A DNA stretch of 64,000 bases from an uncultured Gemmatimonas sp. Its GTDB lineage: Bacteria; Gemmatimonadota; Gemmatimonadetes; Gemmatimonadales; GWC2-71-9. Each line of letters starts with the position of its first letter. The first letter of the stretch is position 1. The stretch spans positions 29,101-93,100 of the forward strand of contig CAZUES010000015.1 of the NCBI GenBank assembly GCA_964619465.1, given 5' to 3'. Below are positions 1 through 64,000 of the stretch, one piece after another. The notes under the pieces were generated by a model. That model saw only the letters and a list, made by a program, of their open reading frames with translations. It was not told the DNA's origin and did not search any database. The translations under genes and the position numbers were made by a program.

Positions 1-614
1 GCGAGGATCTCGAGCCGGTCGTGCGGGATGTGCGGGTGCAGCAAACCGGACAGGCGGCGCACCAGTTCAGGGCCGGTCGGGGCGTCGGAGGCAAGGCTCA
101 ACAGGGCCGAGGAGAGGTCGTCATCGATCGGCGTGGCAGGCTCCGCGGGGGCGACCACCATCGTGCTCAGTGCAGCAAGAGAAGACGCGAGTCGATCGGC
201 CAGCTGGCGCAGCAACCGGGCGGCAGGTGCGCCGTAGCTGCCGGATTCGAAGGTGCCCACCAGGATCAGGCCGACGTCGCGGCCGTCGCTCCGGACCGGC
301 ACCGCGGCCGCGCTGGCATACTTGGCCCGCCGGAGCGTGTCTTCAAGTTCGAACAGCTGGTCCTGGGTCAGCTGGGAGTCCGGCAGCGGAACGGCCAGCC
401 GATCCTGGGCCAGGGCCTCGGGGCCCAGCAGGATGGCTCCGCCTCGCTCGGGATAGACCCAGAGACCGAAGAGCTGATGCGGAATGTCGCCCGCCACCAG
501 GTTGGACAGGGCCATATGCCATGATGCCGTGGCCACCGGATCGGGTGTTCCGGCGGTCAGGTCGAGTACGGGCACCAGCAGCGTGCTCGAAGGGTTGGTC
601 GGATCGTTGGTCAT
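1..614 (-). CDS. GAF-domain-like regulatory protein, N-terminal part (gene runs off the left edge)
   Basis: My own translation of the minus strand gives ATG at 614..612, then an open frame to position 1 (MTNDPTNPSSTLLVPVLDLTAGTPDPV...GLILVGTFESGSYGAPAARLLRQLADRLA...LSGLLHPHIPHDRLEIL). It is absent from the ORF track because it has no in-window stop. The overlapping listed ORFs (21..524+, 170..985+ N-terminal part, 343..642-) are Arg/Pro/Gly-rich shadow frames. The GAF call rests on general resemblance only. Confidence 0.5.
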   Translation of the reverse strand, partial: MTNDPTNPSSTLLVPVLDLTAGTPDPVATASWHMALSNLVAGDIPHQLFGLWVYPERGGAILLGPEALAQDRLAVPLPDSQLTQDQLFELEDTLRRAKYASAAAVPVRSDGRDVGLILVGTFESGSYGAPAARLLRQLADRLASSLAALSTMVVAPAEPATPIDDDLSSALLSLASDAPTGPELVRRLSGLLHPHIPHDRLEIL

Positions 615-772
615 GGCCTATTTGGGGTTCTGCAGGACCCATGCCTCATGGCTTGGATTGTAACACGTTGGTGCGAAATAGGTTAGGGTGGTCGGCCGAG
701 TTGGTCTGCGGGAGGCCTGCAGCATCTTGCCGTGCCTTGCGGGGGGCCGGTCGGCACGTTTTTCTTTGCGGT

Positions 773-985
773 ATGACGTTACTGACGCTGCATATCGAAG
801 GGATGTCGTGCGGTCACTGCCTCAACGCGGTCAATCGCAGCCTGGCGGGCCTCGCTGGCGTCGCCATCAAGTCGGTGGCAATCGGCCGAGCCCAGGTGGA
901 GTTCGATCCGGCGGTGATCGACGAAGCAACCATCGTGGCTGCCGTGAAGGATGCCGGCTATCCGGCCACGCCGGTGGCGGCGTAG
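773..985 (+). CDS. copZ: Heavy-metal-associated (HMA) domain metallochaperone, CopZ-like, 70 aa
   Basis: C-terminal 70 aa of ORF 170..985: MTLLTLHIEGMSCGHCLNAVNRS...AAVKDAGYPATPVAA. It carries the GMSCGHC metal-binding motif and is the size of a ferredoxin-like fold. I chose the in-frame ATG at 773 because the upstream part of the ORF is Arg/Pro junk. Confidence 0.85.
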   Translation: MTLLTLHIEGMSCGHCLNAVNRSLAGLAGVAIKSVAIGRAQVEFDPAVIDEATIVAAVKDAGYPATPVAA

Positions 986-1000
986 TCACCTGAAACAGAA

Positions 1001-1022
1001 AGAGGCTCCATCGGGAGCCTCT
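1001..1022. terminator. Hairpin between convergent genes (copZ-like + / DoxX -)
   Basis: AGAGGCTCC-ATCG-GGAGCCTCT forms a 9-bp perfect stem. On the minus strand it is followed by TTTCTGTTTC, so it most plausibly terminates the DoxX/sdh transcript. Confidence 0.55.
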
Positions 1023-1066
1023 CCTGGATACGGTTCGGAGTGAATACCTCCGGAGGCGTCAGGCGC

Positions 1067-1486
1067 TCACGGCGTCGAGCGATTCCGGGCCAGCCTCGCG
1101 TCGACGCTATGCGGGCCGGCTCCCCGCGCCGAGAAGAAGAGCCACAGGAAGCAGAAGATCAGCGCCAGTTCCCCGCTGTTCGCCCACCACCAGAAGCTGT
1201 TGGTTCCGAAGGCCCAATGGGCCGACAAATAGGCCGCTGCCATCAGTCCGGAGGCAAGGAAGGCGGCGGGCCGAGTGAAGAGCCCGATGGCAATCAGCAG
1301 CCCGCCGACGAGTTCGATCACGCCGGCGACGCCGAAGCGGCTCATCAGCTCGGCCGTGCCGTCAGGACCGAAACCGCCGAACCAGCCGAGCAGTTTCTGC
1401 GCACCATGTGAAGCAAAAGCCAGCCCTGCCACTACCCGAAGGGCGGTGAGGCTCGCGGTAGTGAATGCCGTAGGCGATGTCGTCAT
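1067..1486 (-). CDS. DoxX family membrane protein
   Basis: ORF 1067..1501. It is hydrophobic with a DoxX-like pattern (LRVVAGLAFASHGAQKLLGWFGGFGPDG...GVIELVGGLLIAIGLFTRPAAFLASGLM). I chose the ATG at 1486 because GGGAG lies 8 nt upstream. Confidence 0.8.
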   Translation of the reverse strand: MTTSPTAFTTASLTALRVVAGLAFASHGAQKLLGWFGGFGPDGTAELMSRFGVAGVIELVGGLLIAIGLFTRPAAFLASGLMAAAYLSAHWAFGTNSFWWWANSGELALIFCFLWLFFSARGAGPHSVDARLARNRSTP

Positions 1487-1502
1487 GGTCGGTGCTCCCA
1501 AG

Positions 1503-2006
1503 TCAGTCGTCGAGGACGACCTCGGCCGGTTCGTCGAACCGTGAGGTCAGTTCCGGATGCGCGTTGAGGATCCGGGCACAGCTGTTCCAGCGAATCACCG
1601 CGTCGTCGTTGCCAGACGGACGCAGCCCCTCGGCCTTCTCGTACCAGGTCATTGCTTCGCGGTACCAGTCGGTTGCGAGGCTGGCAGCATTGATGCTCGG
1701 ACTCATCCGCTGGGCATGGCCCCGCCGCTCGCAGACGATACCGGCATAGTAGGCCCGCTCGTAGTCGTCGGTCAATTGCGGCAGCACTTCGCGGGCCCGG
1801 GCCAGGCCGCCGGTGATTCCCTGCGCGATCAGGTCGGTACGAGCCAGCAGCAGCATGACCAGCGCCTTCTGATTGCCCGGCTCGATGGCGAGGACGTCGA
1901 GACAGATGCTCTCCGCGGCATCGGGCTCGTTCAGCAGGCGATATCGCTCCGCTTTGGCCAACGCGGAAGCCACCCCGCCGGCCGTCATCGGTTTGAGCTC
2001 GATCAT
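1503..2006 (-). CDS. Hypothetical protein, helical/TPR-like, downstream of sdhB
   Basis: 167-aa ORF with high-GC third codon positions, tightly packed between sdhB (stop 2017) and DoxX. I recognised no motif. Confidence 0.65.
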   Translation of the reverse strand: MIELKPMTAGGVASALAKAERYRLLNEPDAAESICLDVLAIEPGNQKALVMLLLARTDLIAQGITGGLARAREVLPQLTDDYERAYYAGIVCERRGHAQRMSPSINAASLATDWYREAMTWYEKAEGLRPSGNDDAVIRWNSCARILNAHPELTSRFDEPAEVVLDD

Positions 2007-2016
2007 CGCAACCTCC

Positions 2017-2772
2017 TCAGCTTGACGTGTCCTTCCCTCGAATGAATCCGATCAGCTTGGCGATCGGGTCGAACGCCTCGTCGATGACCCGCTCCTTGAG
2101 CGGAATGATGGCATTGTCGGTGATCTTGATTTCCTCGGGACAGACATTGGTACAGCACTTGGTAATGTTGCAGTACCCGATACCATGGAGAGTGCGCAGC
2201 GTTTCGAGGCGGTCACCGGTGTCGATCGGGTTCATCTCGAGGCCGGCCGTGTAGAGCAGAAAGCGGGGGCCGATGAACTCGTCGTGCAGCTGGTGGTCCC
2301 GGAGGACGTGGCAGACGTCCTGGCAGAGAAAGCACTCGATGCACTTGCGGAACTCTTGCGCTCGATCGACATCTTCCTGCAACATCCGCCAGGTGCCGTC
2401 CGCCGCATCGGGCTGCCGAGGCGCCAGCTTGGCAATCTTCTTCTTGACGTCGAAGTTCCAGCTGACGTCGGACACCAGATCCCGCAGGTGAGGAAAGGCG
2501 CGGATCGGTTCGATGGTGACGGGCTGGTTCAGGTCGAGCTGCTCGAGCCGCGTCATGCACATCAGCTTGGGCTGGCCGTTGATCTCGGCCGAGCAGGAGC
2601 CGCATTTACCGGCTTTGCAGTTCCAGCGGCAGGCCAGGTCGGGTGCCTGATCCGCCTGGATCTGATGGACCGCGTCGAGCACCACCATCCCGGTGGAAAT
2701 CTCGGTGCTGTAGTCCACCAGCTCGCCGGTGCCGGACTCTCCCCGCCAGATCGAGAATGTCGCCGTTGTCAT
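2017..2772 (-). CDS. sdhB: Succinate dehydrogenase/fumarate reductase iron-sulfur subunit
   Basis: 251 aa with Cys clusters CRWNCKAGKCGSC (2Fe-2S), CIECFLCQDVC and CNITKCCTNVCP (4Fe-4S/3Fe-4S). It lies directly downstream of sdhA. Confidence 0.93.
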   Translation of the reverse strand: MTTATFSIWRGESGTGELVDYSTEISTGMVVLDAVHQIQADQAPDLACRWNCKAGKCGSCSAEINGQPKLMCMTRLEQLDLNQPVTIEPIRAFPHLRDLVSDVSWNFDVKKKIAKLAPRQPDAADGTWRMLQEDVDRAQEFRKCIECFLCQDVCHVLRDHQLHDEFIGPRFLLYTAGLEMNPIDTGDRLETLRTLHGIGYCNITKCCTNVCPEEIKITDNAIIPLKERVIDEAFDPIAKLIGFIRGKDTSS

Positions 2773-2804
2773 GGACAGTGGTCCTCTCTCTCGCCGTACC
2801 GGCG

Positions 2805-4613
2805 CTACTTGTAGGTCTCGACCAGCTCAGCCAGCTCGGCAGCAACCGGCGCCACCGGCCGCTGCTCCAGCGCCATGCTGCCATCCGCCGTCTGCGCCAC
2901 GACATGGTTGAGCTTGCCGAACTCGGCCTGCTTCTCGGGGTAGTCGTCCCGGAAATGTCCGCCCCGGCTTTCTTTGCGGGCCAGCGCGGACAGGATGATC
3001 GCCTCGGACACCGTCAGCAGGTTCTTGAGGTCGATGGCGGTGTGCCAGCCGGGATTATAGGCTCGGCCACCCGGCACGCCGATGGTCGCCGCCCGTTCCT
3101 TGAGGCGGGCCAGTTCATCCAGGGCGCGGAGCATTTCCTCTTCGCGCCGGACGATCCCCACCAGCGACTGCATCATGACCTGGAGATCCTGCTGCACCTT
3201 GTAGGGACTCTCACCCGTGGTGCGCTCGAAGGGCGCCAGCGCCTCGCGGATACTGGCGTCGACCTCCCCGCCGTCCGGAGCAACCGACGGCTGCTCCCGG
3301 GCATACTGCGCGGCGAACTCCCCGGCACGCTTCCCGAAGACCAGGAGGTCGGAAAGCGAGTTGCCGCCCAGCCGGTTGGCGCCGTGGAGCCCGGCGGCCG
3401 ACTCGCCTGCTGCGAACAGGCCGGGAACCGTGGTCATCTGGCTGTCGCCGTCGACCAGGATGCCGCCCATGATGTAGTGCGTCGTCGGGCCGATTTCCAT
3501 CGGCTCCTTGGTGATGTCGATGCCCGCCAGCTGTTTGAACTGATGGTACATGCTGGGCAGCTTCTTCCGGATGTGTTCGGCCGCGTTCGGGATCCGCTCC
3601 TTGATCCATTGGATGTCGAGAAAGACGCCGCCGTGCGGGCTGCCGCGTCCTTCGCGCACCTCGCGGACGATGCAGCGGGCGACGTGGTCCCGGGTCAGCA
3701 GTTCGGGCGGGCGGCGGGCGTTCTTGTCGCCCATGACGTAGCGCCAGCCTTCTTCCGGTGTGTCGGCGGTCTGGGCGCGGTAGTTCTCCGGGATATCGTC
3801 GAACATGAACCGCTTGCCCTGGTTGTTGACCAGGATCCCGCCTTCGCCGCGGACGCCTTCGGTCACCAGAATGCCCTTGACCGACGGTGGCCAGATCATG
3901 CCGGTCGGGTGGAACTGGATGAACTCCATGTCCAGGAGCGCCGCGCCGGCCTGATAGGCTAACGCCTGGCCATCGCCGCTGTACTCCCAGCTGTTGCTGG
4001 TGATCTGGTAGGCGCGCCCGATGCCTCCCGTCGCGAGCACGATGGCGCGCGCCCGATAGAGCCGGAACTCTCCTTGCTGGCGGTCATACCCCAACGCGCC
4101 CGCGATCCGCCCCTGCTGGCGGAACAGGCTCACGATGGTGACTTCCATGTGCACGTCGATGCCCTGATGGATGCCATGGTCCTGTAAGGTGCGGATCATC
4201 TCGAGGCCGGTCCGGTCGCCTACGTGCGCCAGGCGCGGATACCGGTGCCCGCCGAAGTTGCGTTGCAGGATCCGGCCGTCTTTGGTCCGATCGAACAGGG
4301 CGCCCCACGCTTCCAGCTCCCGGACCCGCGCCGGCGCTTCCTTGGCATGCAGCTCGGCCATGCGCCAGTTGTTGACGTACTGCCCGCCGCGTAGCGTGTC
4401 GGTGAAATGGACCTGCCAGTTGTCGCGGTCGTCGACATTGCCCATCGCCGCCGCCATCCCGCCTTCGGCCATGACCGTGTGGGCCTTGCCCAGCAGCGAT
4501 TTGCAGATCAGGCCGACCGACACGCCGGCGCCGGCCGCCTCGATTGCCGCGCGGAGCCCGGCACCGCCGGCGCCGATGACGAGTACGTCGTGATCGAAAG
4601 TCTGATAGGACAT
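2805..4613 (-). CDS. sdhA: Succinate dehydrogenase/fumarate reductase flavoprotein subunit
   Basis: 602 aa with an N-terminal FAD fold (DVLVIGAGGAGLRAAIEA), HTVMAEGG, and typical SdhA/FrdA sequence throughout. Confidence 0.95.
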   Translation of the reverse strand: MSYQTFDHDVLVIGAGGAGLRAAIEAAGAGVSVGLICKSLLGKAHTVMAEGGMAAAMGNVDDRDNWQVHFTDTLRGGQYVNNWRMAELHAKEAPARVRELEAWGALFDRTKDGRILQRNFGGHRYPRLAHVGDRTGLEMIRTLQDHGIHQGIDVHMEVTIVSLFRQQGRIAGALGYDRQQGEFRLYRARAIVLATGGIGRAYQITSNSWEYSGDGQALAYQAGAALLDMEFIQFHPTGMIWPPSVKGILVTEGVRGEGGILVNNQGKRFMFDDIPENYRAQTADTPEEGWRYVMGDKNARRPPELLTRDHVARCIVREVREGRGSPHGGVFLDIQWIKERIPNAAEHIRKKLPSMYHQFKQLAGIDITKEPMEIGPTTHYIMGGILVDGDSQMTTVPGLFAAGESAAGLHGANRLGGNSLSDLLVFGKRAGEFAAQYAREQPSVAPDGGEVDASIREALAPFERTTGESPYKVQQDLQVMMQSLVGIVRREEEMLRALDELARLKERAATIGVPGGRAYNPGWHTAIDLKNLLTVSEAIILSALARKESRGGHFRDDYPEKQAEFGKLNHVVAQTADGSMALEQRPVAPVAAELAELVETYK

Positions 4614-5414
4614 TCAGAGAATCCGGAAGTCGGTCCAGATGCCCATCGAGCAGAGCCGGATGTAGAGGTCTGAAAAGGCGACCGTGATCAGGCTGATCCA
4701 GGCCCAGCGGTGGTGCGCCCGGTTGAGGCACGAGACGCAGGCATACGGAGTCTTGAAGACGGGACGTTTGGAAAACTGGTCGCGGAATCCTCCGACCACG
4801 TGCCTGAGCGAATGGCATCCGAGGGTGTATCCGCCAAGGCAGATCACATTGGCCGTCAGGATCAGACTGCCCACGCCGATGCCAAAGCTGGTGCCGCCCG
4901 AGCCGTCGGCAAACCAGAAGGCCTTCACGGCGTCGTAGCTGAGCAGAAACAGAAAGGCCACCGCGATGATCATGAAATAGCGATGCACGTTCTGCAGGAT
5001 CAGCGGAAAGCTGCGCTCGCCCAGATAGGTTTTGCGCGGCTCACCAATCGTACATGCCGGCGGATCGGCCCAGAAGGACTTGTAGTAGGAGCCGCGGTAG
5101 TAGTAGCAGGTGAGGCGGAACAGGCCGGGGAACGGGAGGATGATCAGCGCGGGAGAAAACGGCAGCCACGCAGGCCACCACCCCGGCTTCGGTCCGAACC
5201 ACGAATGCGGCGAGTCGCCGAACACCTCCGGTGCGTAGAACGGCGAGAGATACGGACCGTGAGTGTAGTGCGCATTCTGAAAGGCGGCCCACGTCGCATA
5301 GACGATGAAGGCAGTCAGAATTACAAAGATGATGAGCGGCTCGACCCACCAACGGTCGCGTCGCATGGTCTCCCCGAACCGGCGTCTCGGCAGGGGAATG
5401 GCGGCCAATCCCAT
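4614..5414 (-). CDS. sdhC: Succinate dehydrogenase membrane anchor / cytochrome b-like subunit
   Basis: Multi-pass hydrophobic protein. Its stop abuts the sdhA start (4613/4614) and His residues sit in the predicted helices. The call rests on position and hydrophobicity. The start is uncertain: 5414, or 5366 (MRRDRWW, preceded by GGGGAG). Confidence 0.7.
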   Translation of the reverse strand: MGLAAIPLPRRRFGETMRRDRWWVEPLIIFVILTAFIVYATWAAFQNAHYTHGPYLSPFYAPEVFGDSPHSWFGPKPGWWPAWLPFSPALIILPFPGLFRLTCYYYRGSYYKSFWADPPACTIGEPRKTYLGERSFPLILQNVHRYFMIIAVAFLFLLSYDAVKAFWFADGSGGTSFGIGVGSLILTANVICLGGYTLGCHSLRHVVGGFRDQFSKRPVFKTPYACVSCLNRAHHRWAWISLITVAFSDLYIRLCSMGIWTDFRIL

Positions 5415-5586
5415 TGCGATTCATTTCCCGGACAGATGGTGCGACCAGACGAAAAGGGGTACTTCGGTATGTGCACGGAGGATACCTCCGACCGGCGCGC
5501 GAGGCTAGAGGAGGGGTCCGTTTTCTCCTGCTGACGCCTGGATGGCGTTTCGATGACAACTCGGCGAGGGAATCACTGCAGGTGGT

Positions 5587-8500
5587 TCAGCGTAACGTTG
5601 GAACACTAGAAAACGTTGGAACACTAGAATAGGTGGAGTTCCAATCCATGTCTGTTTTCACCCCTGTCCAGGCGTTCAACGGACCGACCAGCATCTGGGT
5701 CGCGACGGTCTGACCGCTGATCACGATGCGCCAGTCACTCTCCGGAGACATACCGGTGTAATCCCGAATCATCGGCATCCCATCGACCGCGACACCACAT
5801 GTCGCGTCGGGAAAGATCTGCAGACGGATTCGATACCATGTCCCGCTCACAAGATGTTCGGCGCCGGCGGCTATGAGTCGTCGTGAACCCACATGGAGCG
5901 AGTAACGCTGCATCTGCGCAACGCCCTCACCTATCGGAGTCAGGAATCCGCATGCAGCCGCTCCGATGGCACCGGAATGGTTGGTGTCCGGGTACACTCC
6001 CATCTCGAGTAGTAAACGTTGCCATTTCGGTCGTTCGATCGGCGTCGAAACAAGTGCCTCGAAGCCGAACGCAGGGGCAGATACCGCTCCAATGCTGACA
6101 ATCCCGCTCGAGAACGTCTGGTCACCGCCGTTGAGGAGGGCAGGAGTCCCGTCAGGAGCAGCCACGATGGAAGGTCGAGGATCACCGTACGATGCCCATC
6201 GGCTGGCCAGCGACTCTTCCCACGCTTCGCCGAAAACATGTTCCACTCGATTCGAGGTGATCGTGATCTCGGTCGACGCTTGCCGCCACCCGCCAAGCGA
6301 GACATCAATTCGCACCGTGCCCTCTTCGCGGGGGAAGAGCTCGCCGGTGCTCGAATCGATCGTTGCAATAGTCGAATCGTGAGTCGCCCACCTGAGCGCA
6401 GTCGAGGTAAGTGCCACGCTTCGACCGAGCACATCGCGCCCGGAGGCACGAAGACGATGACTCACGCCGACGACAGCGGAGATTCCTCGGGGTTCGATCG
6501 TCACGTCGTGGATGTACTGTCGGCGCTCTGCCGGAACAAACCATCCGGTCACTGTGCCCGCAGCTGAAGGTGTTACGAGGGAGCGGTCGCCAGGCCGCTC
6601 CCTGTCGATCACCAATCGTACCCGATCCGGTGAGCTGATAGCGACCGAAGAGGCCAGCGTTGATCCGGAGCTGGCTTTCTCCAGTATGACCGGGAGGGGC
6701 CGCCCGAGCGCCAGCGAATTTCCTGGGATATGCCATGTCGCCATTGGTGACTGTACATCGGTGGACATACTACTGAGCATGACCTGATCAGGGTTCCGCC
6801 AGCCGTGGTGACGCCACCGCTCGTCCAGTGTGGACGGTGCGCAACGTTCCACGAGCCCATCGAATGTCACGATGCACGGCCGTACGACTCCCGTCATCGT
6901 TTCGATACGATCAAAGGCAATGTGCGTCCCGTCAGGAGACCATGCCGGGCCCGTATCGTAGTCCGGTCCACGAGTCAGCTGCCGAATGACACCCGTTTCG
7001 AGGTCCAGGACGCCGAGATCGCTGTCTTCGTCTCCTCTCGGTGTCCATCGGGCCGTTGCGAAGACCAGGAACTTGCCATCCGGAGACCAATCAGGGCTGA
7101 TATCGTCCCCCGGCGTGGCCGTGAGCCGGCGGACTCGGCCGCTGCGCTCCAGCAGCATCAGGTCGATGCCGCCGGAGTCGGCGGTGATCTCGTCATATGC
7201 CAAGGCCCCCTCCGGATGGAGCGCCATCGTATAGTACGGCTTCCGACCCGGCGGAAGCCGGCCAAGCACACGACCTTCCCGCAAGGAGATCGTATCGGGG
7301 CCGGACCATCGATCCTCGCGAATCGGAAAACCATAGATTCGAACCCGGTCGCCCGGCGCAGGGGTTCCCTCGGCCAGCAGCAGGACGGCCGTCGGCGGGA
7401 CTTCGGGCCTGGTGAGCATGAACCAGGAAACCGCCGCGACGAGGAGCAGCACCAGCCCGGCAACCAATGCTCGGCGGGAGCTGCTCGAATACGTCATGCG
7501 TCGTGCCCCACCCAGCGATCGGATCAGCTCCGATTGCTCTCGCGGCGTTGCCGATGGCCCCAACGCACTGCGGGCAAGATCCCGGAGCGGAACCGTGCTT
7601 CCGTGCCGGCGAACCGTTTCGACTTGGGCTCGAAACAGGGCGACGAGTCGGTCTCGCTGCTGGGCTTCCCTGAAATGTGCAGCGGCTCGCTGAAAGGCCG
7701 TGCGGTCGTTCTCGAGCCGGGTGGCCAACCACTCGCCCAATATCGTGTGGGCATCCCGATTTTCGTCAGCGGAGATGGTTCGGAGCACGGTAGCTGCTAT
7801 TTCGTCGTGCGTTGCCTGAAGCAGCGGTCCCGCACGCACGATCAGACCATCCTTCTCGAGCTGATGGAGTACGTATCGCGCATCGGCATCGACGGACGAG
7901 AGGACATCCAAAGGCAGGGGCGCTTGCGCTGCGCTGATCAGCAACAGCAGGTTCCGGGCGCGAGCTGGAAGTCCCTCGATGCGGAGCCGAAGCGGATCGT
8001 CGTCACCGATGTCCCGTAGCGCGGCAGCGGGATTGGTCCACGTCCAACCGGTCTCATCGATCCGCAACCTGCCCTGTTGCATGGCCAGATGCAGCAACTC
8101 CAGCACGAGTAAGGGCGACCCCTTCGATTTGTGGTGCAGCATCTCGGCCAGCGCCGTCACCTCATACGCTCCAACATCTGCCCCCAGGCTCGACAGCATG
8201 CCGAGCAAGGCGTCCGTCGAGAGCGGGGTGAGCTCGACGACCTGTGTCGCGGCGGATGCCGGCAGTGTGCGCGCGACCGGGCGAGCCGTCGTCACGATCA
8301 GTACACGCTCGCTTTTGAGGCGGTTGAGGAGACCGTTGATGATCTGGAGGGACTGGTCGTCCGCCCAATGGAGATCGTCGAGCAGGATGGCCAGCGGTGT
8401 CTCGCCAGCCACGCATGAGACCAGCTCTGTGATTGCCTGGATCAGGGTCGCCGTCGATCCGATTCCCGAACGACCCCCGCCGTGGTCCCGACGATGGGCG

Positions 8501-9708
8501 GAAAGGGAGGGAGCAAGCGCGCTCAGCTCGGCAAGGGTGCCTGGCGCGATGGCGCGCCAGCCGGGAAGCGTGAGCGCTTCAACGGTGTCACTGAGGAAGG
8601 CGTGATCGACCTCGCGTTCTCCGGGAATCGCGCTGACCATGGCGATGACGCCACGTGAAGGGCGGAGCCGATTGGCCAGTTCGTGGAGCAGGCGCGTCTT
8701 GCCGAGCCCCGCCGGTGCGGTGAGGTGCACGTGCATGGCGCGAGTGTCCTGGCAACGCTGCCAGGCATCCAGAAGCAGGGCAAACTCGCGCTCCCGGCCG
8801 ACCAGCTCGGTCACGAGCAGGTCGCGTGGGGAGTCCGGAGAGCGGAGCGGAACCACGGCCTCGGATTGGTGGATCTTGGCGATGAGGCGTTCGGTGGCCG
8901 GCTCGATGTTTTCGCCGCCGCCGGCGAGCCGGGTGAGGAGCTGGTCGGCCTCGAGCAGGGCTCGGCTGCGGTTGCCGGCGGTTAGCAGAGCTTCGAGGAG
9001 GAGGCACCAGGCGGCTTGCGATTCGGCGCAGCAGTCGCGGGCCCTGTCGGCAAGTCGGACCGCTTCCTTGGTCTCGGGCCGGTCGAGTGCCTGCCGAACT
9101 GCCGCAGTTGCGGAGCGGAGGAAAGCGAGCTTGAGACGTTCCCGTTCCAGGTCAGCCCATTGCTCGAAGCCAGCAGCCCCGGGCGCAGCATATCCGGGAA
9201 AGAACGCCCCCATATATAGGTCGACGGCATCGGCATCGCGACCCTCCTGTATGGCAGTGAGAAAGAGGTCCCGATCCGACGTGAGGTCGAGAACGAGCGC
9301 CACAGCGCTGTCTTGGCCTCGCGACGCGACGGGGTCCTGTCCCAGGTCCCCTCGAAGCCGGTACAGCAGCTGACGGAGCGCTCCCTGAGCAGGCCTGGGC
9401 CCGCTGTTGTTCCAGAATTTGTCGATGAGCTCGTCGCGGCTGGCTTCGCGATTGGGGAGGCAATGCAGATAGGTGATAAGGGCTAAGCCCTTACCCGCCG
9501 CTAAAATCTCGACCGGTTCCTGTCCGAATTCTGGACGGTACCCGAGGAGGCGTGTCGATCCTAGCGTAACGAGCTTTAACCTCCCGTCGACCGTGACCGG
9601 GGGCTTGCCAGGAGGGCTTGAAGCCATCGTGTGACGCTCGTGTGATGGTGACCGTTGCAGGTTGTTCGAAACCGTTGGGGTGCCCCGCAGATCGGTGCCT
9701 TGCCCCAC
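5587..9708 (-). CDS. Membrane-spanning multidomain regulator: SARP-type winged-helix + BTAD, STAND/AAA_16 ATPase, TM helix, TolB-like PD40 propeller, Big_2, LamG-like domain
   Basis: 1373-aa ORF; the start is more likely MASSPPGKPP at 9627. The N-terminus is a SARP-like wHTH/BTAD (SRDELIDKFW...GALRQLLYRLR...QWADLERERL). Walker A is LTAPAGLGKTRLL (GLGKT = 8695..8709) and Walker B is AILLDDLHWAD. The TM helix is RRALVAGLVLLLVAAVSWFMLT (about 7411..7476). PD40 motifs are DISPDWSPDGKFLVF and GPAWSPDGTHIAF, followed by an Ig-like segment and a jelly-roll-like C-terminus. Confidence 0.8.
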   Translation of the reverse strand: MGQGTDLRGTPTVSNNLQRSPSHERHTMASSPPGKPPVTVDGRLKLVTLGSTRLLGYRPEFGQEPVEILAAGKGLALITYLHCLPNREASRDELIDKFWNNSGPRPAQGALRQLLYRLRGDLGQDPVASRGQDSAVALVLDLTSDRDLFLTAIQEGRDADAVDLYMGAFFPGYAAPGAAGFEQWADLERERLKLAFLRSATAAVRQALDRPETKEAVRLADRARDCCAESQAAWCLLLEALLTAGNRSRALLEADQLLTRLAGGGENIEPATERLIAKIHQSEAVVPLRSPDSPRDLLVTELVGREREFALLLDAWQRCQDTRAMHVHLTAPAGLGKTRLLHELANRLRPSRGVIAMVSAIPGEREVDHAFLSDTVEALTLPGWRAIAPGTLAELSALAPSLSAHRRDHGGGRSGIGSTATLIQAITELVSCVAGETPLAILLDDLHWADDQSLQIINGLLNRLKSERVLIVTTARPVARTLPASAATQVVELTPLSTDALLGMLSSLGADVGAYEVTALAEMLHHKSKGSPLLVLELLHLAMQQGRLRIDETGWTWTNPAAALRDIGDDDPLRLRIEGLPARARNLLLLISAAQAPLPLDVLSSVDADARYVLHQLEKDGLIVRAGPLLQATHDEIAATVLRTISADENRDAHTILGEWLATRLENDRTAFQRAAAHFREAQQRDRLVALFRAQVETVRRHGSTVPLRDLARSALGPSATPREQSELIRSLGGARRMTYSSSSRRALVAGLVLLLVAAVSWFMLTRPEVPPTAVLLLAEGTPAPGDRVRIYGFPIREDRWSGPDTISLREGRVLGRLPPGRKPYYTMALHPEGALAYDEITADSGGIDLMLLERSGRVRRLTATPGDDISPDWSPDGKFLVFATARWTPRGDEDSDLGVLDLETGVIRQLTRGPDYDTGPAWSPDGTHIAFDRIETMTGVVRPCIVTFDGLVERCAPSTLDERWRHHGWRNPDQVMLSSMSTDVQSPMATWHIPGNSLALGRPLPVILEKASSGSTLASSVAISSPDRVRLVIDRERPGDRSLVTPSAAGTVTGWFVPAERRQYIHDVTIEPRGISAVVGVSHRLRASGRDVLGRSVALTSTALRWATHDSTIATIDSSTGELFPREEGTVRIDVSLGGWRQASTEITITSNRVEHVFGEAWEESLASRWASYGDPRPSIVAAPDGTPALLNGGDQTFSSGIVSIGAVSAPAFGFEALVSTPIERPKWQRLLLEMGVYPDTNHSGAIGAAACGFLTPIGEGVAQMQRYSLHVGSRRLIAAGAEHLVSGTWYRIRLQIFPDATCGVAVDGMPMIRDYTGMSPESDWRIVISGQTVATQMLVGPLNAWTGVKTDMDWNSTYSSVPTFSSVPTLR
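5594..5629. repeat. Perfect 18-bp tandem direct repeat (AACGTTGGAACACTAGAA x2)
   Basis: Read directly: unit 1 at 5594..5611 and unit 2 at 5612..5629. It is AT-rich compared with its surroundings. An inverted copy of the TTGGAAC core (GTTCCAA) lies at 5638..5644. Confidence 0.95.
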
Positions 9709-10058
9709 CCGTCACACGGAATGGTCCAAACCTTCAGTCGGCCTTCGCACCGCTGAAGCTACGGATCAGTGGCTGAGGGGGCAAGCACCTTTGCTGTTCC
9801 GCTCGTCGCCCGAGATCGCGAGGGAATTCGTCGTTCGCCGTGCGCTGATGGCGTTGGGTACGCTCATGCTGGCTGCTGCAGCTGCGTATGGGCGGACTAG
9901 CGCCAGGGCCGAGGAGGTACTGCCCCGATACCTCGGTTGCCTAGTTGGTTCAGTCGAAGTTGGCCGATCCATGAGCATTCGGGAAACGGAGCGGTCTTGT
10001 GATATGTCATAGTGGCAAGCACGAGTAGTCGAGCATGCTCATGATCATGGAGGAGCAC

Positions 10059-10850
10059 ATGAAGCGAGTTGTTAGTGGGATTGCTATGGTTGCGGTAGTC
10101 GGATGCACTCAGGTGCCGATCAACACCACTCCAACGGCGACCCGACAAACGCAGTCGGTGAAAGTGCCCGAACTGACGGCGGCCGTTAAAGGACAGGATT
10201 CCCAGGAGAAGGATGGTATCCGTGTCACCGTTACGCCCGAGCCGTTCAGACTCGAGCGCACTTACGAGAGCACGTTTCGGGCGGTACGCCGTACGATAGA
10301 ACTCGGTCAATATCGTCCCGTGCAGCGGCGAGATGTGGTAACACCCGACCTCCAACCTGAATCCCTGATATTCAAGGTGAGAATCGCCAACGGACTCGGT
10401 CGAGTAATCCGACTTGCAGGTTCAGTCGTCTCGTTCCAGATGGCAGGCAAGAACGTTTCGGTTCCGCAGGAAGACTATGCGGAGTTTCTGAGCGGGATCG
10501 TCCTGCCTCGACAGGAAACGGAGCTGACCTTGAGAGGCCCATATCTCGGGAGCTTTGCCGGACCGGATCTCAACGGCCTGGCCGGTGACACTGCGACCGT
10601 TGCTCTCCTGCTCTACGATGTCGTTACCGCGACGGACAACGCCGGCAATCCCACGAAGCGTGCCAACTTTGAATACTACTATCGGCTCCGTCTGGTGCCG
10701 CGCCCGGACAGCGTCGTTGCCACAATTACCTCACTCTCCGTGCCGGTGGCCTGGTGGAACCACATTGCTACACAACAGCAAGGTGACGTCAGTCGCTGGG
10801 TCAGAGTGCCCCAACTGGAATGCCTGCCCAACTGCGGGAACGAACAGTAG
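10059..10850 (+). CDS. Lipoprotein of unknown function
   Basis: ORF 10035..10850. I chose the start MKRVVSGIAMVAVVGC at 10059 because GGAGGAG lies just upstream and there is a lipobox (VVGC). I recognised no domain. Local GC is lower. Confidence 0.7.
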   Translation: MKRVVSGIAMVAVVGCTQVPINTTPTATRQTQSVKVPELTAAVKGQDSQEKDGIRVTVTPEPFRLERTYESTFRAVRRTIELGQYRPVQRRDVVTPDLQPESLIFKVRIANGLGRVIRLAGSVVSFQMAGKNVSVPQEDYAEFLSGIVLPRQETELTLRGPYLGSFAGPDLNGLAGDTATVALLLYDVVTATDNAGNPTKRANFEYYYRLRLVPRPDSVVATITSLSVPVAWWNHIATQQQGDVSRWVRVPQLECLPNCGNEQ

Positions 10851-10917
10851 GCGTAACCACAATCCGAGAGCCCAGGAATGATCGACTGACCCTCACTATC
10901 TGAAAGCGAGAGATGCG

Positions 10918-11421
10918 ATGATCTGCCCGGCATGCACCAAAGAGATCTCCGCCGACGGTTACTTCTGCCAGTGGTGCGCGGCGTACGTCCCCGCGCAGCA
11001 AGTCGGCCACAAGGCCAGTGTGTTCCGGCGCTTCGTTGCGTTTGCCCTCGATCCTGTGATCGCACTGGTGCTGTACTTCCTAGGGCTCGGCCTGATCGGT
11101 GGCCTGCTCGGACCGGACTTAGGTGCCGTCGCGGCAGTGCTCCTGCCGATTGCGTATTTCATTTGGTATCTGAGTCTGATGCGGAAAGGACTGAGCCCGG
11201 GTAAACAGTTGCTGGGTCTCCAGGTCGTAAGTCAGCAGACGGGCGCAATTCCAGGGTTCGCAACGATGTTCGTCCGGGAGATCGTCGGCCGTTTCCTGAG
11301 TGGATTGGTGTTTGGGATCGGTTATCTCTGGGCGCTGTTCGATAAGAACGCACAAGCGTGGCACGACAAGCTTGCGGGGACTGTCGTCGTTGCCGTCGCC
11401 AAGAGTCCGACCGCAACCTGA
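10918..11421 (+). CDS. Zinc-ribbon + RDD family membrane protein
   Basis: The N-terminus has CPAC-x12-CQWC. The RDD-type membrane core contains FRRFVAFALDPVIAL and the terminal motif WHDKLAGTVVV. Confidence 0.8.
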   Translation: MICPACTKEISADGYFCQWCAAYVPAQQVGHKASVFRRFVAFALDPVIALVLYFLGLGLIGGLLGPDLGAVAAVLLPIAYFIWYLSLMRKGLSPGKQLLGLQVVSQQTGAIPGFATMFVREIVGRFLSGLVFGIGYLWALFDKNAQAWHDKLAGTVVVAVAKSPTAT

Positions 11422-11501
11422 ATCTGCCGCATGGCCGACAGTGTTCGCCACCCCGCATTGGAAGTGCGGAAACGGGGCTCGGGCTCACAGGAGGAGGAAC
11501 G

Positions 11502-14216
11502 ATGGCGTGCAATCGGGACCACGGTCACGCTTTTCGCTGTGGGGGCGGAGCACATTGGTATAGGCTTGCTTCGTGGATCGTGCTGTGTTGCATGGTCGCC
11601 GGGTGCAAGCGCACCGACGACATCGCTGGCGGGCCAGCGACGGGAACGCTCAGCGGGATCGTCGTCGCGGACGCTGAGACTCCGCTTGCCGATGCAACTG
11701 TAGAAGTCGTCGGTTACCCAGCCATTGTCTCACAAAGGACCGATGGCACTGGAGCGTTCTCGCTCGGCGTCGTGCCCGTAGGGATATATGATCTACGAGT
11801 GACTGCGCCGCCAGGGTACGAAGCTCCCCCAAGTGCCGCCACACCGTCCCACGATAGGAGGGTATGGACCGTTTCCCAGGTTCCGGTCCGTCCGTCGCTG
11901 GTAACTAACGTCACGATATCAGCGCTAGGTGTTCGTGAACGGACTCGCATCCTGCAGGCCGGCACGGTCGATACGGTAGTGCTGGCGGACGGAGGTATCG
12001 CTACTGTAGCTGTTCCTCCAGGTGCCTCCGTATCGGCAACTGTGGCGAGTGCGCCCTACCCGGTTGTGGTCATCGCCAGGGATCTCTTCCCCGTCGCAAA
12101 GACGATCCGTATCCGACTTGCACCCGTCGCCAACCGAGCAGCCATGTCCCAACATGGTCGCAGATACAGTACTCAGTCCGCCGATAACGGGCTGAATATT
12201 TCCCTTTCGATTGGGTCGCTACGGGTGAACTCGTCACAGCCCGTGCGTGCGGTACTGACGACGCTCGCGGACCCGGATGTCCTACTTTGGGCCACCGCGA
12301 CTAGCACGGTTGTCCAGACTCACGGCCAGACTTGGACGGTTCCGCTGACCGCTTTCTCACTGTCGGTAGCGGAACCCGTCGATATCTCTGTAACGCTGAT
12401 TGAATCTGCTGGTGGCACTCCGTGCCCATTGCCGCTGCATTCTCTCCGGCCACTCGACGAGACTCCGCTGAACGGTCGAATCCCGCTAATTCTCGTTCAT
12501 GGTTGGCAGCCGGAGATGGTAAGTTGCAACCAGTGGCTCAAGTTCATGTCCCAGTCGGATCCCTTCGATGCGATGATTGCGGAGGTTGTATCGGACGTCC
12601 CAGTGGCAGCGCAATACAAGCCATACATCTTTCGCTATGCGACCTACGAGCGTGTGATGATCGCGAGCGACGCCCTGGCAATAGAAGTCGAAAAAAACGG
12701 GCTCGTGAGACCTGTCCTGGTCGGGCACAGCATGGGCGGGCTGGTCGGGCGCGGCGTCATGGCCTTACGCGGCCCAGACGCGCTGCGTGGGCTGATCACG
12801 CTAGGTACGCCCCATGAAGGAACGCCGCTTGCCAACAGGATTATCGACGGCGGCAAGACGGATTGCGTGCTAGCCAGACTCCAACTACTCGGTGGCGAGT
12901 TGGCTGCGGTACTTGCGCCATCATCCGGCGGACTTGCAGATTTGCGTACCGATAGCGAGCTCATTGCCCTTCTACGCAACGAAGCGACCCGACCACGCAA
13001 TCGAGTGTTTGCTATCGCTGGAACAAACGATGCGACCTTGGACCTAATGTACGGACGGTTCGCTTGCGTACTCCGAGAACTGGGAGCCGGAAAAGGCGAT
13101 GGGGTCGTTCCAACAAGCAGTGCGGCACCGCCGTGGGCTACGCTGCGTATCGAGCGTGACGGCCATGATCACACGGAGATGGCGAAGGGAACGCGGGATG
13201 GCAAGCTTTTCGACGATGTTCGAGCGGCACTGATCGGCATCGCGGCATGCGGCACGCCGCCCTCCCGACCTACCAGCAATGCGTTCCCGCTCTCGGCCAG
13301 TATCGACCGTCTCGGCAACGACACGGTGAACATCATTGTTAATCCGATCCATGTAAACGGTAGCCCAATCGTCGGGCTTACGTCAGCCAACTTTGAAGTC
13401 ATCGAGAACGACTGTAGCCGACCGTTCGTCACCACGACAGGGACGGCCCCCGTTCCAGTCGACGTGGTCTTCGTACAGGATCTGTCTTCATCGATGCGTT
13501 CTGCTATTGCGGGGGTACGCAACAGCGTCATCGCGTTTGCCCGAGATCTCGCGGAGCGCAACCTTGAGGTTCGGATGGCGTCGGTCGGATTCTCAGGACC
13601 TGGAAACATTCCGTCAACGCCGCCAACCTCGCGAGATGAGTTTCTCGGTCCGGTCCAGGATTTTACAACACCGGCAGTGTTTCAGCAGCATGTTGCCAGT
13701 CAGTGGCGGGAAGTCGGCGGCGCTGATCCTCCGGAAAATGGGCTCGAAGCAATCGAATACGCTCAGCACTCACTGTCCTGGCGACGAGAAGCCGCCCGGG
13801 TGTATATCCTGATTACAGATGCATCGCTGCATACTAAGAATACGAGCTGCAACGGACGCGGACCGTGTACGGATCATGACCTAGTCAGCATTATGGCGCT
13901 GGTAGGTAGTTCGGCAACGGTCCATGCCGTTGCGTCGTCAAGGAGCGAAGAGCGGACGACTAGCGGTGGACTCGATCCGTGGCTGCTCGCCGATGCGTTT
14001 GGTGGGCGAAAGCTGACGCTCGGTACGGGCGGCACGGTCGATTTGCCCTCTCTGGGAATCGCTAGTGTGATCGGTCAGCTAACACGACTGACCTTCAAGT
14101 CACTTTCCAAGGAGAAAGCGTGGCACGATCTGCGAGTTCGTGTGACGCTTCCTGATGGCCGAATTGCGGAAATCGCTCCAGGAGTCATCCAATACTCGCC
14201 ACTACCTGGGCAATGA
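11502..14216 (+). CDS. Lipoprotein fusing a CarboxypepD_reg-like domain, an alpha/beta-hydrolase (lipase/PGAP1-like) and a C-terminal vWA domain
   Basis: ORF 11358..14216, trimmed to the ATG at 11502 (AGGAGGAGG upstream; signal/lipobox LCCMVAGC). The CarboxypepD_reg-like segment is GTLSGIVVADAETPLADATVEVVG...GIYDLRV. The hydrolase shows LILVHGW, the nucleophile elbow VGHSMGG (Ser codon 12729..12731) and LGTPHEGTP. The vWA MIDAS motif is VFVQDLSSSM (13479..13496). Confidence 0.8.
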   Translation: MACNRDHGHAFRCGGGAHWYRLASWIVLCCMVAGCKRTDDIAGGPATGTLSGIVVADAETPLADATVEVVGYPAIVSQRTDGTGAFSLGVVPVGIYDLRVTAPPGYEAPPSAATPSHDRRVWTVSQVPVRPSLVTNVTISALGVRERTRILQAGTVDTVVLADGGIATVAVPPGASVSATVASAPYPVVVIARDLFPVAKTIRIRLAPVANRAAMSQHGRRYSTQSADNGLNISLSIGSLRVNSSQPVRAVLTTLADPDVLLWATATSTVVQTHGQTWTVPLTAFSLSVAEPVDISVTLIESAGGTPCPLPLHSLRPLDETPLNGRIPLILVHGWQPEMVSCNQWLKFMSQSDPFDAMIAEVVSDVPVAAQYKPYIFRYATYERVMIASDALAIEVEKNGLVRPVLVGHSMGGLVGRGVMALRGPDALRGLITLGTPHEGTPLANRIIDGGKTDCVLARLQLLGGELAAVLAPSSGGLADLRTDSELIALLRNEATRPRNRVFAIAGTNDATLDLMYGRFACVLRELGAGKGDGVVPTSSAAPPWATLRIERDGHDHTEMAKGTRDGKLFDDVRAALIGIAACGTPPSRPTSNAFPLSASIDRLGNDTVNIIVNPIHVNGSPIVGLTSANFEVIENDCSRPFVTTTGTAPVPVDVVFVQDLSSSMRSAIAGVRNSVIAFARDLAERNLEVRMASVGFSGPGNIPSTPPTSRDEFLGPVQDFTTPAVFQQHVASQWREVGGADPPENGLEAIEYAQHSLSWRREAARVYILITDASLHTKNTSCNGRGPCTDHDLVSIMALVGSSATVHAVASSRSEERTTSGGLDPWLLADAFGGRKLTLGTGGTVDLPSLGIASVIGQLTRLTFKSLSKEKAWHDLRVRVTLPDGRIAEIAPGVIQYSPLPGQ

Positions 14217-14290
14217 GTTCGTCGGACAGCATGATCGCGGGAGCATTGCCTCGGCCACCGGGTTCAGTGGACAGCTCTGGCGGGATGTGA

Positions 14291-14410
14291 CGAACTCTGC
14301 CCCCACTTGCTCCATGCCACCCGCCAGGCCGTAATCATTCGATTTTGACGGAGAGGAGGATGGATTTCCCGGACGCGCTACATCTCGCCAGGTCAAATGC
14401 GGCCGCTACA
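14291..14410 (+). pseudogene. Possible decayed fragment of a PIN-domain (VapC-like) toxin gene
   Basis: The frame of ORF 14345..14599 reads ...SILTERRMDFPDALHLARSNAAAT... This resembles the G(L/M)DFADALHLA(S) motif near the C-terminus of one PIN/VapC subfamily, which I recall from memory. There is no intact N-terminal part, and the expected downstream ATFD motif is absent. Confidence 0.25.
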
Positions 14411-14544
14411 TGGGCGTGCGGGAGGTGTAACGGCAGAGTTTCCAGGCCACATCAATCTATGCTGTCCGATCGGCTTGGGATCGGTTCTGATCGGGCTATG
14501 ATGATAACCGGTTCTCGTCGAATACGGATCTATATTTATGCCCC

Positions 14545-14835
14545 ATGGCAGATTCTCACTCACCCGGAGGGGCAGCGCCCCGGACCTGGGCTGGCTTGAC
14601 CTTCGGGCTGGTCGGTCGAGCCCTGATCAATCCGAGGCTTGCCATTGACCTGCTTCGGATGGCCTGGTCCTTCCGCCGCCGCTTCTGGTGGCGGACCGCG
14701 CCTTTCCTGCCGGTGCCCGATCCGGCCTACCTGCGCTGGCGGATGTACACCGCCTACGGCAGTGAGGATGCCATCCCCCCGATCGACGACATCGTGCGGT
14801 TCGCGCGCTGGCGCCGGGAGACCATGCGGCTGTGA
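14545..14835 (+). CDS. Small Trp/Arg-rich hypothetical protein, translationally coupled to ndh
   Basis: 96-aa ORF. Its stop overlaps the GTG start of the next gene (GTGA at 14832..14835). I recognised no motif. Confidence 0.55.
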   Translation: MADSHSPGGAAPRTWAGLTFGLVGRALINPRLAIDLLRMAWSFRRRFWWRTAPFLPVPDPAYLRWRMYTAYGSEDAIPPIDDIVRFARWRRETMRL

Positions 14836-16112
14836 GTCGGCCGCGCGTAGTGGTGGTGGGTGGCGGGTTCGCGGGACTGTATCTCGCCAAGGAGCTGGCC
14901 GAGCGCCCGGTCGATGTCACGCTGATCGATCGCACCAATCACCATCTGTTCCAGCCGATGCTGTATCAGATCGCGACTGCCGCGCTGTCCCCGGGCGACA
15001 TCGCCTCGCCGATCCGATCGATTCTCCGCCGCGCCAGGAACATCGAGGTGTTGCTGGGCGAAGTGGCCACCATCGATCGAGGAGCGCGGTCGGTCACCCT
15101 GGTGGACGGGACCGTCCTCCCCTTCGACTATCTGGCCGTCGCCACCGGAGCCCGCCACTCCTATTTCGGGAAGCCGGAGTGGGAGTCGCTGGCTCCCGGA
15201 ATCAAGGATCTGGACGACGCGCTGGAGGTCCGGCGCCGGATCCTGCTGGCGTTCGAGCGGGCCGAGCGGGAATCGGACCCGGTTGCTCGGCAGAAGCATC
15301 TCACCTTCGTGGTGGTCGGCGGCGGTCCGACCGGAGTCGAACTGGCCGGTACCTTGGCTGAGATTCGGCGGTTTGCCTTGCGTCGCGATTTCCGGCGGAT
15401 CGATCCGCGAGACGCCACCGTCATGCTGCTGGAGGGCGGGCCCCGCCTGCTGCCCTCGTACCCTGAAGAGCTGAGCCAGAAGGCCAAGCAAACGCTCCGG
15501 GAAATGGGGGTCGAGGTGCGCACCGAGACCTTCGTCACCGCTATCGAACCTGGCTTCGTCACCGCCGCCGATTGGCGGATTCCCGCCGAGACGATCCTCT
15601 GGGCTGCGGGCAATCAGGCCAGTCCGATTCTCCGGGCGCTCGAGGTGCCGCTCGATCGGCAGGGGCGGGCCATTGTCGAACCGGACTGCAGCATCCCCGG
15701 CGATTCCAAGGTCTTCGTTTTGGGCGACGCCGCGGCACACCTGCACGGGAAGGCCCCGGTGCCGGCCGTCTGCCCGGCCGCGATTCAGATGGGCAAGTAC
15801 GCGGCGCGGGCCATTCTTGCGGACCTGGCTAGCAAGCCGCGAACCCCGTTTCGCTATCGCGACAAGGGCCAGCTCGCCGTGATCGGACGAGGCCGAGCCG
15901 TGGCCGACATCGGACGCTTCGAGACCGACGGCTTCGTGGCGTGGCTGCTCTGGATCTTCGTCCACATCTTCTTCCTGATCGGGTTCCGCAATCGGGTCGT
16001 GGTGCTCTTCGAGTGGGCCTGGTCGTTCATCACGTTCCAGCGGGGCGCGCGTCTGATCACCGGTATCTGGCAGCCCGGTGTGCTGGACCGCCCGGCCGGA
16101 GACGACTCGTGA
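14832..16112 (+). CDS. ndh: Type II NADH dehydrogenase (NDH-2), FAD-dependent pyridine nucleotide-disulfide oxidoreductase
   Basis: RVVVVGGGFAGLYLAKEL is the first Rossmann fold and FVVVGGGPTGVELAG the second. The length is 426 aa and the C-terminus is hydrophobic. Confidence 0.9.
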   Translation: MSRPRVVVVGGGFAGLYLAKELAERPVDVTLIDRTNHHLFQPMLYQIATAALSPGDIASPIRSILRRARNIEVLLGEVATIDRGARSVTLVDGTVLPFDYLAVATGARHSYFGKPEWESLAPGIKDLDDALEVRRRILLAFERAERESDPVARQKHLTFVVVGGGPTGVELAGTLAEIRRFALRRDFRRIDPRDATVMLLEGGPRLLPSYPEELSQKAKQTLREMGVEVRTETFVTAIEPGFVTAADWRIPAETILWAAGNQASPILRALEVPLDRQGRAIVEPDCSIPGDSKVFVLGDAAAHLHGKAPVPAVCPAAIQMGKYAARAILADLASKPRTPFRYRDKGQLAVIGRGRAVADIGRFETDGFVAWLLWIFVHIFFLIGFRNRVVVLFEWAWSFITFQRGARLITGIWQPGVLDRPAGDDS

Positions 16113-17035
16113 CGCTGCGGAGCCAGCTTGCCCAGGAAGCGGAACGGCTTGGCTTTGTCGCCTGCGGCGTGACCACGCTCGATCCCAACGAGCATGGCCA
16201 TGTCCTCGATGCCTGGCTGGCTAAGGGGTACGGCGGGACGATGCGCTATCTCAACCGCCAGGCCAAGAAGCGCAAGCGGCCGGCGGACATCGTGCCAGGT
16301 GCGGTGCGAGCCGTCGTCGTGCTGGAGAACTATTTCCTGGAGGATCCGCCGCGACAGGGGAAGCAGGTGCGGATTGCTCGCTATGCCCGAGGGCGTGACT
16401 ATCATCGGCATTTTCGGGCCCGGATTGATCGACTCGGCGAATGGCTCACTGCGCAGGGAGCGTCAATCGCCCATTCATACGCCGACAGTGGTCCGGTCCC
16501 CGAGCGTGAACTCGCGGTTCGCGCCGGACTCGGCTGGATCGGCAAGAACTCGATGCTGGTCAGGCCGGGCGTCGGTTCGTTTTTCTTCATCGGGTCGTTG
16601 CTGACAGATCTTCCGCTCGAGCCGGACGCGCCGTTTGCCACCGATCACTGCGGCAGTTGTACCCGATGTCTCGATGCTTGCCCCACCGATGCCTTCGTCG
16701 AACCTGGCGTGCTCGACGCCAACCGGTGCATTGCCTATCTGACCATCGAGTACAAAGCCGAGGTGCCGGAACCGCTGGTAGACCATCTGGCGGGATGGGC
16801 CTTCGGCTGCGATGTCTGCAACGAGGTCTGCCCCTGGAACGTCAGGTTCGCAACCCCAACCGACGACTCGGCCTATCGTGATCGCGGCGTGATCGCAACC
16901 GATGATCCGCAGTTCTTCGAGCAGATGGATGAAGAAGAATTCGCCGCCCGGTTCGGCGATACCCCGCTCGAGCGCCCCGGCTTGGTCCGGATGCGCCGCA
17001 ATTTTGCCAACGCCTTTCGTTCGATATCCTCATGA
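16109..17035 (+). CDS. queG: Epoxyqueuosine reductase (tRNA queuosine biosynthesis)
   Basis: ORF 15941..17035, trimmed to the GTG at 16109, which overlaps the ndh stop (GTGA). QueG-like sequence includes YARGRDYH, GLGWIGKNSMLV, and the ferredoxin motifs CGSCTRCLDACPT and CDVCNEVCPWN. Confidence 0.88.
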   Translation: MTLRSQLAQEAERLGFVACGVTTLDPNEHGHVLDAWLAKGYGGTMRYLNRQAKKRKRPADIVPGAVRAVVVLENYFLEDPPRQGKQVRIARYARGRDYHRHFRARIDRLGEWLTAQGASIAHSYADSGPVPERELAVRAGLGWIGKNSMLVRPGVGSFFFIGSLLTDLPLEPDAPFATDHCGSCTRCLDACPTDAFVEPGVLDANRCIAYLTIEYKAEVPEPLVDHLAGWAFGCDVCNEVCPWNVRFATPTDDSAYRDRGVIATDDPQFFEQMDEEEFAARFGDTPLERPGLVRMRRNFANAFRSISS

Positions 17036-17409
17036 TTCAGCGCATGCATTCGATCGCGGTCTTCGTCAACGACCTGGAGCCCGCCCTGGTTTTTTATCGC
17101 GATGTTCTCAAGCTGCCGGTGCACAAGGCCGGGTCGTTCGGGGCGGAGTTCCTCGAGTTCCCGCCGCACCTGAGCGTGCATCCAGCCAATCACCCTGACG
17201 CCAAAAAGCTGGTCGGGCGGCACACCGGCCTCACGCTCGAAGTGGAGGGCCTGCTGCACTTCTGCGGCGATCTGCACGCTAAGGGGGTCAAGTTCTTGTC
17301 CGAGCCGACCCAGATGGCGTGGGGGATCATGGCCATGGTGGCCGATCCGGAAGGGAACGTCTTCGCGCTGTGGGAGAACAAGTTGCCGGAGGAGCAGGAG
17401 CCCGGCTGA
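17032..17409 (+). CDS. VOC/glyoxalase family protein
   Basis: 125 aa with a VOC-fold pattern (IAVFVNDLEPALVFYRDVLKL ... GIMAMVADPEGNVFALWE). Its ATG overlaps the queG stop (ATGA). Confidence 0.8.
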   Translation: MIQRMHSIAVFVNDLEPALVFYRDVLKLPVHKAGSFGAEFLEFPPHLSVHPANHPDAKKLVGRHTGLTLEVEGLLHFCGDLHAKGVKFLSEPTQMAWGIMAMVADPEGNVFALWENKLPEEQEPG

Positions 17410-17434
17410 GCGGACCAGGCGGGGGATAAAAAAG

Positions 17435-17454
17435 GGGCGCGGCGAACCGCGCCC
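17435..17454. terminator. Bidirectional rho-independent terminator
   Basis: GGGCGCGG-CGAA-CCGCGCCC forms an 8-bp GC stem. It is flanked by AAAAAA upstream and TCTTTT downstream, between the convergent genes ending at 17409 (+) and 17480 (-). Confidence 0.8.
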
Positions 17455-17479
17455 TCTTTTGCGTTAGGGGTCAGCCGCG

Positions 17480-18589
17480 TCAGGGAACCAGGGCGCGCTG
17501 TTGGATCGGAACACCGAGTGCAGCGTGCACCAGCTGGCGCATCAGCTCACCGCTTCGGGCGCTTCCCGAATTGGAAATCACGGTTACCGACAGCTCCGCA
17601 CTCGGGATCCAGATGTTGGCTGTGATGAAGCCCGGAATCCCGCCGCCATGCGAAATGGCCTGCCGTCCCGCCATCGAGTCAACCTGCAGCCCAAACCCGT
17701 ATCCGCGGTTCCCTCCGCGACTGGCGGCGCCTTCGGGCGACGTCATCAGCCGGTACGACTCCGCCGACACGACTTTGCCGGTGTGCAACGCCTGATTCCA
17801 GCGCACCAGATCGCCGGCCGTAGAGCACATCGCGCCTGCCGCATGGGGCTGCGACATCGACAGGAAGGGCGAGTTGACCCAGGCGCTGTCCTTCTTCTCG
17901 TATCCGTGGCCCCGGTTCGGAATGATCGTTTCGGTCAGACAGTTCCGCGTATCCGAAAGACCGAGCGGCTTGGAGAAACGCTCCTCGAGATCCTCACCCC
18001 ATGATCGACCGGTCACCTTTTCGATCAGCATGCCCAGAATGACGTAGCCGCTGTTGTTGTAGGCGTACTTGCTGCCGATCGGGAAGTCGAGCGGTTTGCC
18101 CGCGCTCAAGGCCACGATGGTATCCGTCGACATCTCCTCACCCCAGCGGGACCGCCACGCCGGGCCCAGCGCGGTGTAACTGGGGATGCCCGACGTGTGG
18201 TTGAGCAGTTGCCGAACCTTGACTGGTTCCCAGGTATCCGGCAGAGAAGGGAGGTATTTCCCGATCGGGTCGTCCAGATTGACCTTGCCCTGTTCGACCA
18301 GCTGCATCACGGCGGCAGCGGTGAACTGCTTGGTGACGGAGCCGATCCGATAGACCGATTTGGCGTTGGCAGGCCGCTGATTCTCGAGGTCTGCCATGCC
18401 GTAGCCACCCAGGAGTAGGGTGTCCTTGCCGCGGACCACGGAGACCACGACACTCGGCGCTCCGCCGCTGGTCACGAATGCCTTGGATAGCGAGTCTGCC
18501 AGCCGCTGGACGTCGGCGGGTGCGGGAAGTGCCTGGGCTCCCGCACTGGCGGCAACGCCCAGGGTCAGACAAAGGGTAAGACGAAACAT
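17480..18589 (-). CDS. Serine hydrolase, beta-lactamase (class C)/PBP family
   Basis: ORF 17480..18664, trimmed to MFRLTLCLTLGVAASAGAQA (signal peptide). The SxxK motif is GSVTKQF and the YxN motif is YNNSGY. Confidence 0.85.
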   Translation of the reverse strand: MFRLTLCLTLGVAASAGAQALPAPADVQRLADSLSKAFVTSGGAPSVVVSVVRGKDTLLLGGYGMADLENQRPANAKSVYRIGSVTKQFTAAAVMQLVEQGKVNLDDPIGKYLPSLPDTWEPVKVRQLLNHTSGIPSYTALGPAWRSRWGEEMSTDTIVALSAGKPLDFPIGSKYAYNNSGYVILGMLIEKVTGRSWGEDLEERFSKPLGLSDTRNCLTETIIPNRGHGYEKKDSAWVNSPFLSMSQPHAAGAMCSTAGDLVRWNQALHTGKVVSAESYRLMTSPEGAASRGGNRGYGFGLQVDSMAGRQAISHGGGIPGFITANIWIPSAELSVTVISNSGSARSGELMRQLVHAALGVPIQQRALVP

Positions 18590-18626
18590 CGGCGCGCGCT
18601 CCTGGGAAGAGAGGGACTGCGGCGAC

Positions 18627-19115
18627 CTAACGGAGGTCGCCGCCGCCTGGTTTGATCGACTCATGCACTGCTACAATCTTCCAGCGCCCGTCCTCGGGCG
18701 CCAGTACCTCGGTCCGCGCCACCACTTCCCGCCATGCCTGCCCCGAGGTATCCGCCTTTTCGCAGTCGAGCACCGCCGTAACCACTGCCGCGGTCCGGCT
18801 CAGCACGTCGACCCGAAAGGGCTCCGGCCAGTGACATTCGACTTTGGTGTAGGTCGCATAGCGGGGAGGCGCGCCGCGAAGGATCGCCGGCCAGTCGCCG
18901 ATTTCGCCGTTGCCGACGTAGGCTGTTTCTGCACCATAGTATGCTAGCACCGAGTCGACGTTGCGGGTCCGCATGGCCTCGATCATGGCGTTGGAGACGG
19001 CGCGAACCGTGTCCGCGATGGCGGCGCGGGTGGTGGGGTCGAGCGGAGCAGGGCTTGGCTCGGGACGGCAGCTGGCCAGCACGAAGCCGGCGGCTAGACA
19101 CAGTGGGATTCTCAT
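18627..19115 (-). CDS. NTF2/SnoaL-like (DUF4440-like) lipoprotein
   Basis: Lipobox signal MRIPLCLAAGFVLASC. It is about 160 aa with an NTF2-like pattern (VLAYYGAETAYVGNGE...RWKIVAVHES). Confidence 0.65.
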   Translation of the reverse strand: MRIPLCLAAGFVLASCRPEPSPAPLDPTTRAAIADTVRAVSNAMIEAMRTRNVDSVLAYYGAETAYVGNGEIGDWPAILRGAPPRYATYTKVECHWPEPFRVDVLSRTAAVVTAVLDCEKADTSGQAWREVVARTEVLAPEDGRWKIVAVHESIKPGGGDLR

Positions 19116-19280
19116 GAGGGAGACGATACCTCCCGATCGGGACCGAGCGATAGTCTCCCGATGCAGGCCCCTGAGATGGGCAACCAGATCAAGCGTGATG
19201 AGCGTGCGGACGACGAGCCGCTGCTGCTGACGCGGGAGGGTTCGAGCCGGAACTGCTCCGCTCCGGCTCGACGCCGCTCT

Positions 19281-22200
19281 CTAGGGCCTACGGGGGTGCT
19301 CCACGTACAGGTTCGCCGTAGCCGGTGGTGCGGCATAGAGGTACGAGATACCCGACCCATGCACCGCTGCCTGCGTAGAGGCGTGGAGCCCGAGACCGGA
19401 GGTGATCGCCGCGTCCCAGTCGCCGACGAAGGCCCACCAGTTGGTCATCCAGCGGGAGCCGTGAGGAATCCGATTGTCGCGTCCCGGGAAGTTCTGGAAC
19501 CAGTAAGTGTACCATTGCGTTTCGACGCGCTGACTGAAATCCGCTAGCCCCGGCCATGGATACACGAGATTGCCCCATGTGCTCACATTGACCGGCTTCT
19601 TTTGCCCTGCGTTGTCGGGCCGCCAGTCCTCGATGTCCGACGGTCTCAATGCCGAGTTCAGATAGTCGTAGTTTCCGGTTGTGTTCGGCGGCATGTGCGT
19701 CCAGCCAGCGCGTCCCGTGATGAATTGACCTGCCACATCTTGACCGACGAAGTCGCGCCAGAACAGCTGGACGTTCCCGTCCTGGCGTTGTGCCGCGTAC
19801 GACATCATTGCCTCGAGCTGATGTCCGACGTTGTGTACGGCTTCTGCTTGTGAACGTCGGTAATTGATTCCGTAGACGATATACGTGTGGGGGAGGATCG
19901 GAAGATCACCCGGGTCGCGGAAGCTGTTCGAGATATCGCCTGTCGTGGGGCTAGCCATGTCTGATTCGAAGTAAAAGCGGAAATCCTCCTCCCGATGTAT
20001 GGCCGGATTGTAGGATGGAAAGAACGCGTCGAAAGGACTGGCGGCGAACCAGATCTGCTTCACGTGCCGATTGCGGATGAGCGAGTCGAGCTGCCAGTCA
20101 GCGAATACTTGGAACCAATCCGGTAAACGCGGATCTCCGTAGTCGGCCCGAAATCTAGTAGGACTGGGCGCGACAAGTTCGTACACCACCATATGCTCAA
20201 CGATTCGAAAGCCCAAGCTTGGCATTGCGGCAGGATCTTTATAGCCGCGGAAGCGACTTCCCTCTTCAAGGCTCATCTTCTTGCGTTTGGCATAGTCGAG
20301 GACTCGCTGCTCCACCAAGTCGAGAGTCATCGGATCTGCCGCATAGAAGCCCGGATTTTTCAGGGTATCGACCGTGGTACCGTCTGCGGTCGGCAGGTAG
20401 GCTATCAAAACCACGGGCACTTCCCACAGCGCCCCGGCAGCCGGAGTCGCGAGATAGGGGTCGATTGCGATCCGGCGCATTCGAACGACTTCCGCAGTCC
20501 AACGTGTCGTGGCCGCTCCGAGGGTGGCGCTGATTTCGGTGCGCCCGATCGCCAGCGTGTGTATTGCTCCCGTGCTGTCGACTGTCGCAATGTCCGGATG
20601 GCTGCTTGCCCACCGTGCCCCAGCCGCTGGAAACTGGCGGCCCAACTGATCTCGGCCGATGAGGCGAAGCGGGAAACGCACATTCAAGCCGCGCACCGTG
20701 TCCTGCATGCCCGCCGGACGGAGAATGCTGAGCGAGGACACAGATCCCGACCGGATCGGCCCGCGGAGATAGAACTGTTGGATCTCGGCCGGGGCATAGA
20801 CTCGGTCGTGCAGTCGCACCTCGTCGTACGATGCATTGGCCGTCTCATCGTTGTAGTGAGAGCGACCGAGCCAGAAATTATCGTCGACGAGATCGCGCAA
20901 TCGATAGGGCGTCTCGAACGTTCCACGCAGGATGCCGTCTAGGTAGAACGTCAGTCGGGTTTGTCCCCCACCTCCACCTCCTTCGTCGATCGAGAGCACG
21001 ATGTGATGCTGGACGTCGATGCTGAACGGTGCCAGGACGCGGTCGAGGCGGTGCTCCACACCGTTCACGGTGAAGGCGGCGCGATCGGTCAACGGGCTCG
21101 TCGCTTGAGACCACGCGAGGAAGATATTATTTCCGGGCGATGCTCCGACGTCTAAGATGCGGCTCCAGGATTTGAGGGAGTGGAGCGTTGCCCATACCTC
21201 GATCGTGGCATCCGTTTTGTGACGCAGGATCCGAGCAGGAAGGGCCACGTAGTCGGCCTGGGCGCGTGCGCCGCCGGTCAGCGTCACTTGACCCGCGACC
21301 GCCGAGCCCGCGAGCGTCCCAACGCGGACCAGCGTTGCCTGCGCACCGCCCACGTCGTCGCGAAAGATCGTGCCTGGCCCGCCTTCTTCCGAAAACGTCC
21401 AGCGGTGGAGCAACCCGCGGACGGGGAGATGCAGGGTATCCGCGAGACCACCGCCCGTAACCCGAAGGCGCGCCACGCCCGGCTTGAGCGCCCGGACGAG
21501 CCCCGAGGCATCGACGGTCGCGATGTGCGCCGAGTCGCTCATCCAGGTCACGGGAACGCCACCGACCGTCTGTCCCGCCGCATCCTTGAGAATGGCGGAC
21601 AGCTGGACAGATTCGCCTTCGTATCCTTCGGGTGCACTGGCGGATATTTCCAGTGATGCAACGGCGCTGACCGATACTTCCGCAGTGGCGCTGGCCGACC
21701 CGGCAGCCGCGGTAATGGTCGCTGTGCCGAATCCGACGGCCGTCACGACGCCGCTTGAGGACACGGTGGCAACGGTCGGCGCCGAGGTTATCCATGTGAC
21801 GGGAACGTCATCGATCTGGTTGTCGGCCGCATCCCGAACGACGGCGGTCAACGGTGCCGTGGCGCCAACGGATGCAAGCCGGATCGAGTCGGGTGACAGA
21901 ATGATCGTTGCCACTGTCTGTTCCACCGTCACCGGGACCGTTCCGCTTGCGGAGCCTGCGGTTGCGGTGATCGTCGCCGTGCCGTTGCCGACTGCGGTGA
22001 TGATACCATCCGTAGCAACTGTCGCGACCTCGGCCGCCGAGCTTTCCCAGGTCCAGATCAAGGGGAGGTCTTCGATTGCCGCGCCGTTGGCGTCTCGGGC
22101 AATCGCGGTCACGGCTGCGGTGGCGCCGATCGCCGGGAGGTGAATCGTAGCAGGCGAAAGCTCGACCGCGGCCGCGCTCTGTCTCACCGTCACGGCAACC

Positions 22201-22538
22201 GTTCCGCTCACCGAGCCGGCGGTCGCGGTGATCGTCGCCGAACCGTTGCCGATCGCGGTGACCACGCCGCCGGACGATACCGCGGCAACCGCGGCAGCCG
22301 AGGTGGCCCACGTGATCGACGTGGCCATCGCCTGGCCCTGCTGGTCTCGCACGGTGGTGGTGACCAGGGCGGTGTCGCCGACGGCCGTCAGGGTGATCGC
22401 GGTGGCTGACATGTCGACGGCCGTCGGCGACGGAGCTGGTGGCGGAGGCGGAGGGGCCGGCGGCGGCGACGGGTCGCTGGCGCATCCGGACATCACCCAC
22501 AACGTCATCAGGATTGGAAGGCGGCCTTGGCGTCTCAT
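19281..22538 (-). CDS. Large surface lipoprotein: Pro-rich linker, 4 tandem Big_2 Ig-like domains, LamG-like domain, a fifth Big_2, then a roughly 400-aa uncharacterised C-terminal domain
   Basis: Signal/lipobox LWVMSGC. There are repeated modules of about 83 aa ending in VTA(V/I)GNG(T/S)ATITATAGS (aa 43-373 = nt 22412..21420). The LamG/Laminin_G_3-like segment covers aa 375-592 (HRWTFSE...LTFYLDGILRG...DEVRLHDRVY). In aa 687-1085 (nt 20480..19284) I can name no motif. Confidence 0.85.
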   Translation of the reverse strand: MRRQGRLPILMTLWVMSGCASDPSPPPAPPPPPPAPSPTAVDMSATAITLTAVGDTALVTTTVRDQQGQAMATSITWATSAAAVAAVSSGGVVTAIGNGSATITATAGSVSGTVAVTVRQSAAAVELSPATIHLPAIGATAAVTAIARDANGAAIEDLPLIWTWESSAAEVATVATDGIITAVGNGTATITATAGSASGTVPVTVEQTVATIILSPDSIRLASVGATAPLTAVVRDAADNQIDDVPVTWITSAPTVATVSSSGVVTAVGFGTATITAAAGSASATAEVSVSAVASLEISASAPEGYEGESVQLSAILKDAAGQTVGGVPVTWMSDSAHIATVDASGLVRALKPGVARLRVTGGGLADTLHLPVRGLLHRWTFSEEGGPGTIFRDDVGGAQATLVRVGTLAGSAVAGQVTLTGGARAQADYVALPARILRHKTDATIEVWATLHSLKSWSRILDVGASPGNNIFLAWSQATSPLTDRAAFTVNGVEHRLDRVLAPFSIDVQHHIVLSIDEGGGGGGQTRLTFYLDGILRGTFETPYRLRDLVDDNFWLGRSHYNDETANASYDEVRLHDRVYAPAEIQQFYLRGPIRSGSVSSLSILRPAGMQDTVRGLNVRFPLRLIGRDQLGRQFPAAGARWASSHPDIATVDSTGAIHTLAIGRTEISATLGAATTRWTAEVVRMRRIAIDPYLATPAAGALWEVPVVLIAYLPTADGTTVDTLKNPGFYAADPMTLDLVEQRVLDYAKRKKMSLEEGSRFRGYKDPAAMPSLGFRIVEHMVVYELVAPSPTRFRADYGDPRLPDWFQVFADWQLDSLIRNRHVKQIWFAASPFDAFFPSYNPAIHREEDFRFYFESDMASPTTGDISNSFRDPGDLPILPHTYIVYGINYRRSQAEAVHNVGHQLEAMMSYAAQRQDGNVQLFWRDFVGQDVAGQFITGRAGWTHMPPNTTGNYDYLNSALRPSDIEDWRPDNAGQKKPVNVSTWGNLVYPWPGLADFSQRVETQWYTYWFQNFPGRDNRIPHGSRWMTNWWAFVGDWDAAITSGLGLHASTQAAVHGSGISYLYAAPPATANLYVEHPRRP

Positions 22539-22668
22539 ATCGAGCTCTCGCGTGAGAACCGGCCTGTCCGGGCCGGGTATGGGATCGGCGTGATAACGGA
22601 ATCGAGAAAATCATGATGTGAGAGGAGAGGAGGCTAGGTGCAGTATGCACTATTGACAGCATCTGCGG

Positions 22669-23334
22669 TCAGGGATTGGAGTGCGCGTCCTGGACGTCCT
22701 CGCCATGACGATTCAACACCGAACCCGGGATCTTGCCGAGCGCCTGCGCCACCTCCTGTCGGCGGTGCACGCCGAGCTTGCGGAGTATCCGTTCGCAGTA
22801 GCGCCGAGCCGTATTCGGCTTGATCCGAAGGTCGGAGGCGATCTCGGCGTAGGTTAGTCGGTCGGCCATCAGGAGCGCGACCTGCGCCTCGCGTTTGGTG
22901 AAGCCATGCGCCTGGATCTCGTCCATCCGGACCTGCATCAGGCTGGCGATCATCTCGCCCCGGTTCCAGCGGTCGCAGCCCTGCACGATCTGGCCGCAGT
23001 CGAGCTCGAACATGCTGAGGCCCGTGAAGTCGACAGGACGGCGTGACGGAGGGATGCCCAGCCCGGGGCCCAAGTGCGTGCCACGCCCTCGCCAGCTGAC
23101 GATCGACCGGCTGCCTTCCGTGGTGATGAACAGCACCTCGGAGCGGATGTCGGGGACGGCGCTGAGAAATGCCCGTTGGTATTCCTTGAAGGCATCCCGG
23201 GTAAGCGGCTCGTCGATTCCCTCGACCTTGGTCAGGCAGGTCGGGGCCATCAACTCGTCGACCGTATCGCTGCGCTGCTGATTCCAGACCTCCTCGAACC
23301 ATCGCGTCAGGAGGGCTTTGGGATCGGAGCTCAT
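22669..23334 (-). CDS. SnoaL-like (ester-cyclase/NTF2) domain fused to a LuxR/GerE-type HTH
   Basis: The N-terminus, LLTRWFEEVWNQQRSDTVDELMAP...FKEYQRAFLSAVPDIRSEV, is typical of SnoaL-like polyketide cyclase folds. The C-terminus, FTKREAQVALLMADRLTYAEIASDLRIKPNTARRYCERILRKLGV, is a GerE/LuxR HTH. Confidence 0.75.
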   Translation of the reverse strand: MSSDPKALLTRWFEEVWNQQRSDTVDELMAPTCLTKVEGIDEPLTRDAFKEYQRAFLSAVPDIRSEVLFITTEGSRSIVSWRGRGTHLGPGLGIPPSRRPVDFTGLSMFELDCGQIVQGCDRWNRGEMIASLMQVRMDEIQAHGFTKREAQVALLMADRLTYAEIASDLRIKPNTARRYCERILRKLGVHRRQEVAQALGKIPGSVLNRHGEDVQDAHSNP

Positions 23335-23632
23335 CGATAATTTCCTTCAGTGAAAGCGTGCGGTGCGCACGACCCTACCGTTCGCTCGGGCCTCCGACCT
23401 TGCCTTACGATTGTCACGCTCACACCACGCCCCTCCCCCTGGTATCGCCTTATCACCGGTGGCGGATTACGCTTCCAGGGGGCAGAATTAGGTCTAGTCC
23501 CTCGTACTACCAAACGTGGCGCAAGTCCGGCTGAAACCACGACATTTCTGGCTGGCAGAACCCGGGTCGATAGACGGGGTGGTTGGAAGTGTCCTGGCTC
23601 GCTCCAGCCTTGCCGGGCTGGCCTCAGGCAGC

Positions 23633-23658
23633 GTAACCCGATTCAGGACAACTCGTTA
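23633..23658 (+). promoter_or_regulatory. Candidate ECF-type promoter (GTAACC-N15-CGTTA) upstream of the ECF sigma gene
   Basis: GTAACC lies at 23633..23638 and CGTTA at 23654..23658, giving AAC-N16-CGT spacing about 23 nt upstream of the GTG start at 23681. This is a motif match by eye only. Confidence 0.3.
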
Positions 23659-23680
23659 GCTGCATCGACGGAGTCGACTT

Positions 23681-24265
23681 GTGACGGAATGGCGCCTCCA
23701 GCCTCCCTTGCCACCCGGCGAGGTTACCCGGCTCCTGCGGAAGTTCCAGGCGGGCGATGCCGACGCGGCTTCACGCCTCGTGGACCTGATATATCCCGAA
23801 CTCAAAAGGGTGGCCCGGGCCCAGATTCGTCGTGAACGAGAGAGTCACGCCCTGCAGCCCACCGCGCTCGTGCACGAGGCGTATCTGCGCCTGGTCGGGC
23901 ACACGAAGCACACCTGGGAAAACCGCGCGCATTTCTTTGCTGCCGCAGCCAACACCATGCGTCGCATTCTGATCGAGGATGCGCGCTATCGGAGTGCGCA
24001 GAAGCGGAAGGGGGCCAGCACGTCGATTCCGCTGGATGACAACGTGACGCTGACCTACCAGCACCCGGAGGAACTGTTGGATCTGGACCAGGCCCTTACA
24101 GAGCTCGAGCAGCTTTCGTCTCGTCAGGCTCGTGTCGTCGAATTGCGGTACTTCGCCGGGCTCAGTGTGCCGCAGGTTGCGGTCGCGTTGGGCGTGAATC
24201 CGCGGTCGGTCGACAGGGACTGGGCTGCGGCGCGGGCCTGGCTGCGGATACGCTTGAGCGCATGA
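23681..24265 (+). CDS. ECF-family RNA polymerase sigma factor (TIGR02999-like, Ser/Thr-kinase-associated type)
   Basis: The N-terminal signature VTRLLRKFQAGDADAASRLVDLIYPELKRVARAQIRRERESHALQPTALVHEAYLRL is present. Region 4 reads LSSRQARVVELRYFAGLSVPQVAVALGVNPRSVDRDW. The start codon is GTG. Confidence 0.85.
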   Translation: MTEWRLQPPLPPGEVTRLLRKFQAGDADAASRLVDLIYPELKRVARAQIRRERESHALQPTALVHEAYLRLVGHTKHTWENRAHFFAAAANTMRRILIEDARYRSAQKRKGASTSIPLDDNVTLTYQHPEELLDLDQALTELEQLSSRQARVVELRYFAGLSVPQVAVALGVNPRSVDRDWAAARAWLRIRLSA

Positions 24266-25932
24266 CGGAGCGCTGGGATCGTATCACCTCGCTGTTCAAC
24301 GCTGCCCGGACCTTGGAGGGTGCGCAGCGTGAGGCATTTCTTGCCGCCGCGGGCGCCGGCGATGACAGAGTCCGTGCGGAGGTCGAGGCGCTGCTGGCTG
24401 CGGACGTTGCCGACGATTCCTTTCTGCGGACACCACCCTGGGCCGACGTCACCCGACCGCCTCTGACGACCCTCGAGAGCGGAGTCGTCTTGAAAGGCCG
24501 CTATCAGGTCGACGCGCCGCTGGCGACCGGCGGTCAAGCCCTCGTCTACCGGGCGACCGACCAGCTGTTGGCGCGCCCCGTCGTGATCAAGGTGATGCGC
24601 GCCGAGGGACGCCGAAACCAGTGGCTGAAGTCGCGCTTCGAACGGGAGATGAAGGCGCTGGCCCTGATTGATCATTCTGGCGTGGTGGGCATCCTGGACG
24701 TGGGCGAACTGGAGGATACTTCGCCCTTCCTGGTGATTCAGTACGTCGCCGGTATGAGCCTCCGTGATGCACTCGCAGCCGGTCCCATGCCGCACGCGCG
24801 CGTTGCGCAAATCATCCCGCAGATGGCCAATGCCTTGAACGCGGCTCATGCCGCCGGTATTGCCCATCGCGACCTGAAACCGGAAAACGTGATGTTGCAC
24901 ACGCCGGATGACGGTGGTGTGACGGTGAAGCTGATCGATTTCGGCATCGCCAAGATCGAAACCGATGACATCGCTCCGAATACCACGTCGATATTGATCG
25001 CGGGGACGGTCCGCTACATGGCGCCGGAGCAGTTCGAGGGCAAACACTCGCGCGCGTCCGACATCTACTCGATGGCCCTGATCGCGTGCGAGATGCTCAG
25101 CGGTCATCCCGACCTTCGTGCTCTCCCGCGATCCACGCCGGCACGGACCCGGGCCGCGTTGGAGTCTGCGCTCGCCTACCGGCCGGAAGACCGGCCGGCC
25201 GATATCGGGCACTGGAGTGAGGCCCTCGTACGCAGCCTCAGCTCCTCTGCCTGGCGCCCGCGTAACGTTGCCGCTCTGATCGTTTTCGTGTTCGCGCTCA
25301 TCGCCGGCACGGTGGCAGTGCACCGCTGGATTCTGGCCGAAGGGGCCGTCCCTGAACGGATCGTGGAGAAGGTGGGTGCCTTCGATCCCTTGACGGAAGG
25401 GTTCGAGATCAAGCACGACGTCACCGGGCGGATCGTCTACAACTCGACCAATACCGGATACGATGCCTGGCGTATCCTCTCGCGCACGCAGGGCTATTAT
25501 TTCCGACCGTTCACGCGCGCGCAGAAGCGCCATGCGCTCGAGCGGGGCTGGAAACTCACGGCGGTGTTTCGGGTCGAGGAAGGTGGCGGCGGTGTTGGGG
25601 TCGACTTCATAGGTGTGGGCGGGAGGTTTGACGTCAGCGTGCTTCGGGAGGGTGACCATGAGATCGTGCGCCTGATAACCGAGCTCGTGCCCGACATGCG
25701 CGGGTTGGATATCACGCAATCCCCTGCTGATCAGGACCGCAGATACGAGTTGGTCTACGACCCGCATCTGCAGACCGCCGATCTCTGGATCGACGGAGTG
25801 CGGCGCCTGACCGGCTACCGAGGTCACGGGCGGTTTCAGGAGGACAACGGCCTGCTTTTCAGTAGCCACGTGTACAAGAGCAACCAGGGTTCGGCCACCT
25901 TCAAGTCCGTGCGTTTCGAGATCAATCCCTGA
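24262..25932 (+). CDS. Transmembrane serine/threonine protein kinase with an extracytoplasmic C-terminal domain
   Basis: Hanks kinase motifs are VVIKVM (Lys), HRDLKPENVML, DFGIAK and YMAPEQ. The TM helix is VAALIVFVFALIAGTVAV (about 25264..25325), followed by a roughly 200-aa external domain. The ATG overlaps the sigma factor stop (ATGA, 24262..24265). Confidence 0.9.
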   Translation: MTERWDRITSLFNAARTLEGAQREAFLAAAGAGDDRVRAEVEALLAADVADDSFLRTPPWADVTRPPLTTLESGVVLKGRYQVDAPLATGGQALVYRATDQLLARPVVIKVMRAEGRRNQWLKSRFEREMKALALIDHSGVVGILDVGELEDTSPFLVIQYVAGMSLRDALAAGPMPHARVAQIIPQMANALNAAHAAGIAHRDLKPENVMLHTPDDGGVTVKLIDFGIAKIETDDIAPNTTSILIAGTVRYMAPEQFEGKHSRASDIYSMALIACEMLSGHPDLRALPRSTPARTRAALESALAYRPEDRPADIGHWSEALVRSLSSSAWRPRNVAALIVFVFALIAGTVAVHRWILAEGAVPERIVEKVGAFDPLTEGFEIKHDVTGRIVYNSTNTGYDAWRILSRTQGYYFRPFTRAQKRHALERGWKLTAVFRVEEGGGGVGVDFIGVGGRFDVSVLREGDHEIVRLITELVPDMRGLDITQSPADQDRRYELVYDPHLQTADLWIDGVRRLTGYRGHGRFQEDNGLLFSSHVYKSNQGSATFKSVRFEINP

Positions 25933-25957
25933 TACCGTATCTGACGAAGTCCTGGAG

Positions 25958-25981
25958 CGGGACCGCCGATTTGCGGTCCCG
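25958..25981. terminator. Hairpin between convergent genes (kinase + / SusD-like -)
   Basis: CGGGACCGC-CGATTT-GCGGTCCCG forms a 9-bp stem. The flanking U-tracts are weak. Confidence 0.5.
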
Positions 25982-25995
25982 TCTGGAGGGAGAAC

Positions 25996-27285
25996 CTACC
26001 TGATGGCCAGGTTGGGGTTGTTGCGCCGCTCGATGTCGGGCAGCGGGAAACAAGTCATTGTGCCGTAGCTGCCGCCCTGCCGGAAGGGCGTGCCGGCGGC
26101 CGGACGGAACGGCAGGTTCAGTCGAATCAGATCACCCAAACGGTGGGACTCCAGGAAGAGTTCACGCCGCCGTTCCTCGAGCAGCGCCGACCGCACCGCC
26201 TCGACACTCTGGCCGCCCGAGTAGTCTGGCAGGTCCGCAGCGTCGCGCAACTGGTTGATGATGGCAATCGCCCCGATCGGATCGTTCGCCGCCAATCGTG
26301 CCTCACCGATGATGAGCCGGGCTTCGGCCCAGCGTGCGATCGGCATCGGGCTGGATGGCGTGGCGTACTTGTTCGGATAGACGAGTTGGTTCCCGTTCAG
26401 GGTTGTGAGGCCGCTGTAGGTGAGCGCTACACGCGGATCAGGGCCGCCATCGACCGACAGGTGCCAGTAGAAGGAATCGACCGCTGCGCGGCTTTCGATC
26501 CGGATCCATTGATGGAGCTGGTTGGTCGATCGCCAGTTGGCGCCGGCAAACCGGGCGTTACGGACGAACCCGGCCGGAATCCCGGCCGCATCGGTTGCCG
26601 CATCGACCGGGCGGCCGAGATTGAGGCGTGTCCGGGCGCGTCCCAACTGCGCGAAGTGTGCTAGGTCCGCATCGTTCGCGGCGGTTGCCTCCCCGATCGC
26701 CGTCGTGAACTTGGCTTCGGCAGCTGCCCAGGCAGCGGCGCGCGACAACTCCGGCCCCGCGTCGATTGCCAGGGAGCACATCCCCTCTCCCAGGAGGAGA
26801 ATGCTGTACGCTTCGTACACCGAACTTTGCGCCAGGAGCAAGGCGCGCCGAGGCACTTCGGCATCGGTCCAGCCGGTCAGCAGCTCATGGGCGCGGCTGT
26901 TGCCGAATCGGGCGGTGGACAGCGACGCATAGACGCCGATCTGCCCCCCCGCGCCTGTCGAGCACGGCGCGGTCGCGTAGGTGCCCCCAAGCTCCGTAAA
27001 GCTCCGGCGCTCGTAATCGAAGCTGTTGTTGTCGCCCCAGGCCACTTCGTCGGCAACCAGGCCGCCCGCCAGCGTGTAGTTCGAGAAGGCACAATCGAAG
27101 TCATTGATGGCACTGCGGACCAGCAGCTCCGCATTAGCCGGGGTTTCCAGATCCGAAGCAAGAACCTGGTCGACGCTGGTAACCTCGAGCAGTCCGTCGA
27201 ATATCGAACAGGCAGACAATGCGGCGGTCAGCATACAAAGCGCGGCTCCCCGACGGGACGCGGCGCGGAATCGTCGTGATGGCAT
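25996..27285 (-). CDS. RagB/SusD-family outer-membrane lipoprotein
   Basis: ORF 25996..27930, trimmed to M216 (MPSRRFRAASRRGAALCMLTAALSAC, with a lipobox). The longer ORF would overlap the SusC-like gene. The protein is 429 aa and lies immediately downstream of a SusC-like receptor. Confidence 0.75.
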   Translation of the reverse strand: MPSRRFRAASRRGAALCMLTAALSACSIFDGLLEVTSVDQVLASDLETPANAELLVRSAINDFDCAFSNYTLAGGLVADEVAWGDNNSFDYERRSFTELGGTYATAPCSTGAGGQIGVYASLSTARFGNSRAHELLTGWTDAEVPRRALLLAQSSVYEAYSILLLGEGMCSLAIDAGPELSRAAAWAAAEAKFTTAIGEATAANDADLAHFAQLGRARTRLNLGRPVDAATDAAGIPAGFVRNARFAGANWRSTNQLHQWIRIESRAAVDSFYWHLSVDGGPDPRVALTYSGLTTLNGNQLVYPNKYATPSSPMPIARWAEARLIIGEARLAANDPIGAIAIINQLRDAADLPDYSGGQSVEAVRSALLEERRRELFLESHRLGDLIRLNLPFRPAAGTPFRQGGSYGTMTCFPLPDIERRNNPNLAIR

Positions 27286-27329
27286 ATGATCTCCGATCAC
27301 CTTCGTGTGTGCGTCGTTTCGTGTGGGCA

Positions 27330-30287
27330 TCAGAACGAAAGCCGGACCGCGCCGACGACTCGGGTGAGCGGAGGCGTGTTGGCGTAGCTGGTGGCGCTGA
27401 AGACGTCCATCACCGCGATATTGGTCTCGGGGTCGATGCCGGAAAAGTCGGTCCAGGTTCCCAGGTTGTATGCGGACAGGGTGACTGAGCCACGCTCGGC
27501 GCCCAGACGACGTACCCATCGCTCGGGCAAGGTGTAGTTGGCCGAGGCTTCGCGGAGCTTGGTGTAGCTGGCGTTGGACAAGGCATAGTTGAGAGAACTC
27601 CGCATCTGCGCCCCGGCAACTTCGGTCGTCCTGAACGCGCTCGGCTCGTGCAGCTGCCGGCAGGTGCTGCTCTCGGCGCACCGCCCCGACATGTCGCCAT
27701 CGATCATCCACCGGCCTCGGCTCACCTCCACCATGGCTGAGAGGCGGAGACGGTTGAAGAGCGTCAACGTGGGTGCGAGCGATCCGGTCGTGGTCGGCAG
27801 GCTTCGCTGGTGGAAAACGGCAGGTGCGGATGCGCAGGCCGTTCCGCCGCCGCTGCCATTGTCGCAGAGCACGTTGACGGCTTGCCCGCTGGCGTCGATG
27901 TCGGCCGAGATGACCTTGGGACCGAACCATGACGCGACGGGATATCCGACCTGATGCCGTAAGTTGCCGAGCGCGATGAAGCCGTTGGGGTTGCCCACCT
28001 CGAGGACTTCGTCGTCGTTACGAGAGATGTTGGCAAGGATCTCCAGCGCCGCGGGACGAGTTTCGATCAGCTGCGCACGCACCTGCAGCTCGAAGCCGCG
28101 ATTGCGGATCTTCCCCAGGTTGGCCAGTCGGGTGCCCGGGAACCCCGAGGACGGAGCGAGTTCCTGGGCTACGATCGCATCGCGAGTGGTCTTGTGGTAC
28201 CAGGTGAAGTCGATCCCGACTCGTTCATCGAGGAGTCCGGCTTCGAAACCCGCCTCGAACTCCATGCCGCGTTCGGGCTTGAGGTCCGGGTTGCCGACGG
28301 CCGACGGTGTCACGGTCGGGTTGCCGTCGCCGCCGGTCGTGGGCAGGTAGCGTCTGAGCGCGGCAAAGGCGGCCGGCTGCTGGCCGGACTGTCCGTAGCT
28401 GGCGCGCAGCCTGAGCGTATTGAACAGGTTGGAGGGGCCGAACGGTTCATCGCTCACCACCCAGGCCAGGCCCAGCTTGGGGTATATGGCGGCATCGAAG
28501 TCCGAGCCGAAGGCGCTGTTGTCGTCGGCGCGCAGTCCGGCGGTCAGGAACAGGCGACGTTGCCAGGCAAGCTGTTGCTGCACGAAGGTCCCAACCGTGG
28601 TGTTGTTGATCACCCCGTCTTCACTTACCGAAGTTCGTGCGGTCGACGAGAGTGCCTCGAGGCCGCTGGTCGGGAAGGCGTCGCCCCGCGCGGTCTTCCG
28701 GCTCTCGATCCGTCGATACAGCTGCAGGCCGACCGAGGTCTGCGATTCGATCGACCCCAGTTGCACGGTGGCGGTGCTGGCAAAATCGACCGTTGCCGTT
28801 CTCGCGCTCCGATCCTGGATGGTCTTGCTGCCGGCCCCGAGTCCGCCGCCGAAGACGGCCAGCAACCGGTCGCCCATCCGGGGAACCAGGTTGATGTTAT
28901 TCTCGTCGATCCGGTCGATGCCGAGGTTGAGACGCTGGCTGAGCCAGGTGGTCGGCCGATGCTCGAATTGGAGTCCTCCGGTGACGCGGTCGAGTCCCTG
29001 CGAGAAGAAGAACGCTTCCTGCCAGTCGCGCGGCGCGCCGAAGGTCCAGCCGCCCCCCGGGCTGTCGGCCTGTCCTGGCTGCGCATGAATCAGCGACCAG
29101 ACCGGACCTCCGAAGCCGCCGTCGGCGGGGAAGTTCGTCAACCCGGTCAGATAGCCGACATTGGCCGTGACGCGAAGCGACGGCATCGGCGCGGCGGTCA
29201 GGTTGAGCCGCCCGCCGGTTCGCCGCATGTCGTTGGTCGGATCGACCCCTTCCTGTCGCTCGAAGTTGCCGCTCAGGAAGTACTGGAGTGCATCGGTACC
29301 TCCGCTGACATTGAGGCCGTAGGTCTGGCTGTGGCCCGTCCGAAACGGCGACCGCCCGGCGGCCTCTTCCCGTTCGACGAAGTTGACCGAAAACGGCTGG
29401 CCGGCCGCCGTGCGCCCCCAGCCGGGTCCGATCTGCTCCGCTGGGTTCGCAAACCAGCTGGCGCCTTGCGTCGTGACTGCATCCCAGACGGCACGGGGGC
29501 CACGGCGCCCGCGCTTGGTGATGATCTGGATCACGCCGTTGGCGGCTTCGGTACCGTATAGCGTGGCTGCCGAAGGGCCTTTGACGATCTCCATGCTCTC
29601 GATGTCTTCCGGATTGAAGTCGTTGAGCCGGGAGACGATCGCGACCGATCGTCCGACCGGGCCGCTCGCAGTAGTGTTATCGACGCGAACGCCGTCGACG
29701 TAGAGCAACGGCTGGTCCGTGAGTGACAGACTCGCGACACCGCGAACTTTGACGCGCGGACCGCCGCCCACCACGCCGCCAGGCTGGATTGCCACGACCC
29801 CGGCGGCGCGACCCTGAAGCAGGTCCGTGACCGAGCGAGTCGGCGCGATCTCCGAAATACTGGAGACGTCGACCGTCGATACCGAGTTGGACAGGGCCCG
29901 TCGCTCGGTGGCACCCGGCGTCCCGGTCACGATCACTTCTTCGAGATTGATGGCCGTTGCGGCCATGGCGATGCGAATGCCCTGATCTCCGACCCGGACA
30001 CGCAGGGTGATCGGCCGATAGCCGATCCGCCGCGCCGCAAGGTCCAGTTCTGGTCCAGACAAGTTGTCGAACCGGAATCGCCCGGCGCGATCGGTGACCG
30101 TCGACATCCCACCCGCAGACACGACCACATCCGACAGCGGTTGGAGAGTCTGGCCGTCGATCACGACGCCCGCAGTCGGCGCCGGTTGCGGCGCTGCGGC
30201 CCCCGGGAGTGCTGCGCCGGAAAGGCACAGCCACCCCAGGACGGTGATGGACAGGCGGAGTCGCCCCTGACCCAGTGGCGCTGACAT
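27330..30287 (-). CDS. TonB-dependent receptor, SusC/RagA type, with an N-terminal CarboxypepD_reg-like domain
   Basis: ORF 27330..30371, trimmed to MSAPLGQGRLRLSITVLGWLCLSGAALPGAAA (GGAGGG upstream). The CarboxypepD_reg segment is GVVIDGQTLQPLSDVVVSAGG...GRFRFDNL. INLEEVIVTGT leads into the plug domain, the barrel is long, and the terminal residue is aromatic (LSF). Confidence 0.88.
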   Translation of the reverse strand: MSAPLGQGRLRLSITVLGWLCLSGAALPGAAAPQPAPTAGVVIDGQTLQPLSDVVVSAGGMSTVTDRAGRFRFDNLSGPELDLAARRIGYRPITLRVRVGDQGIRIAMAATAINLEEVIVTGTPGATERRALSNSVSTVDVSSISEIAPTRSVTDLLQGRAAGVVAIQPGGVVGGGPRVKVRGVASLSLTDQPLLYVDGVRVDNTTASGPVGRSVAIVSRLNDFNPEDIESMEIVKGPSAATLYGTEAANGVIQIITKRGRRGPRAVWDAVTTQGASWFANPAEQIGPGWGRTAAGQPFSVNFVEREEAAGRSPFRTGHSQTYGLNVSGGTDALQYFLSGNFERQEGVDPTNDMRRTGGRLNLTAAPMPSLRVTANVGYLTGLTNFPADGGFGGPVWSLIHAQPGQADSPGGGWTFGAPRDWQEAFFFSQGLDRVTGGLQFEHRPTTWLSQRLNLGIDRIDENNINLVPRMGDRLLAVFGGGLGAGSKTIQDRSARTATVDFASTATVQLGSIESQTSVGLQLYRRIESRKTARGDAFPTSGLEALSSTARTSVSEDGVINNTTVGTFVQQQLAWQRRLFLTAGLRADDNSAFGSDFDAAIYPKLGLAWVVSDEPFGPSNLFNTLRLRASYGQSGQQPAAFAALRRYLPTTGGDGNPTVTPSAVGNPDLKPERGMEFEAGFEAGLLDERVGIDFTWYHKTTRDAIVAQELAPSSGFPGTRLANLGKIRNRGFELQVRAQLIETRPAALEILANISRNDDEVLEVGNPNGFIALGNLRHQVGYPVASWFGPKVISADIDASGQAVNVLCDNGSGGGTACASAPAVFHQRSLPTTTGSLAPTLTLFNRLRLSAMVEVSRGRWMIDGDMSGRCAESSTCRQLHEPSAFRTTEVAGAQMRSSLNYALSNASYTKLREASANYTLPERWVRRLGAERGSVTLSAYNLGTWTDFSGIDPETNIAVMDVFSATSYANTPPLTRVVGAVRLSF

Positions 30288-30450
30288 CGATGTTCCCTCC
30301 GGTGCGAGCAGGTGGTACGAACGGGAGATCTGCGCCGCGGACGCGGTCCGCAGTTCTGAGGAGGGATCCAATATCCGCTTCGCACCTGCTCACCGTCTTG
30401 CACGCTTTCATGGGCGGTTGGTACGGGAACCGGGTCGGCCCAACGCATTC

Positions 30451-30484
30451 GAGCCCCCGGACGCGGGCTGGCGTCCGGGGGCTC
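30451..30484 (-). terminator. Strong hairpin between the SHMT-like gene and the SusC-like gene
   Basis: GAGCCCCCGGACGC-6 nt-GCGTCCGGGGGCTC forms a 14-bp perfect stem, 21 nt downstream of the stop at 30505. The U-tract is weak (GAAUGCGUU on the sense strand). Confidence 0.55.
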
Positions 30485-30504
30485 GGGAAGCTGGAGTGAC
30501 GCCC

Positions 30505-31851
30505 CTAGGCGTCGAAGCTGTAGCGGACGAAGGGGAACTGAGCTACGAGTTCTGCCACGGATGCAGCCACCACGCTGCTCGAGCGTTGGTGGCGAACGAG
30601 CTGGCTGATCAGCTGTGCGATCCGCGCCATTTCGTGCTCCTTCATACCCTGGCGGGTTACCTCCTGGACCGAGATTCTGGTCCCCAACTCGGCCTCGCCA
30701 TCGACGCCCTTGGGCAGATTGGTTACCGGCAGCAGAATGTTCGCCGCCTCGCAGGCGAGCGCGACCGGCAGGGCGCCGTAGACCCGGAGGTCGACCAGAA
30801 CCTGGTGGGTCCGGGTAAAGCCCTGCGCAGCACCCAGCACGTCGAATCCCTCCTCTACCAGCGCGTGGGCTAGTGCCTGGGCATTGGCAACCACCTGGCG
30901 GCCGTACGCCGGGCCGTGCTGGAGCATCTCGGCAAAGGCATACGCTGTAGCCGCGTATTGGCCCTGATCATGAGTCTGGACGAAGGGAGGGAAGGTGAGC
31001 TCGAGCATCCGACGGGCAATTTCCGCGTCGTTGGTGACGCTGAGGCCGCCGATCGGTCCCCCCATGATCTTGTGTGTGCCTGTCGACATGATGTCGGCGC
31101 CCTCGGCGAGCGGGTCCTGGAACAGGCCGGCCGAGATGAGCAGACTGACGTGCGCCGCATCGTAGAGAATCCGGGTGCCGATCTCGTCGGCGAGTTGTCG
31201 CAGCTCGGCGAGCGGATAGGGAAACAGGATTTTGGTGCCGCCGATCACGAAGAACTTGGGCCGGACTCGCCGGGCAATCGGTGCCAGAGCGTCCACGTCG
31301 ATACCGAAGTGCTTCGCCTCCGGGATCGGCTCCACCTTGAGGCCACGCAGCTTCGGGATCGCCATGGCATTGTAGTTCCAGTTGGCGCCGCCCCGCATGC
31401 TCTGGGTCATGATCGTGTCGCCGGGCTCGGTCAGCGCAAACAGCGCCACCGCATTCGCCATCGTGGTACTGGTAGTCCGCCACTCGACATACTCGGCCCG
31501 GAACAGCCGGCGACAGATTGCAATCAGGATCGCTTCGATCTCGTCGATATGAGCGTCGTGACCACGGGGCCACTCCTTGGCGCCGGGGAATCCCTCGGTT
31601 GCGCGGGTTGCGATGTAGCTCGACCGGAGCGCCCGAGCGCCCAAACTGGTCGTGTTCTCCGCGGGCATCAGATTGAGGCACCGGGTTCGCCAGGTATCGT
31701 GCGTCTCGACCAGTGTCGCAATCCGGTCGGCCAGCGCGCGCGGCGAGAGCGTGCGCGTCTCCGCCTCGATGCGGCGAACCAAGGCAAGACTCTCCGATGG
31801 CATGACGCGAGCATCGGCGCCGGTCGGGCCGGAGCGAGTAACGTGACTCAT
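30505..31851 (-). CDS. Divergent serine hydroxymethyltransferase-family PLP enzyme
   Basis: ORF 30505..32028, trimmed to MSHVTRSG at 31851, which overlaps the permease stop (ATGA). SHMT-family marks are LNLMPAENTTS (compare ENYTS) and STGTHKIMGGPIGG (compare TTHKTLRGPRGG, the PLP lysine). The region corresponding to HGGHLTHG is replaced by RGGANWNYN. Confidence 0.7.
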   Translation of the reverse strand: MSHVTRSGPTGADARVMPSESLALVRRIEAETRTLSPRALADRIATLVETHDTWRTRCLNLMPAENTTSLGARALRSSYIATRATEGFPGAKEWPRGHDAHIDEIEAILIAICRRLFRAEYVEWRTTSTTMANAVALFALTEPGDTIMTQSMRGGANWNYNAMAIPKLRGLKVEPIPEAKHFGIDVDALAPIARRVRPKFFVIGGTKILFPYPLAELRQLADEIGTRILYDAAHVSLLISAGLFQDPLAEGADIMSTGTHKIMGGPIGGLSVTNDAEIARRMLELTFPPFVQTHDQGQYAATAYAFAEMLQHGPAYGRQVVANAQALAHALVEEGFDVLGAAQGFTRTHQVLVDLRVYGALPVALACEAANILLPVTNLPKGVDGEAELGTRISVQEVTRQGMKEHEMARIAQLISQLVRHQRSSSVVAASVAELVAQFPFVRYSFDA

Positions 31852-33230
31852 GACAGCGCGTCCTTCCGTCGGATGGCGGCCCGACGGGTCCAATAGAGGT
31901 AGAACGGCACGCCGGACAGCGTCAGTACAATTCCGACGGCCGACTCGAGCGGTCGCTGGATCAGCGTGTTGATCAGGTACCAGACGCTGAAGGCGGCAAA
32001 GACCAGCGGGGTGAGCGGATAACCCCACAGGCGATACGGTCGGCGAAGATCAGGCTCATGCTTGCGCAGCATCACGACAGCCCAGACGGCCAGAGCGCAG
32101 AAGAGGAAGTCGACGAAGGCGTAGTAGGTGAGGATCGTTTCGAAACTGCCGGACAACGCAAACAGCGAGGCCAGGACGCCCTGGACCAGGATGGCGTTTG
32201 CCGGCGTCCGGTAGCGTGGATGGATTCGTTCGAGCGCTTTGAAGAACAATCCGTCCTTGGACATCGCGTAATAGGTGCGCGTGCAGGACAGCAGCACGGC
32301 ATTGGCGGTGCCGAACGTCGATATCATCACCGCCAGCGCGGTCAGGCCCCCGCCCACGGGACCCAGCAGACGCTCCATGGCCAGCGCCGCCGGTCGGTTG
32401 GTCGACTGCAGATCCTCGAACGGAAGCACCCGCAGCAGCGCCAGGTTGAGCGCGAGGTAGACCACGAGAACGATGGCGATGCCGGCCAGGATCGAGAACG
32501 GCAGCGTCCGCTCAGGATTCCTCACCTCCCCGGCCACGTAGGCCGAGTAGGTCCACCCGTTATAGGCAAACAGCGCCGGAATGAGTGCGGTGCCGAATGC
32601 GGCAAGGAGACTGCCGCCCGATTGCGGCACAGCGGTCGCCGTCGCGACGGACGAGGTGGCCGGGGCGTCGAGCAGCAGGCAGACGGCAATCACCCCGGCC
32701 AGCGCCAGGAGCTTGAGGCCGGTCGCTACGTTCTGGACCGTGCCGGCCAGGCGAACGCTGAGGTAGTTGATGACGGTAAGGAAGAGGATCAGGCCGATCG
32801 CAACGGCCCGCTTCTCGCTCGGTCCGTACGGGATCACCTGCTCCAGATAGTATCCGGCATACTCGGCAAAGGCCGTCGCCACCGCTGCGATTGCTCCGGT
32901 AAACGAGGCGAAGAACATGGCCCAGCCGAAGAGAAACGCCAGCAGCCGTGAGCGATAGCCCCGCCGCAGGAAGACGTACTGTCCCCCCGTTTCCGGCACG
33001 GCCGACGCCAGCTCGGCAAAGCAGAGCGCGCCACAGGCCGCGATCAGCCCTGCGACGATCCAGACCGCCAGCGCACCCGTCGGAGAGCCGATCTCGCGAG
33101 CCACGATGGCCGGTGATATGAAGATGCCCGAGCCGATGATACCGCCGATCACGATGCTGGTTGCCCCGAGCGGGCCTAGTACCCGGGCAAGCCCGCCCTG
33201 ATCGCGTGGTGCCTCGGTCCTGTCGGTCAC
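31848..33230 (-). CDS. APC-superfamily amino acid permease
   Basis: 460 aa with about 12 hydrophobic segments and the N-terminal signature GATSIVIGGIIGSGIFISP. Confidence 0.88.
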   Translation of the reverse strand: MTDRTEAPRDQGGLARVLGPLGATSIVIGGIIGSGIFISPAIVAREIGSPTGALAVWIVAGLIAACGALCFAELASAVPETGGQYVFLRRGYRSRLLAFLFGWAMFFASFTGAIAAVATAFAEYAGYYLEQVIPYGPSEKRAVAIGLILFLTVINYLSVRLAGTVQNVATGLKLLALAGVIAVCLLLDAPATSSVATATAVPQSGGSLLAAFGTALIPALFAYNGWTYSAYVAGEVRNPERTLPFSILAGIAIVLVVYLALNLALLRVLPFEDLQSTNRPAALAMERLLGPVGGGLTALAVMISTFGTANAVLLSCTRTYYAMSKDGLFFKALERIHPRYRTPANAILVQGVLASLFALSGSFETILTYYAFVDFLFCALAVWAVVMLRKHEPDLRRPYRLWGYPLTPLVFAAFSVWYLINTLIQRPLESAVGIVLTLSGVPFYLYWTRRAAIRRKDALS

Positions 33231-34927
33231 CTAGAGCGGCCTCGCGCCACGGCAATGGCGAGCACTGCGTCCATCACGGGATCCCTGCCGGCGAAATAGT
33301 CGACCGATCGGACGGCGATCGGGATCTCCGGAATGATGGCTTGACGGCTGTCCGGCCAGAACGAGAACTGGTGATACCAGTTGGAAATCGTCACTCGAAT
33401 GCCGCTGTAGGGCAGGGTAAAGAAGTTGGGGCCTTCGCCGACGAAGTTGGGACTCGAACCGGTTGGCTCGCCGACGAAGATGGCGTCCGTCAGACGGTCG
33501 ACGTTGGTCGAGAAGTTCTGGGCTGCGGAGAAGGTATGTCGACTCGTCAAGTAGAAGACCCGGTGCTCAGGGTCGGCATCCTGGAACGCAGCGATCAGGC
33601 GGAGCAACGGGGGAAAGAGAAAACTGTTGCCGCCGGTATTGTGGCGGACGTCGACGATCAGATGCCGCACCGCCGGGTCCGTGACGGCTGCGCGAAGCCG
33701 TGGCGCAAAGCGAACGAGCGGTTCATCCGCCAGTTCCGCGACCTGATTGAACTGGAAGTAGACCGCCGCCGCCTCGGGCAACGGCGTAAACCAGTAGGGC
33801 GTCCGTACATTGCGCAGGTAGAGGGGCGTTGCGGTGTCCTGGCCCGGTGCCGGGCCCAGCTTGGCCGGGGCTTGGCTCCGAAGTGGATTGCCCGCCAGGC
33901 GCACATCGCGGGTTCGCCCGGTTCGGTCGCGGATCGTCAGACTGACGGAGTCGGGCGAATCCGAAGCGCCGAGGGCGTCGAGATAGTCGAGGATCGTCAG
34001 GGTCCAGGCGCCGACCCATTTGAGTCCCATGTCGTTGTCGCGATTGACCAGGTCGGGCAGGTCTGCGATGACCTCTTCTGCGCTGCGCCGTCCGAATCGG
34101 AGAATCCGGCTCCCGATCAGCTCCGTCCCGGCATCGGTCCCGCCAACCACGTAGATACCGTCGTCGAAGAGGTAGAGATCGAGCGGCAGCTGGCGAGCCG
34201 TCGGCGGCGGCGCGACCCGAGTGTGCCCATCCTCCAGCGCGACCACCAGTCGTTGCAACTCCACCGCGAACTGCCGCTCCGTCAGCGACGGAATCCGCGC
34301 TTCGATGGCCGATGCGAGGGAGTCGAACCGGGGAGAGAATGCCTGCCGCTTGAAGCTGGCATGAAGTCGCTTCGCTTCGCCGACGAGGAACCGGACGTCG
34401 TACCGATATCCCTCGTCGCGCGTAAACGGACGGTCCGGCAGCATTCCCGCTAACTCGCGAAACTCGGGGTCGCTGCGGTAGGCCCGGAAGATGGTATCCG
34501 TTGCCAGGTTGGTGCGGGGGGTGTATCGCCAGCCGAGTGCGCGACGGATCCAATCGAACGCTGCTGCCCGGTCGCCCCGCAGAGCGGCCGCCTTGGCCAG
34601 TTCATGCGCAAACCGTTCACGGAAGAAAAAGGTACCGTGCTCGACGGCCTGCGCTGCCCCGGACGTGAAGTCCCGTCGGCCGCTCGCATAGAACGAGGCG
34701 AAGGCGTACTTGTACCACATCTCCCCATCGGTGGGGTGATCGGCGGCAAGTCGCTGGTAGAGACGCGCCGCCGTCGCATGGTCGCTCTGTCGGCTGGCAG
34801 CGTTGGCACTGTCGAGCAGCATGAATCGGTCGACCGGCGGAAGCTGCTGGGCCACGAGCAGAGCCGGAATCAGTGATGCGAAGATGGAACCACCGATGCG
34901 CCATCGGCGGAGGGGCAGTCGCTGCAT
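33227..34927 (-). CDS. Secreted peptidase S41-family (tail-specific protease-like) protein with a helical N-terminal region
   Basis: Signal-like N-terminus. S41-like motifs are LIVDVRHNTGGN and SRHTFSAAQNF (candidate Ser nucleophile region). The stop overlaps the permease start by 4 nt. Confidence 0.65.
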   Translation of the reverse strand: MQRLPLRRWRIGGSIFASLIPALLVAQQLPPVDRFMLLDSANAASRQSDHATAARLYQRLAADHPTDGEMWYKYAFASFYASGRRDFTSGAAQAVEHGTFFFRERFAHELAKAAALRGDRAAAFDWIRRALGWRYTPRTNLATDTIFRAYRSDPEFRELAGMLPDRPFTRDEGYRYDVRFLVGEAKRLHASFKRQAFSPRFDSLASAIEARIPSLTERQFAVELQRLVVALEDGHTRVAPPPTARQLPLDLYLFDDGIYVVGGTDAGTELIGSRILRFGRRSAEEVIADLPDLVNRDNDMGLKWVGAWTLTILDYLDALGASDSPDSVSLTIRDRTGRTRDVRLAGNPLRSQAPAKLGPAPGQDTATPLYLRNVRTPYWFTPLPEAAAVYFQFNQVAELADEPLVRFAPRLRAAVTDPAVRHLIVDVRHNTGGNSFLFPPLLRLIAAFQDADPEHRVFYLTSRHTFSAAQNFSTNVDRLTDAIFVGEPTGSSPNFVGEGPNFFTLPYSGIRVTISNWYHQFSFWPDSRQAIIPEIPIAVRSVDYFAGRDPVMDAVLAIAVARGRSR

Positions 34928-35029
34928 GGATCCTCGGACTGTTGCAGGAACGGTCGGCGCCGCTAATGCTACACCCGCGATCGGGCGGTGTCTTGTATCC
35001 CGGACGGCGCTCTGGAACGAACGGCGTCC

Positions 35030-35851
35030 TCAGTCCGGACGGTGCGCTCCAGGGCTGCGACGATACCGGGCCGGTGTCGTCCCTGTGTGTCGCTTGAAGA
35101 GGCGGGTAAAGTGACTCTGATCCGCGAACCCGGCCGTCAGGGCAACCTCCGCAAGCGAACGATCGGGTCGGGCCATTAGCTGACGGGCGTAGTTGATCCG
35201 CAAGCTGCGGATATACTCGCCGACCGAACACCCGAACTCCTGCCGGAATACCGCGGTCAGATGCGCGGGGTGGATACCGACCTCGCCGGCCAGACGGCGA
35301 AGGCCGAGCGGTGCCGTAAACGAATCATGGAGGATGTCACGCGCCGTTTCGACCCAGGCCGGCCGTCCGGATCGCTGCGCCAGTTGGTTGGCGCGCGATG
35401 CATGGACCATCAGTTCCAGGGCAATCCCCTCGAGTACGAGGCCGGTAAGGTCGTCCGGCTGCTCGAGCTCGCGGCAGATCCGAAGCCCCAGCTCCAGCAG
35501 CGTGCTGTTGACGAAATGCATCGGAGCGCTCAGGGCCTGCTCGATGGCGCGATCGCCCTCCAGGCGCAGCGGCGGCACTCCCACCGCCAGGTACCTGGCA
35601 CCCGTACCACCGACTCGGCACTCGTGGGACTCTCCCGCCGGCTTGAAGGTCACGTCGAACCGACGGCAGGATAGATATTGTCGTCCAACCGTTTCGGTCA
35701 GCGATCCATCCAGCATGAAACAGAACTCGGCCATGTCATGGATGTGCCACGGCCGCTCGGCGTGCGGAGCATACCCCGCTTCGGTGAGCACGAAGCCGGA
35801 GGCCTGTACCTCGTGATAGCCGATCTTTCCCGGAATTGCGTCCATGAACAC
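35030..35851 (-). CDS. AraC-family transcriptional regulator (cupin-like N-terminus + HTH_18)
   Basis: The C-terminus is typical of AraC/XylS: LRRLAGEVGIHPAHLTAVFRQEFGCSVGEYIRSLRINYARQLM...ALTAGFADQSHFTRLFKRHTGTTPARYR. Confidence 0.88.
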   Translation of the reverse strand: MFMDAIPGKIGYHEVQASGFVLTEAGYAPHAERPWHIHDMAEFCFMLDGSLTETVGRQYLSCRRFDVTFKPAGESHECRVGGTGARYLAVGVPPLRLEGDRAIEQALSAPMHFVNSTLLELGLRICRELEQPDDLTGLVLEGIALELMVHASRANQLAQRSGRPAWVETARDILHDSFTAPLGLRRLAGEVGIHPAHLTAVFRQEFGCSVGEYIRSLRINYARQLMARPDRSLAEVALTAGFADQSHFTRLFKRHTGTTPARYRRSPGAHRPD

Positions 35852-35872
35852 TCGAGCGTCGAACGGGTAGCC

Positions 35873-37291
35873 TCAAGGATACGAGGCGATCAGGGAATCT
35901 ACCATCCGCCGTAGCTCGGCCCCGGGGAGCCAGCGCCCGCGAACCATGACACCGGCGATCCGTCCGACGTTGCCGATCTCCTGCAACGGATCGGCGTCGA
36001 GCAGCACCAGATCGGCCCGACTGCCGACGCTGATGATGCCACGGTGGGTCGGATCATCGATGAACGCCGCCGGATTCCGGGTTGCCGTGAGCAGCGCCTC
36101 ATAGGGAGACAAACCGGCCGCCACGAAGTGCTGGAGTTCCCGGTGCAGGGACGGCCCCGCAACGACCGCGGGAACGCCGACATCCGTCCCGGCCAGCAGC
36201 TGCACACCGGCGTCATGAAACCCTTTCACCAGCGCTTTGGCAAAGTCGCCAGCTTCCCAGAACGCAGCGGCATCGTCTTGGCTGAAAGCGCGATGGTACG
36301 GATTGGTGCCCACGCCCCACGATCCCCGCATGCCGGGCGGTACCATTCGCATCTCGTCGCCTGCCATCAGCTGAGGCAGGCTGTCCAGTTGCCGCGGAAT
36401 GTTGAGGAAGACTTCGAGCGTGGGTGTTACCCGGATCCCCGAACGGGCCACTCGACGCGCCAGCGCAGGAATCTCCGGGGTCAGGTCGCTTGCTCTGCGG
36501 CGATTCTTGGTGGCGTGATGGTTGAAGTGACCGTACATCACTTCTTCCATGTGCACGATGTTCGCCTGGCCTGAGGTCAGCGTCGTCTCGAGGCATGAAG
36601 CGCAGAAACAGACAATCCTGGTAGGCTCGCATCGGTTGAGCCCATCCGGGCCAAGGCCCCTGACCACATGTCCGACGACCGGGATGCCGAGCCTCCGGGC
36701 CGTGGAAACGATGCCCCAGTATGCCGGGCGGCTCAGCTGATTGTAGACCTTGATGTACTGGTATCCGGCGGCAGCGTCCTCGCGGGCGATTCGCTCACCG
36801 TCGGCAAACGTCAGCAGCGAATCGTTCCAGATCGGTCCGGTGGTAACCATCGTGGGGCCGAGTCTGGCGCCCGTGGCAAACTGCTCGCGGAGGCGGAGAT
36901 GGTCGGGGGAACCACGCATGTTGAAGACGGTGGTGACCCCGTGAGCCACGAAGAGCAGTCCCAATGCCCGGTTGACCGAGTCGCTCCGCCCGAAGTGGAC
37001 ATGCATGTCGGCAAGCCCAGGGATCAGGAACTTGCCGCGCCCATCCACCCGGCGGACGCCGCTCGGAATGGCGATCTCTGATCCCGGGCCGGCTGCCACG
37101 ACCATCCCATTGGCAACGAGCACCGTCTGAGCCGGACGACGCAGGCTGTCGCTCATCGTGATGGTGGTCACGTTGACGATGGCGACGGGATCTGGAACGG
37201 TTGTCGAGGGGGGATTCTGAGCGCCGAGTACGATCGCAGTCAGCAGACAGTAACAGCCCAGTGCGCCCATGAAGCCATCCCGGAAAAGCAC
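35873..37291 (-). CDS. Amidohydrolase-family metal-dependent hydrolase (secreted)
   Basis: Signal-like N-terminus. FLIPGLADMHVHF is the HxH metal motif, and LLAGTDVGVP and GSRADLVLLDADPL are typical amidohydrolase_1 ends. Confidence 0.8.
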   Translation of the reverse strand: MLFRDGFMGALGCYCLLTAIVLGAQNPPSTTVPDPVAIVNVTTITMSDSLRRPAQTVLVANGMVVAAGPGSEIAIPSGVRRVDGRGKFLIPGLADMHVHFGRSDSVNRALGLLFVAHGVTTVFNMRGSPDHLRLREQFATGARLGPTMVTTGPIWNDSLLTFADGERIAREDAAAGYQYIKVYNQLSRPAYWGIVSTARRLGIPVVGHVVRGLGPDGLNRCEPTRIVCFCASCLETTLTSGQANIVHMEEVMYGHFNHHATKNRRRASDLTPEIPALARRVARSGIRVTPTLEVFLNIPRQLDSLPQLMAGDEMRMVPPGMRGSWGVGTNPYHRAFSQDDAAAFWEAGDFAKALVKGFHDAGVQLLAGTDVGVPAVVAGPSLHRELQHFVAAGLSPYEALLTATRNPAAFIDDPTHRGIISVGSRADLVLLDADPLQEIGNVGRIAGVMVRGRWLPGAELRRMVDSLIASYP

Positions 37292-37378
37292 GCGAGCCCC
37301 GCGGGTGCGGGGCCTCGGATCGGAATGGAAGATCGGGGGAAAATCGTTCGGTGTCTTGAACGATCGGCGGGTTGGACC

Positions 37379-37804
37379 CTACCGGCGGAGCGTAAAGCGC
37401 CCGCTGGCGGCCTTGGGGCCGCCCACCCAGCGCCATTCGCCCTCGATGGCGCCGGCTTTCCAGCTGCCGGTCAACTCGGCCTGGCCGGATTCGCCATTGG
37501 GATTGAGGACGATCCGAACCGCATCGCCGCGGGTGGCCTGGAGCGTGGCCGGGGCCGCATCAGGACCCAGTCCGACGGTGGAGAAGGGAATCCGGTAGCT
37601 GCCCCGAACCGGCTGGCCCGGACGGGTCTGCACCGCCACGATCGTCCCGGTTACCGTCTTGGTTCCGCCGGAGCCGTCGTCCACGGTGAACGTGGCCGTC
37701 CATCGCCCCGCCAGCCCGGGATCCTGCGCCGTCGCGCCCACGGCCACACCGACCGAGACGGCCAGCGTCGCCAAAGCGGAAATCAACCAGCGCCGTCGAT
37801 TCAT
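37379..37804 (-). CDS. Small secreted hypothetical protein
   Basis: 141 aa with the signal peptide MNRRRWLISALATLAVSVGVAVGATAQ. Its ATG overlaps the PBP4 stop (37801..37804). Confidence 0.6.
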   Translation of the reverse strand: MNRRRWLISALATLAVSVGVAVGATAQDPGLAGRWTATFTVDDGSGGTKTVTGTIVAVQTRPGQPVRGSYRIPFSTVGLGPDAAPATLQATRGDAVRIVLNPNGESGQAELTGSWKAGAIEGEWRWVGGPKAASGRFTLRR

Positions 37805-39315
37805 CGATCGCCCCTCGGCTCACCGCCAAAGACGTCCACTACCGCCGAATCGGAGGGAATCACGACCCCTTCCGCGCCCAGCTGGCGGAACAGCGTCCAC
37901 TGGGCTTGCCGTGCAGCCGACACGCTCGCTCCGTTGTAGATCAGCGAAATCACCAGCACGCCGTCCGGCCGGCCGAGATACCCCACCAGCGACGCGACGT
38001 TGCCCAGCGTGCCGGTCTTGGCGCGAACCACGCCGCTCTGCGGCAGGCCGCTGCCCAGCCGGCGCAGCGTGCCGGATCCGTTGGGCGGCAGCAGCATTGG
38101 GAAGTTCCGCCCGCCCGGGTGCTGGGGGAAGCGGGCCAGATACGACACGAACGTCATCGGCGAGACCCGATTGAGGTCGGAAAGACCGCTGCCGTCCACG
38201 ATGCGGACACCGGTGTAGTCGCCCGTGATCTGCTGTACATGAGCAGTAAGACGATCGGCGGGCACCGGATCCCCACGCGCTGCCCAGTGCAGCAGCAATT
38301 CCGCGCCGAGATTCAGGCTGCGCCGATTTACTTCACTTGCCACCGAGTCGAAAACCGGCGACTGAACTTCGGCCATCACCGTGGTGCCCGGCAGCGCGGA
38401 TCCGATCGCATCGCTTGGGGTCCACTCGATCCCCGCCTGCTCGAGCGCGTGCGACCACATCGCCTCCAGCAAGACCCGCGTGTCGGTTGCCGCGCGGGCC
38501 AGGCCGCGAGAACCAGCCCGGGCGCCCAGCGTACCGGCAACGCGGTAGCGCCCGTCGGGCAGCGCTTCGATGCGCAGCTGGGACCGACGCCCGGCCACCG
38601 TCTTGGCCGTCACCGAGAAGAGACGCGCCGCCCCCGCCGGAGCGGTCGAGGCCAGCCGGACCGGCTGCCCCACTCGTCCCGGCGCGACTGTCGCGATGAC
38701 CAGATTGTCATGAACCGTCAGATTGCCGACCGGTGGTGCGAAGACTCGCCCCTGATGCCGGGCTGACCACGTCGCGGGGAAGAGTGCCTCGGCCTCACCA
38801 CTCGCACTGACGACTTTGAGCTGGCCAAGTAATCGGCGGATCCCCCGATCGGCCAGCTGGATCGCCAGATCGGTCAGACTCGTGACCGCCGTCCCCTGAT
38901 GCTCGAGGCTCGGATCGCCGTTCAGCTCCAGCGCCCAGGTGCCCTGCCAGATCCCGGTTGCCGGATCGACTCGGCCGTCCCCGACCACACGGGTCGAATT
39001 CCGGGCATCGCTGCCGAGTACGCTCCGGGCAAACCCGGTGGTGAGCACTTTGATGGTGGAGGCGGGAATCATCGGTCTGGTGGGCTGAATACCCCAGACC
39101 AGGCGGCCCTGCTGGTCCGCGATGGCTATGCCCCAGGTGCCGGGAGCGCGCCGGTTGGCTTCAGTGAACCACGATTCGAGTTGGGTACTGAGGGATATCG
39201 AAGCCGCTGCCGGATCGTCAACCGCAACACGCGCAGCCTGAGGTTGGGCGGCGAGCGTACCACTCGCGGCCATCAGGCCGCTGACGCAGATCCATCCCCA
39301 GCTCGTTCCCGCCAT
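37801..39315 (-). CDS. dacB: D-alanyl-D-alanine carboxypeptidase/endopeptidase (PBP4, peptidase S13)
   Basis: ORF 37801..39603, trimmed to MAGTSWGWICVSGLMAASGTLAAQ. The SxxK motif is PASTIKVLTTGFA, and DGSGLS and KTGTL motifs are present. Confidence 0.82.
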   Translation of the reverse strand: MAGTSWGWICVSGLMAASGTLAAQPQAARVAVDDPAAASISLSTQLESWFTEANRRAPGTWGIAIADQQGRLVWGIQPTRPMIPASTIKVLTTGFARSVLGSDARNSTRVVGDGRVDPATGIWQGTWALELNGDPSLEHQGTAVTSLTDLAIQLADRGIRRLLGQLKVVSASGEAEALFPATWSARHQGRVFAPPVGNLTVHDNLVIATVAPGRVGQPVRLASTAPAGAARLFSVTAKTVAGRRSQLRIEALPDGRYRVAGTLGARAGSRGLARAATDTRVLLEAMWSHALEQAGIEWTPSDAIGSALPGTTVMAEVQSPVFDSVASEVNRRSLNLGAELLLHWAARGDPVPADRLTAHVQQITGDYTGVRIVDGSGLSDLNRVSPMTFVSYLARFPQHPGGRNFPMLLPPNGSGTLRRLGSGLPQSGVVRAKTGTLGNVASLVGYLGRPDGVLVISLIYNGASVSAARQAQWTLFRQLGAEGVVIPSDSAVVDVFGGEPRGDR

Positions 39316-39364
39316 TACCCCGCCCTTTCCGCGGGGTGACACGGCCGCGGGCCTCGGACATTCA

Positions 39365-40528
39365 CTATCGCAACATCGCCTTCGCGATGGTCTGCAGCTG
39401 CATGTTGCTGGTCCCCTCATAAATCGTGCCAATTTTGGCGTCGCGGTAAAACTTTTCCGCGGGATACTCCTTGGAGTAGCCATATCCGCCAAAAAGCTCG
39501 AGCGCCTGCCCGGCGGTTCGATTGGCGACCTGCGACGAGAACAGCTTGGCCATGGCGGCCTCTTCGGTAAACGGCTGCCCCTGATCCTTGAGGCGCGCCG
39601 CATTATAGACCAGCAGGCGCGCAGCCTCCAGCTCGACTTTCATTTGCGCAATCTGAAACTGGACACCCTGGAAATCGGCGATGGCCTTGCCGAACTGCTT
39701 CCGCTCCTGGATGTACTGCACGCAGGCGTCGAGCGCTCCCTGGGCAATGCCGATCATCTGAGCGCCGATCCCGATCCGGCCCTCGTTGAGCGTTTCGATC
39801 GCCACCTTGTAGCCGACCCCCACCGGACCCAGCACGTTGGCCGCGGGGACCTTACACCCCTCGAGAATCAGTTCCGTCGTGCTGGAGGCACGAATACCGA
39901 GCTTGTTCTCTTTCTTGCCGATCGAGAAACCGGGAAAGTCGCGCTCGACCAGGAACGCCGTGATGCCCTTGTACCCCTTCGAGAAGTCGGTGTTGGCAAA
40001 GACGATGAAGATTCCGGCTTCAGCGCCATTGGTGATCCAGAACTTCCGGCCGGTGATCTCCCAGTCGTCGCCCACTTTGTCGGCCTTGCACTGGAGCGCG
40101 AAGGCGTCGCTGCCACTGGCTGGTTCCGACAGGGCGTAGGCACCCAGCAGGTCGGTCGTGGTCCGCGGGAAGAGGCGTGCCTTCTGCTCGTCGGTGGCCC
40201 AGCGGAGAATGGCGTTGTTGAACAGGGTGTTGTGGACGTCGACATAGATGGCCGCCGACGCGTCGACCCGGGCCATTTCTTCGATCGCGAGCGTTGCCAT
40301 GAAGAGCGAACCGCCGGCCCCGCCATGCTCCTCGGGCACCTCGATGCCCATCAACCCCAGGTCGAAGAATTTGGCAATGAGGTCGGGGCGGAACTTGCCG
40401 GCCTCGTCCATTTCCATGACGTGCGGCTTGATCTCCGTCTCGGCAAAATCGCGGACCGTATCACGGAACAATTGCTCTTCTTCCGAGAGGACGGACAGCG
40501 CGGGCGTCGGGGCTGCGATGCTGGACAT
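39365..40528 (-). CDS. Acyl-CoA dehydrogenase
   Basis: ORF 39365..40993, trimmed to MSSIAAPTPALSVLSEEEQLFRDTV (387 aa). The sequence is typical ACAD throughout (FWITNG, QIFGGYGY-like ELFGGYGYSKEYPAEKFYRDAKIGTIYEGTSN). Confidence 0.92.
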   Translation of the reverse strand: MSSIAAPTPALSVLSEEEQLFRDTVRDFAETEIKPHVMEMDEAGKFRPDLIAKFFDLGLMGIEVPEEHGGAGGSLFMATLAIEEMARVDASAAIYVDVHNTLFNNAILRWATDEQKARLFPRTTTDLLGAYALSEPASGSDAFALQCKADKVGDDWEITGRKFWITNGAEAGIFIVFANTDFSKGYKGITAFLVERDFPGFSIGKKENKLGIRASSTTELILEGCKVPAANVLGPVGVGYKVAIETLNEGRIGIGAQMIGIAQGALDACVQYIQERKQFGKAIADFQGVQFQIAQMKVELEAARLLVYNAARLKDQGQPFTEEAAMAKLFSSQVANRTAGQALELFGGYGYSKEYPAEKFYRDAKIGTIYEGTSNMQLQTIAKAMLR

Positions 40529-40680
40529 ACTGGACTCCAGAGGTAATCGTCGGTAACCCCCTAACATAGCCAGAACGGCGGCCCCTGGTGAAGGCGTCCT
40601 GGCTGCCCCTTTCGCCGTCGGCGAACTGTGCAACTTCGCGGCATGGGTGCATCTCCCGGACCCCACATTATGGAGATCCC

Positions 40681-42549
40681 ATGCGAGGCACCACGTCGTT
40701 GGCCCTGTTGGCTGGACTGTTTCTGGGTGCGACCCCCGAAACCCGCGAAAGCCCGGTGGGCACCATCGAGGGCTTTGTCCGCGACCCCAATGCGGCCCCG
40801 ATCGCCGGCGCCAGAGTGACCGTCGAAGGGAGCGGGGCCCGGACATCGACCGATCGGGCCGGTCGGTATGTCCTGACCGGCGTGCCGGCCGGCCCCGTCG
40901 ACCTGACGGTCCGCGCCGTCGGATATGTCCTCGAACGGAGACGAATTGACCTTGGAAGTGGACAACGTCGAACCGTCGATTTCGTCCTTGCACCGGTTCC
41001 GGTCAGTCTGGATGATCTGGTGATAGCGGAGGCGCGCCCGGTATCACCGCGATCGGAAAAGTTGCGGGCCGTCCAGTCGGTGGCGGCCGCCCCGTACCTG
41101 CTGCGCGATTTCAATACCGAGGAGTATCGTCATTTCCGGGACAACGACTGGACCTCGCCGACCCGTCAGCCGCTCTCGACCTTTGCCGTCGATGTCGATG
41201 CCGGCAGCTACGGAAATGTGCGCCGCTTCCTCAAGGAAGGACGCCTGCCGCCCAAAGACGCGGTCCGCGTCGAGGAGATGATCAACTATTTCCGCTACGA
41301 CTACGCCGCGCCGCGTGGTGGGCACCCGGTTGCCGTGACGACCGAACTGGCCCGGTCGCCCTGGAACTCGAATCATCGGCTTGCACTGATCGGGCTCCAG
41401 ACCGATCGGTTGCCGCTCGAGAACCTCCCACCCAGCAACCTCGTCTTCCTGATCGACGTCAGTGGGTCGATGTCGAGCCCCGACAAGCTGCCGCTCGTCA
41501 AAGCCGCGTTTCGCCTGCTCGTCAATGAACTGCGAGACAGTGATCGAGTCGCCATCGTCGTCTACGCAGGTGCCGCAGGTGTCGTGTTGCCATCGACCAG
41601 CGGGCGCGAGAAGACGCGGATCCTCGACGCACTGGAGCAACTCCAGGCGGGTGGATCGACGGCCGGCGGCGCCGGAATCAAGCTCGCCTACCAGGTGGCC
41701 CGGGAACACTTTGCTCGCGAAGGCAACAACCGCGTTATTCTCGCGAGTGATGGCGACTTCAATGTCGGCGCGTCGAGCGAGGGTGAACTGGTCCGTCTGA
41801 TCGAAACCGAACGCCAGGGTGGCGTGTTCCTGACCGTGCTTGGCTTCGGCACCGGCAATCTGAAAGACGCCAAGATGGAGCAGCTGGCCAACAAGGGGAA
41901 CGGCCACTACGCCTACGTCGACGACCTGCTCGAGGCCAAGAAGGTGTTCGTGCAGGAACTTGGCGCCACGCTCCACACGGTGGCCAAGGATGTGAAGATC
42001 CAGGTCGAGTTCAACCCGGCCCGGGTCAAGTCGTACCGGTTGGTGGGCTACGAGAATCGCCTGCTGGCCGATCGCGACTTCAACGACGATACCAAGGATG
42101 CCGGCGAGATGGGGGCGGGGCACTCCGTGACGGCGCTGTATGAAATCGTGCCGGTCGACGGCAGCGATCAGGGCGGTTCGGTCGATCCGCTCAAGTATCA
42201 GCGGTCCCGCACAGCCGGCGGCTCCGATGACTGGTTTACCGTCAAGGTCCGCTACCAGCGGCCCGAAGGGTCGGCGAGCAGGCTGATCGAGCACGTGGTG
42301 CGGCAGGAAACCGCTCGCCCCTCTGCCGATTTTCGCTTTGCCGGCGCCGTGGCCGGTTTTGGCATGCTGCTCCGGGATTCCGAGCACAAGGGCAATGCCT
42401 CGTTTGATAGCGTGATCGCGGCGGCTCGCGGGGCCAAGGGTGCCGACGCCGAGGGATATCGCGCCGAGTTCATCCGACTGGCCGAGATGGCGGCGCGATT
42501 GGGGCCGCCGAGCCGCGAACTCTCGGAGGGACGCCCCGACCGTTGGTAG
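40681..42549 (+). CDS. Secreted CarboxypepD_reg + vWA (YfbK-like, vWA + DUF3520-type C-terminus) protein
   Basis: ORF 40588..42549, trimmed to MRGTTSLALLAGLFLGA. The CarboxypepD_reg segment is GTIEGFVRDPNAAPIAGARVTVEG...GRYVLTGVPAGPVDLTV. The vWA MIDAS motif is LVFLIDVSGSMS. The YfbK-like C-terminus contains YRLVGYENR. Confidence 0.82.
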   Translation: MRGTTSLALLAGLFLGATPETRESPVGTIEGFVRDPNAAPIAGARVTVEGSGARTSTDRAGRYVLTGVPAGPVDLTVRAVGYVLERRRIDLGSGQRRTVDFVLAPVPVSLDDLVIAEARPVSPRSEKLRAVQSVAAAPYLLRDFNTEEYRHFRDNDWTSPTRQPLSTFAVDVDAGSYGNVRRFLKEGRLPPKDAVRVEEMINYFRYDYAAPRGGHPVAVTTELARSPWNSNHRLALIGLQTDRLPLENLPPSNLVFLIDVSGSMSSPDKLPLVKAAFRLLVNELRDSDRVAIVVYAGAAGVVLPSTSGREKTRILDALEQLQAGGSTAGGAGIKLAYQVAREHFAREGNNRVILASDGDFNVGASSEGELVRLIETERQGGVFLTVLGFGTGNLKDAKMEQLANKGNGHYAYVDDLLEAKKVFVQELGATLHTVAKDVKIQVEFNPARVKSYRLVGYENRLLADRDFNDDTKDAGEMGAGHSVTALYEIVPVDGSDQGGSVDPLKYQRSRTAGGSDDWFTVKVRYQRPEGSASRLIEHVVRQETARPSADFRFAGAVAGFGMLLRDSEHKGNASFDSVIAAARGAKGADAEGYRAEFIRLAEMAARLGPPSRELSEGRPDRW

Positions 42550-42632
42550 GTGTGCCATTGCGAGGAGGGTGGGCCGTCTGTCTATTGATGAAGGGCCAGG
42601 CGGCCCCGCTCCTTTTTGCCGGAAGGTGTCCG

Positions 42633-43058
42633 ATGCGAACTCTCATCCCCATTCTGTTACTGGCTGCCGCTGCTTGCTCGGCAGGTGCGCCGCCGGAGAC
42701 GACACCGCTGCCGAATCAGGCGCCACCCGTTACCCCGCCTCCCCCCACAGACGTCGATCGTGCCGCGCCGCCCACGCCGCCGGCCGAGCCCGATCGGGCC
42801 AAGCCTTGGCGCGGTGCCGTGACCTACCGATGCACGGGTGACCGGACCATCGAGACGAACTACGCAGACGACGGCACCGTCGAGGTGCGCTGGAACGGGC
42901 GCTGGTATACCCTGCGTCCGCAGCAGGCGGCATCCGGGGCCCTTTTTGCCAACAGCTCCCTTCGATGGCACACCCGGGGCGACTCGGCCATCCTGGAGGA
43001 GCGGGGCCAGACGGTTGCTTCCGGCTGCTCGGTCCAGTCCCGGGGCGGATCCGACTGA
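42633..43058 (+). CDS. MliC-like (C-type lysozyme inhibitor family) lipoprotein
   Basis: Lipobox LLLAAAACS followed by a Pro-rich linker. The core YRCTGDRTIETNYADDGTVEVRWNGRWYTLRPQQAASGALFANSSLRWHTRGDSAIL fits the MliC pattern. Confidence 0.65.
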   Translation: MRTLIPILLLAAAACSAGAPPETTPLPNQAPPVTPPPPTDVDRAAPPTPPAEPDRAKPWRGAVTYRCTGDRTIETNYADDGTVEVRWNGRWYTLRPQQAASGALFANSSLRWHTRGDSAILEERGQTVASGCSVQSRGGSD

Positions 43059-43221
43059 TCGGTCGGCTGTAATCAGCCCGGAAGACGCTCTCCTATCTCG
43101 TTGCCTTCCAATCGTTTACCGGGCTGGAATACGGTCCGGTGCCGCCGTAAGTGTCCCGTAAGTCCCGACGTCGAGATTTGATCTGTAAGCCGGGCCGAAT
43201 GGTCCGGCGCTGATCTCGAAC

Positions 43222-44268
43222 GTGGAAGGCACCATGGGCATGGCAGGGCAGGGATGGCGGATCGGACAGTTGGTGTGCACGGCAGCGTTGGCTGCCGCTC
43301 TTTCGGCGTGTGGCGATCCGGTCGAGCCGGATGAACTGGTGGCCGTCGCGGTCTTTGCCGCCGGGCCGGGCAGCGGGACGGTGACCATCACGCCGTCCGG
43401 CCTCGCTTGCGCCATCGTCGACGGCGCCACCGGAAACAGCTGCGCCGCCGCGGTAGCCGTGGGGGCCAACGTCGTGCTCAAAGCCGTGCCCGCGGCCGGA
43501 CACGCCTTTACCGGCTGGGGCGACGACTGCGCGGCTACTACGACCGATACCTGCATCCTGCGCGCCGATGCCCCCCTCTCGGTCACGGTGGCCTTCCTGC
43601 CGATTGCGAACCTGCCGGTCGATCACCTCGTCTTGGACCGGAGTCAGCTTCGACTCGGCCTGGGCCAGTCCGCCACCCTCGCGGCACGGGTCTTTGGATC
43701 TGGCGGCGTCGAACTGGTCGGCCGGGCCGTCAGCTGGTCGACCGACGCGGCGAACGTCGTGCTCGTCGTCGATGGCAATGTCACGCCCGGCATGCCGGGA
43801 ACGGCGGTCGTCACCGCAGCAAGCGGTGGGAAGACGGCCACCGCCACGGTCGAAGTGCCGGCGCGGGTGATCCATGATCTTGCGGAGGTCAACGGGGTGG
43901 CGCTTCCCGGTCTGGTGGAGCAGGGGCAGGTGGGGAACGACCGGGGCGACCTCTTCGATTTCCGGGTGACGGCGATCAGTGGACGGCTCGAGATCGACAC
44001 GACCACCAACTGGTATCGTCAGCAGGTCCGCGTGCAGGTCGACGCGCGCCGGGTCACTATACCTGAGAGCGAGTTCGCATTCGACAGTTGGTCGAATTGG
44101 TTCGACCATGGCCGAGTCGTGTCGCAGGGCGCCAACCGCGGCCGCTTCATGTCGGAGTATCTGGAAGGCCGCGTGGCCGACTACGAACGGACCGCCACCG
44201 GGTTCCTGGTCGAGCAGACCCTCGAGTCGAGTGCTATCCCCGCGCGCTTCCGGTTCATCCGGCGCTGA
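43222..44268 (+). CDS. Lipoprotein with an InlB-B-repeat-like segment and a Big_2-like domain, unknown C-terminus
   Basis: Lipobox ALSAC. GHAFTGWGDDCA is typical of divergent InlB B-repeat modules. An Ig-like segment follows (LDRSQLRLGLGQSATLAARV...TAVVTAASGGKTATATVEV). Confidence 0.7.
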   Translation: MEGTMGMAGQGWRIGQLVCTAALAAALSACGDPVEPDELVAVAVFAAGPGSGTVTITPSGLACAIVDGATGNSCAAAVAVGANVVLKAVPAAGHAFTGWGDDCAATTTDTCILRADAPLSVTVAFLPIANLPVDHLVLDRSQLRLGLGQSATLAARVFGSGGVELVGRAVSWSTDAANVVLVVDGNVTPGMPGTAVVTAASGGKTATATVEVPARVIHDLAEVNGVALPGLVEQGQVGNDRGDLFDFRVTAISGRLEIDTTTNWYRQQVRVQVDARRVTIPESEFAFDSWSNWFDHGRVVSQGANRGRFMSEYLEGRVADYERTATGFLVEQTLESSAIPARFRFIRR

Positions 44269-44475
44269 ACAGGTCGAGCACCGCCGCCGGACGTCGCGGC
44301 TCAGTCACCTGTCCGGAGGAGCGGTGCGATCGGCGGGAACTCGCCCCTAACCTGTGTTGACACTCCATGGCCTTTGTCGCAGCTTATCAGAAGCTTTTCG
44401 TTGGGTCCGGAGAACAGAGTAGCAATCGAGCCTGTGCAGTAATCGACGTAGCTGTTGTCTTAATCCAGGTTATCG

Positions 44476-45005
44476 ATGGTAAATGGTCTGTTGCAGCCCG
44501 GCATAACGGTTTCGCGTTCAACCCTGACTCGTATCGTCATCGGTGCCGCTGTCGCTGTCGTCTGCTGTGCCACCGCAGTCGAGGCGCAACGAGACCGTGG
44601 TCTCGAGTTGGTCAGTGGGCTCACTATACTCGGTGGGCCACATCAGCGAACGGGTTTTGTCGGGACACTTCGATACCACCGTCACTCTCCCAACGGCTTG
44701 ACGGTAGTTCCGCAGATCACGGCGATTCACAGTACCAGTCTCGTGTTCAGGCGAACCACGTTCGGCATCGCGGAAGTGTTCGCCGCCCAGGAGATTACGC
44801 AGAGACGGCTTCGGCCCGTCGTCGGAGGAGGGGCGGGATCGTCGTCTGCTGCGGCGGGTTGGTCCGGCCGACCCTCCATGCCATGGAAGGATTCGAGTTC
44901 GATCTCGATAGGCGCTGGACGCTGCAGTTCGAACTTCGGCAGCGCACTCTCCCGCAGCAGACGCCCTCCTTCGAGATCGGCTTCGGAGCGACGGCGCGGT
45001 TGTAG
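44476..45005 (+). pseudogene. Small outer-membrane beta-barrel-like protein, apparently frameshifted (or carrying a 1-nt sequencing error) near 44835..44838
   Basis: Frame A (44476..) gives a signal peptide and beta-strand-like sequence up to ...LRPVVGGGAG. Frame B (the end of ORF 44367..45005) continues IVV..GGLVRPTLHAMEGFEFDLDRRWTLQFELRQ...SFEIGFGATARL with high GC3. Adding one G in the G-run at 44835..44837 would join the two frames. Confidence 0.4.
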
Positions 45006-45045
45006 TCGCCGCCCGCCCGCCCGCTCGTCCAGCAAGCCGCACCGC

Positions 45046-46887
45046 CTACCGTGATGCGGAGCCGCCGAGTACGTCGAGCACTACCGGGACTCGGCCGAGT
45101 GGCGCGGAAACTTGCGCGCCCTGGACCCGGTCCCGCACGGCAGCAAGCATCTCGCGGCCGATCGCCACCCCTTCCGCCAGCGCCGCCTCTTTGCCGCGTT
45201 CGCTGGCCACGCGCATCCGGTCCAGGATCCCAGCCGGCACCGTCACCCCCGGCACCTCGTTGGCCAGAAATTCGGCGTTCCGGAGCGAGACCAGCGGCCA
45301 GATCCCGGCGATGATCGGCAGCCGGAACGATTCGACCTGTTTGAGGAAGCGGTCGAGCTGGTCCAAGTCGAAGACCGGTTGCGTGATGGCGAACTCCGCG
45401 CCGGCCTCGACCTTCCAGGCGAGCCGCCGAAGCTCGCGGTCGGGGTCGACGGCCGCCGGGTTCACGCCCACGCCGATCACGAACTGCGTCGGCTTGCCCA
45501 GCGGATTTCTGCCCGGATCGAGCCCGCGGTTGAGTTGGCTCACCAGATTGGCGAGGCCGATGGCATCGATGTCGAAGACGGCGGTCGCGTCGGGGTAGGG
45601 GCCCATCTTGGGCGGGTCGCCGGTGACCAGGAGCAGATTGCGGAGCCCGGCCGCGGCGGCGCCCAGCAGGTCGCTCAGCATGCCGAGCAGGTTGCGGTCG
45701 CGACAGGCGTAGTGGACCACCGATTCGATGCCGACCTGCTGCTCGATCATCAGCCCCGACAAGAGCGCTCCCATCCGGCTTTGCGCGCGGGGGCCGTCGG
45801 GCACATTGACGGCGTCGACGCCGGCGGCCTTGAGCGCCCGGCACTGCTCCAGCATCGGCGTCGGGTCGGTACCGCGGGGAGGCACGATCTCCACGGTCGT
45901 GATGAACTCGCCCCGCGCCAGCTTGGCGCCGTAGCGTGAGCGTTCGGCCAGCGGGGTCGGCTCGACGCCCCCGACGACCGGCCCCGCCGGCTCCGCCACG
46001 ACCACCTGATGCGGAGCGACCGACTTGACGAAGTTCTTGATGGTCTTGATGTGGTCTGGGGTGGTTCCACAACAGCCGCCGACGAACCGGGCGCCCGCCT
46101 CCACCATCCGGCGGGCGTACTCCGCCATGTACTCGGGGCTCGCCATGTAGATCTTGCGGTCGCCCACTTCGCGGGGCAGGCCGGCGTTGGGTTGGGCCGA
46201 GATCGGCACCCGGACCACCGGGGCGAGCCGCTCGACCACTTCAAGGATGGTCTGCGGACCGACCGAACAGTTGACGCCGATCACGTCGGCGCCGGCGGCT
46301 TCCAGGGCCGGGCCGAACGCCTCGGGCTCGCTGCCGTACGCGGTGCGCCCGTCCTGTCCGACCGTCATCTGGACCACGATCGGCAGGTCGCTGACCCGGC
46401 GGATCCCGGCCAGGGCAGCGCGCGCCTCCTCGAGATCGCTGAAGGTTTCGAGGATGAATCCGTCGACGCCGCCGGCCACCAGGCCGGCCGCTTGCCGTGC
46501 AAAGGCCGACTCGGCCTCCGCAGCGGAGGTTTCGCCGAGGGGCTCGAGTCGGACCCCCAGCGGCCCGATTGCTCCGACCACGGCCGCGCGACCGTCGGCT
46601 GCTTCGCGCGCCACCACGGCCGCCGCCGCATTCAGTTTCTCGGTTTCGTCGGCCAGTCCGTAGTGCGCCAGCTTGAACGGATTGGCGCCGAAGGTGTTCG
46701 TTTCGATCAGCTCGGCGCCGTTCCGGACGTATTCGCGATGAATGTCGCGGACCAGGTCAGGTTGCCGCGCCGCCAGCTCGTCGAAGCAGACGTTGAGGAA
46801 GACGCCTCGGCCGTACAGCATCGTCCCCATGGCCCCATCGAAGACGTGGACGGCGCCGTCGGCAATCAGATCTTTGAGCGTTGGCAT
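45046..46887 (-). CDS. Bifunctional homocysteine S-methyltransferase / 5,10-methylenetetrahydrofolate reductase (YitJ-like)
   Basis: The N-terminal Hcy-binding domain shows FDGAMGTMLY, ETNTF and [11 protein letters not shown] (Zn-binding Cys residues). The C-terminal MTHFR domain shows VEIVPPRG, VTGDPP and ITQPVFD. Confidence 0.9.
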   Translation of the reverse strand: MPTLKDLIADGAVHVFDGAMGTMLYGRGVFLNVCFDELAARQPDLVRDIHREYVRNGAELIETNTFGANPFKLAHYGLADETEKLNAAAAVVAREAADGRAAVVGAIGPLGVRLEPLGETSAAEAESAFARQAAGLVAGGVDGFILETFSDLEEARAALAGIRRVSDLPIVVQMTVGQDGRTAYGSEPEAFGPALEAAGADVIGVNCSVGPQTILEVVERLAPVVRVPISAQPNAGLPREVGDRKIYMASPEYMAEYARRMVEAGARFVGGCCGTTPDHIKTIKNFVKSVAPHQVVVAEPAGPVVGGVEPTPLAERSRYGAKLARGEFITTVEIVPPRGTDPTPMLEQCRALKAAGVDAVNVPDGPRAQSRMGALLSGLMIEQQVGIESVVHYACRDRNLLGMLSDLLGAAAAGLRNLLLVTGDPPKMGPYPDATAVFDIDAIGLANLVSQLNRGLDPGRNPLGKPTQFVIGVGVNPAAVDPDRELRRLAWKVEAGAEFAITQPVFDLDQLDRFLKQVESFRLPIIAGIWPLVSLRNAEFLANEVPGVTVPAGILDRMRVASERGKEAALAEGVAIGREMLAAVRDRVQGAQVSAPLGRVPVVLDVLGGSASR

Positions 46888-46990
46888 CTGGCCTCCGAAA
46901 ACACGAAACCCGAGGCTAAAACGGCCCCGGGCGGCGTTTTAGCGTTTGTTTAACGTGGCCGCAATCAGCGCAAATCACCACGATCCTATC
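46888..46990 (-). promoter_or_regulatory. Conserved structured 5' leader (candidate SAM-II-like riboswitch with terminator), copy 1
   Basis: A 48-nt core at 46935..46982 is near-identical to 52776..52823. The sense RNA has the hairpin CGUGGU-17 nt-GCCACG and the tail UUAAACAAACGCUAAAACG. It can form either the antiterminator GCUAAAACG/CGUUUUAGC or the terminator CCCGGGGC/GCCUCGGG (plus strand 46909..46931), which is followed by UUUCGUGUUUU. The GGAGG RBS follows. Confidence 0.6.
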
Positions 46991-47034
46991 CTAGCAAGCT
47001 AATGCTGCGACAAGGGCCACGCCATTGCGACGCC

Positions 47035-47079
47035 TTGACGGGCGGCGCGGCGATCGGTAGTTTGTAACCAAATGGTTAC
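47035..47079 (+). promoter_or_regulatory. Sigma-70-like promoter (TTGACG-17-TAGTTT) and 16-bp perfect palindrome operator of the ArsR-family gene
   Basis: TTGACG lies at 47035..47040, followed by a 17-nt spacer and TAGTTT at 47058..47063. The palindrome GTAACCA-AA-TGGTTAC at 47064..47079 spans the predicted start site and the ATG at 47072. Confidence 0.5.
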
Positions 47080-47416
47080 GCAAAAGCCGACGCCCGTCTT
47101 CGATGCCATCGCCGACCCTACCCGCCGCGCCATTCTCGACGCTCTCCGGCGCGGCCCGCTCTCGGCCGGCGAAATTGCCGATCTCTTTCCGGTCAGCCGG
47201 CCGGCGGTCTCGCGCCACGTTCGGGTGCTCCGCCAGGCGGGGTTGGTGACGGAGCGGCGGGTGGCTCAATCGCGGATCTATGCCCTCGATCCGGAGCCGC
47301 TCCGCACCGTCGAGCAATGGCTCACACATTACCGCGTCTTCTGGGCAGCTCGACTGATGGACCTCAAGCGGTATGTCGAAGCGGAGACCAAACCTGCCCC
47401 CCGCCGGAAGGGATAA
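47072..47416 (+). CDS. ArsR/SmtB-family transcriptional regulator
   Basis: FDAIADPTRRAILDALRRGPLSAGEIADLFPVSRPAVSRHVRVLRQAGLV is a typical HTH_20 sequence. Confidence 0.9.
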   Translation: MVTQKPTPVFDAIADPTRRAILDALRRGPLSAGEIADLFPVSRPAVSRHVRVLRQAGLVTERRVAQSRIYALDPEPLRTVEQWLTHYRVFWAARLMDLKRYVEAETKPAPRRKG

Positions 47417-47422
47417 AAGCAG

Positions 47423-48322
47423 ATGACCTGGGTTCATGAGTTCTCGACCAAGCTGATGGGATCGCCGGATCGCGTCTACCGCGCTCTGATCGACGACGGG
47501 GAACTCCGTAGCTGGTTCGCCGAGCATGTGGAGGTCGAGCCGAGTGTCGGTGGCAAATATCGGTTCTGGGGCAAATACACCCTGGGGCTTCCGACGGCAG
47601 CCGATGCCGATCAGCGGCTCGTACGGCTGGTCGCCGATCGGTCGCTCGCGTTTACCTGGAACCTCTTCGGCGTACCTACCGAGGTCTCCGTCGCCCTGGC
47701 TGCGGCATCATTCGACAGCGGTACCCCGGCCCCTTCCGGGCCCGTCACGGCGGTAACGGTGCATCACACTGGGGAGCGTGCCCTGGGCCAGCCCCGCGAG
47801 AAAGAACTGATCGACGATTTCTGGAGGCTGGCGTTCGGAAACCTGGGGGCGCACCTGACGGGTGCGGAGCTGCTGCGCCCGGACTTCGCCGACCCGTCAC
47901 CGGAGATCCGCTACAGCATCCTGATCGACGCGGCGCCGTCGGCCGTATTCAGGGCGCTGACCGAGCCGGAGGCGCTGAACCGCTGGATCGCCGCTGCCGC
48001 TGTCGTCGAACCACGGGTCGGCGGGCGCTTCGAGTTCGGATGGAAGTATCAGATCGAAGGCCGCGACGTGCTGGGCGGTCCAACCCGGATCCTGGAACTG
48101 GTTCCCGATCGGCGCCTGGTGGTGGACTGGCCGGACTGGCGTGGTGATCCGGCGGTGCCTGTGCAGCAGATCAGCTTCGATCTGGAGCCCGTGGGCGGGC
48201 AAACGCGCCTCACCCTCGTACATGCCGGCTTCGAGCGGGCGGCGGATATCAGCGACTATCCGTTCGGCTGGGGCCATTTTCTCAGTCGGCTCGTACCTGT
48301 GGCGACTGCATTGGCCGCGTGA
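47423..48322 (+). CDS. Tandem SRPBCC (AHSA1/Aha1-like) domain protein
   Basis: There are two repeats of the AHSA1 pattern (SPDRVYRALIDDGELRSWF and APSAVFRALTEPEALNRWI ... LVHAGF). An ArsR gene followed by an SRPBCC gene is a common pairing. Confidence 0.8.
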   Translation: MTWVHEFSTKLMGSPDRVYRALIDDGELRSWFAEHVEVEPSVGGKYRFWGKYTLGLPTAADADQRLVRLVADRSLAFTWNLFGVPTEVSVALAAASFDSGTPAPSGPVTAVTVHHTGERALGQPREKELIDDFWRLAFGNLGAHLTGAELLRPDFADPSPEIRYSILIDAAPSAVFRALTEPEALNRWIAAAAVVEPRVGGRFEFGWKYQIEGRDVLGGPTRILELVPDRRLVVDWPDWRGDPAVPVQQISFDLEPVGGQTRLTLVHAGFERAADISDYPFGWGHFLSRLVPVATALAA

Positions 48323-48376
48323 GGCTGGATGGCTCAGCGCCCGCGCATCGCGGGCAAAGCGGGCCAGGATGCGCGG

Positions 48377-48844
48377 CTATCGCCGAAACGACTCGTGCTC
48401 GTGCGCGAGGCCCCAGCGTCCCTGGCGCCGCTCGAACACGCCCGTCCAGGTGCCCTGCAACGTGTCCGCAGCGGTTCCGGTTGGTGTGCCCCAGGCGAGT
48501 CGTAGTCGGCCGACTACCAGTACGGCTTCCGGCCCCATGGCGCGGTACCGGAGATCCTCGAACGCGATGAACGTGCCCTTGGTCTTGGTCGAGTCCCACG
48601 CCAGGTAGATCGCGTGCAGCGAGTCCCGCTTCGTGATGAACAATCCGTGGTTGCTGAACACGAGTGGGTCTTCCAGCACGTACACGGTCGTCATCTGCGC
48701 ACCATCCTGCCGCCGCACTGCGTCGGTGAGCCGGGCCATCAAGGTCTCGATCTCGGCGAACCGTGTGGTGTCTTGCGTTTGACCTGCGAGGGGCTGATTC
48801 GGCGCCGCCCAGAACATCACCGCGACCAGCCAGACGATCCGCAT
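48377..48844 (-). CDS. Secreted NTF2/SnoaL-like (DUF4440-like) protein
   Basis: ORF 48377..48946, trimmed to MRIVWLVAVMFWAAPNQPLAGQ (signal peptide). It shows an NTF2-like pattern ending in GVFERRQGRWGLAHEHES. Confidence 0.65.
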   Translation of the reverse strand: MRIVWLVAVMFWAAPNQPLAGQTQDTTRFAEIETLMARLTDAVRRQDGAQMTTVYVLEDPLVFSNHGLFITKRDSLHAIYLAWDSTKTKGTFIAFEDLRYRAMGPEAVLVVGRLRLAWGTPTGTAADTLQGTWTGVFERRQGRWGLAHEHESFRR

Positions 48845-49004
48845 CTCATCGCTCCCGTGCCGGTGGTACCGTATTCGAAAACGACGCGACCCCAGGATCT
48901 CGGAATCGCGGGTGGATCGACCGAATGGACCGCGGCCGGCCGGCATTGTCGTGCGACGGACTATGAACCTGGATGACCGCAGCTGGCGTACTACGGTGCG
49001 CAGG

Positions 49005-52727
<3,723 letters not shown>

Positions 52728-52830
52728 ACAGGTCCCCTTAACGAAATACCCGGGGCTGAAAACGCCCCGGGCAAGCGTTTTAGCGATTGTTTAACGTGGC
52801 CGCAATCAGCGCAAATCGCCACGAAACCCT
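52728..52830 (-). promoter_or_regulatory. Conserved structured 5' leader (candidate SAM-II-like riboswitch with terminator), copy 2
   Basis: The core is at 52776..52823. The sense RNA has CGUGGC-17 nt-GCCACG and UUAAACAAUCGCUAAAACGC. It can form the antiterminator GCUAAAACGC/GCGUUUU(C)AGC or the terminator CCCGGGGC/GCCCCGGG (plus strand 52749..52771), which is followed by UAUUUCGUU. The AGGGGA RBS and the metH ATG follow. Confidence 0.6.
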
Positions 52831-52863
52831 TCGGTTGTCCAGCTCATAATCTAAGCAAGCGTC

Positions 52864-55017
52864 ATGCCCGACGCCAATCCGCGGGGGAGCCCAGATCGAG
52901 TACCCGTATATTACCGCCACCCAATGCCTAGAAGATTCATGTCTCGACTTCCAATCCGTCGCCCGCCGCCGACTCGAACCACCGACCAGGTCGACTCGTA
53001 TCACGGGGTCGAGGTTTCCGACCCGTATCGCTGGCTCGAAGACACCGAGTCGCCGGAAACGACCGCCTGGATCGCCGAGCAGAACCAGGTGACCTTCGAC
53101 TACCTGCAGACGTTGCCGATGCGGGAGCCGCTCAAACGGCGCCTGACCGCGCTGTACGACTATGAGCGGTTTTCCATTCCCTACCATCGGGGTGGCCGGT
53201 ACTTCTATACCCGGAACAGCGGACTGCAGAATCAGGCCGTGCTCTATGTCCAGGACTCGCTGGCTGCGGAAGGGCGGGAGCTGCTCGATCCCAACCGGCT
53301 CTCGGCCGACGGAACCATCGCACTCACCCTGGTCGAGCCGAGCCCGGATGGCGACCTGCTCCTGTACGGTACCGCCACCAGCGGCTCGGATTGGCAGGAG
53401 TTTCGGATTCGCCAGGTCGATGACGGGATCGATCGGGTCGATCATCTCCGCTGGGTCAAGTTTTCGCGAGGCAGTTGGACCAGAGACGGGAAGGGATTCT
53501 TCTACTCGCGCTATCCCGAGCCGGCGCCTGATGCCGCGCTGAGCGGGCAGAATCGCGATATGAAGGTGTATTACCACCGCCTGGGTTCCGACCAGAATGA
53601 GGATCTGCTGGTCTATCAGCGTCCGGATGAGCCGGACTGGGGCTTCGGTGCGGAGGTAACGCACGACGGCCGCTATCTGATCCTGACGGTCTGGCTCGGC
53701 ACGGATTCGAAGACACGGGTCTACTACCAGGATCTGGGCGATCCGATGGCGCCGAGCCTGGACGGAGCCGTGGTGAAACTGCTCGATGAATTCGATGCGG
53801 CTTACGGTTTCATCGGCAACGAGGGCCCGATCTTCTACTTCCGCACCGACCGGGATGCCCCGCGCGGACGAGTCGTTGCTATCGACACGCGCACGCCGGC
53901 TCCCGACGCCTGGCAGGAAATCATCGCCGAGGCGGAGCAGCCGCTCGACGGCGTGACGCTGGTCGGCGGCCGGCTGGTCGCTTCGTATCTGGTGGACGCC
54001 AAGTCACGGCTTGCCATCGTCGATCTGGACGGCAAGGCGGTGTCGGACATTCCGCTGCCCGGCATCGGGACTGCAGGCGGCGTTTCCGGAGAGCCGGATC
54101 GTTCGGAGATGTTCTTCGCTTTCACCTCCTTCCTGTTCCCGACCTCGGTGTACCGCTACGACCTGCTTACCGGGGATCTCGCCCCGTTCCGATCGTCTCG
54201 GCTCACCTTCGATCCGTCGGCGTTCGTCACGGAACAGGTCTTCGTCGCGAGCCCCGACGGTACGCAGGTACCGGTGTTCCTGACCCATCGCAGGGAGCTG
54301 AACCGGGACGGAACCCATCCGACCCTGCTGTATGCGTACGGTGGGTTTAATGCGAACCTGACGCCGTTCTTCGATCCATCGATGATCGCCTGGCTGGAGC
54401 AGGGCGGGATCTACGCGCAGGCCAATTTGCGCGGCGGCGGCGAGTATGGTGAAGACTGGCATCGCGCCGGGATGTTCGAGAAGAAGCAGAACGTCTTCGA
54501 CGATTTCATTGCGGTGGCCGAGTATCTGATTCGGGAGAGGTATACCGGATCGGATCGGCTGGTGGTCGAAGGCGGCTCCAACGGCGGCTTGCTGGTCGGT
54601 GCGGTCATGACGCAGCGCCCTGATCTCTTTGCGGTTGCGCTGCCGGATGTCGGGGTCATGGACATGCTGCGCTACCACCGCTTCACCATCGGTTGGGCCT
54701 GGGCCGCCGAATATGGTTCGGCCGATGATCCGGCGTACTTCCCGGTGCTTCGGGCCTACTCGCCGCTGCACAATCTGAAGCCGGGCACCGACTATCCCGC
54801 GACGCTGGTGACCACGGCAGATCACGATGACCGCGTAGTACCCGGGCATTCGTTCAAGTTTGCCGCTGCGCTGCAGGCGGCGACTGCCTGGGCGCGACCC
54901 GCCTATATCCGGGTCGAAACCAAAGCCGGCCATGGAGCCGGGAAACCGATTGCCAAGATGGTGGAGGCGCGCGCCGACGTGCTGGCGTTCGCGCTGGCCA
55001 ACACCGGCGGCAACTGA
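52864..55017 (+). CDS. Prolyl oligopeptidase (peptidase S9A)
   Basis: [17 protein letters not shown] is the typical N-terminus, followed by a beta-propeller. The catalytic domain contains [12 protein letters not shown] (Ser), DHDDRV (Asp) and GHGAGKP (His). The start is uncertain: 52864, 52924 or 52939. The later starts would leave room for the metH leader and promoter. Confidence 0.9.
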
Positions 55018-55023
55018 AGAGCG

Positions 55024-55314
55024 CTACTCGGTCAGGCGCAGGGCGTGTCGGGCGGCGTCGACCGTGGTGCCCTCCACGGTTACCACTTTGCGTCGTCCCG
55101 AGGCGCCGGCGGTGATGGCCACGGCGCGGCGCGGGACGCGGAGTTGGTCGGCAAGGAAGCGAACGATCTCGTCGTTAGCGGCTCCATCGACCGGCGGCGA
55201 CGCGATCCGGAGCTTGAGTGCATCGCCGTGCAGTCCCGCGATCTCGGTACGGGATGCCCGGGGTTGAATGTGCAGGTCGATCCGCACCCCACCAGGCGTC
55301 GGATGGACCGGCAT
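55024..55314 (-). CDS. DUF167 (YggU) family protein
   Basis: C-terminal 96 aa of ORF 55024..55773: IQPRASRTEIAGLHGDALKLRIASPPVDGAANDEIVRFLADQLRVPRRAVAITAGASGRRKVVTV. Its ATG overlaps the upstream gene's TAA by 1 nt (TAATG). Confidence 0.85.
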   Translation of the reverse strand: MPVHPTPGGVRIDLHIQPRASRTEIAGLHGDALKLRIASPPVDGAANDEIVRFLADQLRVPRRAVAITAGASGRRKVVTVEGTTVDAARHALRLTE

Positions 55315-55907
55315 TACCCGCCGAGCAGCTGAAACAGGAGGGCGCGCAGCAGCAGCAGCGCCAGATAGGCAACGATCGGGCTTGCATCGATGATGCCGAA
55401 CGCCGGCAGGCGCCGCCGAATCGGAACAATGATCCAATCGGTCAGCCGGTAGAACGGCCGCATGCCCCGATGGGTCGGGCCGAGTCCGAACCAGGTGCCG
55501 ATGAAGCGGACGAACAGCGCGGCAATGATCAGGGTAATGGTCCAGTCGACCCCAACCCGGAGCAGCATCAGGGGCGTGGCATCGCGCAGCGCCAGGAACG
55601 AGTAGACCAGCTGGGTCAGCCCGCGCACCACCCAGATCAGCGCCAGGCCGAGCACGACGGCAATGCCGACCAACCAGAGTGAAGCGTCCTGCGGATTGCC
55701 TCCCCGTCGAACCAGTTGTCCCTCGAGCGGCCGAAGGAACGGGTCGGAAAGGCTCCGAACCGTCTTGGACCAACCGCCGAGCGGGGCGATACGACGGGCC
55801 CGAACGGCCCAGTGTGTGGCCGCGACGACGGCTGCCAGGCCTACCGCGCTCAGCGCTATGGCGCGAACGATCAGATCGATCAGCCCCGTGACCTGCTGGA
55901 GTGCCAT
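55314..55907 (-). CDS. YggT-family membrane protein (two YGGT repeats)
   Basis: ORF 55314..56156, trimmed to MALQQVTGLIDLIV. It is hydrophobic, with repeats containing SDPFLRPL and LTDWIIVPIRRRLP. The yggT-yggU order is a conserved pairing. Confidence 0.72.
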   Translation of the reverse strand: MALQQVTGLIDLIVRAIALSAVGLAAVVAATHWAVRARRIAPLGGWSKTVRSLSDPFLRPLEGQLVRRGGNPQDASLWLVGIAVVLGLALIWVVRGLTQLVYSFLALRDATPLMLLRVGVDWTITLIIAALFVRFIGTWFGLGPTHRGMRPFYRLTDWIIVPIRRRLPAFGIIDASPIVAYLALLLLRALLFQLLGG

Positions 55908-55911
55908 CGGA

Positions 55912-56181
55912 TCAGCCCTCGCAGCTGACCGAGCGGGGGACGACGCGGCCGCAGCCGATGATGTCATCCATCCCGCGCGCCATCGGTCCGCATGCCGCCG
56001 TCTGCGCGGTTTCGGCCGCCGCTTCCTTGGTAGGGCCGGAGGCCTTGGCGCAACGGCTGCCGCCCCGGAAGTCGACACAGACTTCACAGGTAATCTGCTG
56101 GGGCTTGAAACTGGTGTAGGCGAGGATGCCGATGAAGACCACCACGATGATGGCAAAAATCGCTGAACGACTGAGTCGCAT
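55912..56181 (-). CDS. Small membrane-anchored Cys-rich protein (89 aa)
   Basis: C-terminal part of ORF 55912..56448: MRLSRSAIFAIIVVVFIGILAYTSF, then CEVCVDFRGGSRC...AACGP...IGCG...VSCEG (7 Cys). It lies immediately upstream of yggT. Confidence 0.5.
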   Translation of the reverse strand: MRLSRSAIFAIIVVVFIGILAYTSFKPQQITCEVCVDFRGGSRCAKASGPTKEAAAETAQTAACGPMARGMDDIIGCGRVVPRSVSCEG

Positions 56182-56247
56182 GGAACTCAACTCCGCTCCC
56201 GGGAGACGTTGCTTGGCGATAGCCGGCGAAATTAACCTTGAGGGACG

Positions 56248-56613
56248 ATGCGGACACTCGTCAGCCGACTGATTTTCGTTGTGGCCCTCTTTGGGGTGCT
56301 GTCCTCGACCGCCCCCCGACCCGAGCCGCACTGCGCCCCCCAGCCCACGGCCGGGACGTCGCAGCACGATCATCACGGCCACTCGGCCAAAGATACCGAG
56401 GCCGCCGAGGAATGTCCCCACTGTCCGCCGGTGGAATGCCGGCGTCATCTGCAGTGCAGTGTATCCGCCGACCCGATTTCCGGCGAGCGGACCCTGCTTC
56501 CCGTCCCGGATCGGGGTCCGGAGCAGCAGGGCCGGGCCGCACAGATTGCCCGATCACTGTCCCCTGAACCACCAACCCCTCCACCGGACGCTCCACGTCA
56601 TTCGAACGTTTAG
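56248..56613 (+). CDS. Small secreted Cys/His-rich protein
   Basis: Signal peptide MRTLVSRLIFVVALFGVLSS. The mature part contains HCAP, QHDHHGH, ECPHCPPVEC and HLQC. A GAGGGA RBS is present, and a TTGCTT-N18-TAACCT promoter-like pair lies at 56209..56238. Confidence 0.55.
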   Translation: MRTLVSRLIFVVALFGVLSSTAPRPEPHCAPQPTAGTSQHDHHGHSAKDTEAAEECPHCPPVECRRHLQCSVSADPISGERTLLPVPDRGPEQQGRAAQIARSLSPEPPTPPPDAPRHSNV

Positions 56614-56645
56614 TCGTTTCATCGTTCCGTTGACGAGGAGTTGGC

Positions 56646-57440
56646 ATGATTTGGAAGGAATCGACCCGGCCGCTGGCCGCGGTTCTGGCGTTGGCAGCTG
56701 CGGCCTGTCCTCTTGCCGCGCAAATAGACTATCGTAACCTCGACATCGATCGCCCCGTGCGGGTGACCGATGCGTACCCGGTCGAGCGGTTCGCGTTCGA
56801 GCTTTCGCTTCCCTACGCCGCCGGGCGCGGCTCCGGTACGGCTCATCATACGGTTGCTCCCCATCTCGAGTATGGCATCCATCGGAACCTGATGATCGGG
56901 GCCGGTGTCGAGGTCGAACTGCATCGGACCGGGGGGAATGCCGGTCTCGCGGCGGCCGAGATCGGCGCGCTGTGGAACATCAGACGGGAAACCCCGTCGC
57001 TGCCAGCGATTTCGGTCGGTCTGGAGGCAGCGCAGCCGCTTCGCGGGGCTGGCTTCGGCAGCGATGTCGCTGTCACGCTGACGGCGCTGGCTACCCGGTC
57101 GATCGGCCGGTCTCGGCTCCACCTGAACGGGGTGGTCGGGCTGCTGGTGCCGGAGGCTTCGCACCTCGGCACGCCCTGGTGGGCCGGAGTGGCCTGGGAT
57201 CGGACGCTGATTCGGAGCAGTACTCTGATCGTTGCCGAAGTCGTGGTCAATCGGGATGCCGGTGCGTTGCCGGTCAACTGGAGCGTCGGTGCGGGGTTGC
57301 GGCGTCAGCTGACGCCGACCGTGGTGGGCGCCATCGGGGTCGCCCAGGCGCTGGATGATATCGATGCCGGCACCGCGATCACGGTTTCGTTGAGCCATGC
57401 GTTTGCGGTGCGAGCCCTGATGCCGCGAGGTGTCCGATGA
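56646..57440 (+). CDS. Outer-membrane beta-barrel protein (MetA-pathway/transporter-like family)
   Basis: Signal peptide AVLALAAAACPLAAQ. The sequence has an alternating beta-strand pattern (RFAFELSLPY, LMIGAGVEVEL, AITVSLSHAF). Confidence 0.6.
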   Translation: MIWKESTRPLAAVLALAAAACPLAAQIDYRNLDIDRPVRVTDAYPVERFAFELSLPYAAGRGSGTAHHTVAPHLEYGIHRNLMIGAGVEVELHRTGGNAGLAAAEIGALWNIRRETPSLPAISVGLEAAQPLRGAGFGSDVAVTLTALATRSIGRSRLHLNGVVGLLVPEASHLGTPWWAGVAWDRTLIRSSTLIVAEVVVNRDAGALPVNWSVGAGLRRQLTPTVVGAIGVAQALDDIDAGTAITVSLSHAFAVRALMPRGVR

Positions 57441-58444
57441 GAGCGTTCATTGCCATCCTGCTCGCGGCGGTGACGCCGGGCTTGTTGTCCGCGCAAGGCG
57501 GCCGGAACGAGGAATTCTACTATCCGGGGGCGTTCAACTGGCAGTTCCTGCGGAACTACCAGGAGGCGGCCCGGCTCTTCAATGCGTTCGACTACGGCCA
57601 CGCGATTCTCTACGAGCGGCTGCTGGTCGACCCGGCCGGAGCGGTCGATCGGCTCGAAGGGGAGGAGTTCCGCTATCTGGTCGACGATCTCTTGCGACGT
57701 CCGCCCCGGTTCGCGGTTGCCGAGGAAGCGGTCATGCCACGCTACAGCCGGATGGTGTGGCGGGCCAAGCTGATGTTCGAGCGCGCCCACGTGCTCCACC
57801 GTCAGATCTACGATGTCTATGCCGATGAGCGCCTGACGACGGATCGGCAAACCGAACTGGTCGAAGCGTTGACCGATCACTATCTCAACGACCGGGGGTA
57901 TGTCTTCACCGATCGGCCCAAGGCGATGGCGCTGATGGACGAGCAGTACTTCAGCAAGGTCTTCCGGACCGGGTTTCCCAAGTTCAACGGGCTGATCTGG
58001 GCCTACCACTGGCTCCAGGTCGGCCTCTACGAGCCGTTGATTACCGAACAGGATGCGGCGGCCAAGCAAGCCGGCGTGAAGGAAACGCTGGCGCGATTCT
58101 GGGCCATGGTGGATGGGGCGCCAGGCGCGTTGCCTTCGGTCATGCCGATGGGATCGGCGGTGGCCCCGCACTTCAGTGCGCGGCATCCGCGTGCCGCGAT
58201 CATCTTCGACAACCTGCACATGATGCACGACATCATCTCGGATGTGCTGGCTTCACCCAAGGTAGCGCATGCGGACAAGGCGGCCGTGATCGAGGCGGCG
58301 CTCGACGAGTTTCAGAATCCGGCTACCAACGTGATCGACCTCGAGCACTGGCGGATGATGGCGGATCACATGGGAGGCGTCGACAAGATGGGTGGAGTGG
58401 CCGGCCGGCCGGGCGCGCAGCCGCCTGCGCATCGCCACCACTGA
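57437..58444 (+). CDS. Secreted helical protein of unknown function
   Basis: 335 aa with the signal peptide MRAFIAILLAAVTPGLLSAQ. The ATG overlaps the upstream stop (ATGA). Several conserved-looking His residues are present (FDYGHAILYE, AHVLHRQIY, WAYHWL, NLHMMHDI). Confidence 0.65.
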   Translation: MRAFIAILLAAVTPGLLSAQGGRNEEFYYPGAFNWQFLRNYQEAARLFNAFDYGHAILYERLLVDPAGAVDRLEGEEFRYLVDDLLRRPPRFAVAEEAVMPRYSRMVWRAKLMFERAHVLHRQIYDVYADERLTTDRQTELVEALTDHYLNDRGYVFTDRPKAMALMDEQYFSKVFRTGFPKFNGLIWAYHWLQVGLYEPLITEQDAAAKQAGVKETLARFWAMVDGAPGALPSVMPMGSAVAPHFSARHPRAAIIFDNLHMMHDIISDVLASPKVAHADKAAVIEAALDEFQNPATNVIDLEHWRMMADHMGGVDKMGGVAGRPGAQPPAHRHH

Positions 58445-58456
58445 TCCGAATACAAG

Positions 58457-58492
58457 AAACCGGCGGCTCCGGGATCCCGGAGCCGCCGGTTT
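58457..58492. terminator. Bidirectional rho-independent terminator
   Basis: AAACCGGCGGCTCCGG-GATC-CCGGAGCCGCCGGTTT forms a 16-bp perfect stem with A/T tails. It lies between the convergent genes ending at 58444 (+) and 58508 (-). Confidence 0.85.
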
Positions 58493-58507
58493 GCCTTCCT
58501 TACCGCC

Positions 58508-58882
58508 TCAGTTTCCCGCGATGCCGGGAGTAGCTTCGGGGGCAATGCCGTCGTCGATTGGGAGGATGCCCGCCCGCCAGCCGCTTTCGAAGATCACCGT
58601 GAGGCGATAGCCCAGGGTATCGACTTCGACGTTGCGGACGCCGGGAAGGGTTCGGGCGTACTCCGCGGCTTTCGTCGTCTGCACGGCTCGGGCCTCGTGG
58701 GATTGTCCTCCGCTCCACTGTGCCAGGGCTCGGCCGATGGCAACGGCGCGCGCCTGCTCGGTGCCGTACCGGGCAAACTGCTCGGCCGGGATCAGGCCGG
58801 CCTGATCCGAGACCTTGGATTCGAGATTATAGAGGCGGCAGCCTCCGGTCAGGGCCAGGATGGCCAGCAGCATTCCACGCAT
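58508..58882 (-). CDS. Small lipoprotein of unknown function
   Basis: ORF 58508..59038, trimmed to MRGMLLAILALTGGC (lipobox); 124 aa. Confidence 0.55.
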   Translation of the reverse strand: MRGMLLAILALTGGCRLYNLESKVSDQAGLIPAEQFARYGTEQARAVAIGRALAQWSGGQSHEARAVQTTKAAEYARTLPGVRNVEVDTLGYRLTVIFESGWRAGILPIDDGIAPEATPGIAGN

Positions 58883-59009
58883 CGATCTACAGCCTTGAAA
58901 AGGGGTCGATACTCTTGCCGGAATATATAGTGAGGGATGGGAGAAGAGGCTAGATTCCGGTGTTGTCTCCAGAATGGTCTGTTTAGTCTCCCACCTCGAG
59001 TCATCGGCC

Positions 59010-60632
59010 ATGTCCAATACCATACCGACCCCGATCAACGAACCTATCCTGAATTATGCGCCCGGTAGCCCGGAGCGCGCCGCCGTCAAAGCGGCTTTGA
59101 AGGAAATCGGCGGCGAGGTCGCCGACATCCCGTTGATCATCGGCGGGAAAGAGATTCGCACTGGAACCACGGTGCCCGTCGTGGCGCCGCACCGGCACGC
59201 CCATGTGCTTGGCCACGTTCACCAGGCGGGACCACGGGAGGTTTCCCAGGCCATCCAGGCCTCGGAGCGCGCCTATCGGGACTGGTCGACCTGGTCACTC
59301 GAGGATCGTGCGGCCGTCTTTCTCAGGGCCGCCGACCTGCTGGCCGGTCCCTGGCGCCAGGTCCTCAACGCATCGACCATGCTCGGCCAGAGTAAGACCA
59401 TTTTTCAGGCCGAGATCGACAGCGCCTGTGAACTGATCGATTTCTGGCGCTTCAATGTCGCTTTCGCGGCGGACCTCCACGCGCAGCAGCCGCTCTCGGT
59501 GCCGGGCATGTGGAACCGGATGGAGTATCGGCCGCTCGAGGGATTCGTCTACGCCATCTCCCCCTTCAACTTCACGGCCATCGGCGGCAATCTGGCCGGC
59601 GCTCCCGCGCTGCTCGGCAATACCGTGGTCTGGAAGCCGGCGGCGACGGCTGCGTTGAGCGGCTACTACATCATGAAGCTGCTGGAAGCGGCCGGTCTGC
59701 CGCCTGGTGTGATCAACTTCGTGCCCGGAAATGCGGCTGCCGTCTCCGATCGGGTGCTGTCGGATCGACGATTGGCGGGCATCCATTTCACGGGCTCGAC
59801 CTCGGTGTTTCAGTCGCTCTGGCGCACAGTTGGTGAGCGGATCGGCGAGTACGCCACCTATCCACGCCTGGTGGGCGAAACGGGGGGTAAGGATTTCGTG
59901 CTGGCGCATCCGAGTGCCGACCCGGCCGCGCTTGCCGTCGGACTGGTCCGCGGCGCCTTCGAGTATCAGGGTCAAAAGTGCAGCGCCGCATCGCGCGCCT
60001 ACATTCCGCAGAGCTTGTGGCCGGAAGTGCGCGATCGTGCGGTGGCCATGATCGGCGAACTCAAGATGGGCGACGTGGCCGATTTCCGGAACTTCCTGGG
60101 AGCGGTGATCGATGCCCGGGCCTTCGGCAAGCTCAAAGGCTACCTCGAGCAAGCCGGGAAGGATCGCGGTGTGACGGTGCTGGCCGGCGGCGGTGCCGAC
60201 GACACCAAGGGATACTTCATCGAGCCGACGCTGCTCCAGGTCAAGAACCCCAGCTACCGGACCATGTGCGAAGAGCTCTTCGGGCCGGTCCTCACGGCCT
60301 ACGTCTACAAAGACGACGAGTGGAAGAGCACGCTCAAACTGGTCGATTCGACCAGTCCCTACGCCTTGACCGGCGCGGTCTTCGCGCGGGATCGCTCGGC
60401 CATCGCGGATGCGCACCGAGCCTTGCGTCACGCGGCGGGCAATTTCTACATCAATGACAAGCCGACCGGCGCGGTGGTCGGGCAGCAGCCCTTTGGCGGC
60501 GCCCGGGCCAGCGGCACCAACGACAAGGCCGGCTCGTTCCTGAACCTGATTCGGTGGCTCTCGCCGCGCACCATCAAGGAAACCATGGTACCGCCGACCG
60601 ACTACCGCTATCCGTTCATGGCAGGCCAGTAG
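59010..60632 (+). CDS. pruA: L-glutamate gamma-semialdehyde (1-pyrroline-5-carboxylate) dehydrogenase
   Basis: ORF 58974..60632, trimmed to MSNTIPTPINEPILNYAPGSPER, the typical P5CDH N-terminus. ALDH motifs are FNFTAIGGNL, ETGGKDF and EYQGQKCSAASR (catalytic Cys). Confidence 0.9.
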   Translation: MSNTIPTPINEPILNYAPGSPERAAVKAALKEIGGEVADIPLIIGGKEIRTGTTVPVVAPHRHAHVLGHVHQAGPREVSQAIQASERAYRDWSTWSLEDRAAVFLRAADLLAGPWRQVLNASTMLGQSKTIFQAEIDSACELIDFWRFNVAFAADLHAQQPLSVPGMWNRMEYRPLEGFVYAISPFNFTAIGGNLAGAPALLGNTVVWKPAATAALSGYYIMKLLEAAGLPPGVINFVPGNAAAVSDRVLSDRRLAGIHFTGSTSVFQSLWRTVGERIGEYATYPRLVGETGGKDFVLAHPSADPAALAVGLVRGAFEYQGQKCSAASRAYIPQSLWPEVRDRAVAMIGELKMGDVADFRNFLGAVIDARAFGKLKGYLEQAGKDRGVTVLAGGGADDTKGYFIEPTLLQVKNPSYRTMCEELFGPVLTAYVYKDDEWKSTLKLVDSTSPYALTGAVFARDRSAIADAHRALRHAAGNFYINDKPTGAVVGQQPFGGARASGTNDKAGSFLNLIRWLSPRTIKETMVPPTDYRYPFMAGQ

Positions 60633-60648
60633 CGTTCCTGCCTCGGCC

Positions 60649-61452
60649 ATGTTCCGCGCCCCGTTCCTGCTCTCCGTCGCGCTTGCCGCGGCGGCGGTCT
60701 CCGCGCTCTCTGCGCAGGAACGGGGCGCGGCGCGTTATCTGGCCGAGCACCTGGGTTGTGCCGCGTTCAAGGAGAGCGTCCGTACGGTGCTGCGCGGCGA
60801 GTCCGGCACGGCCGCGGTTCGCAACGGGGCCGGCCGCGAGGGCGTTCTGCTCGTTACCGTCCGCGATTCGGTCGGAACCCTGGTGCTCGACGCGTGGTAC
60901 GATTCGCTGGAGGTGTGGCGGGATACCGACGCCGGACGAGAGGTGCCCGATCTCGACGGGTTCCTGGGCGGACGCTATCGCGGCCTGCTGACGCCGGAGG
61001 GCAGCTACCAGCCCACCCGGTTTCCGTTCGTGCCGGGCGAAGTGGCCGAAATTGCGGACCTGGCGCCGGTGCTCGAGGACTTTCTGCCCCGTCTGCCGGG
61101 CAAGGAACTCGCCGTTGGAGCTGCATGGAGCGACTCCGGTTTTACCATCCGCCGCGATCGCGACCATCGCGCCGGCGGCGACACCAGGCATCGCTACGCC
61201 TGGACCGCCACCAGCCGGCACGGCGACCGTTATCCTGCCGCCGACTCGCTCGAGGTCACCATCGATCAGCTGGTTCGCGAAGAGGGGCACCTGCTCTGGT
61301 CGCCCCGCTTCGGTCCGTTGACCTGGTCACGGACCATTTTCATTACCGCTCGGATTCCCGCGACGGGAGGCGTCAAGCGCTCGCTGCGCTCGACCATCGA
61401 GCAGCGGATCGATGTGGTCCGTCTGTTCGATCCGCCTCCCTCCTGTCGCTGA
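60649..61452 (+). CDS. Secreted hypothetical protein
   Basis: 267 aa with the signal peptide MFRAPFLLSVALAAAAVSALSAQ and good GC3. I recognised no motif. Confidence 0.6.
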   Translation: MFRAPFLLSVALAAAAVSALSAQERGAARYLAEHLGCAAFKESVRTVLRGESGTAAVRNGAGREGVLLVTVRDSVGTLVLDAWYDSLEVWRDTDAGREVPDLDGFLGGRYRGLLTPEGSYQPTRFPFVPGEVAEIADLAPVLEDFLPRLPGKELAVGAAWSDSGFTIRRDRDHRAGGDTRHRYAWTATSRHGDRYPAADSLEVTIDQLVREEGHLLWSPRFGPLTWSRTIFITARIPATGGVKRSLRSTIEQRIDVVRLFDPPPSCR

Positions 61453-61473
61453 TCGCCAAAGAAAGATTCAAGC

Positions 61474-62409
61474 ATGTCCATCGTTCGTGCTGCCGTCGTT
61501 CAGGAGGCGCCTCAGGCGTTCGAGTTGGGCCCCACGCTCGATCGATTCCAGGCGCGCGTCGCGGAAGCGGCCGGCCAGGGAGCGCAGCTGGTCGTCTTTC
61601 CCGAGGCCTTCATCGGAGGCTATCCGAAAGGCGTCGATTTCGGGGCGCGGGTCGGGATGCGCTCGGATGCGGGACGCGACCTGTTCAGCCGTTACTGGGA
61701 CGCCGCCATCGACGTGCCCGGGCCGGTCACCGAGATCCTGGCCAGTGCGGCAGGTGAGCATGGCGTGGTGCTGGTGGTCGGCGTCATCGAACGCGATGGC
61801 GGCACGCTCTACTGTACCGCCCTCTACTTCTCGGCCGAAGGGGTCATGCTCGGCAAGCACCGGAAGCTGATGCCGACGGCCATGGAGCGGATCATCTGGG
61901 GCTTTGGCGACGGCTCGACCCTCGAAGTACTCGATACCAGTCTCGGCAAGCTGGGGGCGGTGATCTGCTGGGAGAACTACATGCCCCTGCTGCGGACCGC
62001 CATGTACGCGCAAGGGATCCAACTCTACTGCGCACCAACCGTTGACGATCGCGAAATCTGGGCCGCCAGCATGCGCCACATCGCGCGCGAAGGCCGGTGC
62101 TTCGTGCTGTCGGCCTGCCAGCATGCCCGCCGGCGCGATTACCCGATCGACTATGCCCCGATTCAGGGCGACGATCCCGAGCTGCGCCTGATTCGCGGCG
62201 GCAGCCTGATCGTCGACCCGATGGGGACGGTGCTGGCCGGCCCGGTCTACGACGAGTCGGCCGTGCTGGTGGCGGATCTCGATCTGAGTCTGATCCCCAA
62301 GGGGAAGTACGACTTCGACCCGGTAGGCCACTATGCCCGCCCCGACATTTTTTCGCTGACGGTCGAGACCGGTCCGCAGACCCCGGTGCGCTTCTCCACC
62401 GGCGACTGA
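61474..62409 (+). CDS. Nitrilase / carbon-nitrogen hydrolase family enzyme
   Basis: The Glu-Lys-Cys triad contexts are VVFPEAF, HRKLMPT and VICWENYMPL. Confidence 0.88.
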   Translation: MSIVRAAVVQEAPQAFELGPTLDRFQARVAEAAGQGAQLVVFPEAFIGGYPKGVDFGARVGMRSDAGRDLFSRYWDAAIDVPGPVTEILASAAGEHGVVLVVGVIERDGGTLYCTALYFSAEGVMLGKHRKLMPTAMERIIWGFGDGSTLEVLDTSLGKLGAVICWENYMPLLRTAMYAQGIQLYCAPTVDDREIWAASMRHIAREGRCFVLSACQHARRRDYPIDYAPIQGDDPELRLIRGGSLIVDPMGTVLAGPVYDESAVLVADLDLSLIPKGKYDFDPVGHYARPDIFSLTVETGPQTPVRFSTGD

Positions 62410-62491
62410 GATCGTCGAGGGTCCGGGCGGCCTTGTGCCCATCGGAAGGCTGCCCATATGTTTCCGTAACCTCAGCCGGGGATTCCACCGG

Positions 62492-63613
62492 ATGTCGGAT
62501 GGGTTCCGCAGCTCTGACGAGTACGACGAACAAGCCCACCAGCTGTACAACCAAGGCCGCTACGACGACGCGCTTGCCATCCTGAAGGACGGGCTCGCGG
62601 TGTATCCGTCCGCCGTCGAGTTGTACGTCGGTGCGGGCTATGCCTACCTCGCCCGCGAAGAGTACGCCTGGTCGCGCAATGCCTTTGCCCAGGCGCTCGT
62701 GCTGGAGCCTGATCACGAGGATGCCCTGGCCGGTTTCGGCGAGGTGCAACTCCGCATCGGTGACGGCGTCGCTGCGCGCCGGGCATTCGACCGGGTCCTG
62801 GAACTCGGTTTTTCCGAAGATCACGATCTGATGCTGCAGATCGGCCGGGCCCTGTTTCGCGACGGAGAACTGGCTCAGGCCCACCGTTTCTTCGAACTCG
62901 CGGCCAGCGCCAACACCGATTGTGAAGAGGCGGCCGCGTGCCTGGGTTATGTCTCGCATCGGCTGGGCCGCGAGGGCGCTGCCATTTTCTGGTTGCGCCG
63001 GGCGCTTGCCATCGATCCGACCTTTGCCGAGCCGCGGGTCTATCTTGCCAACCTGCTGTACGACCGGGGCGAAACCGCAGCCGCGCTGATCCATTTCGAG
63101 CGAACCGATCCCGAAGAACACTTCGACGAACTGGGTCTGTTCCGCACCATCGAGTTGAAACGGACCTTCTTCCGGCTCGCGGAAGACGATGCGGCGCTCG
63201 AGCCGTGGTTCCAGCGGGTCTCGGATCTGCTGGGTGACCCCGATCCGGTGGACGAACTCCTCGCCGAGATCGAAGGGATCCAGAGTGACGGGAGCATGCG
63301 CGACCCGACCCAGCTCGAACTCTTCGGGACCATGCTGGTCGAGTTGCAGCAGATGCAGCGGCGTCCCGGTCAGCGAAGCGATCAGCATCAGATCGTCACG
63401 CTGGCCGGCCACGCCCTGCGCGGCACCTGGGACGAGATTGTGCTCCAGCTCAAAGCCTCCGACCGGACGGCGGCCGAACAGTCGGTGGCCGAGTTCATGG
63501 CGGGACAGGCGCGGCGCGGCAAGCAGGAAACCGGCGTCGTGATCCCGGTCAGCAGCGCCGAAGCGTTCGTTCGTGGCGCGGCCGAAGCAGGAGTTCTGCG
63601 CATCGTCCATTGA
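62492..63613 (+). CDS. TPR-repeat protein
   Basis: ORF 62435..63613, trimmed to MSDGFRSSDEYDEQAHQLYNQGRYDDALAILKDGL. There are several 34-aa TPR-like repeats (AYLAREEYAWSRNAFAQALVLEPDHEDA...). Confidence 0.7.
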   Translation: MSDGFRSSDEYDEQAHQLYNQGRYDDALAILKDGLAVYPSAVELYVGAGYAYLAREEYAWSRNAFAQALVLEPDHEDALAGFGEVQLRIGDGVAARRAFDRVLELGFSEDHDLMLQIGRALFRDGELAQAHRFFELAASANTDCEEAAACLGYVSHRLGREGAAIFWLRRALAIDPTFAEPRVYLANLLYDRGETAAALIHFERTDPEEHFDELGLFRTIELKRTFFRLAEDDAALEPWFQRVSDLLGDPDPVDELLAEIEGIQSDGSMRDPTQLELFGTMLVELQQMQRRPGQRSDQHQIVTLAGHALRGTWDEIVLQLKASDRTAAEQSVAEFMAGQARRGKQETGVVIPVSSAEAFVRGAAEAGVLRIVH

Positions 63614-63671
63614 TCCAGGGGGCGTGCCACGCGGTCGCGCCGCTCCCCTGTGAGGTCGTTATGTTCCCCGG

Positions 63672-64000
63672 GTGACCCAGACCGCACCACCCACCACGAC
63701 TACGGCAGCCGGTTTGTGGACCGATGGCGTGGTTCGCCATACGCTGCCGAGCGGCCTGACCGTGCTGGCCCAGCACGATCCCGATACGGCCGCCGTTGCC
63801 GTCGTGATCCAGGTCAAGGCCGGTTTTTTCGACGAGCCTGATCACTGGCAGGGCATCAGTCATGTGCTCGAGCACATGTTCTTCAAGGGCACTCCCACCC
63901 GTGGTGTCGGACAGATCGCAGCTGAAACCAAGGGACTGGGGGGCTATCTCAACGCCTATACCAGCTACGAGGCCACCACCTACTACGTCGTGCTCCCCGC
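63672..64000 (+). CDS. M16-family (pitrilysin/insulinase-like) zinc peptidase, N-terminal part (runs off the right edge)
   Basis: My own translation from the GTG at 63672 gives ...LPSGLTVLAQHDPDTAAVAVVIQVKAGFFDEPDHWQGISHVLEHMFFKGTPTRG..., which carries the inverted zincin motif HxxEH. It is not in the ORF track because it has no in-window stop. Confidence 0.85.
   Translation, partial: MTQTAPPTTTTAAGLWTDGVVRHTLPSGLTVLAQHDPDTAAVAVVIQVKAGFFDEPDHWQGISHVLEHMFFKGTPTRGVGQIAAETKGLGGYLNAYTSYEATTYYVVLP

Follow-up and report, generated by a model that had tools for sequence, protein, structure and literature searches.

A SARP–STAND protein family of Gemmatimonadota with a transmembrane helix and a large predicted periplasmic sensor

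The window analysed here, a 64,000-nucleotide stretch of DNA from an uncultured Gemmatimonas sp., carries a minus-strand gene (5587..9627, or to 9708 with an earlier start) for a single protein that joins a SARP DNA-binding module and a STAND NTPase to a periplasmic ectodomain through one transmembrane (TM) helix. We show that its domain order, N-in/C-out topology and nucleotide-switch motifs are conserved across a large family. This architecture and topology had been proposed from the sequence alone, and the proposal is very probably correct, being supported by profiles, conservation, two structural models, fold matches, charge bias and Cys pairs. We cautiously favor the view that the protein is a membrane-tethered one-component transcription regulator in which a periplasmic signal gates an ATP switch. 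This mechanism is inferred; no experiment exists on any member of the family.

Results

Gene and domain layout

The open reading frame (5587..9708, minus strand) gives 1373 aa from a GTG start and 1346 aa from an ATG at 9627, in agreement with the predicted single polypeptide of 1346-1373 aa. The ATG is likely the true start. The public gene call (P0002) is the 1346-aa product, and homologues mostly start 14 codons ahead of a conserved LxTLG core, immediately 3' of a repeat element. Moreover, this family-conserved element abuts the ATG, which supports the assignment. Features are listed below, with residues numbered on the 1373-aa frame.

9628..9652, minus strand: candidate operator, direct repeats TCACACGA-N3-TCACACGA (period 11 bp) that stop 2 nt short of the ATG
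9625..9627, minus strand: probable start codon ATG (residue 28; product of 1346 aa)
9295..9579, minus strand: OmpR-type winged-helix DNA-binding domain (residues 44-138; Trans_reg_C, AfsR profile and fold matches)
8857..9276, minus strand: BTAD, bacterial transcriptional activation domain (residues 145-284), forming the SARP module with the winged helix
8284..8811, minus strand: STAND P-loop nucleotide-binding domain, AAA_16 (residues 300-475)
7774..8283, minus strand: NOD helical domain and winged-helix domain (residues 476-645; invariant columns, PH0952 and MalT matches)
7498..7773, minus strand: helical arm (residues 646-737, about 90 aa; helices in the AF2 model)
7405..7482, minus strand: single transmembrane helix (residues 743-768; also a helix in the AF2 model)
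6523..7389, minus strand: six-bladed TolB-like (PD40) beta-propeller (residues 774-1062; PD40, TolB profile and Foldseek)
6256..6507, minus strand: Big_2-type Ig-like domain (residues 1068-1151; beta-sandwich in the model)
5665..6243, minus strand: family-specific C-terminal beta-sandwich (residues 1156-1348; all-beta, high pLDDT)
5590..5664, minus strand: non-conserved, low-confidence C-terminal tail (residues 1349-1373)

The tail contains a perfect 18-bp tandem duplication (5594-5629, encoding SSVPTF/SSVPTL), and its last 8 residues have pLDDT below 50 in the ectodomain AlphaFold model. No conservation of this tail was found in the family alignments.

The cytoplasmic SARP module and STAND switch

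The predicted winged helix plus BTAD is present, although the winged helix of the window protein is below threshold on its own: Trans_reg_C matches residues 72-126 with 17.4 bits, under the Pfam cut-off of 26.2. The assignment rests on the family, in which 18 of 24 members match Trans_reg_C at E<=0.01 (best 2.7e-7), on a profile match to the AfsR SARP (8hvr_I, E 6.5e-5) and on a Foldseek match of the SARP part to AfsR 8k60 (TM 0.65-0.67, rmsd 4.4, 24-25% identity). The recognition helix (around residues 105-120, ALRQLLYRLR) is among the most conserved stretches of the family alignments. BTAD exceeds its Pfam cut-off (residues 160-279, 23.3 bits against 22.1) and is found in 19 of 24 members; the region is all-helical in the AF2 model, with fold matches to AfsR and EmbR.

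All nucleotide-switch motifs of the NOD are intact. AAA_16 matches residues 301-472 (E 1e-20), and the predicted Walker A (GLGKT, 334-338) and Walker B (LLDDLHWAD, 442-450, with LLDD at 442-445) are accompanied by a sensor-1-like Arg476 within VTTARP. Residues G334, G336, K337, D444, D445 and R476 are invariant in sets of 24 and 51 homologues. The GxP motif (KGSPLL, 529-534) and an MHD-like His634-Asp635 of the winged-helix domain (WHD) are likewise invariant, so that the full motif set is preserved in the 51 sequences. The family profile aligns to the STAND protein PH0952 (6mfv), including its VHD (E 1.3e-5). In addition, Foldseek matched the cytoplasmic AF2 model (pLDDT 89.2; inter-domain contacts and PAE were not read) to PH0952 6mfv (E 1.4e-9) and MalT 8bob_C (TM 0.70), with further matches to EmbR, Apaf/CED-4 and plant NLRs. 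The helical arm, also as predicted, occupies the place of the arm in AfsR and MalT, as judged with the AfsR domain map (PMC10936776), and no cytoplasmic TPR sensor lies downstream. It ends in a conserved juxtamembrane R-x-G-x5-R, in which R737 is invariant.

Membrane topology

A single TM helix had been placed at about 7411..7476, and we find its hydrophobic core at 7414..7470 (residues 747-765; mean Kyte-Doolittle value 2.6 over 19 residues). This is the only strong hydrophobic peak of the protein, and it was seen in 24 of 24 full-length homologues tested. For 51 segments spanning the TM helix and ectodomain, the top-scoring 19-residue stretch was taken from the ~60 residues at the start of each segment; its N side carries on average 3.06 K/R residues and its C side 1.43, with net charges of +2.9 and 0, respectively. 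The ectodomain has an even number of Cys residues (4 or 6) in 45 of these 51, and the two conserved Cys pairs are found in the external part only. One conserved helix, a positive-inside bias and Cys pairs confined to the ectodomain support, at the level of sequence, an N-in/C-out topology.

The periplasmic ectodomain

The predicted ~600 external residues with a PD40 propeller and an Ig-like domain were recovered by profiles, AlphaFold and Foldseek. The ectodomain model (mean pLDDT 88.1, pTM 0.84) shows 24 strands in six blades, then the Ig-like domain and a beta-sandwich of ~190 aa. For the propeller, Pfam finds two PD40 repeats (E 2.6e-14), the TolB profile gives E 1e-21 and TolB is the top Foldseek match (E 1e-14), with TolB-Pal and colicin complexes among the matches; a Cys945-Cys956 pair is invariant. 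The Big_2 match is weak in the window protein (E 0.24) and is found in 9 of 24 members (best 4e-5), and profile matches of this domain include LigA/LigB and teneurin-like Ig domains. In the C-terminal sandwich, Cys1253 and Cys1304 form a near-invariant pair and the motifs NNGDG and FPDGRCGVAxDG are conserved; neither Pfam nor PDB profiles gave a significant match to this domain. The original prediction had called this end LamG or jelly-roll-like. The beta-sandwich held, but the LamG name is not supported by profiles: Laminin_G_2 matches just 2 of 55 members (E 1e-3), and the assignment remains an unproven possibility. The same genome also has a separate PD40 open frame of 415 aa (C14), about the size of TolB.

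A family restricted to Gemmatimonadota

More than 140 species-level genomes encode this architecture (142 relatives), all from Gemmatimonadota; among sampled genomes of this phylum, the family is present in 44 of 301, and in 27 of 127 genera. At 50% identity, the C-terminal domain forms 1358 clusters at E 1e-3, 1004 at 1e-10 and 514 at 1e-30. Within the genomes searched, this is a large, unstudied family, restricted to one phylum and conserved in architecture. A STAND domain inserted between the DNA-binding and transmembrane-sensor parts of a protein had been judged unusual, and the full-text literature searched contained nothing on such an arrangement; the protein is, however, no singleton. 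All other SARP-AAA_16 proteins found in the search are cytoplasmic. Some relatives (P0030, L089, L090 and L091) have the SARP module, the TM helix and the same ectodomain without a NOD, indicating that the NOD is an optional module of a tethered regulator.

The output side is conserved above the sensor side, as mean pairwise identity is 44.9% for the SARP module and 39.0% for the NOD, against 32.7% for the sandwich, 28.9% for Big_2 and 26.8% for the propeller. Tandem paralogues also diverge most in the ectodomain. Pfam, NCBIfam and profile searches agreed with the proposed architecture. The neighborhood analysis of homologues found no conserved neighbor genes at the family loci, and so gives no pointer to a regulon or ligand.

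A candidate operator at the start codon

The repeat in the window, which has an extra GGTCAC upstream, is a variant of a family element, GTCA-N7-GTCA-N1-3-ATG. In about half of the family loci, a GTCA-N7-GTCA direct repeat with 11-bp spacing lies directly against the start codon, and spacing-11 repeats are in excess (z=7.2); a position matrix was also built for the element. When 2.37 Mb were searched with the pattern, 27 of 48 matches fell at family starts, against 0.03 expected. Because repeat variants co-vary with the recognition helix, we propose this element, new here, as a possible operator of the regulator itself, although the link is confounded by phylogeny and there are no binding data. 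Strict forms showed no enrichment elsewhere in the window protein's own genome. Relative to the start codon, the element spans -2 to -22. In SARP activation, the -10 element follows 8 bp after the 3' repeat (PMC10936776), so this position does not fit that geometry; no TSS is known, and a search for a sigma-70 consensus found none. The location may point to autorepression rather than to classical -35 activation.

Discussion

In AfsR, the SARP domain is inhibited by the NOD and TPR, ATP relieves this inhibition, and SARP dimers bind 11-bp direct repeats (PMC10936776). The window protein follows the AfsR-type large-SARP plan, with the cytoplasmic TPR sensor exchanged for a TM helix that leads to a periplasmic sensor of ~600 aa, and we propose its mechanism by analogy. 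At rest, an ADP-bound closed NOD and the arm would keep the SARP module inactive. Binding of a periplasmic or envelope ligand to the ectodomain may then change how the single TM helix and juxtamembrane arm pack or cluster, whereupon the NOD would swap ADP for ATP and free the SARP domains, with oligomerization being optional. The freed domains would sit side by side on direct repeats spaced by 11 bp while still in the membrane, as in ToxR and CadC. A probable target would be the start region of the gene itself, where GTCA-N7-GTCA abuts the ATG; beyond it, the regulon is unknown. To our knowledge, there is no precedent for a single TM helix gating a NOD. The original prediction invoked nucleotide-dependent oligomerization driven by an extracytoplasmic ligand, which remains inference only. 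Since ATP relieves autoinhibition of AfsR, the nearest relative studied so far, without changing its oligomeric state (PMC10936776), de-repression is at least as likely.

Other explanations must be considered. Regulated proteolysis, in which a signal sensed by the ectodomain would trigger site-1 and then site-2 cleavage and release a soluble SARP-NOD-arm fragment acting like AfsR, is modelled on RsgI/RseA-type anti-sigma factors or on CadC/TcpP turnover; the NOD would respond to ATP only after release. Substrates of regulated intramembrane proteolysis usually have this single-pass type II layout with a large folded ectodomain, the cytoplasmic part on its own is a complete AfsR minus the TPR, and we infer that a bulky 700-aa cytoplasmic part may make it sterically awkward to bring chromosomal DNA to the membrane. 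However, no conserved protease gene adjoins the family loci, Pfam shows neither an autoproteolytic (SEAL-like) motif nor a known cleavage motif, ToxR and CadC-type regulators are active while membrane-bound (PMC6320335), and the short SARP-TM-ectodomain relatives resemble ordinary ToxR-like tethered regulators. We consider this reading unlikely. Equally doubtful is a coincidence gate or anchor, in which the NOD would respond, independently of the ectodomain, to something in the cytoplasm such as the ATP/ADP ratio, a small molecule or an arm-bound partner, the ectodomain being a second input or merely serving envelope localization, for example by docking to peptidoglycan or to a partner in the outer membrane, like TolB on Pal. 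In its favor, ATP itself is the activating ligand of AfsR in vitro (PMC10936776), TolB-type propellers are protein or peptide docking modules, as in the TolB-Pal and colicin complexes matched by Foldseek, and the NOD and arm are better conserved than the ectodomain. On the other hand, the ectodomain keeps invariant surface-type motifs and disulfides over hundreds of clusters, 600 conserved residues are more than a mere anchor would require, and in the NOD-less SARP regulators the same ectodomain must be the sole input.

It is very unlikely that the protein is not a transcription factor at all and is instead a membrane STAND for defense or envelope scaffolding, with a SARP-like N-terminus degenerated into a protein-interaction module. 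In its favor, many STAND NTPases of bacteria serve as anti-phage sensors (PMC13581612), and the winged helix scores under the Pfam cut-off. Against this, PADLOC gives no match, there is no effector domain, the recognition helix is highly conserved, the AfsR DNA-binding domain is matched in sequence and fold, and a cognate-looking direct repeat lies at the gene's own start.

Our preferred reading, a tethered regulator with a periplasmically gated ATP switch, combines traits of several known systems. AfsR and other large SARPs of Streptomyces share the order of OmpR-type winged helix, BTAD, AAA_16/STAND NOD and helical arm, and likely also the logic of NOD autoinhibition, relief by ATP and binding to 11-bp direct repeats. 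Unlike the window protein, AfsR has a TPR sensor in place of the TM helix and 600-aa periplasmic ectodomain, an arm of 159 aa instead of ~92 aa, and a site that overlaps the -35 element rather than a candidate site abutting the start codon. Moreover, AfsR belongs to Actinomycetota, whereas the window family is found in Gemmatimonadota without biosynthetic-cluster context. ToxR, CadC and TcpP likewise place an OmpR-family winged helix at the cytoplasmic N-terminus and a sensor at the periplasmic C-terminus, joined by a single TM helix, and the window protein presumably stays tethered during DNA binding as they do. However, they have a short linker from the DNA-binding domain to the TM helix and no NTPase, where the window protein has the NOD and arm, ~460 residues next to the BTAD, and their periplasmic domains are unrelated to its ectodomain; the true ToxR-like counterparts within the family are the NOD-less relatives. 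MalT and PH0952, STAND regulators from a bacterium and an archaeon, share the NOD fold and its motifs (Walker A and B, sensor-1 Arg, GxP and WHD His), but they use a cytoplasmic helical-repeat (SUPR/TPR) sensor touching the NOD and a C-terminal LuxR DNA-binding domain, whereas the window protein has its large C-terminal domain across the membrane and an N-terminal SARP. Finally, TolB of the Tol-Pal system has the same periplasmic six-bladed PD40 beta-propeller. The window protein differs from it in reaching only 48.9 bits against the TIGR02800 cut-off of 343, in lacking the N-terminal alpha/beta domain of TolB, and in having its propeller fused to a TM regulator.

The gene and its domains

The gene lies at 5587..9708 on the minus strand as an open frame of 1373 codons from a GTG start, or of 1346 codons from an ATG at 9627. 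The shorter form is the one found in the public protein collection (P0002); residues are numbered here in the 1373-aa frame. The original prediction had placed a P-loop NTPase in this protein, followed by a single transmembrane (TM) helix. Its motif positions held, with GLGKT at residues 334-338 and LLDDLHWAD at 442-450, and so did its hydrophobic stretch, which spans residues 747-765 (window 7414..7470).

Domains of the window protein
Residues 72-126: Trans_reg_C (Pfam, 17.4 bits, under the cut-off of 26.2)
Residues 160-279: BTAD, PF03704 (Pfam, 23.3 bits, just over the gathering score of 22.1)
Residues 301-472: AAA_16 (Pfam, E 1e-20)
From residue 859: PD40, two repeats (Pfam, E 2.6e-14)
Residues 1069-1136: Big_2 (Pfam, E 0.24, weak)
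Residues 1068-1151: Ig-like sandwich (AlphaFold model)
Residues 1156-1348: all-beta domain of about 190 residues (AlphaFold model)

NCBIfam gave only partial matches to the window protein, namely a TolB propeller and the STAND part of a kinase/cyclase fusion. The TolB equivalog TIGR02800 was not reached (48.9 bits against a cut-off of 343.15), the match being confined to residues 855-932. A gene fusion or assembly artefact can be ruled out, because more than 60 independent assemblies carry the same full-length frame.

The last 12 codons of the ORF (SSVPTF/SSVPTL) consist of a perfect 18-bp tandem duplication (TTCTAGTGTTCCAACGTT twice; window 5594-5629, minus strand). Since this tail lacks conservation across the family and is modelled with a low pLDDT, the duplication is probably a recent slippage event without functional weight.

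A conserved family in Gemmatimonadota

When 5.8 billion proteins were searched with a word index, about 24 full-length relatives of 1245-1373 aa emerged (30-59% identity, 91-97% coverage). They originate exclusively from metagenomes or from Gemmatimonadales/Gemmatimonadaceae MAGs, and they are named merely "AAA family ATPase" or "SARP family activator". With each species represented by a single genome, 142 relatives were recovered; the best 78 loci all belonged to Gemmatimonadota except for two short contigs that had been binned outside it. When this phylum was sampled evenly, the TM-plus-ectodomain part was present in 44 of 301 genomes (27 of 127 genera), nearly always within a frame of 1330-1400 codons; three of the six genomes of the window's own genus carried it. 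A profile of the last domain, searched against 1.84 billion representative clusters (50% identity), matched 1358, 1004 and 514 clusters at E 1e-3, 1e-10 and 1e-30, respectively. About half of the top 150 matches were 1300-1400 aa long, and the remainder look like N-terminally truncated fragments at contig ends.

Calls that are weak in the window protein become strong at the family level. Across 24 members, Pfam detected AAA_16 and PD40 in all, BTAD in 19 (best E 5e-12), Trans_reg_C in 18 (best E 2.7e-7) and Big_2 in 9. Conservation is graded along the chain, and a fall in identity from output to sensor is the pattern expected for a conserved output coupled to a diversifying sensor.

Mean pairwise identity by region
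SARP: 44.9%
NOD and arm: 39.0%
Beta-sandwich: 32.7%
Big_2: 28.9%
Propeller: 26.8%

The window's genome has a single copy of the family, together with two ordinary cytoplasmic SARP-STAND paralogues. Some Gemmatimonadales genomes have tandem or nearby second copies (L014:9905-18234; L055:2251-10469; L066:2537-6628, minus strand). These paralogues are closer to each other in the SARP (44-65% identity) and the NOD (37-58%) than in the ectodomain (25-50%), a pattern suggestive of duplication with later divergence of the sensor.

The cytoplasmic SARP and STAND modules

A profile built from 51 cytoplasmic segments found two matches in the PDB: the SARP of AfsR (8hvr_I, E 6.5e-5), aligned over the entire winged helix-turn-helix (wHTH) and BTAD at profile positions 9-237, and the archaeal STAND protein PH0952 (6mfv, E 1.3e-5). 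The same alignment was fed to AlphaFold, and the resulting model had a mean pLDDT of 89.2 and a pTM of 0.67. With this model, Foldseek retrieved PH0952 (E 1.4e-9), MalT (8bob_C, TM 0.70) and AfsR in transcription complexes (8k60, 8hvr; TM 0.65-0.67, rmsd 4.4 Å, 24-25% identity). Further matches included EmbR, CED-4, Apaf-like proteins, Avs3 and plant NLRs. Two features that mark a SARP are present. An OmpR-type winged helix is supported by Trans_reg_C in 18 of 24 members, by the profile and fold matches to AfsR and by the fold of EmbR, and a BTAD directly after it is supported by PF03704, which exceeds its gathering score in the window protein and is present in 19 of 24 members.

The sequence and fold features of a STAND switch are likewise present. 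These comprise a P-loop nucleotide-binding domain with Walker A (GxxGxGK[ST]) and Walker B (hhhhDD) motifs, and the helical and winged-helix domains of the NOD with a sensor-1 Arg, a GxP motif and a winged-helix His. Invariant in both the 24 and the 51 sequences are G334, G336 and K337 of Walker A, D444 and D445 of Walker B, R476 in VTTARP after the next strand, G530-P532 of the GxP motif in KGSPLL, and His634-Asp635 in the winged-helix subdomain. His634 aligns to the HD of PH0952, and we take it to be the ADP-contacting His of the "MHD" motif known from the STAND literature; the roles of R476, the GxP motif and His634 are all taken to follow that literature. The hallmarks of a working STAND switch are all intact. 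This is shown for the motifs, whereas nucleotide exchange and oligomerisation are inferred.

One usual STAND feature is missing, that is, a C-terminal repeat sensor (TPR, SUPR, WD40 or LRR) in the compartment of the NOD, as the propeller lies beyond the membrane. The arm that follows the winged-helix subdomain comprises only about 92 residues of helices (646-737) and ends in a conserved R-x-G-x5-R; no TPR was found after it in the window protein.

Membrane topology and ectodomain

All 24 full-length homologues tested have one Kyte-Doolittle peak at the same position (19-mer mean 1.5-2.9). The 12 residues before the helix contain on average 3.06 Lys/Arg (net charge +2.9), and the 12 residues after it contain 1.43 (net 0). 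Past the helix there are two conserved Cys pairs, C945/C956, which is invariant, and C1253/C1304, which is nearly so, and the number of Cys is even (4 or 6) in 45 of 51 ectodomains. PD40 propellers are typically periplasmic. Taken together, the hydrophobic peak, the charge bias, the Cys pairs, the cytoplasmic nature of P-loop and DNA-binding domains and the usual location of PD40 fix an N-in/C-out topology as far as this can be inferred from sequence alone.

The AlphaFold model of the ectodomain (pLDDT 88.1, pTM 0.84) shows, in order, the TM helix, a propeller, an Ig-like sandwich, an all-beta domain and a disordered tail. The propeller (residues 774-1062) has 24 strands, which we interpret as six four-stranded blades. 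The best Foldseek matches were TolB structures (E about 1e-14, TM 0.5-0.56 on the target), and the family profile matched TolB (E 1e-21) as well as the Big_2-like Ig domains of LigA/LigB and teneurin-like proteins.

The last domain bears the conserved motifs that are most specific to the family (W..FG.P.P, NNGDG and FPDGRCGVAxDG). The original prediction had described it as a jelly-roll-like, "LamG" end. An all-beta sandwich is indeed seen in the model, but the LamG label remains a guess because no significant Pfam or PDB profile match supports it. Pfam gave no match to this domain in the window protein and Laminin_G_2 in only 2 of 55 members (E 1e-3), and the PDB profile search returned nothing below E 0.08. 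In Foldseek searches with the whole ectodomain, propeller matches dominated and the last domain stayed unnamed.

Relatives with other architectures

The same phylum contains relatives of 877-928 aa in which a SARP is followed by a TM helix at about residues 270-320 and a related ectodomain, with no AAA_16.

Relatives without a NOD
P0030 (protein search)
L089:1465-4128
L090:1137-3887
L091:712-3495, minus strand

P0030 aligned to query residues 832-1351, through Big_2 and the beta-sandwich. The TM-plus-ectodomain profile (646 positions) matched the other three at positions 85-515 (L089), 325-627 (L090) and 319-627 (L091), and all three carry BTAD and PD40. Judging by their sequence only, we infer that these relatives are plain ToxR/CadC-like tethered regulators. 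The long family differs from them by the NOD and arm lying between the DNA-binding module and the membrane, a difference that may reflect either an insertion or a loss. The long architecture recurs in L093, a protein of 1258 aa that is more distantly related and comes from a different family of the class.

Two metagenomic proteins from the protein search show a further arrangement. P0041 (1571 aa) combines a SARP, a Ser/Thr kinase, an AAA_16 STAND and SBP_bac_5, and P0077 (1278 aa) has the same architecture minus the SARP. Neither has a hydrophobic segment, which rules them out as further membrane-spanning STANDs. In these two proteins, a normally periplasmic solute-binding fold probably serves as a cytoplasmic STAND sensor.

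A direct repeat at the start codon

In the 400 nt before the conserved core of 57 loci, near-identical heptamers at 11-nt spacing occurred 145 times, against 66±11 in shuffles (z 7.2). The source of this signal is one element, nGTCA-N6-CGTCA(N)ATG, in which 1-3 nt separate the second repeat from the start codon; in most loci this codon lies 14 codons before the LxTLG core. In the 2.37 Mb of locus sequence, the pattern GT[CT][ACT]-N7-GT[CT][ACT]-N1-3-ATG was matched 48 times, and 27 of these occurrences are at family start codons, where 0.03 would be expected. Start codons of the window's genome do not in general stand in such a context. The window's copy is as follows:

9628-9646: TCACACGA-gcg-TCACACGA-tg, direct repeat adjoining the ATG start

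The repeat varies with the recognition helix. Helices of the form ...LRQTLWYLR pair with GTCA, those of the form ...[FH]HLRR pair with GTTA (L039, L041, L056), and the ...x-R-L-R helices of the window subclade (window, L011, L012, L015, L018) pair with CGT(G/C)ACA. This association is confounded by phylogeny. At the starts of the NOD-less SARP-TM-ectodomain relatives, the GTCA repeat is absent and the recognition helix is different. SARP dimers occupy 11-bp direct repeats side by side (PMC10936776), and an equal layout, built from TGTCA-like units, is known from the Pho boxes of OmpR/PhoB-family proteins. Read most simply, the family protein would bind its own start region, and the element is a candidate cognate operator, for which there are no binding data.

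In classical SARP activation, 8 bp separate the 3' repeat from the -10 element downstream of it (PMC10936776). The position of the element here, -2 to -22 from the ATG, fits repression better than that geometry, with the caveat that the transcription start site is unknown. A leaderless transcript or a downstream start does not account for this position, as in most loci no other in-frame start codon is available from the ATG to the conserved core. Neither a sigma-70 consensus nor an intrinsic terminator was found adjoining the gene. An ECF-like AAC...CGTC promoter, read by eye, was rejected, the spacing being 13 or 24 nt against the 16-17 needed. Family loci show a weak A/T-rich signal some 27 to 33 nt ahead of the ATG (A at -33/-32, TA at -28/-27), and AAC often stands 13 nt ahead of the first repeat. 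The signal could belong to an unrecognised promoter type; its spacing misfits both the ECF and the sigma-70 consensus.

A regulon search with a position weight matrix of the element was too weak against chance in the 4.37-Mb genome. Strict element patterns were not enriched there, and besides the gene itself only one further site has the subclade-specific TCACA-N6-TCACA. Among the paralogues of this genome, C6, a 1097-aa cytoplasmic SARP-STAND, has CGTCAGAAATCATTCAC, an imperfect CGTCA-N6-ATTCA, 10-27 nt upstream of its ATG. This 11-bp-spaced repeat may be a coincidence. No repeat was seen at C28, the other SARP-STAND paralogue.

Genomic context

The sdh operon lies downstream of the gene, and divergent genes for a lipoprotein, an RDD protein (Zn-ribbon-RDD) and a lipase-vWA protein lie upstream. 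When 13 window neighbours were compared with 78 loci by tblastn, almost nothing was found. Of the adjacent genes checked (sdh genes, lipoprotein, RDD and the 952-aa lipase/vWA), the sole strong match was an RDD homologue in L015, a homologous locus in another genome, with 68% identity and about 5 kb upstream. On all-against-all clustering of 773 flank ORFs, even the most widespread neighbour family was limited to at most 7 of the 78 loci. The window neighbours do not travel with the family, and they offer no operon partner or regulon hint.

The divergent lipoprotein, Zn-ribbon-RDD and 952-aa lipase/vWA genes are spanned by a stretch of lower GC content (window 10001-14000; 0.59 against about 0.65 around it).

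Discussion

The results of our analysis establish the anatomy and topology of the protein, its intact switch motifs, family-wide selection, a modular tie to NOD-less tethered SARPs and a candidate cognate operator. How these parts work together is a matter of inference. By analogy with AfsR, the closed NOD and arm would autoinhibit the SARP. A periplasmic ligand would then alter the TM helix and arm so as to permit ATP binding, and the freed SARP domains, possibly clustered, may bind the direct repeats at the membrane. The original prediction held that the architecture implies nucleotide-dependent oligomerisation. Because ATP relieves inhibition of AfsR without a change of oligomeric state (PMC10936776), we infer, in the absence of purified-protein data, that oligomerisation is one option and not a necessity.

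Other explanations can be envisaged. Proteolysis could release a soluble AfsR-like fragment, or the NOD could be under independent cytoplasmic control and the ectodomain could serve as a second input or an anchor; we regard both as unlikely. A non-transcriptional role, such as defence, is even less plausible, as no PADLOC match was obtained for the window protein at E<=0.01. Avs and similar anti-phage STANDs carry an effector domain, and Pfam found no nuclease, protease, TIR or similar effector domain in the window protein; the criteria for an anti-phage STAND are not met.

Beyond the ligand-gated, tethered regulator that we favor, a bolder reading is possible, namely that the protein is a true transmembrane NOD-like receptor. 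An envelope-derived ligand on the periplasmic propeller and sandwich would act through the TM helix and juxtamembrane arm to cause ADP-to-ATP exchange directly, and an assembly in the plane of the membrane would hold promoter DNA at the inner membrane through the 11-bp GTCA repeats. If true, this would represent a third transmembrane signalling route beside histidine or Ser/Thr kinases and regulated proteolysis, and the first STAND protein with sensor and switch in separate compartments.

STAND/NLR switches are familiar as intracellular sensors whose sensor domain touches the NOD, and membrane one-component regulators as simple tethered DNA binders. The present family merges the two. If the ectodomain controls the NOD, it would show that an ATP-driven switch can be gated across a bilayer by one helix, which bears on receptor biology generally, and would open a first way into envelope sensing in Gemmatimonadota, a soil phylum that is abundant and little studied. 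Ectodomains with and without a NOD form a natural comparison pair. Moreover, the GTCA repeat at the gene's own start is a concrete DNA probe and hundreds of sequence variants are available, making the idea directly testable.

As regards the claim of novelty in the original prediction, the architecture is undescribed in the literature searched and belongs to a conserved Gemmatimonadota family. Our full-text search turned up neither a STAND lying between a DNA-binding domain and a TM sensor nor any BTAD-TM-TolB protein, and in a 2026 survey of bacterial STANDs, TM appears solely as a class of effector. Compared with known systems, the protein shares with TolB the propeller fold, the match covering the propeller only. 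It shares the plan of AfsR, which consists of SARP (1-270), NOD (271-618), arm (619-777) and TPR (778-993) (PMC10936776), up to the arm. Like ToxR and CadC, it has a cytoplasmic N-terminal wHTH, a single TM helix and a periplasmic C-terminal sensor. In contrast, the short linker to the membrane without an NTPase that is typical of those regulators is found in the NOD-less relatives and not in the window protein, where about 460 residues including a complete NOD intervene. The protein combines two known kinds, the large SARP/STAND regulators and the ToxR-like tethered regulators, in a mechanism that is inferred, still untested and potentially new.

Follow-up and report, generated by a model that had tools for sequence, protein, structure and literature searches.

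The SAM-I (S-box) riboswitch, which precedes yitJ and other met genes of B. subtilis, brings about the SAM-dependent termination of a homocysteine methyltransferase/methylenetetrahydrofolate reductase gene, a logic that is the same as the one proposed below; its aptamer, a four-way junction, is unrelated to the small pseudoknot of SAM-II. The SAM-II class (Rfam RF00521, SAM_alpha; metA motif, Corbino et al. 2005, PMC1273637; PDB 2QWY) consists of a P1 helix and an H-type pseudoknot, and its architecture comprises the elements P1, L1, P2a, P2b and L3, with a triplex of L1 and P2b that is bridged by SAM (PMC3326309, PMC5352136). It is located in the 5' leaders of methionine genes, and SAM binding has been assayed for the metA RNA of A. 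tumefaciens (PMC1273637). Many representatives have a promoter a few nucleotides before P1 and a terminator after P2 (Corbino et al., PMC1273637), and the class is mostly associated with terminators (Barrick and Breaker, PMC2258182). As the position of the terminator between P2 and the ORF suggests, such members are regarded as OFF switches (PMC1273637, PMC2258182; S. meliloti metZ, PMC9373788); the mechanism of the terminator type had not been established experimentally as of PMC2258182. In the case of S. meliloti metZ (sRNA RZ; PMC9373788), a Rho-independent terminator comes after the aptamer and is predicted to form once SAM is bound. The reconstructed proteobacterial SAM_alpha regulon is composed of metY, metA, metX, metC, hom and metW, and metH is not included (PMC4239095).

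The window analysed here, that is, the whole 64 kb stretch of DNA (G+C content 64.5%), harbours two leaders of this kind, located 5.9 kb apart, one (copy 2) before metH and the other (copy 1) before a YitJ-like gene. The aptamers and the genes that follow them are:

52756..52832, minus strand: SAM-II aptamer, copy 2 (RF00521 match)
49005..52727, minus strand: metH, cobalamin-dependent methionine synthase, 1240 aa (NCBIfam NF007024, all five Pfam domains)
46916..46991, minus strand: SAM-II aptamer, copy 1 (RF00521 match)
45046..46887, minus strand: YitJ-like bifunctional homocysteine S-methyltransferase/methylenetetrahydrofolate reductase, 613 aa (NF006396; Pfam S-methyl_trans and MTHFR)

Both aptamers exceed the gathering score of RF00521 (36 bits), with E-values computed over the whole 64 kb window: copy 2 (52832..52756) scores 43.5 bits (E 1.7e-6) and matches the full model from position 1 to 79, and copy 1 (46991..46916) scores 43.6 bits (E 1.6e-6), likewise over the full length of the model. 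No other Rfam match was found in the window, and a clade-specific covariance model (R1), to which copy 2 scores 82.6 bits, retrieved no more than the same two copies from the window, with E allowed up to 1. A permissive Rfam rescan of the copy 2 locus gave as runner-up the SAM-II long loop family (RF01726) at 30.2 bits, which is below its gathering score of 44, the remainder being noise; this family has a related binding core, but the loop here is short. MetH scores 2100.6 bits against NF007024 (cut-off 1497), the YitJ-like protein 704.5 bits against NF006396 (cut-off 453), and the Rfam match of copy 2 ends 28 nt before metH. In the annotation, both leaders should be labelled SAM-II. The sequence-only reading, which had described a riboswitch-like leader with a metabolite-sensing role, is borne out, although it had not recognised that the element belongs to a known class.

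In copy 2, the published layout of P1, L1, P2a, P2b and L3 maps directly onto the following segments:

52818..52823, minus strand: P1 5' strand CGUGGC, pairs with GCCACG at 52795..52800
52807..52817, minus strand: L1 loop strand GAUUUGCGCUG, aligns to the Rfam consensus GAUUUG
52801..52806, minus strand: P2 5' strand AUUGCG (pseudoknot), complementary to CGC-U-AAAA at 52778..52785
52795..52800, minus strand: P1 3' strand GCCACG (Rfam alignment and pairing in relatives)
52786..52794, minus strand: L3 linker UUAAACAAU, fits the Rfam consensus UUAAAcAAg
52778..52785, minus strand: P2 3' strand CGCUAAAA, fits the Rfam consensus CGCUAAA (also P2 pair counts and antiterminator fold)

The conserved SAM-II segments GAUUUG, UUGC, UUAAACAA and GCUAAA are all present, and L1 (GAUUU), L3 (UUAAAcAA) and the tail (a U and an A-run) align to the consensus with high posterior probability. 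P1 consists of six pairs, which are also formed in relatives, and the H-type pseudoknot P2 joins the 3' part of the P1 loop to the 3' tail GCUAAA; as in relatives, the aptamers are placed in the 5' leaders of genes for methionine metabolism, here metH and the YitJ-like gene. The P1 loop falls short of the Rfam consensus by 4 nt, and the host is most likely a member of Gemmatimonadota, not of the alpha-proteobacteria. By homology, the U-run of GAUUUGCGCUG would be the counterpart of the strand that, in the solved structure of SAM-II, engages P2b in a triplex.

Alignment of the two leaders revealed that the 48-nt core of copy 2 (52823..52776, CGTGGCGATTTGCGCTGATTGCGGCCACGTTAAACAATCGCTAAAACG) differs from that of copy 1 (46982..46935) at 2 of 48 positions, so the near-identity and the retained pairings reported earlier hold. 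The first difference, C/T, lies at the P1 closing pair, which is C-G in copy 2 and U-G in copy 1, as had been noted from the letters; the second, T/A, falls in the L3 linker. The differences had been called structure-preserving, which is correct in that pairing is kept; however, there is no double compensation, only a one-sided change of C to U giving G-U, and true covariation emerges only once relatives are added to the two copies. A recent duplication of the leader within the genome was considered and found to be unsupported: the similarity of either copy to metH leaders of other organisms (up to 89/95 nt) equals or exceeds that between the two copies, hence a very recent duplication is not indicated.

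Relatives of MetH were sought among one genome per GTDB species, and the closest proteins (67-71% amino-acid identity) belong to MAGs of Gemmatimonadales/Gemmatimonadota, from which the origin of the window in this phylum is deduced as most likely; no protein identical to this MetH was on record in public assemblies. In five such genomes SAM_alpha lies directly before metH (Rfam, 37.6-50.3 bits), and in a sixth genome of Gemmatimonadota it precedes metF-metH. A scan of metagenomes with a pattern for the short-loop aptamer of this clade yielded at least 120 contigs, mostly from JGI; 95 of the 102 downstream ORFs among the matches listed are metH-like. Two downstream ORFs are unusual. One aptamer (L132, 422..473) precedes a non-metH ORF that has an N-terminal zinc-ribbon-like segment and received no Pfam assignment, while another (L120, 10182..10234) is followed by an ORF that begins like MetH and goes on as a hydrophobic protein of 493 aa, also without a Pfam assignment; a rearrangement or an assembly chimera could account for it. 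Outside the phylum, the R1 model applied near metH in 70 non-Gemmatimonadota genomes (alpha-proteobacterial, Bacteroidota, actinobacterial and other) gave only two weak matches, L016 (4887..4990) and L039 (3244..3299). These are divergent SAM-II-like aptamers near metH in a MAG labelled beta-proteobacterial and in another labelled gamma-proteobacterial, with P1 GCGCC/GGCGC (CGUGG/CCACG in the present clade), a longer loop and the tail GCUAAAGCG; the aptamer of L016 is directly upstream of metH and has its own terminator.

These distributions also bear on the possibility that the repeated segment is a dispersed repeat, for example a REP-like element or a mobile fragment, with no relation to methionine genes. 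Apart from the sheer presence of two near-identical copies 5.9 kb from each other nothing speaks for it, and it appears extremely improbable, since both copies stand in the 5' leaders of homocysteine methyltransferase genes, no third one was detected in the 64 kb by Rfam or by the clade model, and the related contigs carry one copy each among the matches listed, with no further SAM-II copy and with metH behind nearly all of them. The occurrence at many unrelated loci, which the earlier reading had named as the observation that would overturn it, was therefore looked for and not encountered within the window or on the related contigs.

The secondary structure was evaluated in 88 distinct aptamers among the matches listed. 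The pattern used for the collection fixed much of the aptamer, so that its conservation is partly by construction and the covariation limited; the platform that follows was not constrained. P1 is paired in 100% of cases (closing pair C-G in 59, U-G in 29), P2 in 99.1%, and the two helices together in 99.6%, whereas sliding the partner strand by 1-3 columns in the same 88 aptamers, as a control, lowers pairing to 30-45%. The third P2a pair, which adjoins P1, varies between G-C (64), G-U (14) and A-U (7), being unpaired in 3; most other P2 columns are invariant, partly owing to the search pattern. An alternative P2 formed from the 5' half of the P1 loop (GAUUUGCG) was dropped, as only the 3' half (UUGCG) covaries with the tail, and the model with the 3' half is preferred for this covariation and for its fit to the published L1/P2 architecture.

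Downstream of the aptamer, the leader of metH contains an intrinsic terminator and a competing helix, the elements of which are as follows:

52773..52784, minus strand: antiterminator 5' strand GCUAAAACGCUU (MFE pairing with 52755..52767)
52747..52773, minus strand: copy 2 intrinsic terminator hairpin, 10 pairs, 8 of them G-C, 7-nt loop (terminator scan and folding)
52755..52767, minus strand: antiterminator 3' strand GGGCGUUUUCAGC (MFE of the transcript cut at 52755)
52740..52748, minus strand: U-rich tract UAUUUCGUU, interrupted and weaker than in most relatives (sequence and terminator scan)
52733..52739, minus strand: Shine-Dalgarno-like AAGGGGA, 5 nt before the ATG (sequence)
46908..46932, minus strand: copy 1 terminator hairpin (terminator scan and folding)

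The copy 2 hairpin is separated from the P2 3' strand by a linker of 5 nt and is built of GCCCGGGGC (52772..52764), the loop GUUUUCA and GCCCCGGG (52756..52749), followed by UAUUUCGUU. Its predicted stability is -21.6 kcal/mol (z -5.2), that of the copy 1 hairpin -16.3 kcal/mol (z -3.1). Both were detected in the terminator scan, in accordance with the earlier observation that the arms GCCCCGGG (copy 2) and GCCUCGGG (copy 1) lie opposite the same sequence, CCCGGGGC. The antiterminator strands proposed from the letters, GCUAAAACGC/GCGUUUU(C)AGC in copy 2 and GCUAAAACG/CGUUUUAGC in copy 1, were recovered in the MFE structures of truncated transcripts, and the ribosome binding site together with the metH ATG at 52727 was also correctly placed, AAGGGGA being read at 52739..52733.

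When the copy 2 transcript is cut at 52755, the antiterminator is the MFE structure, with 12 pairs, one bulged C and -12.0 kcal/mol; in copy 1 it is the MFE structure of the transcript cut before the terminator 3' arm (-14.3 kcal/mol). The strand GGGCGUUUUCAGC begins within the terminator 5' arm, of which it takes in the last 4 nt, runs through all of the loop and ends after 2 nt of the 3' arm. In the predicted fold, the rest of the 5' arm is left as a hairpin loop of 5 to 6 nt and, being confined there, makes terminator and antiterminator mutually exclusive. Blocking of the tail, which mimics the SAM-bound pseudoknot, leaves the terminator as the predicted fold. The P2 3' strand CGCUAAAA, common to the pseudoknot and the antiterminator, is accordingly the switching strand of the modelled device. 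In the full-length fold of copy 1, the A-rich tail can alternatively pair with the U-tract. By sequence and folding, an intrinsic terminator after the aptamer and an exclusive alternative helix that uses an aptamer strand constitute a terminator/antiterminator platform. The leaders described here hence belong to an established family and an established type of platform, and represent neither a new kind of RNA nor a new mechanism.

The platform is widespread among the relatives. In 99 of 109 distinct leaders among the matches listed, a hairpin with 6 bp or more precedes a 9-nt stretch containing 4 U or more; the stems of these covary, with 63 distinct pairs of terminator stem sequences. At least 8 contiguous nucleotides of the terminator top or loop are complementary to the tail in 87 of the 109 listed leaders, compared with 39 of 2180 shuffles (1.8%). 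Because the strand that the aptamer contributes to the antiterminator also binds SAM, it does not vary, and so the support for this helix consists of kept complementarity and some changes from U-A to U-G, with no double compensation. The remaining ∼20% of the listed relatives have no long complementarity to the tail and must use another arrangement. In a Gemmatimonadota MAG with SAM-II before metF-metH (L005, 3960..4150), the antiterminator layout is different: no UUUU run occurs in the terminator loop, and the complement of the tail AAAGC is a GCUUU located at the 3' foot of the hairpin. A sub-group of eight leaders (L094, L118, L121, L124, L142, L158, L184, L187) has the tail GCUAAAACGG, a longer terminator without the UUUU loop, and tail complementarity limited to ∼5 nt (ACGGC/GCCGU), and its metH-like ORF is not preceded by a clear Shine-Dalgarno sequence; these leaders may use a different switching arrangement.

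The same data allow the control of translation to be weighed. According to the classic metX model, SAM-induced folding would hide the ribosome binding site, either directly or via downstream structure, and the hairpin would serve structure or stability only. Such a role has precedents, as the solved SAM-II RNA sequesters the Shine-Dalgarno sequence in P2b (PMC3326309) and the S. meliloti metA riboswitch works on translation (PMC9373788), and full-length folds of copy 2 do pair sequence flanking the hairpin with the AAGGGGA region. Here, however, AAGGGGA lies ∼39 nt past the P2 3' strand, outside the pseudoknot, and the intervening G+C-rich hairpin and U-tract recur in nearly all of the listed relatives with a loop specifically complementary to the tail. 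This complementarity would have no role in a purely translational model, which counts against the latter, and we regard translational control of metH by this leader as unlikely.

Transcriptional control by the terminator is therefore the preferred reading: the leader of copy 2 is, with high probability, a SAM-II riboswitch that acts, most likely, as a transcriptional OFF switch for metH. The terminator of copy 2 is far more stable than the antiterminator (-21.6 and -12 kcal/mol), for which reason read-through at low SAM would have to be under kinetic and not equilibrium control. The dominance of the terminator is also what would be expected if it were largely constitutive, the main product then being a short riboswitch sRNA with a function of its own, as proposed for S. 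meliloti RZ and RA1/RA2, and SAM tuning the stability of the RNA or the promoter. In this species, riboswitch sRNAs are more abundant than mRNA from read-through, and no SAM dependence is predicted for the metA terminator (PMC9373788). Nevertheless, no antiterminator driven by SAM-II is predictable for S. meliloti metA (PMC9373788), whereas the one found here has 9-12 bp and is kept in ∼80% of the listed relatives, which makes a predominantly sRNA-producing leader rather more doubtful still than translational control. Production of an sRNA is compatible with the OFF switch, and both can hold.

The region upstream of the aptamer contains a putative promoter and a conserved motif at the predicted start of the transcript:

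52872..52877, minus strand: predicted -35 box TTGGCG, spacer of 18 nt to the -10 box
52848..52853, minus strand: predicted -10 box TAGATT, at -30 from P1
52834..52840, minus strand: GGACAAC, RACAAY motif at the predicted transcript 5' end (conservation in relatives)

The hexamer TAnnTT occurs at -34..-22 from P1 in 83 of 120 listed upstream regions and in 59 of 2400 shuffles (2.5%), and 75 of these 83 listed relatives have an nTG element 16-19 nt upstream of the -10 box; in copy 1 the corresponding TAGCTT is found 19 nt before P1. The promoter-like consensus at -55..-20 from P1 reads TTG(c/g)c, a spacer of 16-18 nt, and T(T)AG(c/g)TT (L001-L004, L020, L081-L200), and TAnnTT may reflect the housekeeping -10 consensus of Gemmatimonadota. 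The RACAAY motif at -12..-7 from P1 (L081-L200), with A at ∼0.7 at -9 and -8 in 119 listed relatives, is similar to the start of the Rfam consensus (aacuuauu). Copy 1 lacks the motif; that of copy 2 lies 6 nt farther from P1 than usual. The 9- to 10-nt motif GCTTGCT(T)AG, previously pointed out as shared by the two copies, is indeed present upstream of both, yet the exact run is 7 nt, and such a run arises in 483 of 2000 shuffles (24%) of the two 70-nt upstream regions. The motif is not conserved in relatives, and its overlap with the predicted -10 box is in another register in copy 2 (TAGATT) than in copy 1 (TAGCTT). As its core is at chance level, it was rejected as a separate regulatory element.

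On this basis, the following course of events may be proposed. Transcription would start ∼15-20 nt before P1 from the predicted promoter TTGGCG-N18-TAGATT, and the nascent RNA would form the P1 hairpin CGUGGC/GCCACG. When SAM is abundant, it would be bound, by homology with the solved SAM-II, in the pseudoknot that AUUGCG, from the 3' half of the P1 loop, makes with the tail CGCUAAAA, and the U-rich L1 strand would occupy the groove of this pseudoknot. The tail being locked, the hairpin GCCCGGGGC-GUUUUCA-GCCCCGGG would form and the polymerase would stop at the U-rich tract, short of metH. At low SAM, the free tail would pair with GGGCGUUUUCAGC before the terminator 3' arm is made, and the antiterminator would trap the rest of the terminator 5' arm in its 5-nt loop, so that no terminator arises and metH is transcribed. 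Copy 1 would serve as the same device for the YitJ-like gene 5.9 kb away, and the two leaders would make up a small SAM regulon that acts on the final step in the synthesis of methionine.

That two unlinked methionine genes share one leader had been put forward as a strong argument for such a regulon. The common SAM-II leader stands, but the argument is weaker than it seemed, as the two genes are adjacent in one operon in the closest genomes. In related genomes of Gemmatimonadales, and likewise in over 20 metagenome contigs among the matches listed, the yitJ-like gene directly follows metH and a single riboswitch is located before metH; the two genes overlap by 4 nt in one genome (L002, 8717..8720) and are 5 nt apart in another (L003, 8750..8756 region). 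In the window, the genes are separated by ∼2.1 kb (46888..49004), in which the following genes are found:

48377..48946, minus strand: SnoaL-like gene
47423..48322, plus strand: AHSA1/SRPBCC gene
47072..47416, plus strand: ArsR regulator

The neighbours are divergent, a prolyl oligopeptidase gene upstream of metH and the ArsR-AHSA1 pair upstream of the YitJ-like gene, which here has a predicted promoter and a SAM-II leader of its own. The window thus represents a split metH-yitJ operon with a second copy of the leader, and one metagenome contig among the matches listed (L186) has arrived at the same split solution. A terminator-like hairpin at 48885..48910 (minus strand), ∼95 nt past the metH stop codon, probably marks where the metH transcript ends, yitJ being no longer adjacent.

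Compared with the known systems, it is the lineage and the regulon (metH, yitJ, metF) that appear to be undescribed within the literature searched. With subscription journals and Rfam species lists left aside, no description of SAM-II in Gemmatimonad* and none of SAM-II/SAM_alpha with metH was found. Gemmatimonadota, which are common in soil, have to our knowledge not had their methionine regulation described. The present leaders precede metH, yitJ-like genes and metF, in contrast to metY, metA, metX, metC, hom and metW in Proteobacteria (PMC4239095), and differ from the similarly organised S. meliloti metZ leader (PMC9373788) in both the gene and the phylum. Gemmatimonadota belong with Bacteroidota to the FCB group, and SAM-II has been reported in Bacteroidota (PMC1273637); in view of this kinship its spread to Gemmatimonadota is not surprising.

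As regards annotation, metH and the YitJ-like gene of this locus may be marked as SAM-repressed, the direction of regulation being that predicted from the platform. The “alpha-proteobacterial” SAM riboswitch is widespread in probable soil Gemmatimonadota, with more than 100 distinct leaders among the matches listed, and its target there is methionine synthase, as opposed to the genes of homoserine activation and sulfhydrylation in Proteobacteria. On balance, and with limited confidence, we favour the broader view that Gemmatimonadota use SAM-II as the main control of the final methyl transfer (metH-yitJ, metF-metH and split copies), via a stereotyped minimal platform in which the terminator apex doubles as an antiterminator strand, with the conserved 5' RACAAY as an additional part. 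If this is true, the SAM-II class extends beyond Proteobacteria and Bacteroidota and its known regulon shifts. Given the very regular pairing of the antiterminator with the terminator loop, these leaders provide a clean natural test set for transcription termination driven by a small pseudoknot.
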